A stretch of DNA of 25,482 nt from the IMG/VR virus record IMGVR_UViG_3300030376_007365, positions 1 through 25,482 of that record; one strand, 5' to 3'. This document shows, in pieces, positions 1-25,482 of this stretch (the first letter of the stretch is position 1; every line of letters starts with the position of its first letter). A program made the translations under genes and the position numbers. This DNA comes from a virus (taxonomy: Duplodnaviria > Caudoviricetes). A model generated the notes under the pieces. The model made no database searches. It was not told the origin of the DNA and saw nothing but the letters and a program-made list of their open reading frames with translations.

Positions 1-123
1 TCTCTCGCTGACTATCTTGACGCAAAAAAAGTTTATAAAGAAGCAGAAGAGAGACTGAACGAGATACACGAGGAGGAGTATCCTGCAAACTTGCAAAATA
101 TTAACTATTCAAACAACGCATGA
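1..123 (+). CDS. 3' end of a hypothetical phage protein (partial)
   Basis: Frame 1 is open from the window edge (SLADYLDAKK...NNA*); its TGA overlaps the ATG at 120 (ATGA coupling). Confidence 0.65.
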   Translation, partial: SLADYLDAKKVYKEAEERLNEIHEEEYPANLQNINYSNNA

Positions 124-416
124 AACACACACTTAAAGACGAATTTAAACTTACAAATGACGGAGATAATTGGGGTAATGTAATGGCATGGCTATTTGCT
201 ATAGGTGATTACATTACATTTGAAACTGACAAATGCATTCCAGGCACATGGCAATTTAAACCAAGCATGTGTGGTGCAAATGAAGATTGTTATATATTCC
301 AATCATTACGCCATTTCGCATTAGAGAAATACGTGACAAGCGAGGAAATCTTGCAATTTGGTAACATACTTATTCGCGTTCGTGATATTCTAGAAAGCAA
401 AGGAGAAAGTTACTAA
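120..416 (+). CDS. hypothetical phage early protein, 98 aa
   Basis: ORF coupled at both ends (ATGA, TAATG); no family recognised. Confidence 0.75.
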   Translation: MKHTLKDEFKLTNDGDNWGNVMAWLFAIGDYITFETDKCIPGTWQFKPSMCGANEDCYIFQSLRHFALEKYVTSEEILQFGNILIRVRDILESKGESY

Positions 417-598
417 TGACACATCACGCAGCACAACTCTTTCCAATCGCCTTGCAAGAGTTGATTGAGATTGGCGAGAAAGCACGGAAACAAAGAGAGC
501 AAAGGGAGCGTGGTGCATTGCCCCGTGAAACGGGGGCATGCAAGCAAGTAGCGCGTAAGGAGAAACAACTTAAATTACAATTACAAACAAGGATATAA
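416..598 (+). CDS. hypothetical protein, 60 aa
   Basis: TAATG coupling with AAGGAG upstream; the C-terminus is encoded by the 45-bp repeat. Confidence 0.6.
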   Translation: MTHHAAQLFPIALQELIEIGEKARKQREQRERGALPRETGACKQVARKEKQLKLQLQTRI

Positions 599-604
599 TT
601 ATGA
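560..604 (+). repeat. 45-bp direct repeat, copy 1 (includes RBS region and ATG)
   Basis: GAGAAACAACTTAAATTACAATTACAAACAAGGATATAATTATGA, 44/45 identical to 1181-1225. Confidence 0.95.
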
Positions 605-1182
605 CACCAAAAACAAAACAAGGACGTTTAGAAAAGAGAGACGAAAAAATAAGCAAACTTATTGATGAAGGCTGGGAATATAACAAAGTAGAAGATTGCG
701 GTTTAATCGTACTAACTCACATTTTTGGCAATAGAATTGTGGCACTTGGTTTCAAGGGAACTTCTCTCAAACCTTGGTTTCACTATCGATTTGCAAGTGT
801 AGAAAAGAGAATAAAATTCGTGCAAGATAGAATTGATTTCTTGCGGAAAGATTCTGTGAGCAAATCAAGAAAGAGTCCGGACGCAAGCGAGCATTTCATG
901 GAAGGTGATGTCTTGTATGATTCTTGGGGATATGATCAAACAAATGTTGATTGGTATCAAGTAACTAAGGTAAAGGGTAAATCTATTTGGCTGCGTAAGA
1001 TTGCAGAAAATTCAAGTGATGCTGGAAATTGCTCATCTGGTTACACTCAACCCCGTAGATATGAATTTATAGGTGGAGAGTTTAGAAAGACAGTGCAACC
1101 AGGCGGTCATGTTTGCTCACCTTTACGGGGTGGCCTGTATAAATGGGATGGTAAGCCAAAATATTGCAGTTCTTACCATTGA
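601..1182 (+). CDS. conserved hypothetical phage protein, 193 aa
   Basis: The motif GDVLYDSWGYDQTNVDWYQV resembles a recurring phage/plasmid hypothetical family; the gene is flanked by the 45-bp repeats. Confidence 0.85.
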   Translation: MTPKTKQGRLEKRDEKISKLIDEGWEYNKVEDCGLIVLTHIFGNRIVALGFKGTSLKPWFHYRFASVEKRIKFVQDRIDFLRKDSVSKSRKSPDASEHFMEGDVLYDSWGYDQTNVDWYQVTKVKGKSIWLRKIAENSSDAGNCSSGYTQPRRYEFIGGEFRKTVQPGGHVCSPLRGGLYKWDGKPKYCSSYH

Positions 1183-1225
1183 GAAACAACTTAAACTACA
1201 ATTACAAACAAGGATATAATTATGA
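1181..1225 (+). repeat. 45-bp direct repeat, copy 2
   Basis: GAGAAACAACTTAAACTACAATTACAAACAAGGATATAATTATGA. Confidence 0.95.
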
Positions 1226-1527
1226 GCGAGAAACAAGAAACACACACACCTGGGCCATGGTCAATTGAAGATTGCACGCCAGGAGAAACCACGGGGTTGC
1301 GCTTTGCAATCAACTCTAAGGATAACGTCATTGCACGCACCACTGACGGGTGGAAAGAAGCACAAGCAAACGCACGCCTAATGGCAGCAGCGCCTGAGCT
1401 TTTAGAGCAGTGCAAGCTCTTTGAGAAATTGCTTAGTACTTTAATCATGGAAGGCGATAGTGGCGCGGATCTCGAAAGAGATAATTTACGTGCAATCCTG
1501 GACAGAGTGGAAGGAGAAACAGCATGA
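1222..1527 (+). CDS. conserved phage early protein (HTPGPW...ANARLxAAAPELL family)
   Basis: HTPGPW and ANARLMAAAPELLE motifs are typical of a widespread phage family of unknown function. Confidence 0.85.
   Translation: MSEKQETHTPGPWSIEDCTPGETTGLRFAINSKDNVIARTTDGWKEAQANARLMAAAPELLEQCKLFEKLLSTLIMEGDSGADLERDNLRAILDRVEGETA
1507..1527 (+). repeat. 21-bp direct repeat, copy 1 (SD plus stop/start junction)
   Basis: GTGGAAGGAGAAACAGCATGA, identical to 1889-1909. Confidence 0.95.
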
Positions 1528-1676
1528 AAGTCTTACAAGATCCATTAGGGGGCTGGTGCGTTGCAAATCATATCAACGGGTCAACCTGGTCAATTATCAA
1601 AGGCAAGTTTGACACAATGAGAAACGCGCAAGCTTGGTTAAATCAATACAAACAAACAGAAAGATTATATAAATGA
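1524..1676 (+). CDS. hypothetical protein, 50 aa (not in ORF track)
   Basis: MKVLQDPLGGWCVANHINGSTWSIIKGKFDTMRNAQAWLNQYKQTERLYK; AAGGAG SD; ATGA overlaps at both ends fill the gap exactly. Confidence 0.75.
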   Translation: MKVLQDPLGGWCVANHINGSTWSIIKGKFDTMRNAQAWLNQYKQTERLYK

Positions 1677-1909
1677 ATGACAAAGTAAAATTTGAAGGCA
1701 TAGACGATTTTAACAGACCTGTTTTTAAATCTGTAAATAATCGCAATAGATACGGGTCAACAGATGAATTATTTTCTCATGATGTAAAAGAGAAATATGT
1801 TCTCAGGTGTATGGGAGAAATTAAATCACTTACATTTTTTGGCACTTGCTTCAATTGTGAGCCTACCGGGGGAAATTATCCTGTAGAGGTGGAAGGAGAA
1901 ACAGCATGA
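1673..1909 (+). CDS. hypothetical phage protein, 78 aa
   Basis: Coupled ORF with motif FEGIDDFNRPVFK; ends in VEGETA like 1222-1527. Confidence 0.75.
   Translation: MNDKVKFEGIDDFNRPVFKSVNNRNRYGSTDELFSHDVKEKYVLRCMGEIKSLTFFGTCFNCEPTGGNYPVEVEGETA
1889..1909 (+). repeat. 21-bp direct repeat, copy 2
   Basis: Identical to 1507-1527. Confidence 0.95.
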
Positions 1910-2136
1910 GCAAAGTAGTAAAAGTATGGACTAAAACTCCACAAGAAATGTTAGACTATATTCTTGAGACAGACAGATCAAATAACATGCATACGCAACC
2001 AGATTATTCTCTTAGTTTTTATATTGGAAAAGACCTAGCTTACATTCGTGAGGTTTATGAAGAGTACAATGGTATTGAATGTTTAACTGAAGAGGAACAG
2101 ATACAACTTGGTTATTATAAACTAGAAATTAAATAA
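1906..2136 (+). CDS. hypothetical protein, 76 aa
   Basis: SD and ATG are supplied by the 21-bp repeat; acidic small protein. Confidence 0.75.
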   Translation: MSKVVKVWTKTPQEMLDYILETDRSNNMHTQPDYSLSFYIGKDLAYIREVYEEYNGIECLTEEEQIQLGYYKLEIK

Positions 2137-2264
2137 TGAGTAAACAAGACAACAACTCACTGCTCCCAAAGCTCGCCATGGGCATGGCGCTCTTCATAGC
2201 GCTCAAGCTTGTGCCGAAAGTGCTTGCATGGTGGGCTAAGAGAAACAAGAAACAAATCAACTAA
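2136..2264 (+). CDS. small single-pass membrane peptide, 42 aa (not in ORF track)
   Basis: MSKQDNNSLLPKLAMGMALFIALKLVPKVLAWWAKRNKKQIN; TAATG coupling; hydrophobic stretch followed by a basic tail. Confidence 0.7.
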   Translation: MSKQDNNSLLPKLAMGMALFIALKLVPKVLAWWAKRNKKQIN

Positions 2265-2273
2265 AAATATATA

Positions 2274-2585
2274 ATGAAAATAGAACTAGAATTTGATATA
2301 ACAAAGACAACACAAGATTTCATGGAAGGTACATGGCATGGTAATATTGATGATGATTCAGTTTACTTGCATTACTACGCTGAACTATTAATAAAACATA
2401 AGATCGCATCTCTTGTAGAAAATATTGACTCCGAGTATGGAACAGGTACTCACGCATGGAATAGAGGCATGGAACACATTGAAGAGAAATGTCACGTATC
2501 TTTGTTTGAGGAGAATGGCAAAGAGATAGATCCGGAATCTAAGCATGGCACTTTCGTTGCATGGAAGGATGGAGTACCAGCATGA
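2274..2585 (+). CDS. hypothetical acidic protein, 103 aa
   Basis: ORF continuing the + strand gene run. Confidence 0.75.
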   Translation: MKIELEFDITKTTQDFMEGTWHGNIDDDSVYLHYYAELLIKHKIASLVENIDSEYGTGTHAWNRGMEHIEEKCHVSLFEENGKEIDPESKHGTFVAWKDGVPA

Positions 2586-2634
2586 TGTCAATAAAAAGAG
2601 AAATACAAACTTTGACAAAAACTTCGGAGGGTGC

Positions 2635-2913
2635 ATGAACACTACAAACTTGGACAAAATTAAAGAATTAACAGAAGCACTTAAAGAATCCATCAAATGG
2701 TTGGAATGTACAGAAGATGGTACAGATGAACAGATTAGGAGAATCTTTGGTGAGGAAACTGTAGACATGTTAAATCGCCATAGAAATATCGTGAAAAAAA
2801 CTTCGGAGGCTAGTGTTTTCCCGTGGGAAGAGAAGCAGGAGATCCAACGTAAAGTAATCTATGAAACAGATCCAAGGTTAGATCCAAACTTTGAGTCTAG
2901 TGAAGATTCGTGA
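2635..2913 (+). CDS. hypothetical protein, ~92 aa
   Basis: Likely start is the ATG at 2635 (GGAGG SD upstream) rather than 2545; an 18-codon coupled mini-ORF (2582-2638) precedes it. Confidence 0.7.
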   Translation: MNTTNLDKIKELTEALKESIKWLECTEDGTDEQIRRIFGEETVDMLNRHRNIVKKTSEASVFPWEEKQEIQRKVIYETDPRLDPNFESSEDS

Positions 2914-3090
2914 TTATACGAATATCATAATCAGATTATCAGATAAAATACGCATATCCCTAGAATCGTCAGGAAGGCATCTAAAAATCGTTTTCTTTTC
3001 CATACTCGTACTTTTCTGTATCAATTACGAAACGCACGATTAGATACCTCTATGGGCTCGCAATGTAGTTGTTTGTAGTTTTATCTGATA

Positions 3091-4353
3091 CTAAAATGGT
3101 TTCTTATCATGTAATCTTGCATCAACTCGTGTTGAGAAACGACCGGTTGGTTTGGTAAAGGTTAGCTTGGTTGCACGCACCTCTCCATTTCTATTCTTCG
3201 CAACATTGCAGATAATATCGTCATTGGTTGGATCTACTTCTTTTTCACGATGCATGAGTAACACGCAATCTGCATCCTGCTCTATACTTCCTGACTCTCG
3301 GAGATCCGAGAGCATGGGATTGCGGTTTTGAGATTCAAGCGCACGATTTAACTGACTCAAGGCAAGCACGGGAACTTCATACATCATAGCCATACTTTTC
3401 AGCGCTCGTGAGATTGCGCTCACCTCTTGCACTCGTGAGTCATGTCCAGGTGAGGAGAGCAGCTGCAAGTAATCAACAACGATTAAACCAAGCTCACCTT
3501 CCAATCTTTGTTTAGCAACAAATGCCTCAATACTTTGCATGGTTGCTTGGTTATCATCCTTGAAAGTAATTGGCCAACCTTGCATTGCTTGCACTTGAGT
3601 CTCTAGCTTTTGCTTATGTCCTGCATTGAGAAATCCCTTGCCTGTAGGTTTGCGCACTCCACTTGCATTAGAAAGTAATCTTCCGGCACACTCACTTGCA
3701 GACATCTCAAGGCTTGCATAGCTTGCCCTTAAACCACGTTTTGCAGTTTCATAGGTCATTTGTATTGCTAATGCACTCTTCCCTACTCCTGGACGTGCTG
3801 CAAGCACATACAAACTTCCTTTCTTGAAACCACCTCCAAGTATTGCATCAAGCTTTTCCAAGCCTGTGGGTATTGCTTGTGTACCACCAGCATCTACTTC
3901 AAGAAATTCTGCAAATGCTTCTTTGCTTGCTGCACCACATGCAACCACGCCTTTGCGTTGACTAAGTGATTTCGCTACCCGGTTAACAAAGCTTTGACTA
4001 ATCTCCTCTGCTGGCTTGCTTGCTTTTAAATCATCTGTGGCATGATAAAGTGCCGTTTCCACGGCCCTCGTGTTGCGGTACTCAATCAGATATTCAATGT
4101 ATCTCTCAATACTTCCACCACCATACTTCTCGCTAAGAAAAAGGATTTCATCTTTCAAGTGTGCATGTTCTATGATCAAATCAATCTCATTGCATGGAGA
4201 AAGACGCAGGCACGTTTCAAAGATCGTGGAACGATCCGTGGTTGAGAAATCATCCTTGGTAAGTGCTTCTCCTGCTTGTGCGGTTGCTACTCCACTTTCA
4301 TCATGGAGCATGGAGGAGAGAACTGCTTGCTCGGCTAATTCGTAATCAATCAC
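3091..4353 (-). CDS. dnaB: replicative DNA helicase, DnaB family
   Basis: Walker A AARPGVGKS, VVDYLQL, ALSQLNR, PMLSDLRESGSIEQDAD and KNRNGE motifs; DnaB-like N-terminus (AEQAVLSSML). Confidence 0.97.
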   Translation of the reverse strand: MIDYELAEQAVLSSMLHDESGVATAQAGEALTKDDFSTTDRSTIFETCLRLSPCNEIDLIIEHAHLKDEILFLSEKYGGGSIERYIEYLIEYRNTRAVETALYHATDDLKASKPAEEISQSFVNRVAKSLSQRKGVVACGAASKEAFAEFLEVDAGGTQAIPTGLEKLDAILGGGFKKGSLYVLAARPGVGKSALAIQMTYETAKRGLRASYASLEMSASECAGRLLSNASGVRKPTGKGFLNAGHKQKLETQVQAMQGWPITFKDDNQATMQSIEAFVAKQRLEGELGLIVVDYLQLLSSPGHDSRVQEVSAISRALKSMAMMYEVPVLALSQLNRALESQNRNPMLSDLRESGSIEQDADCVLLMHREKEVDPTNDDIICNVAKNRNGEVRATKLTFTKPTGRFSTRVDARLHDKKPF

Positions 4354-4913
4354 TCGTCTGGATGTACTTCAGTAATATCAAAATTCAAGCCTTGCGTGGA
4401 AATAGAATTATCCACGTGGTTATCATACCCTCCATCATTCAACCAGGAGTTTGGATGTTTTGCATAATTTCCTTTAGCATGGAAATGCTCGTTGTATTTA
4501 TCTGCAACTATCTTGGGATCAAGCTGTGAGAGATCATCCCAATTCAATCTGATAGTCTTGACCACACGTCTTGCAAATTGCTGGTTTTTACATACTTCCC
4601 AGAATGCTTGAAACCATGCATGAGTTTCCTCTTTTTTTGCATCCTCGTTTTTGCTCTCTGTATTATTTTTCATTATATCTTTAGATATAATAACATTATC
4701 TACACACGTGTGCGCGCGAGGATTGTAATACGGGGGTATTACATTGGCATTTTGAATGGTCGGTGCAATGAACTGTGAAATTGCTGCTTTTACGACCTCA
4801 GATTTCTTCATTCCTGTAAGCTCACAAAACGTCATTAATCTTGCGTTTGCAGACTCGTTTAATCGGAACGACGTGGTGTAACTTTTTGCCTCTTCTTTTT
4901 CTTCTTCTGACAT
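4350..4913 (-). CDS. putative replication initiator with N-terminal ribbon-helix-helix
   Basis: Directly upstream of the helicase; N-terminal TTSFRL-helix-G-helix pattern; C-terminal FQAFW...KHPNSWLN resembles phage initiator C-terminal domains. Confidence 0.7.
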   Translation of the reverse strand: MSEEEKEEAKSYTTSFRLNESANARLMTFCELTGMKKSEVVKAAISQFIAPTIQNANVIPPYYNPRAHTCVDNVIISKDIMKNNTESKNEDAKKEETHAWFQAFWEVCKNQQFARRVVKTIRLNWDDLSQLDPKIVADKYNEHFHAKGNYAKHPNSWLNDGGYDNHVDNSISTQGLNFDITEVHPDE

Positions 4914-4917
4914 ATTT

Positions 4918-5034
4918 TTATCCTCCTATGATTGCGACCAACCATGCAAAAATCATCCACATCCAGGTCAAGGTTGCAGCGATAAACATTGCGGTAAATA
5001 TTATTTTATTCATTATTTTATTAAGTAAACTCAT
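4918..5034 (-). CDS. small membrane peptide, 38 aa (not in ORF track)
   Basis: MSLLNKIMNKIIFTAMFIAATLTWMWMIFAWLVAIIGG; ATGA-coupled to the upstream gene; its 3' end supplies the AGGAGG SD of the next gene. Confidence 0.7.
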   Translation of the reverse strand: MSLLNKIMNKIIFTAMFIAATLTWMWMIFAWLVAIIGG

Positions 5035-5501
5035 ATGTGTTTATGTGTAGCTGTTTGTAGTATTTGATCCCGTGAAAGAGTGCGGGATGAGTATTTTTTA
5101 ATGGTTTCTACAGGTATTAAGTATGCCTTTTTTGGTTGGGTGTCACCCTTTCCTGTGAAGATCCGCAGGGGTGGATTCAACGACACAATCAAGTCTTTTA
5201 ACTTCCTTGGAGTAATAAAAATAAACTCCGTTTTTGTATCGAAGATCCACCAATCTGCGGTTGTTCCCATGAGTCCGGATGGCTTGCCATACATCTCCAC
5301 TTCCACCACCAGGTTGCCACTATAATGCGCCTTCCAATCTTGTTTAACCTCGTATCCTTCCTTTGTATTTGCCAGGAAGAAATCAAAGCCTGTGAACTTG
5401 CCCGGTATTGCTATGGGCTTGTGTCCTAAGGATTGGAAGAACGCAATTAGCTGGTCTTCACGTTGCTTGCCAATGTCAAGACTCGTGTCGAATTCAGTCA
5501 T
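5031..5501 (-). CDS. PD-(D/E)XK-fold nuclease-like phage protein
   Basis: FDF...YEVKQD...SGNLVVEVE...GKPSGL..TTADWW pattern. Confidence 0.7.
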   Translation of the reverse strand: MTEFDTSLDIGKQREDQLIAFFQSLGHKPIAIPGKFTGFDFFLANTKEGYEVKQDWKAHYSGNLVVEVEMYGKPSGLMGTTADWWIFDTKTEFIFITPRKLKDLIVSLNPPLRIFTGKGDTQPKKAYLIPVETIKKYSSRTLSRDQILQTATHKHI

Positions 5502-5841
5502 GGACGCTCACCTCTACCCACGTCTCTTCTTCCTTGTAGGTTTTGACTTTTTCCTGCGAGACTTCGAGGGTGATCGCTTGAGGGTCATCTTCTGGTATAA
5601 TGTCCGCAGCCCGGAGCGAATCGACAAGGTACTTGACTCCCCCAACGAGGTTGTCCGGGTCGCAGATTCTGACTCGTTTCGAGATAATGCGGACTCGATG
5701 GCGATCATCGCCTCCTTCTGCATTTCTCTCTTCTCTTTTACTCGCGCCCACCGATTCATACCCAGAAGTGTGTTCAAGGAAGGGGTTCGTTTCTTCACGC
5801 ACAGCGTTATCTTTTCTCCCTTTTCCATCACTAATTGGCAT
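5494..5841 (-). CDS. RusA-like Holliday junction resolvase, catalytic C-terminal half (frame B)
   Basis: RICDPDNLVGGVKYLVDSLRAADIIPEDD matches the RusA catalytic pattern D-x-D-N...K...D.L......DD. Confidence 0.8.
   Translation of the reverse strand: MPISDGKGRKDNAVREETNPFLEHTSGYESVGASKREERNAEGGDDRHRVRIISKRVRICDPDNLVGGVKYLVDSLRAADIIPEDDPQAITLEVSQEKVKTYKEEETWVEVSVHD
5514..5831 (-). CDS. overlapping ORF with RusA-like N-terminal motif and basic tail (frame A)
   Basis: ITLCVKKRTPSLN...W.R.K.K resembles the RusA N-terminal strand, PSxN motif and helix; the start (GTG 5831 or ATG 5828) abuts the upstream TAG. Confidence 0.6.
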   Translation of the reverse strand: MMEKGEKITLCVKKRTPSLNTLLGMNRWARVKEKREMQKEAMIAIESALSRNESESATRTTSLGESSTLSIRSGLRTLYQKMTLKRSPSKSRRKKSKPTRKKRRG

Positions 5842-6310
5842 TTATATTTCTTCCCACCAGGTTAATCTTGGATGCCATCTCCGGGTCGCATTCAAGCAAA
5901 TCATGGATTTTATTAACAGTGTGAGATATGTTGCTATGATTTCGGTCGAAGACCTTGCCCAACTCTTCAACCTTATATCCTTGTTTGCGACTATAGAAGA
6001 TTGCACATTGACGGGCTAAAGCCACATCCTGTGTGCGTTTCCTGCTTTCTATTTCTGCGACACTTACACCAAGAGTCTTGGCACATATCTCTTTAATATC
6101 ATCAATGGATACCATGCATTCTCTCTGTGTATATATAGTGATGTCAGGGTCACTCTGATTATTCATATCCTCACCTGCCAATGTAGCCACTAATTGCTTC
6201 ATCGCAGCATGAAGTACCACAACCGCGCCTTCAAAATTCTGATTACTGATATGATCTTCAGCATACCGCAGTACTTTATCCATTTCGTTTATTTTTAATC
6301 GATTAGCCAT
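5831..6310 (-). CDS. protein with DnaA domain IV-like (C-terminal HTH) DNA-binding domain
   Basis: IDDIKEICAKTLGVSVAEIESRKRTQDVALARQCAIFY...ELGKVFDRNHSNISH matches the DnaA C-terminal signature; no AAA+ domain. Confidence 0.85.
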   Translation of the reverse strand: MANRLKINEMDKVLRYAEDHISNQNFEGAVVVLHAAMKQLVATLAGEDMNNQSDPDITIYTQRECMVSIDDIKEICAKTLGVSVAEIESRKRTQDVALARQCAIFYSRKQGYKVEELGKVFDRNHSNISHTVNKIHDLLECDPEMASKINLVGRNINAN

Positions 6311-6534
6311 TCTTCACTGCTCCTTCCCTCAGTTCGTAACCATTTGTTAATTTCACGTTTATCCCATGCAAATCCACGTCCACCTCGACCAGTCCCTCCA
6401 TCAATGATGTAACATGTTAATCCTTCATCCTCATGGAATTGATCCAGCGAGGTCTGCGATTTGAATCCAAGTAGTTTTAGTGCTTTCTTGCTGGTGATAA
6501 GATACTTCTTTGATCCTTGATTCCTGCCCATCAT
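6295..6534 (-). CDS. excisionase/AlpA-like winged HTH protein
   Basis: LITSKKALKLLGFKSQTSL...FAWDKREINKWL pattern; small basic protein. Confidence 0.6.
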   Translation of the reverse strand: MMGRNQGSKKYLITSKKALKLLGFKSQTSLDQFHEDEGLTCYIIDGGTGRGGRGFAWDKREINKWLRTEGRSSEEWLID

Positions 6535-7508
6535 GCCACCTCCTTTTGATTAGCCCAACGCAAGGCATTGGAAAATTCATACATCGATATGGTCTGCCTG
6601 TTTCGGATCTTCCTAGTCTCAATGTTATGCTCCTTAATTATCTTGTAAACATAACTTCGACTGACACCGAACTTCTCGCTAGTCTTACTAATGGACAAGC
6701 GATTCTCTGTGAAAGGCGTGCCAAGATTTAATGTTTTAATATCATCCGAATAGCCCGGCCATACATCGGTACGCAAACATTCACCATAGATTTTAATCGC
6801 TTCAAGCACACGGGGTACTTCACGCTCAATATCATTGTTATCTATTGTGTAACATGCAGTTGCATATGGTGCAGACTTCTCGACAACCAAGAACACAAAC
6901 TGCTTGGGTCTTTCTCCCATTGCTCGTAGTCCAGTCATGTAGAATGCAGCTTGGAATGCATATCCAAATTGACGAACGCTTTTGGCAAATCCTTTCTCGC
7001 TTGCATCCATCGTAGTCTTTAAGTCCAACACGATACCACTATCCTTGTTGTACACGTCAGGACGGACTTTGCATGGTGTGCCTTCGATGTCGAAGAACCC
7101 GGTATGTTCAATCAGACTGTTTGCATCATACAACAGATTCTTTGCCATTGGATGTTGCAACACACTAGCAGCTACATCCATGCACATCACATAATCGGAT
7201 GGTGGTAACCATCGCTTGCCTGGGTTAGCATCCTCCATCTCTGCAAATGCTTCCTTGTATGCGTTCGTCCTGCTTGAGTTACCATCAATCTCTGCTGGTT
7301 TACATCCATACTCAGTATCAGTTAAGTGTGGTTCAAGCACTGCACTATGAATCATTCCACCATTCAATAGGGCAGGGCTACTTGGCGTGGGGAACTTCAT
7401 CGAATGCTTCACCTTGAGTGGGCAAGAGCCGAGCAATTGTCTTGCTCGACTCGAACCCAACGCTGGATCAGCATGATAAGCCTCGTTAGTTATGCCATCT
7501 CTAAGCAT
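6531..7508 (-). CDS. RecE/exonuclease VIII-like PD-(D/E)XK exonuclease with C-terminal HTH
   Basis: ITNEAYHA..ALGSS, GGMIHSAVLEP, CKVRPD, LDLKTT, YAFQAAFY and VWPGY motifs; likely start ATG 7508 with AGGAGG SD. Confidence 0.88.
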   Translation of the reverse strand: MLRDGITNEAYHADPALGSSRARQLLGSCPLKVKHSMKFPTPSSPALLNGGMIHSAVLEPHLTDTEYGCKPAEIDGNSSRTNAYKEAFAEMEDANPGKRWLPPSDYVMCMDVAASVLQHPMAKNLLYDANSLIEHTGFFDIEGTPCKVRPDVYNKDSGIVLDLKTTMDASEKGFAKSVRQFGYAFQAAFYMTGLRAMGERPKQFVFLVVEKSAPYATACYTIDNNDIEREVPRVLEAIKIYGECLRTDVWPGYSDDIKTLNLGTPFTENRLSISKTSEKFGVSRSYVYKIIKEHNIETRKIRNRQTISMYEFSNALRWANQKEVA

Positions 7509-7773
7509 CACCCACCTCCTCATCTTTAATTAAAACTACAGGAAAAGATGTTCTTTGTAGTTCATTAGAACCATTAGCAACCTTTGTGGTCATGGTAATA
7601 CTTTGGTTAATGCACTTTAACTCTGGATAAGTAAAATGCACTTTCCTTGGATCACCACCATCATGTAAATACTTGTGGATTAAGTGGCTAATATGTAGCA
7701 TGTCATCCACATTCTGTTTACTTTTCCTAAATGAGTACCTTACAGGCACTTGATGTATTTCTAATACCGCCAT
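7501..7773 (-). CDS. hypothetical protein, 90 aa
   Basis: TGATG-coupled to the SSB-like gene; fills the gap in the operon. Confidence 0.65.
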   Translation of the reverse strand: MAVLEIHQVPVRYSFRKSKQNVDDMLHISHLIHKYLHDGGDPRKVHFTYPELKCINQSITMTTKVANGSNELQRTSFPVVLIKDEEVGDA

Positions 7774-8351
7774 CAGAATGGTTCTCCATCTTCATCCACT
7801 TCAGCAGCGGGTGGTTCAAACTCTGCGAACGGATCTTCTCCATCAAACAATGCCGGAAGGTTAATCCTTTTCAGTTCTGCCTTCGCAATAGCTCGCAAAT
7901 CATCATCCAACTTTTTGATTGGTTTCGGATTCATGGCATAGGTTGTGTCCAGACCTTCACCATTTCGTACAACACTAATGTCGTACTTTCGGCAGTCACC
8001 CCAATCCTCATCGTTAGCAAGCTGAAGTAACTCTGCTTGTAGTTTTGTTTGTGTCATTTCTAGAATCTGCACTTTGCTCTCTGCATAATTGTAAACCACA
8101 AACGCATAAAAACTGCGTGGCTTATCCTCAAATGCCTGGGGTGCTTCTTCACCTTCTGCCCAACGGATCGGACGCTTCTTGCCATCCTCTACTGTCCAGC
8201 CTAACGTTCCACATATAAAGCCTGGAGTAGGCTTATCATCACTACTTCCGATAATTCGGAACTTATTATCTCCCTGCTGAAATCTCATATAGTTTCCAGC
8301 GCCACCACCACCTTCAGAAGGTGATTTTATATTACTAGGTAAGAATGCCAT
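7773..8351 (-). CDS. putative single-stranded DNA-binding protein (gp32-like)
   Basis: Aromatic beta-rich core (GDNKFRII...KYDISVVRNGEGLDTTY) and acidic tail ending DEDGEPF; next to the exonuclease. Confidence 0.7.
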   Translation of the reverse strand: MAFLPSNIKSPSEGGGGAGNYMRFQQGDNKFRIIGSSDDKPTPGFICGTLGWTVEDGKKRPIRWAEGEEAPQAFEDKPRSFYAFVVYNYAESKVQILEMTQTKLQAELLQLANDEDWGDCRKYDISVVRNGEGLDTTYAMNPKPIKKLDDDLRAIAKAELKRINLPALFDGEDPFAEFEPPAAEVDEDGEPF

Positions 8352-8370
8352 AATATTATTTATTTTATGT

Positions 8371-8407
8371 TTATTGTATTTTATTGTTGCTTATTGTATT
8401 TTGTCAT
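8371..8407. promoter_or_regulatory. divergent control region with three 10-bp-phased repeats and a candidate leftward promoter
   Basis: TTATTGTATT/TTATTGTTGC/TTATTGTATT at 8371, 8381 and 8391; minus-strand ATGACA-N18-TAAAAT (8407-8378). Confidence 0.55.
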
Positions 8408-8421
8408 GCTTTTAGAGATGC

Positions 8422-8631
8422 ATGAGCAAAACCCGTGAAAATCTAACTAAACCCTTGTCCCTACGCTTACACTCTGAAGTGCGTAAAACTATTAAGACCC
8501 TCAGTGAGGATACTGGTCTCCTCCAAGCCCAGCTTTACGACATGGTTCTTCGTGCAGCTTGTAAGACAATTTCTGATAATGGCATGAAGTTTGAGCTTCC
8601 GTTGAAGTTTGAGCTTCCAAAAAAGAAGTAA
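8422..8631 (+). CDS. ribbon-helix-helix (Arc/CopG-like) regulator, candidate repressor
   Basis: KPLSLRL strand followed by helix-G-helix; the only credible + strand gene after 2913; divergent from the replication operon. Confidence 0.7.
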   Translation: MSKTRENLTKPLSLRLHSEVRKTIKTLSEDTGLLQAQLYDMVLRAACKTISDNGMKFELPLKFELPKKK

Positions 8632-8746
8632 GTAATTCCTGCAAGTCTGCAATCTGTACGACACTAGGTCGGTCGGCAAATATCTCGACTGACCCATTTT
8701 CTTGTATGCGAAATTCTATACCATTATATACTGCTGTTGTTATCAT
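8501..8746 (-). CDS. hypothetical protein, 81 aa, convergently overlapping the RHH gene
   Basis: The first ~45 aa look globular and occupy otherwise empty sequence; no clear SD. Confidence 0.4.
   Translation of the reverse strand: MITTAVYNGIEFRIQENGSVEIFADRPSVVQIADLQELLTSFLEAQTSTEAQTSCHYQKLSYKLHEEPCRKAGLGGDQYPH
8585..8618 (+). repeat. 18-bp-period tandem duplication
   Basis: TGAAGTTTGAGCTTCC at 8585-8600 and 8603-8618. Confidence 0.9.
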
Positions 8747-8780
8747 AACTTTTTGTAGTTGAATGTAGTTTAAATTATTG

Positions 8781-8807
8781 TTTTTGCATATAAGTAATAT
8801 GCATAAA
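8781..8807. other. candidate tyrosine-recombinase core (att) site
   Basis: TTTTTGCATA-taagtaa-TATGCATAAA: 10-bp inverted arms with one mismatch and a 7-bp spacer, 10 bp beyond the integrase stop. Confidence 0.4.
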
Positions 8808-8817
8808 AGGTTTTTAA

Positions 8818-9816
8818 TTATGCGATCTTAGTCGCAGATATGGTAGGTAACCCACTGTATATTGCATCGGTCAATTTGGTATCCTTGTGACCTAACGCTT
8901 TACTTGCCGGATAAATTCCATTGCTTCGCATCAAACGATGTCCGCAATATTTCCTCAACAAGTGAACTGCAAATTTCTCTTTTACGCCACATTCTTCTTT
9001 TAAGAATTGTGCAAAACGTTCACGGATTTTTACCTGCGTGCAATTTAATATTAAATCATTGAAGTCACGCATCTCCATGATCTTGTCCCAGAATGTTGGA
9101 TCGCATGGTCTGTCCTGAAAGTCACCACCACTTTTAGGCTTATGAATACGAATGCATTTATTGCCTTCGACATCCTCGTATAAATCACTCCACTTCGCTC
9201 GCCTCATTTCAGAATTACGCAAGCCCAATCCATACGCAAGAAGGTACGCTTTGTAAAATATTGGCTTAGTTGCGCGGACTGATTCACACTTCTCGATAAT
9301 CACATTGATGTCATTGGTAGGTACAAATGACTTAACCGCTTTTTGTTTCACTATCATTGTTTGCCAATTGGCCATATGACTAGTCTCGATTCCTATCTCG
9401 TCATACCACTCGATCATGCCCCGGCTAAATAAGGACTTAGACAATTTTAATCTGTCCGCACCTTCTGGAAAGTTACGCAAAAAATGTTTAGGTAATGTCA
9501 ACCCACTCTCAGGATGCCTGCCACCCAGATACCTTGTATCGAGATCTAGGCTCATCTCTAATTTTTTTAATACATACTTAAATGCGTTCGCACAATTTCT
9601 CTGAGTTTCATACTTCGGCACTTTGAAGGAAGTGCTGCGACAATCTTTGTAAGCATAAATTAATTCACTTAGCAGGATTGTCCGTGCTTGTGGTTTCTCA
9701 TAATTCAGTACAATATTATTAGACATATTTTTTGGGGTATGTTGAAATATGCCCCTCTTGTCTAAATCTATTGTGTTTGTATGTAAAGTATTTATGTCTT
9801 TCTTGGTTAAGTGCAT
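8818..9816 (-). CDS. int: tyrosine recombinase / phage integrase
   Basis: Catalytic set GLRNSE (R), KPKSG (K), HLLR (HxxR), LGH and terminal Y (DAIY); the true start may be ATG 9726. Confidence 0.92.
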   Translation of the reverse strand: MHLTKKDINTLHTNTIDLDKRGIFQHTPKNMSNNIVLNYEKPQARTILLSELIYAYKDCRSTSFKVPKYETQRNCANAFKYVLKKLEMSLDLDTRYLGGRHPESGLTLPKHFLRNFPEGADRLKLSKSLFSRGMIEWYDEIGIETSHMANWQTMIVKQKAVKSFVPTNDINVIIEKCESVRATKPIFYKAYLLAYGLGLRNSEMRRAKWSDLYEDVEGNKCIRIHKPKSGGDFQDRPCDPTFWDKIMEMRDFNDLILNCTQVKIRERFAQFLKEECGVKEKFAVHLLRKYCGHRLMRSNGIYPASKALGHKDTKLTDAIYSGLPTISATKIA

Positions 9817-10003
9817 TTTTTTTGATTATATTTTTTTTGGTTTTCATTATCCCTTGCAAGTTCTATGATGAATTGCAAGTTATTGTCTAATTATCGCTAG
9901 TTAATATCCTTGATCTGACATCACAAAAAGCAAAAAATGTCTTAGTGTCAAATAAATTGTGTATTTTTTTTAAAATGATTAGGCAATGCTAGTAATGCAG
10001 ACC

Positions 10004-10027
10004 AAAAAAAGCCACCCGGAGGTGGCT
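10004..10027 (-). terminator. Rho-independent terminator
   Basis: Minus strand AGCCACC-TCCG-GGTGGCT followed by a T-tract, downstream of the virion operon. Confidence 0.85.
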
Positions 10028-10080
10028 AGGTGCTGACACTCCTGCCAGCTAACTCAAGGAATTACTACGTCCCTTTTGTA
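10004..10080 (-). ncRNA. candidate ~76-nt small RNA
   Basis: Bounded by a TTGACA-N17-TAAATT promoter and a terminator; folds into three consecutive hairpins. Confidence 0.4.
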
Positions 10081-10086
10081 AATACT

Positions 10087-10115
10087 AATTTAGTTTGAGT
10101 TATTTATTTTGTCAA
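10087..10115 (-). promoter_or_regulatory. sigma70-like promoter
   Basis: TTGACA (10115-10110), 17-bp spacer, TAAATT (10092-10087). Confidence 0.55.
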
Positions 10116-13100
10116 GTCCTCCAAGGTATTTCCAATAGACCATATCTAATGGAGTACCTTGTAACATTGCACCTTTGTATTCTTTGTCTCCGGCTATAGC
10201 ACTTATGTCTTGTGCTGCTCTATCAAACGCAGTTGTTGGTGGAAGTAATCCCTCAAGGAAAGCTTTGGCAGGCCCGTCTCTTTGTGCCTTCATTACTAAG
10301 TATCGATTGATACCAAGTAGTTTCCAAAGGTTGTTTTCTAGCAACTCGTCACGCTTTATTGGTCTACCATACAAAGTATCTTTAATCATGTCCGTACCTG
10401 CATTGGCAGCAGCAAAGACAGTTGCTAATCCAATCAAGCCTTTCATTCCTTTTGCAGCAGATTGTGCAGCAGCTTTCTTGTTGCCTTGGTCATACAACTC
10501 TTTTGCTTTTGCAATGTCTGCACCTGCTGCTTCTCTTGCCACATCAAATTGTTTTATAGTAAAAGTTTTAAGCATGTACATAATTCTTGCATTACCACTT
10601 TGGTTGTAAAACTTAGGCATCTCACCAAGTGTTGCAGGGTTAAGATCCAAGAACTTGTACCATATTAATTCCTCTACTGCTTTGGGTAATTGCTTGCTTG
10701 CTGGGTTGCTTTCTTGCAACTCCTTAACCATTTGTCCGGCGCGCTCACTACCAAATACAGGTGCAAGCTCATCACGCAATCCAGGTGCATCTCTCTTAGC
10801 TTGTGCCTTATACTTTCTCCATGATGCATTCATGGTAGTATTCTTTGCAAGTTGATCTAACTTTTTTAATCCAACTACAGTAAATACTTTATCAAGAGCT
10901 TTACTTAAACCATCCGTGCTTGTTGCGGAATCTATATTGTGATCTGCAAGGTTAAAGTATTTTACAAAATCAAAATTATCTTTCTGATTGAACAAGCTAC
11001 GAAATGTATTATCGAATCCATTAAAATGTATCGAGTATGCAAGGTCACCAAGCTGGGTTATTGCAGATCCGAAGTTACCCATCACTTGCATGTAGTTTAA
11101 ATTTTTTAAACCTTGTATGGCAGGACTTACAGTTTTGCCACTAAAGCGAGATTGTATAATGTCACGCAGTTTTTCAATATCCTCTGCTGTATATTTCTTA
11201 TCACCCTGCAACATTCTTTTTGCAACTTGCCCGGCAAGAGATTCATCAACTTCCATCTTCATGCCAAGGTCTGCCCCTATCTTATCTGTACTTCCTTCAA
11301 ATCCTACTTGCTTGCCTTGGTCTGATGGTTTTCCAAACAAGAATTTTTTACGCTCAGTTGCCATGACTGCACGCTCAATGTAATTCTTTAATGCATCTGC
11401 TGGATCTGCATAAGCATCGAGCATTTCATTATCAACCTTTTTGATACTTCTTGGTTTAAAGTTACCGGGTAATGCACCACCAGGTTGCATAGGAAAACCA
11501 CGTAATACTCTACTTGTTACTTCTGCTGCTTCTTCTGCTGGTATTAGATCAACAGATTCGTATTTATGTTTAACACGATAATCTTCAAGTGCCTGCTCTA
11601 CTTGATTTCTAGTATCACGAAAGTCATCATTATCATCTAAGAATTTCTTAAAAGACTTGTAGTCTTCTACCTGTCTTGGAAAGTAATCTTCTATATAACC
11701 AACTTCTATACCACCTTCCTCTCTTGCATAGTCCCTAACCTCGTTAAGTGCCTTGCGCATCTCATTAAGTTCTGACTTATCTGTAATACCCAAGTCATCA
11801 GTCATGCGAACTATGGCAACGTAGTCACCATTAAGTAAGTTTGTTTTAAACTCACGAAGTTTTTTCTTATCACCTTTTAGCCTTTTTGACATGGTGGTAA
11901 CAAACGGAGATACACGATCAAGAAATTGCCTGGTTGTTTTATTTATTAAACGTTCATGTTGTCTAAAGGCATCTGTAAGCATTGGACTTATGTTCTTTAA
12001 TTTGCGTGATAAAGGAACAAATGCATCACTTATAAAATCTTTTGCATCTGATGCTATTTTTTTAAATTGGTTTTGCCTAACATACATTGCTTTATCAGCA
12101 ACATCTTGTATCTTTTCTGCTTTAACTGCATCTGGCTCAACCTTTGTTGGATTTGTTTTAGCCTGTGCATTTGCTTTTTTAAATGCGGGTGTCTTGCGAA
12201 ACTTACGTAGTTGTCTAGCACCCATGCTTCCAAAAAGTAACGCCATTAACATAGGACTAAATCCTGCTTTCATTACATCACTCTCTTCATCTTGCGTAAG
12301 AGATCCAAGAGCCGCAGCACCTGTTGCAGCTACAGGTATTGCATAACCACGAGTCATACCTTGCTTAACATTTGTCAGCAATTTTTCATAATAACTTCCA
12401 AGTTTTTCTTCTGCCATCTTTTCAACTTTACTCATTGGATCTGCCTGTTTCATAGGACGATCCTTAAAAGTCATTGCTTTGGTTGGTTGGTCTGCACCAC
12501 CTTGGTTACCACGCATGGCAGATTGCAGGTCAAGCACACCTTCCATGTTATTGCGCTTAAGCACCATTCTTTTTTCAGCAGCTAACTTAGCACGCTGTTT
12601 ACCAGCACCTTTTCCTTTACCAAGTTTATGATCAAGTCTAGCTATACTCTCGTCAATCTCTTGCAATCTTTGACTATCTCCTAGACGTTGCACGCCAACT
12701 AACTTCTGTTTCGTTAAAGCACTTTCATTTTGTGCAATTAATGGCTTGAATATTTCATTCTGCTGGGCAAGTTCTTCATCAAATGCTTTTTGAATATCAT
12801 CCATTTGTTTGACTGCGTCATTAAATACAGGTTTATCTCCTAAAATACTTTGACTACCACTAGGTTTATTAAATGATGGTTTCGAAAACGCCTCTAATGC
12901 ACCTCGCTCCATTGATGGTGTATCAAATGACTTATCACCTAATAGTGGTCGTTTAGATATTGCACTTAGTGTTTCTTCTACTTCTTGAAGTAATTTACTT
13001 TCTGTAACTTGCAATATTTCTTCAGCAGCATTTTCTGGATTTTTAATAGATGTAAGCTCAGTTGTTTTTAACGTATCTATCAAAGGATTACCAACACTTG

Positions 13101-13695
13101 CATTCTCGATACCTCCTTTATCTTTAATATTAGAAGCAAGTGCATCCTTTACTTCTGGTCTTGTCATGCCAGGTTTTAAGTCCACTCCTGTACCATCACT
13201 TAAAAACTTAGCTTCCACCGCACCTAATCCACCACCAAACACACCACCAAAAAGTAGAGTACTTGCTATCTCTTCTTGAGTTGGCGCTCGACCTTCATCT
13301 ATGTATGTCCTAGCTGCAAGTTCACCTGTAGCTAATGCCGCACCCTGTGCGCCTCGTGTTGCAACTCTTCCTGCTGTACCCATACCAGCAAGCCTACCTA
13401 CAGGTACTGCACCAAATGCAGTTGCTGCTCCAAGTTCTCCTAATCCAACATCATCTTGCAAACCTCTGCCTATGCGATATTGCTGCGATAAATAATTACC
13501 TAATGCAGATCCACCTGCACCACCTGCCATTCCACCAAATACACCACCAAGTATTGCAGGAACAACTTCAAGACCAATGCTTGCAGCAGTTTCAAGACCT
13601 GTTGCCTCTTCTCGATATGGTTGCTCTGCTCCAACTATAAAATCGCCATAACCTTGATCCAAGGCTTCACCGATTGTCATTGTTTGAATAGCCAT
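10090..13695 (-). CDS. large internal virion/ejection protein, 1201 aa
   Basis: Last and largest of three helical proteins after the nozzle gene; Gly-rich hydrophobic segments near the N-terminus; podovirus synteny. Confidence 0.7.
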   Translation of the reverse strand: MAIQTMTIGEALDQGYGDFIVGAEQPYREEATGLETAASIGLEVVPAILGGVFGGMAGGAGGSALGNYLSQQYRIGRGLQDDVGLGELGAATAFGAVPVGRLAGMGTAGRVATRGAQGAALATGELAARTYIDEGRAPTQEEIASTLLFGGVFGGGLGAVEAKFLSDGTGVDLKPGMTRPEVKDALASNIKDKGGIENASVGNPLIDTLKTTELTSIKNPENAAEEILQVTESKLLQEVEETLSAISKRPLLGDKSFDTPSMERGALEAFSKPSFNKPSGSQSILGDKPVFNDAVKQMDDIQKAFDEELAQQNEIFKPLIAQNESALTKQKLVGVQRLGDSQRLQEIDESIARLDHKLGKGKGAGKQRAKLAAEKRMVLKRNNMEGVLDLQSAMRGNQGGADQPTKAMTFKDRPMKQADPMSKVEKMAEEKLGSYYEKLLTNVKQGMTRGYAIPVAATGAAALGSLTQDEESDVMKAGFSPMLMALLFGSMGARQLRKFRKTPAFKKANAQAKTNPTKVEPDAVKAEKIQDVADKAMYVRQNQFKKIASDAKDFISDAFVPLSRKLKNISPMLTDAFRQHERLINKTTRQFLDRVSPFVTTMSKRLKGDKKKLREFKTNLLNGDYVAIVRMTDDLGITDKSELNEMRKALNEVRDYAREEGGIEVGYIEDYFPRQVEDYKSFKKFLDDNDDFRDTRNQVEQALEDYRVKHKYESVDLIPAEEAAEVTSRVLRGFPMQPGGALPGNFKPRSIKKVDNEMLDAYADPADALKNYIERAVMATERKKFLFGKPSDQGKQVGFEGSTDKIGADLGMKMEVDESLAGQVAKRMLQGDKKYTAEDIEKLRDIIQSRFSGKTVSPAIQGLKNLNYMQVMGNFGSAITQLGDLAYSIHFNGFDNTFRSLFNQKDNFDFVKYFNLADHNIDSATSTDGLSKALDKVFTVVGLKKLDQLAKNTTMNASWRKYKAQAKRDAPGLRDELAPVFGSERAGQMVKELQESNPASKQLPKAVEELIWYKFLDLNPATLGEMPKFYNQSGNARIMYMLKTFTIKQFDVAREAAGADIAKAKELYDQGNKKAAAQSAAKGMKGLIGLATVFAAANAGTDMIKDTLYGRPIKRDELLENNLWKLLGINRYLVMKAQRDGPAKAFLEGLLPPTTAFDRAAQDISAIAGDKEYKGAMLQGTPLDMVYWKYLGGLDKINNSN

Positions 13696-15035
13696 TATTG
13701 TAAGTAAATATTTGAATTAGGATCGTTAAAAATATCTCTTCTTTGCTTTGCCCTTTCTGCTGCTTTTTTCCTACCAGCTTCAATGTTAGCCCTTACTGCC
13801 GGGATATTTTCAATAGATTGTTTTAAGGAGTAAGGTTCGGATTGGATACTTGCTTCATCAGGTACATTGACCTGCACCTGTTGTTCTCGTAAAAGATTTT
13901 GAGTTGATAACTCTAATGTTTTAAGTTGGGCATCTAAATCTCCTGCTAATCCCGTCAAAGGATACTTGTCAGAGTCTTCATTATGTAGTTCAAGGTATTC
14001 ACTAAACTTCACTCTTTTACCTTCACCAGGCACTTGAACATTTTGAGATAATAATGTCCCTTGCAATTCTGCAAGTGGTTTAAATTTTTCTTTAAAAGTG
14101 GGACTTGATTCATTTGCGGCAGTTATCAAATCTGCCATACCTTTATTCCGAATGTAACTTGCATAAGCTTTTGTATGCTCAAGTTTTGCTTTATTGGCTT
14201 CTGACAATGTCTTAAGGTCATCTGCCTTCATTTGAGCTAAACCTTCAATACCAACTATATCCATAAGTTGATTTTCAACATCTAGTTGCCTAGACTGAAC
14301 TCCTTGTTGTTTTAAAGTAAGACTTGTCTGACTAGGTAAACGCTGTTGGGTTGCTTCATCTTGCATTACAGAAGTTTCGTTGCGTGCAATAGTTGCTTCC
14401 GTTGTACTTGGAAGTACCTTTGCCTCGCTTGCCATTTTTGCACTTTCAAGTTCTCTCTTTTGATCACCAAGTAGTAAGTCTTTTCCTCTTTCTTTAAGTG
14501 TTAATAAAGCAACCCGTGTCTTCTCGTCTTTAATTGCTTTAAGCTCTTCTAAAGATATTTCACTTAATAAAGTACCTAACTCTTTTTGCTTGTTTCCTAA
14601 TTTTAGGTTTTCAACAGTAAGATCCTCAGTTCTTTTTGCTAATCCCAATGCTTGCTTTTGAGTTTCACGATTGAGCATTTGATTTTGCATTTGATTAGAT
14701 AATGTTACATTTTGCATCAACTGCTTACCTAGTTCTGTGCGCTCAGTTAGTGAGACATCAGGATTATTCAACTGCTCTTTCATTATAGCGTAACGATCAG
14801 CTTGCGCAGGATCTTGCTCAGAAAGCATATCAAGTAAATTGCTCTGCCCTTTTATGAAAGCTTGGTTCTTCTTCTGCTTCTCCTTATTAAGCCCATATTG
14901 CTGAATCATTCCTCCAATCTGTTGCCCCAAATTCGCAAACATTTGCCCTTGCGCACGTCCTGCCTCCATGATGGGTCGAGTATCGACCCGTGCCAGCGCT
15001 GATCCGTAATTTCCGCTAAAGAATGGTTTTGCCAT
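13695..15035 (-). CDS. internal virion/ejection protein, 446 aa
   Basis: Gln/Leu/Glu-rich coiled-coil character; middle gene of the ejection trio; AGGAG SD. Confidence 0.65.
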   Translation of the reverse strand: MAKPFFSGNYGSALARVDTRPIMEAGRAQGQMFANLGQQIGGMIQQYGLNKEKQKKNQAFIKGQSNLLDMLSEQDPAQADRYAIMKEQLNNPDVSLTERTELGKQLMQNVTLSNQMQNQMLNRETQKQALGLAKRTEDLTVENLKLGNKQKELGTLLSEISLEELKAIKDEKTRVALLTLKERGKDLLLGDQKRELESAKMASEAKVLPSTTEATIARNETSVMQDEATQQRLPSQTSLTLKQQGVQSRQLDVENQLMDIVGIEGLAQMKADDLKTLSEANKAKLEHTKAYASYIRNKGMADLITAANESSPTFKEKFKPLAELQGTLLSQNVQVPGEGKRVKFSEYLELHNEDSDKYPLTGLAGDLDAQLKTLELSTQNLLREQQVQVNVPDEASIQSEPYSLKQSIENIPAVRANIEAGRKKAAERAKQRRDIFNDPNSNIYLQ

Positions 15036-15053
15036 GATTATTTGTCTCCTATT

Positions 15054-17927
15054 TTAGAGTCTTAGTAGTTTTTTCGCACCCATACCCGTTGCCATTCCAC
15101 CAATACTGCCAATCATATTCATCATACCTGCATCTCTAGTTGCATCTGCTGCAACTCGTGCATTGTACATATTTGCAGCGTTAGTAGCTTGATTCTGTAT
15201 AAATCCTAAACCGCTTTCTGGGTTTAAATATTGTGGTGCTGAGTTAAGTCCGTAGCCAGCTTGTCCAAACACAGATTGCCCGGCTTGCAAGCTTCCTCCT
15301 CCTCCTCTGCCAAGTACTGCTTGAAATGGATCAAGAGTAGATTGGTCTTCTAGTGCTGCAAGTCCTCCAGCAGCTTGAATATATCCAAGAACACCTGATT
15401 GCTTTAATTGCTCGTTTAAGCGTTGGGCATCCATTGTTGCACCTACATCAAACTGACTTGCTTGCTGGCGATTTTGTGCGTCCCGTAATGCACCCTGTTG
15501 CGCTGACTCTGCGCCATAAAGTGCTGCTTGTTGCTGGGCTTGTTGGTTTGCCATTAAGCGAGCCTGGTTAAGTTGTGCTTCAGATAATTCTTGACCTAAC
15601 CCAGCTTCAAGATTTGTAGCGCGAGCTTGTTGTGTAAAACCAGCATCTGCCATTGCTTTTTGCTGTGCCAAATTTGCACGCAACTGCTCTTGCCCTAGAC
15701 CAGCTTGTAATCCACTTTCCTGCCTTTGTTGCTCGCTTGCTAAGTTAGCTAGGTTAGCTTGCTGTGCAAAGCCTGCCTGTGCTTGTTCTCGTCCTAGTCC
15801 AGCTTGCACGCCAAATTCTGCTGCTCGATTGCTTGCTTGTTGGTTGGCAAGTGCAGCGTTTAGAGCTTGCGTAGATCCAAATTCTGCTGCTCGGTTAGTT
15901 GCTTGCATATTAGCAAACTCTTGTGCTTGTTTTTGTTGTGCAGATAATGCTTCTTGTGACAGACCTGCTGCCATACCAGCTTGTAATGCTTGGTTTTGTG
16001 CAGCTTGGTTCGCAAGTTGCGCTTGCATATCCTGCCCGGAAGAATACTGAAGCGCTTGGTTCTGTGCTGCTTGATTTTGCATACTAGCTTGCAAAGCACG
16101 TCCTAAATCAGATTCCTGCAACCCTGCTTCTTGCCCTAGTGCCTGTTGTGCAAATACCCGGTTTTGCATTTTGCGTGCGTTGTCTTCAGCAACCCTTGCT
16201 TGCGCTTCAGCAATTGCACCTTGCTGATCAAATGTTCTGCCCATCATGGTTGATCTTGCACGTGCAGCTTCCGCAATTTGTCGCTCCTCACGATCTGTCA
16301 ATCCTTGGTCAAGTCCAGCCTCTGCATCTGCCATTAATCTAGCACGCAAACTATCTGCTTGTATTTGACCACCATCTAAGCCTGCAACTGCACTATACCC
16401 TCTACCCTGTACATTTGCAGATGGCGCGTAGGATGTTGCTGCACTCAAAGCTAGTGGATCTGCTGCTTGTGCTGCTGTGTATCCAGAACCTTGCACATTC
16501 GCAGATGGTGTGTAAGTTGTACCAGCGGTTAAGGTCTGCCCGGTAACTGGGTCAATTGCATCGTAACTTGTGTCAGCAGTTAAGGATAATGGATCACCAA
16601 CTGTTGCTCCTGTCATACTAGGAGATACACTCAAATCAACAGGCGTGTCTAGCGTTGCTGCATCAAAAGTTTGTCCTCCTACCTCTCCACCAAACGTTGA
16701 ACCTGTTGGTACTCCAATTGCCCCTGCTCCCGTTAATGCGTTTCGCTGCGATTCTAGTACTGATCTTGCAGACTCAAGTGCTTCCTGAGTACCTGGCTTG
16801 TAGTCTTCCATTATATCCTGGTATGTACCAGACAAGCGAGCAACATCTTCCAAATCACGCTCACGTTGACGAGACAAGTTGCCTGCTTGGATGTCCTCGC
16901 CAAACGCAGAAAGTCCTAAAAACTCACCATCCTTCGTGTAACCGGCAGACCGCCCTAAAGACCCAAAAGTTTCGGGCAATTCTTTACCTTCAGCTTTACC
17001 GAATTCTTCATAGTCACTTTGTCCAAACTCTTCGATTGTGCGGGTGTCACCTTTTGCTTTTGCAATTTCAAATGAGCGAAGGATATCGCTATTTTGCCGA
17101 ACATATTGCTCGTAATCGGGTCGCATTCCTTGAAGTTCACGCTTGTCTCCGATCAAGTCAACCATGCCGTCTCCTGTGCGCTGGGTAGGTAGCGTGGTTA
17201 CTTCTGTTGTGCCTGCTTTTGAGGCATCTTGTATTATGTTACCATCTGTGTCTTTTGCGTAGATTGGTGCGCCTTCACCTGCTGAAATTTGATAGTTAAC
17301 AGAAGAACGTCCATTTCCTTGTCCTTCAGTAGTACCTGAAAGATATCCACTGCCCTTAAGATTAGTAGCAAACTGTGATTTTACTTCATCTGGGACATTT
17401 TTTAAATCTTGTATTTTATTATTAAGTTTAGTGCTTAGTGCTTTTGGGTCATAAGAAGCAAGAGTTTTGCCCTGATTATCAATAGGATCATAAATTGGTG
17501 TTTCCTCTACAAAGGTCAATAACTTGCCTTCTGGTGAATATAATTCAAATCTAACTTTATTTGACCCTTTACTATTAAATCCTTCTACAAAGCTTTTGGT
17601 ATCTCTGTCATAATTTTGTACTGATTGCTTAATCTCATATCCAGGTGCTTCCTCTCTTCCAATTACAATACGTCCATTAGCATCATAAGTTACCTCTTGC
17701 TCTCCTCCACCTGTAGTACTACCAAGCAAAGTCTGCCTGAGTACATCTGTGTCTGTCTGTGCAGTCTTCTTGCGGACTGATTCTTCGAGTGGAAGCAAAG
17801 ATTCAAGTGAACCTGTACTTGCAAAGTCACCTGTGCCTTTCAGTAATTCTACTTGCGCTTTAAGTGCGTCACGCATTCCTTCGCCATATGAAGGCTGACT
17901 CGGCTGATTGTAAGTATCTCCACTCAT
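15054..17927 (-). CDS. DNA pilot-like ejection protein, 957 aa
   Basis: Ala/Gln/Asn-rich repeats and a Gly/Met hydrophobic C-terminus; first gene of the ejection trio. Confidence 0.65.
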   Translation of the reverse strand: MSGDTYNQPSQPSYGEGMRDALKAQVELLKGTGDFASTGSLESLLPLEESVRKKTAQTDTDVLRQTLLGSTTGGGEQEVTYDANGRIVIGREEAPGYEIKQSVQNYDRDTKSFVEGFNSKGSNKVRFELYSPEGKLLTFVEETPIYDPIDNQGKTLASYDPKALSTKLNNKIQDLKNVPDEVKSQFATNLKGSGYLSGTTEGQGNGRSSVNYQISAGEGAPIYAKDTDGNIIQDASKAGTTEVTTLPTQRTGDGMVDLIGDKRELQGMRPDYEQYVRQNSDILRSFEIAKAKGDTRTIEEFGQSDYEEFGKAEGKELPETFGSLGRSAGYTKDGEFLGLSAFGEDIQAGNLSRQRERDLEDVARLSGTYQDIMEDYKPGTQEALESARSVLESQRNALTGAGAIGVPTGSTFGGEVGGQTFDAATLDTPVDLSVSPSMTGATVGDPLSLTADTSYDAIDPVTGQTLTAGTTYTPSANVQGSGYTAAQAADPLALSAATSYAPSANVQGRGYSAVAGLDGGQIQADSLRARLMADAEAGLDQGLTDREERQIAEAARARSTMMGRTFDQQGAIAEAQARVAEDNARKMQNRVFAQQALGQEAGLQESDLGRALQASMQNQAAQNQALQYSSGQDMQAQLANQAAQNQALQAGMAAGLSQEALSAQQKQAQEFANMQATNRAAEFGSTQALNAALANQQASNRAAEFGVQAGLGREQAQAGFAQQANLANLASEQQRQESGLQAGLGQEQLRANLAQQKAMADAGFTQQARATNLEAGLGQELSEAQLNQARLMANQQAQQQAALYGAESAQQGALRDAQNRQQASQFDVGATMDAQRLNEQLKQSGVLGYIQAAGGLAALEDQSTLDPFQAVLGRGGGGSLQAGQSVFGQAGYGLNSAPQYLNPESGLGFIQNQATNAANMYNARVAADATRDAGMMNMIGSIGGMATGMGAKKLLRL

Positions 17928-18268
17928 CTTAGTTTTCTCCTTTGAATTTTGTTAAAATTATACCACTTGACATCTTTGTTTTTTGTCACTCTTGACCAAC
18001 CTACAAATGGAAGAGGGTATGGGATTTTAGAAATAAAATCAGATATGGAATTTTCTCCTACTGCAAATCTAACATACCATGCGTCTGGGCAAGTTACATT
18101 CCATTGCGTGTCTGGAGTGCCGTTGTCTTTTCTTACTGCTTTTCCAAACATTAAACTGTGTGGTGTGATAAACACATATCCACCAAGCGTGGCGTATGCT
18201 GCAATATCTTTCATTAGATCATCACCAATCTTTTCATAAAACTTTAATGCTTCTATGAAAGGACTCAT
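17924..18268 (-). CDS. hypothetical protein, ~114 aa (T7 gp13-like position)
   Basis: Likely start ATG 18268 (ATGA coupling); lies between the tail and ejection genes; function inferred from position only. Confidence 0.6.
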   Translation of the reverse strand: MSPFIEALKFYEKIGDDLMKDIAAYATLGGYVFITPHSLMFGKAVRKDNGTPDTQWNVTCPDAWYVRFAVGENSISDFISKIPYPLPFVGWSRVTKNKDVKWYNFNKIQRRKLR

Positions 18269-18489
18269 GTAATTTCCTTTGTTGGAATATCTGCGTCTTC
18301 TTTGAGTAACCATAGAGCAAACATTCGATGTATCCCATCTTTCACTTTTCCATCTTTTAAAAGGATTGGTTCTTTTATGCCGTTTTCTTTTATGTCCTGT
18401 GCAAGCACAAATAAAGGCAAGCTCTCACGAGCAACACGATTCCAATCAATGTTGTATGGGCCAGCCTCAAATAATTCGTTTAATTTCAT
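18265..18489 (-). CDS. stand-alone ParB/Srx-like N-terminal domain protein, 74 aa
   Basis: LAQDIKENGIKEPILL...DGIHR motif; start ATG 18489 is TAATG-coupled. Confidence 0.65.
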   Translation of the reverse strand: MKLNELFEAGPYNIDWNRVARESLPLFVLAQDIKENGIKEPILLKDGKVKDGIHRMFALWLLKEDADIPTKEIT

Positions 18490-18767
18490 TATGAAATTGT
18501 CGCTCCTAATGCGACCACTTTCCAATTTGATCCATCACTCACTGCGACTGTTGCAGCACCTGCGTTTCCATCTGTTACGTAGATCATTTGTCCGGCTGGA
18601 GATGCGGATGGCACACCTTCAATGGCGTATGATTTGAGTGTCATAATTGCTCCACTAATTTCATCAATTGTAACAGTTGGTTTACCAAGTTGATTTAAAT
18701 TGGTAGAGGTAATATCCACACCTGTTTCATATGTAAAGCCTGGCGTAACTGTTGCAGTGATTGTCAT
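18489..18767 (-). CDS. small tail-associated protein, 92 aa
   Basis: Thr/Ala/Gly/Val beta-rich; ITSTNLNQL and AVSDGSNW resemble fibre/needle segments. Confidence 0.6.
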   Translation of the reverse strand: MTITATVTPGFTYETGVDITSTNLNQLGKPTVTIDEISGAIMTLKSYAIEGVPSASPAGQMIYVTDGNAGAATVAVSDGSNWKVVALGATIS

Positions 18768-20398
18768 TATGCAACTTCCCTTCTTGCTGCTGCCCCTACC
18801 CCAATTGCTTCTAATGCAAGATGTCTAAAGCTCGGTCTGCCTGCGGTGACATTGATCTCAACATTTGCCCCATACCCACGGGTACGACCCGTACCAAAGC
18901 GGAAGAGTGCTTCTTCTGTTCCGTCTGCTGTGTGGCTCAAAACTGTGGTGCTAGAGTCCGGGTCAAGTGTGTTGACCTTGATGTTAAATGCATCGTTATT
19001 GACTGTGTTTGCACCCACTTGACCACGCTTCCATGATTTCACTCCAATGTCTCCAAATGTGAATGAGCGTGATACAAGTTTACCTGCAATAGCAGTTGTG
19101 CCGGATTCGCTTGTACTTCCTATCTTGCGACCAGAATCATCTATGGAGTTTTCTTCCATGAGGTAAAACCCGGTGTCATTACATGCGAATAATCTGCGTC
19201 TTGTTGGTGCAGATCCGTGGGAACATACTACCCAATCATCAACATGGAATGCTAGACTACCTGACATTGCCGGATAGGAATCAACACTTGTCCAGGTAGA
19301 TGTGAGCAGATTAAATATAAATATCTTGTTTGGTACTGTTGAACTACCTGTTGGTACGGCAAGATAGTATTTGTTGTCATACACCACACCACATGCAGTA
19401 TCTGCTGCTGCGAAGTTAACCTCATCAAATTGATCCTGTATGGGTCTGGTCATGGGTATGGTTTCGCCACTTATTTTTGAAATAGCTACTCCAAGTCCCT
19501 TTCCTGGATCAGTACCAGGTGACAAGACGATGACCCCATTGTCTGATAGGAAAAATGTTTGTGGGCCAGACTGTGCGATTGATTTACGTGCCACACATCC
19601 ATGCTGACGAGTAATCTCGTAAGTGTTAGCTGCACTTACTGTCGCAATATTATTTATCATATGGATGGATGACCTTGTAAACACGATCAACTGATCTTCT
19701 TGATAAGGCATGTATCCAATTATTTGCCCATTTGCTGTTCCTCGATTGATTCTAAATTGCGCGTCTGAAGGAGTGAACACATCAGTCGAAAGCAAATTAC
19801 TCATCAGTACAGTATAAATAGAATCTGTGGGTTGTGGGATTATTAAACGATTGCGAAAAAATATACCAAAATCCGTGTTTGGACATTGAATGTTCCCACT
19901 ACCTGGACTTGCATTTGCTTTGACCACAAAGTCATTGCTTACATCTCCATCCCATTCAAGTGGTGTTTTATTTTTACCACGAAACAAGATGAGTTTTTCT
20001 AATGCCTGCACAAAGCTCGCGCCATCTGCCGTGGCCACAACTTCACTGCCTGGATAATCAATGTCGATGCCTGAGTTATTTGCATCATTCCATAGGATTA
20101 CTTTATCCTTAGTTGCAACTGCAATGTACTCATTTCCTGTTGCAGGATCTGAATAAACCGAAGCACAAAATACCATTTCATTCGTGCCATTATAACTAAG
20201 TGTAACTGCACCAGCCAAGAAATCTATACCTTTGCGTACCTCTGCAAGGTCACCAATCAAGCGCATATTCTCGCTTGTCTGTACAAAGCCCGGTTCTAAA
20301 CTTGTTGCTTCTTGGTAACTATCAATACCACGAAATCCACGATCCCCATCTTGAAGAACTTGGTCATCTAGTCTGCCTGTTGTGCGATAGCGTGCCAT
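18767..20398 (-). CDS. tail nozzle / head-stabilisation protein (P22 gp10 or T7 gp12-like)
   Basis: 543 aa, beta-propeller-like; HGCVARKSIAQ...FFLSDNGV resembles podovirus stabilisation proteins; synteny agrees. Confidence 0.75.
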   Translation of the reverse strand: MARYRTTGRLDDQVLQDGDRGFRGIDSYQEATSLEPGFVQTSENMRLIGDLAEVRKGIDFLAGAVTLSYNGTNEMVFCASVYSDPATGNEYIAVATKDKVILWNDANNSGIDIDYPGSEVVATADGASFVQALEKLILFRGKNKTPLEWDGDVSNDFVVKANASPGSGNIQCPNTDFGIFFRNRLIIPQPTDSIYTVLMSNLLSTDVFTPSDAQFRINRGTANGQIIGYMPYQEDQLIVFTRSSIHMINNIATVSAANTYEITRQHGCVARKSIAQSGPQTFFLSDNGVIVLSPGTDPGKGLGVAISKISGETIPMTRPIQDQFDEVNFAAADTACGVVYDNKYYLAVPTGSSTVPNKIFIFNLLTSTWTSVDSYPAMSGSLAFHVDDWVVCSHGSAPTRRRLFACNDTGFYLMEENSIDDSGRKIGSTSESGTTAIAGKLVSRSFTFGDIGVKSWKRGQVGANTVNNDAFNIKVNTLDPDSSTTVLSHTADGTEEALFRFGTGRTRGYGANVEINVTAGRPSFRHLALEAIGVGAAARREVA

Positions 20399-20548
20399 TC
20401 ACTTGTTCTTTATTTCTTGGTAGAGTTTTCTACCCATGTACACAATGGTTATGATACCTGCGATACATCCAAATAAACTATCAAGATGAGACAGACCAAA
20501 GGTGGCAACTGTACCACCCATACCTAAGATTGCAGTACGATCTATCAT
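20399..20548 (-). CDS. holin-like membrane protein, 49 aa (not in ORF track)
   Basis: MIDRTAILGMGGTVATFGLSHLDSLFGCIAGIITIVYMGRKLYQEIKNK: hydrophobic segments and a basic C-terminus; TAATG coupling. Confidence 0.6.
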   Translation of the reverse strand: MIDRTAILGMGGTVATFGLSHLDSLFGCIAGIITIVYMGRKLYQEIKNK

Positions 20549-20664
20549 TAGAACAACCAATCTAAGATGATGATGCCAACAATTAGTCCTACGAATACAG
20601 TTAACATTTGTGCTTTTTTTGACATGTCCAAGAACTTGTCACGTAATATTTCTAAATTTCTCAT
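20548..20664 (-). CDS. single-pass membrane peptide, 38 aa (not in ORF track)
   Basis: MRNLEILRDKFLDMSKKAQMLTVFVGLIVGIIILDWLF; coupled at both ends. Confidence 0.65.
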   Translation of the reverse strand: MRNLEILRDKFLDMSKKAQMLTVFVGLIVGIIILDWLF

Positions 20665-21116
20665 GGGTTACGGGAAGGTGGTTTGACAGGAAATGGTGCG
20701 CGAGTAAGGTGTTTTTCTGCTTCTGTTTTTGAGCATTGGCGAGCAGTGCGTTTGGCAATGAAGATTGGTATGGCAAGGTAACATCCTAGCAATACTGCTG
20801 CTCCAATCAGAATTTTTTTCACGTAAGATGTAAATTCAGCAAATCCACTTTTATGTTCTTCCATACCTTGTGCGACAAGAGCAGATACATCTCCGTGTGA
20901 AAGTGCTTCAATAGTTTCCTCTGCTTCTATGAGGGCATCTTTGTTCTTAAGCGCCTCTCCAGCTAGGACACCTGCACCAGCAGATAGTCCACCAACTAAT
21001 GGGCCACCGATACTTCCGGCAGCACCACCAGCTAATCCTCCCATCAATGGGTAGGTGGAGCGCAAACTGCACCCTGTTAGGCAGATAAGCAAAAGGACTA
21101 TGGTAGTGTAAATCAT
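20661..21116 (-). CDS. lipoprotein with glycine zipper and C-terminal TM segment (u-spanin-like)
   Basis: Signal peptide with lipobox LTG-C16; GGLAGGAAGSIGG zipper; TM segment ILIGAAVLLGCYLAIPIFIA. Confidence 0.65.
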   Translation of the reverse strand: MIYTTIVLLLICLTGCSLRSTYPLMGGLAGGAAGSIGGPLVGGLSAGAGVLAGEALKNKDALIEAEETIEALSHGDVSALVAQGMEEHKSGFAEFTSYVKKILIGAAVLLGCYLAIPIFIAKRTARQCSKTEAEKHLTRAPFPVKPPSRNP

Positions 21117-21355
21117 TCGGGTGGGAAATTAGGGTCAGTCCATTCGCTAGTTGCTAAAATAGTCAGTATTTCAGAATGAGTGTAAGTATCCTTGCCATAA
21201 AGAAAACGAGGTTTTGCACCATCATACTTTACAAATGTTTTAGTGTTAGCTGGACTCACATTATATCTGATTGTATCTGAACTAGTCTCCTCCACTTGAT
21301 CAAAGTCCACGGAGTCTACTTCGTCCGCATTTATTATTACATATTTTCTGCTCAT
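21113..21355 (-). CDS. conserved small phage protein, 80 aa, following the LamG gene
   Basis: YVII...VDFDQV.ETS..T.RY...YTHSEIL..L...EW resembles proteins seen beside LamG genes in aquatic phages. Confidence 0.7.
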   Translation of the reverse strand: MSRKYVIINADEVDSVDFDQVEETSSDTIRYNVSPANTKTFVKYDGAKPRFLYGKDTYTHSEILTILATSEWTDPNFPPE

Positions 21356-21361
21356 AATTTA

Positions 21362-22138
21362 TTAAGATGGTACATCGGTTGAAAAGGTCGGGCCGTTGGT
21401 AAGTGTGCCGTTGTTACCTCCACTACCTTGGTCTGTGATAGTCGTTCCCGTTGCACCGTCATTGTCTCCCATTCTCCACCAACCAACGGGGCTAAAAGTG
21501 GAAAGGTCACCAGGTATTCCATTCGTTCCCCCACTTCCTCCATTTTCCTCACCTTTATAAATGTTAGTAATTTGTGATGACGATAAAACAGAGTCGAACA
21601 CGGAAAATTCATCAATTAACCCCGAAAAAGGTACAAATCCAACTGAGGTCATAGTACCTGTGCCGCCAGCAAAAGTTAAGCTTGATGCCATTGTAGCTCT
21701 ACTTAAAGTACCTGTCCCATCGCTCGATCCGTTTAAGAATATTTCTACATCGTTCCCTGAAAAAGTTACTGCCCCATGATACCACGTGTCAGCAGAAAGT
21801 GTAGTTGATCCGCTAACCCTAGAAAAATAAATTTCAAAGCTGAGTTTAGAGTTTAAAATCTGCACAACCCTAGATTGACCACTTGCAGCATTTCCCCAGC
21901 CACACATAAAGTCGTATCCAGCTAAAGCGTTAGATGTAGGTTTAAACCATACCGATATTGTGAAATTAGTGTCTAAGGAAATGGCAGATGTACCCATCAA
22001 AAGGTAGTCATCCGTACCATCAAAGCTTACGCTGTATTGGTTTGCGAATGGAGTGCCTCCACCACCAGATGTTCCACTACTAGTAGCAGACTTACCTCCA
22101 CCTAGTCCAAGACCAAGCGATATGGTCGAACTTCCCAT
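21362..22138 (-). CDS. LamG/concanavalin A-like domain virion protein (fibre or receptor binding)
   Basis: YSVSFDGTDDY, FTISVWFK, WYHGAVT, FSGLIDEFSVFDSVLS and GWWRMGD motifs. Confidence 0.88.
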   Translation of the reverse strand: MGSSTISLGLGLGGGKSATSSGTSGGGGTPFANQYSVSFDGTDDYLLMGTSAISLDTNFTISVWFKPTSNALAGYDFMCGWGNAASGQSRVVQILNSKLSFEIYFSRVSGSTTLSADTWYHGAVTFSGNDVEIFLNGSSDGTGTLSRATMASSLTFAGGTGTMTSVGFVPFSGLIDEFSVFDSVLSSSQITNIYKGEENGGSGGTNGIPGDLSTFSPVGWWRMGDNDGATGTTITDQGSGGNNGTLTNGPTFSTDVPS

Positions 22139-22139
22139 C

Positions 22140-22394
22140 CTAGATATTGTAGGCTATTACAGCACCACTTGTTAAAGTAATGCTCGTAAAGTTTCCGTAG
22201 AGGCAAGTGCCAGCAGATAACGTGGTTGCATCCTGCCCGGTGCAAATATCATCCAGGTTGGTGATGTTACTCACTTGGGCTGCAAGCACTGTGTCTTCTG
22301 TTGCTTGGATCGCAAAGAATTTACCTGTATGTGCCGCAGTATCATTAATGTACTCGCCTCCATTTAGTCCTAAACCTCTGTATTCTGATGCCAT
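22140..22394 (-). CDS. small beta-rich virion protein, 84 aa
   Basis: TLSAGTCLYGNFTSITLTSGAVIAY pattern; located in the structural operon. Confidence 0.65.
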   Translation of the reverse strand: MASEYRGLGLNGGEYINDTAAHTGKFFAIQATEDTVLAAQVSNITNLDDICTGQDATTLSAGTCLYGNFTSITLTSGAVIAYNI

Positions 22395-22408
22395 AATGTT
22401 TGTTCCTT

Positions 22409-23245
22409 CTATGCCGAACTAACGGCAGTTGTTCCGTACGTAATTATTTGTAAAGGGGTTGTTTGCCCCTCTTGTCTCTCAAGTTTGTCCAACTCGGTTT
22501 GTATGATTTGTTCCGCTTGTTGGTAAATAACCCCTGCTTTTTCGGTCTGGCCGTCTGCCTGTAACCAATCTCCGTAACTTCCCACTACCGCATACTCGCT
22601 GAATATGTATGGGAAGTCACTTGCTCCACTTGCATACTCTGGAAAGGGTGCGCGATAATAAACCCATACAGGTGCGGTTGAACTGCGATCTGGTAGTATT
22701 GCTTCTCCGTAATCACTTGCACCTGTTACATATACATTCTTGTATGCGATGTCAGATATTGTGCCACTACCATATGGGTCATTCTCAGTGACCCGGAATA
22801 TCTCGCTAATCGTTGTGCCAAAATCAATGTAAGTAAGCATACTTGCAGTTGCTGTTGCTCCACTTCCACCACCACCACTAAAACTAATGGTGGGTATGCC
22901 TGTAAATCCTGTGCCATTGTTGGTCACTGCAACTCCATTTACTTCTCCATCGCTATTAATAGTTGCAGTGGCTGCTGCACTTGAGCCTCCTCCACCACTA
23001 AATGCAACAGATGGTGCAGAGGTATAGCTCGCTCCTCCACTACCAACCTGTACGCTTCGTACACGCACATCTGGTATGACTTGCGTTATACGTGATACAA
23101 ATGGCCATGCAGTTCTGTCCCACGCCAATTTGCCAAAGCGATTGAAACTGCGTACAGCAGCAGTTGTTTCAGCAGTAAGGAATGAATCCACGCCAACCAT
23201 ACTTACTAGGTTGGTCAACATAGTGCTTACTGCTGCTCTTCTCAT
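22409..23245 (-). CDS. head-tail adaptor (T7 gp11 / P22 gp4-like) with inserted Gly-rich domain
   Basis: Helical N-terminus with AWDRTAWPF and C-terminal FPYIFSEYAVVGSYGDWL...KA, typical of adaptors; synteny agrees. Confidence 0.7.
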   Translation of the reverse strand: MRRAAVSTMLTNLVSMVGVDSFLTAETTAAVRSFNRFGKLAWDRTAWPFVSRITQVIPDVRVRSVQVGSGGASYTSAPSVAFSGGGGSSAAATATINSDGEVNGVAVTNNGTGFTGIPTISFSGGGGSGATATASMLTYIDFGTTISEIFRVTENDPYGSGTISDIAYKNVYVTGASDYGEAILPDRSSTAPVWVYYRAPFPEYASGASDFPYIFSEYAVVGSYGDWLQADGQTEKAGVIYQQAEQIIQTELDKLERQEGQTTPLQIITYGTTAVSSA

Positions 23246-23598
23246 GCGAAGCTTGGTTTGTCAAAACCTCCAGATACGAAGGTCTTCTTAGAAAATGATT
23301 TGGCTTTAAAGCTAGGATTATCACGTAGCATTTCATTAACGAACGCCTTGTCTCCCCAACAGCCCTTTTTATATTGATCCCAACGGAAGAACTCACGGGC
23401 AGGTATAGTCGCTTTTAACTGACCAAGTCCCTCAACCTGTCCACCAAGTTGATTCTCTTTTCCAACTTCTATCTCACGTTTCTTTGCTTCGTACTTTTCC
23501 AAGTCTACTTCGTAACGCAAGTGCTTCTCCAGGTTCTTCATAAACTGCGTTCCGTTGCCCTGAGATGCTTTCCACTTTGGTATGAATATTTCTGCCAT
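23242..23598 (-). CDS. conserved hypothetical virion-module protein, ~118 aa
   Basis: Likely start ATG 23598, because the longer ORF runs through the terminator; motif ATIPAREFFRW...CW.D..F...RDNP. Confidence 0.7.
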   Translation of the reverse strand: MAEIFIPKWKASQGNGTQFMKNLEKHLRYEVDLEKYEAKKREIEVGKENQLGGQVEGLGQLKATIPAREFFRWDQYKKGCWGDKAFVNEMLRDNPSFKAKSFSKKTFVSGGFDKPSFA

Positions 23599-23613
23599 GA
23601 TAAAATGATGTGG

Positions 23614-23646
23614 AAAAGGGAGTGACCCGCATTGCAGATCACTCCC
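23614..23646 (-). terminator. Rho-independent terminator after the capsid genes
   Basis: Minus strand GGGAGTGATCTGC-AAT-GCGGGTCACTCCC-TTTT: 13-bp stem with two G-U pairs. Confidence 0.75.
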
Positions 23647-23662
23647 CAAATCCTAATTGCAA

Positions 23663-24091
23663 TTAAGCAAATTGACCAAGGTCAACGATACGTAATCCGA
23701 TAACAATCTCTCCAGCAGTTGCTGATGCAATCGCTGCGTCTGTTACTTCCAAGATAACGGAAGTTGCGGTGTTTGTTCCACCGACAGGTTGTGATTGTCC
23801 ACCTGTGAATGCGTCTCCTGTGTTGAAAACAGGTGCAGACATTGCGTCTACATCCAAGGCATCGATAAACTCATCCGGATCACCTGTTGATGTTCCTACG
23901 TCAATGACGAGGGAGGTTGTACCTGCAAATGCAACACTTTCGTACACACCTGCCATTTCAACTGCACCACCTGCGGGTATAGTTGCTATGGTCAATTGTC
24001 CACCATTGCCGATAGTTTGAAGGTCTTCAAAGGTAGCGGTGTACACATGTGTGAAACCACGTCCTGCTTCATTATTTGATAATTCTGGCAT
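23663..24091 (-). CDS. putative capsid decoration/minor capsid protein, 142 aa
   Basis: Directly follows the capsid gene, upstream of the same terminator; beta-rich with IPAG and DVGTSTGDPDEFIDA; AAGGAG SD. Confidence 0.65.
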   Translation of the reverse strand: MPELSNNEAGRGFTHVYTATFEDLQTIGNGGQLTIATIPAGGAVEMAGVYESVAFAGTTSLVIDVGTSTGDPDEFIDALDVDAMSAPVFNTGDAFTGGQSQPVGGTNTATSVILEVTDAAIASATAGEIVIGLRIVDLGQFA

Positions 24092-24120
24092 ATCTTAAAT
24101 CTCCTTTATGTTAAGTGTTA

Positions 24121-25086
24121 TCAATTAAAAAATCCGTGTGCTTTTGGGCTATTGCAGACCAAACCACAAATTACATCAACGAAACCTCTGCGCCCGCCTC
24201 CTTGGTCTTCCAATTCAGTAACTGATTCGGATTTCAAGGACTGCATACCAATGTACTCAGGATCAATTAAGAGACCTGCATCAGCGTCAACTGTGTCAGA
24301 ACCACTCGTGCGATTTATAAACAGCGAACTTGCGATCGCAACTGAACCAAAATCACCCTCATATAAATTAACTGAAAGCGTGATCTTCTTAGACTCAGCA
24401 TCCTGGTTAACTTGATATGTGTTACGAGTTGAAGAAGACACTCTTGAAAAGTCAGAAATCTCTCTCTTCAGACTTGGGCCTGCAAGTAAGGTCAACTGTC
24501 CACCAGGCATTCCGTTAGCTTCGTAAAGTTCTTGAAGAACATTATTAAAGGTTGTTTCGGTTTGCGTGGCAGTAGTGTCATTAGCAACATTTTGATACTC
24601 GGCTGGTACGTCAGAAGGTTGTCCACCTACTCCTAACCATTTGAGAAGTCCACGAGTCTTGTAAGGTGCGCCTGCTCCAGAGTCTGCTTGACGATCTTGT
24701 GAAGAACAAAATGCAGATTCAATTGAACGTTTGATTTGTCTTATACTCTTAGACTCGGCCAATGCCATTTCGTTTGAAACTCCGGCTGTATCTACAAGCT
24801 CTTGAATATCAGATATTTGGAACGTGTCCCTAAATTTCTGCACATAATTTCCAAGACGTGCGCGGTTTGCAGTTTGGTTGGTGAAGCTTGAAACGTCTTC
24901 CCCTTCACTAACTCCAGAAAATTCTGGCGATAAAAGTGAGTCGGCCTGCCATTCGAAGAATGTTGCAGATGCTTTTCCCTTTTTTGCCATAGAAATCAGA
25001 GGGCAGGCCTCCGGCTCTAGAATCGTGATTGTTGACATTATGTCCTCTTTATTTCCTACTGTATTATAGCTACTAGCTTTTGCCAT
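24121..25086 (-). CDS. major capsid protein (DUF5309/SU10-like)
   Basis: GNKEDI, P.ETP-like, FEWQADSL, RLGNYVQKFRDT and YEGDFG motifs; strong AGGAGG SD. Confidence 0.88.
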   Translation of the reverse strand: MAKASSYNTVGNKEDIMSTITILEPEACPLISMAKKGKASATFFEWQADSLLSPEFSGVSEGEDVSSFTNQTANRARLGNYVQKFRDTFQISDIQELVDTAGVSNEMALAESKSIRQIKRSIESAFCSSQDRQADSGAGAPYKTRGLLKWLGVGGQPSDVPAEYQNVANDTTATQTETTFNNVLQELYEANGMPGGQLTLLAGPSLKREISDFSRVSSSTRNTYQVNQDAESKKITLSVNLYEGDFGSVAIASSLFINRTSGSDTVDADAGLLIDPEYIGMQSLKSESVTELEDQGGGRRGFVDVICGLVCNSPKAHGFFN

Positions 25087-25113
25087 ATCTATATCCTCCT
25101 AATTTTGTTTAAA

Positions 25114-25482
25114 TTATTTAACGATTGCTCGCTTTAGTTTTATGTAATGTTGGTAGTCTGCGATATTACCTGACTTCTCAAATTTAGCATGAGCAGCCTG
25201 TATAGCCTTCTTATGTTTACTTCCCTCGGATCTTGGTTTACTTGCCCCAGCTTCTGCACTTGCGACAGGAGCAGTGGGTTTCTTCAATTTCTTCGGTTGA
25301 CCTGCATTAGCTTGTCTTGCTTTCACTGCCTTTAATCCTTCCACCATAAGCCCAAGAGCAAAGTTGCTGTTGGGTAGGTGTTCGACTAATGGCTTGTAAA
25401 GCGGACTTGCTTTTACCTGCATGAACATTTTGTAGTCCTCACTTTCTCCATCACTGAGGAACTCAAAAGTTTGGGCTGCTTG
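25114..25482 (-). CDS. scaffolding protein, C-terminal part (partial)
   Basis: Frame is open to the window edge; Pro/Ala linker and basic helical end immediately before the capsid gene. Confidence 0.65.
   Translation of the reverse strand, partial: QAAQTFEFLSDGESEDYKMFMQVKASPLYKPLVEHLPNSNFALGLMVEGLKAVKARQANAGQPKKLKKPTAPVASAEAGASKPRSEGSKHKKAIQAAHAKFEKSGNIADYQHYIKLKRAIVK

Follow-up and report, generated by a model that had tools for sequence, protein, structure and literature searches.

Two superposed reading frames in uncultured viruses probably encode the two halves of a RusA-like resolvase

How might a RusA-type resolvase be produced from a locus in which its front part and its catalytic core are read in two different frames of the same bases? 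The RusA fold is a four-stranded mixed sheet with two helices, and the RusA dimer cuts four-way junctions symmetrically with Mg2+. PMC1636454 describes RusA as one chain of about 120 residues that forms a homodimer, gives D70, D72, N73, K76 and D91 roles in catalysis, and names S13 and N15 as DNA contacts. The window, the whole 25,482-nucleotide stretch of DNA analyzed here, is a virus record of 25 kb whose genes include those for an SU10-type capsid and for an integrase-family protein, and the sequencing runs with the best matches to the locus are marine metagenomes. An initial annotation proposed that two overlapping ORFs of the window, A and B, are either a dual-coded pair making a two-chain RusA or the parts of a -1 recoding event. 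The locus contains the following features.

5841-5494, minus strand: ORF B, 115 residues from an ATG start; a disordered leader and a predicted RusA C-terminal catalytic half
5831-5514 (GTG, 105 residues) or 5828-5514 (ATG, 104 residues), minus strand: ORF A; a RusA-like N-terminal part and a polar, basic tail
5685..5813, minus strand: A residues 6-48; strand, PSLN turn (5783-5772), Trp27 and a long helix ending with Ile44 and Leu48
5674..5700, minus strand: doubly selected junction; B strand 48-56 (HRVRIISKR) and the A helix end (IESAL) on common bases
5587..5661, minus strand: B catalytic motif residues D61, D63, N64, K70, D74 and D85; putative RusA equivalents
5701..5841, minus strand: B leader, residues 1-47; the -1 reading of the A front half, with an ATG that overlaps the end of the upstream gene
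5514..5684, minus strand: A tail, residues 49-104; the +1 reading of the B core, Ser/Thr-rich and then basic
5831..6310, minus strand: upstream gene, DnaA C-terminal helix-turn-helix (Pfam PF08299, E 6e-16)
5031..5501, minus strand: downstream gene, function unassigned (phrog_13596, E 1e-15), with an ATG that overlaps the B stop

The initial annotation had placed both ORFs and their sequences correctly, and A is nested entirely within B in an overlap of 318 bp. It started A at GTG 5831, which is present; the start retained in relatives is ATG 5828. Each B codon starts one base ahead of an A codon, and the third frame holds many stops. The stop of the upstream gene, TAG (5833-5831), falls between the B start and the A start. 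The flanking genes include a DnaB helicase, a DUF3799 PD-(D/E)XK protein and an SSB-like gene. The DUF3799 PD-(D/E)XK-like protein (6531-7523, minus strand) has a C-terminal helix-turn-helix at residues 274-299 that scores below the Pfam cut-offs. Two long antisense ORFs, 5392-5865 (+) and 5600-6019 (+), also run across A and B. Of 173 loci, 100 have no stop over 270 nt in the antisense frame that is in register with B; the same holds for only 18 among 43 diverged representatives, and this openness is therefore probably a by-product.

The same dual-frame layout is found in more than 100 related viral sequences. A scan seeded with B recovered 45 viral loci, which are 64-99% identical to it. One ends ahead of the motif and was left out; each of the 44 scorable loci, two of them truncated at the 5′ end, has A and B open throughout the overlap and 5-13 stops in the third frame. 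With A alignments as query, the scans extended to loci of 36-57% identity that share this layout. Because these distant loci were selected on A, a second scan used B patterns only. It located an A-type front in the +1 frame at 62 of 62 distinct viral loci (from the best 80 of 159 matches) and at 64 of 64 distinct metagenomic loci (from the best 80 of 209 matches, three too close to a contig end being left out), and at none of these 62 and 64 loci in B's own frame or the third frame; split members were the source of the patterns, and some sequences are common to the A profile and the scanned sets. An in-frame RusA was sought among the relatives and none was found. B-frame identity among relatives with the same offset spans 33-99%, and the distance from the A Pro to the B Asp is 110 nt in 28 representatives, 122 nt in 15 and 107 nt in two more distant ones. 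The loci are related, and their counts are not counts of independent events.

Stop statistics and contigs agree with this distribution. Synonymous codon resampling in 43 representatives predicts 59.9 B-frame stops over the A front half, where none is seen, and 119.7 A-frame stops over the B core, where 11 are seen, all in four loci. Three single-chain controls have 5-10 stops in the equivalent off-frames. An indel error, which the initial annotation wanted excluded, does not account for the layout: a contig from X1, a run that may represent the source sample, is identical to the window over 5503-5868, and a contig of run X2, from a separate study, covers 5463-5868 with two substitutions and no gap. 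The sole indel listed across four runs is an in-frame 3-nt loss at 5829. Contigs from the RNA libraries of two runs cover parts of the locus and attest its presence only, carrying no information on transcription or strand. The dual-frame locus is real and conserved, is not an assembly error, and is open beyond chance.

Some loci and database entries depart from the common form. In L184 and L194 (near 1590-1660), the second catalytic Asp of B is replaced and one residue is inserted, with both frames still open. In L183, L185, L246, L285, L286, L294 and L308, B extends 30-50 codons past its usual end into the next gene. The singleton database proteins P0001 and P0004, which switch from the B leader to the A tail or from A to a B end without the DxDN, are probably sequencing indels or broken copies. 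Three equal-score matches (L407, L408 and L410) lie about 39.8 kb apart on one 105,714-base metagenome contig; this repeat spacing equals the viral contig behind L318, which suggests a concatenated assembly.

Selection along the overlap was measured in pairs of loci chosen by flank divergence, and values are means of 20 pairings of about 42 pairs. Stop-neutral fourfold sites differ at 0.29 in the flanks, 0.18 in the A front, 0.075 at the junction and 0.116 in the B core, which is the suppression of synonymous variation that had been proposed as a check alongside the open frames. First-position Arg/Leu sites, which are synonymous in B and mostly so in A, served as the control for local homogenisation and differ at 0.11 in the core versus 0.15 in the flanks (27/198 versus 269/1944 in one pairing). 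The combination of suppressed fourfold sites with Arg/Leu sites near the flank rate indicates that the A tail is constrained beyond stop avoidance, towards polar residues. Judged by these substitution patterns, both frames are under amino-acid-level selection across a wide virus family.

The catalytic residues are located in ORF B. B matches the RusA-like PHROGs 34/1682 (E 3e-4), and a phrog_34 match is found in 37 of 42 B cores. Neither ORF matches Pfam PF05866, which is weakly matched by 5 of the 42 B cores (best E 0.003), and a PDB sequence search with the B profile did not find RusA. D61, N64, K70, D74 and D85 are invariant and D63 is nearly so in 42 members; D61, D63, N64, K70 and D85 would correspond to RusA D70, D72, N73, K76 and D91. 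The Asp 15 residues after the Lys is present in 172 of 173 loci, and the Arg-rich stretch ahead of the DxDN has Arg at -5 in 43/43 and at -3 in 40/43 representatives. B modeled without A is confident over residues 48-113 (pLDDT about 90-95) and consists of three strands and a helix preceded by a low-confidence leader. Among 48,161 chains, its best match is 1q8r over residues 52-118, with 65 residues aligned at rmsd 3.0 and Z 5.1, and unrelated folds tie with it. The model is without the N-terminal strand and long helix that are found in the single-chain model. B is predicted to fold like the C-terminal half of RusA, with all of the catalytic residues.

B also has a beginning of its own. Its frame is open for at least nine codons upstream of the A PS in 52/52 representatives, and the third frame in 5/52. 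In the window's clade the A start abuts the upstream gene stop and most B starts overlap that stop, and in distant clades B starts well upstream of A with a conserved leader. In one 31-locus clade the differences by B codon position are 979:553:2816, a bias inflated by the choice of this clade by its B-leader motif, and frame A has stops in 27 of the 31 loci. The GenBank record BK063671.1 has a separate ATG and Shine-Dalgarno-like sequence for each ORF. A Shine-Dalgarno match or coupling is found for B in 33 and for A in 29 of 43 representatives; in two of the 43, the range examined holds no ATG, GTG or TTG for B. An internal B ATG lies about six codons before the A Pro in L092, L096, L098 and L103. 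L098 and L103 have only this later ATG and none at the upstream stop, and in these two it looks like a compensating start.

ORF A appears to supply the missing front. Its P16, S17, N19 and W27 are invariant in 42 aligned members, themselves picked partly by that motif. The RusA likeness that the initial annotation had ascribed to A is absent from Pfam and PHROGs (0/42 members), an Atlas search with A gave no usable match, and the likeness is seen only against single-chain relatives. A aligns to 106 single chains weakly and in the right register (hhalign 11.5%), and the A profile reaches 10 bits in 1 of 120 single chains. The single-chain protein L448 scores 29.9 bits against Pfam RusA, above the cut-off of 22.8; the A profile matches its residues 14-38 (11.1 bits; hhalign 55%, E 1.2e-4) and the B profile its residues 72-120. 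Over its first 48 residues, A corresponds weakly, and in register, to the N-terminal part of single-chain RusA (strand, PSxN turn and helix). Since the A profile matches the L448 N terminus and the other chains weakly, homology of the A front to the RusA N-terminal part is likely, not proven.

The A tail extends at least 40 codons past the DxDN in 46/52 representatives and in 58/62 viral and 55/64 metagenomic B-found loci. Stops in the B leader or the A tail had been named as evidence against dual coding; the leader has none, and the tail is shortened in a minority (6/52 representatives, in three of these directly after the helix). In a test for selected hydrophobic positions, most tail columns tend towards polar residues and only two give a mild positive signal, so no folded tail is claimed. 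The basic tail may be helpful yet dispensable.

Co-folding of A(1-62) with B(40-115), with a 42-row alignment each, scored 0.44 versus 0.01 for the best control, with partner pLDDT of at least 68 and at least 96% of contacts shared between runs. The mark used was reached by 116/157 solved and 2/215 mismatched pairs. Because both of these mismatches scored 0.60 or below, where only 18 solved pairs passed, the support is weak, and split-gene halves can pass by their likeness to solved RusA. The co-fold that had been suggested as a check thus separates the pair from its control and gives a weak indication that A docks on B. Taken with the junction described below, the probable reading is that A and B are translated separately and together make up a RusA-fold Holliday-junction resolvase.

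An unlikely alternative is that both proteins are made and that B is active or dimeric alone, with A acting as a regulator, an inhibitor or a separate DNA-binding protein. All catalytic residues are within B, its core is modeled confidently by itself, and the tail of A is long and basic, with no family matched by A. However, B would have to work without an N-terminal strand and long helix and with a disordered leader, while A retains exactly these missing elements, including the Ser and Asn described as DNA contacts in PMC1636454. Among 126 loci there is no B without A.

The junction bears on the choice between two chains and a frameshifted fusion. Its bases encode both the last turn of the A helix and the central strand of B. 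With B residues and local codon use held fixed, and in representatives below 70% identity, A has Leu at B codon 52 in 43/43, where 22.0 are expected, and is hydrophobic at B codon 48 in 43/43, where 18.4 are expected. B keeps Arg, Val/Ile, Ser and Arg across the same bases, with Arg56 in 43/43 representatives. The A helix end and the B strand are selected on common bases, so a single -1 fusion cannot hold both. The geometry points the same way: of the 117 single chains scored, 116 have 44-47 codons between the conserved Trp and the first Asp, versus 25.7 or 29.7 in split loci, and an A-B fusion would fall 15-21 residues short of single chains.

Programmed -1 frameshift genes, such as IS3-family orfA/orfB, dnaX and the phage tail chaperones G/GT, have a conserved shift site and make the fusion as their product. 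If the real enzyme were an A-B fusion made by programmed -1 ribosomal frameshifting or by transcriptional slippage near 5690-5750, the locus would share their order, with the upstream part in frame 0 (A front) and the downstream part in frame -1 (B core). A few lineages are without an obvious coupled B start. The A/B pair differs from these genes in its total overlap, in the collision of needed residues on the same bases and in having no conserved site. The junction in the window contains no canonical -1 heptamer, as the initial annotation had observed; heptamers occur in 7/52 representatives, spread over four positions, and 45/52 have none. An A_AAA_AAR lies 20 codons ahead of the DxDN in 5/52 representatives. 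RNA folding at 5640-5740, computed for the window only, is no better than shuffles (z -1.15), and RNA-library contigs show no 1-nt indel, though such contigs drop rare variants. The geometry, the base collision, the absence of a conserved shift signal and the open, conserved beginning of B favor two chains over a frameshift, which makes the recoding option of the initial annotation improbable and its dual-coded option the favored one.

Still more doubtful is a RusA-fold complex of A and B whose substrate would be a different branched DNA (a flap, fork or packaging intermediate) or which would do no more than bind DNA. The Asp-to-Lys spacing in B, 9 here and 7 in most relatives, is unlike that of RusA D70-K76. 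Against this, the catalytic Asp, Asn and Lys residues and the Arg-rich stretch before the DxDN are invariant or nearly so, and the gene sits in a replication and recombination module. Finally, a decayed rusA or assembly indel with frames open by chance has virtually no likelihood: an open B leader is not rare in one locus alone (P about 0.19 for the window's nearest relative), but this reading, which the initial annotation had also set aside, is ruled out by the 44/44 open relatives with an identical offset, the stop depletion, the 62/62 and 64/64 B-found loci, the gap-free independent contigs, and purifying selection on both halves.

In the two-chain reading, A would supply the first strand, the S-x-N turn that contacts DNA and the long helix; the remaining strands, the second helix and all of the catalytic residues would come from B. 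Both starts would be used, in the window by coupling to the stop of the upstream gene. By analogy with the RusA dimer, the active form would be A2B2. The nearby DnaB helicase, DUF3799 PD-(D/E)XK protein and SSB-like gene suggest that A2B2 resolves junctions in recombination-dependent replication. The arrangement may go back to a single, ancient loss of 3n+1 bases from the linker of a single-chain rusA, a loss that a start farther upstream then made good by opening frame B. On this view, one half of each protein would be ancestral and the other half overprinted.

The comparison with known systems sets the pair apart from plain RusA, since motif and fold are RusA-like and the one-chain feature fails. 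E. coli RusA (PDB 1Q8R, 2H8C, 2H8E; PF05866; PHROGs 34, 1682) shares with B the Arg-rich stretch, the D-x-D-N, the Lys and the Asp 15 later, and with A the S-x-N turn, and the B model overlays 1q8r 52-118. It differs in that these elements are here spread over two fully overlapping frames with about 50 extra residues each, neither of which reaches the Pfam RusA cut-off. The closest cores are those of single-chain phage RusA-like proteins (L112-L117, L119, L448, P0277-P0396; hhalign 99% to B), which surfaced in the same scans as the split loci. These proteins have an NLxGGxK motif in common with the window's clade and the RusA fold over the whole chain (for one relative, pLDDT 96 and a Foldseek match to 1q8r at E 2.5e-5). 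Unlike the split loci, they carry front and core in frame, with 15-21 more residues between and stop-closed off-frames. In a tree of 42 split and 10 single-chain cores, the split cores lie on one side of a branch with support 83/24, a result compatible with one origin of the split as well as with several.

Spanins are membrane proteins and, to our knowledge, not two halves of one ancestral domain. They nevertheless offer the closest parallel for a complex encoded by overlapping genes: the abstract of PMC6139136 describes embedded spanins (lambda Rz/Rz1) as overlapping phage genes whose products form one complex, with embedded, overlapped and separated layouts. A and B differ in that both appear to derive from one enzyme chain. 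The literature covered, which comprised listings and the starts of abstracts and left most subscription journals outside, contained no report of a dual-frame RusA; the main text of PMC3711429 contains neither "RusA" nor "resolvase".

A B profile search returned 1,790 clusters at E up to 0.001, which may include ordinary RusA, and 350 clusters at 50% identity and E up to 1e-10. The A profile found no A-type front in its own frame among the 148 new clusters listed from this search. An A-motif scan of bacterial and archaeal genomes gave three matches, none with the dual-frame layout, and tblastn of B cores against GenBank phages gave only a single-chain gene, two weak RusA-like matches, or nothing. 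BK063671.1, whose recorded host is Methanomicrobiales, has the same layout (L443, 546-890 and 592-879), and L447 is a dual-coded relative of it. The L443 and L447 B leaders start with the short N-terminal motif of DUF1064 proteins in L449-L453 (1201-1245; five loci from the same scan, three of them read), and by this likeness a DUF1064-type gene may have been the source of the frame B start. Only frame A of BK063671.1 is annotated (vir555_00024), and the catalytic frame was missed. The dual layout has probably escaped notice through annotation of a single frame. Gene callers mostly report one half of the pair: B is matched by 140 database proteins and A by 8.

On balance, one frameshifting deletion seems to have split the gene of a single-domain enzyme into superposed genes whose half-overprinted products would reassemble as an A2B2 resolvase, a layout kept across hundreds of uncultured-virus clusters, one listed with an archaeal host, and missed by one-frame annotation. 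Long gene overlaps are usually explained by overprinting of a new protein on an old gene. If the reading is true, the A/B pair would represent another route to gene overlap, fission in place with halves that need each other, and a rare case in which two halves of one domain constrain the same bases.
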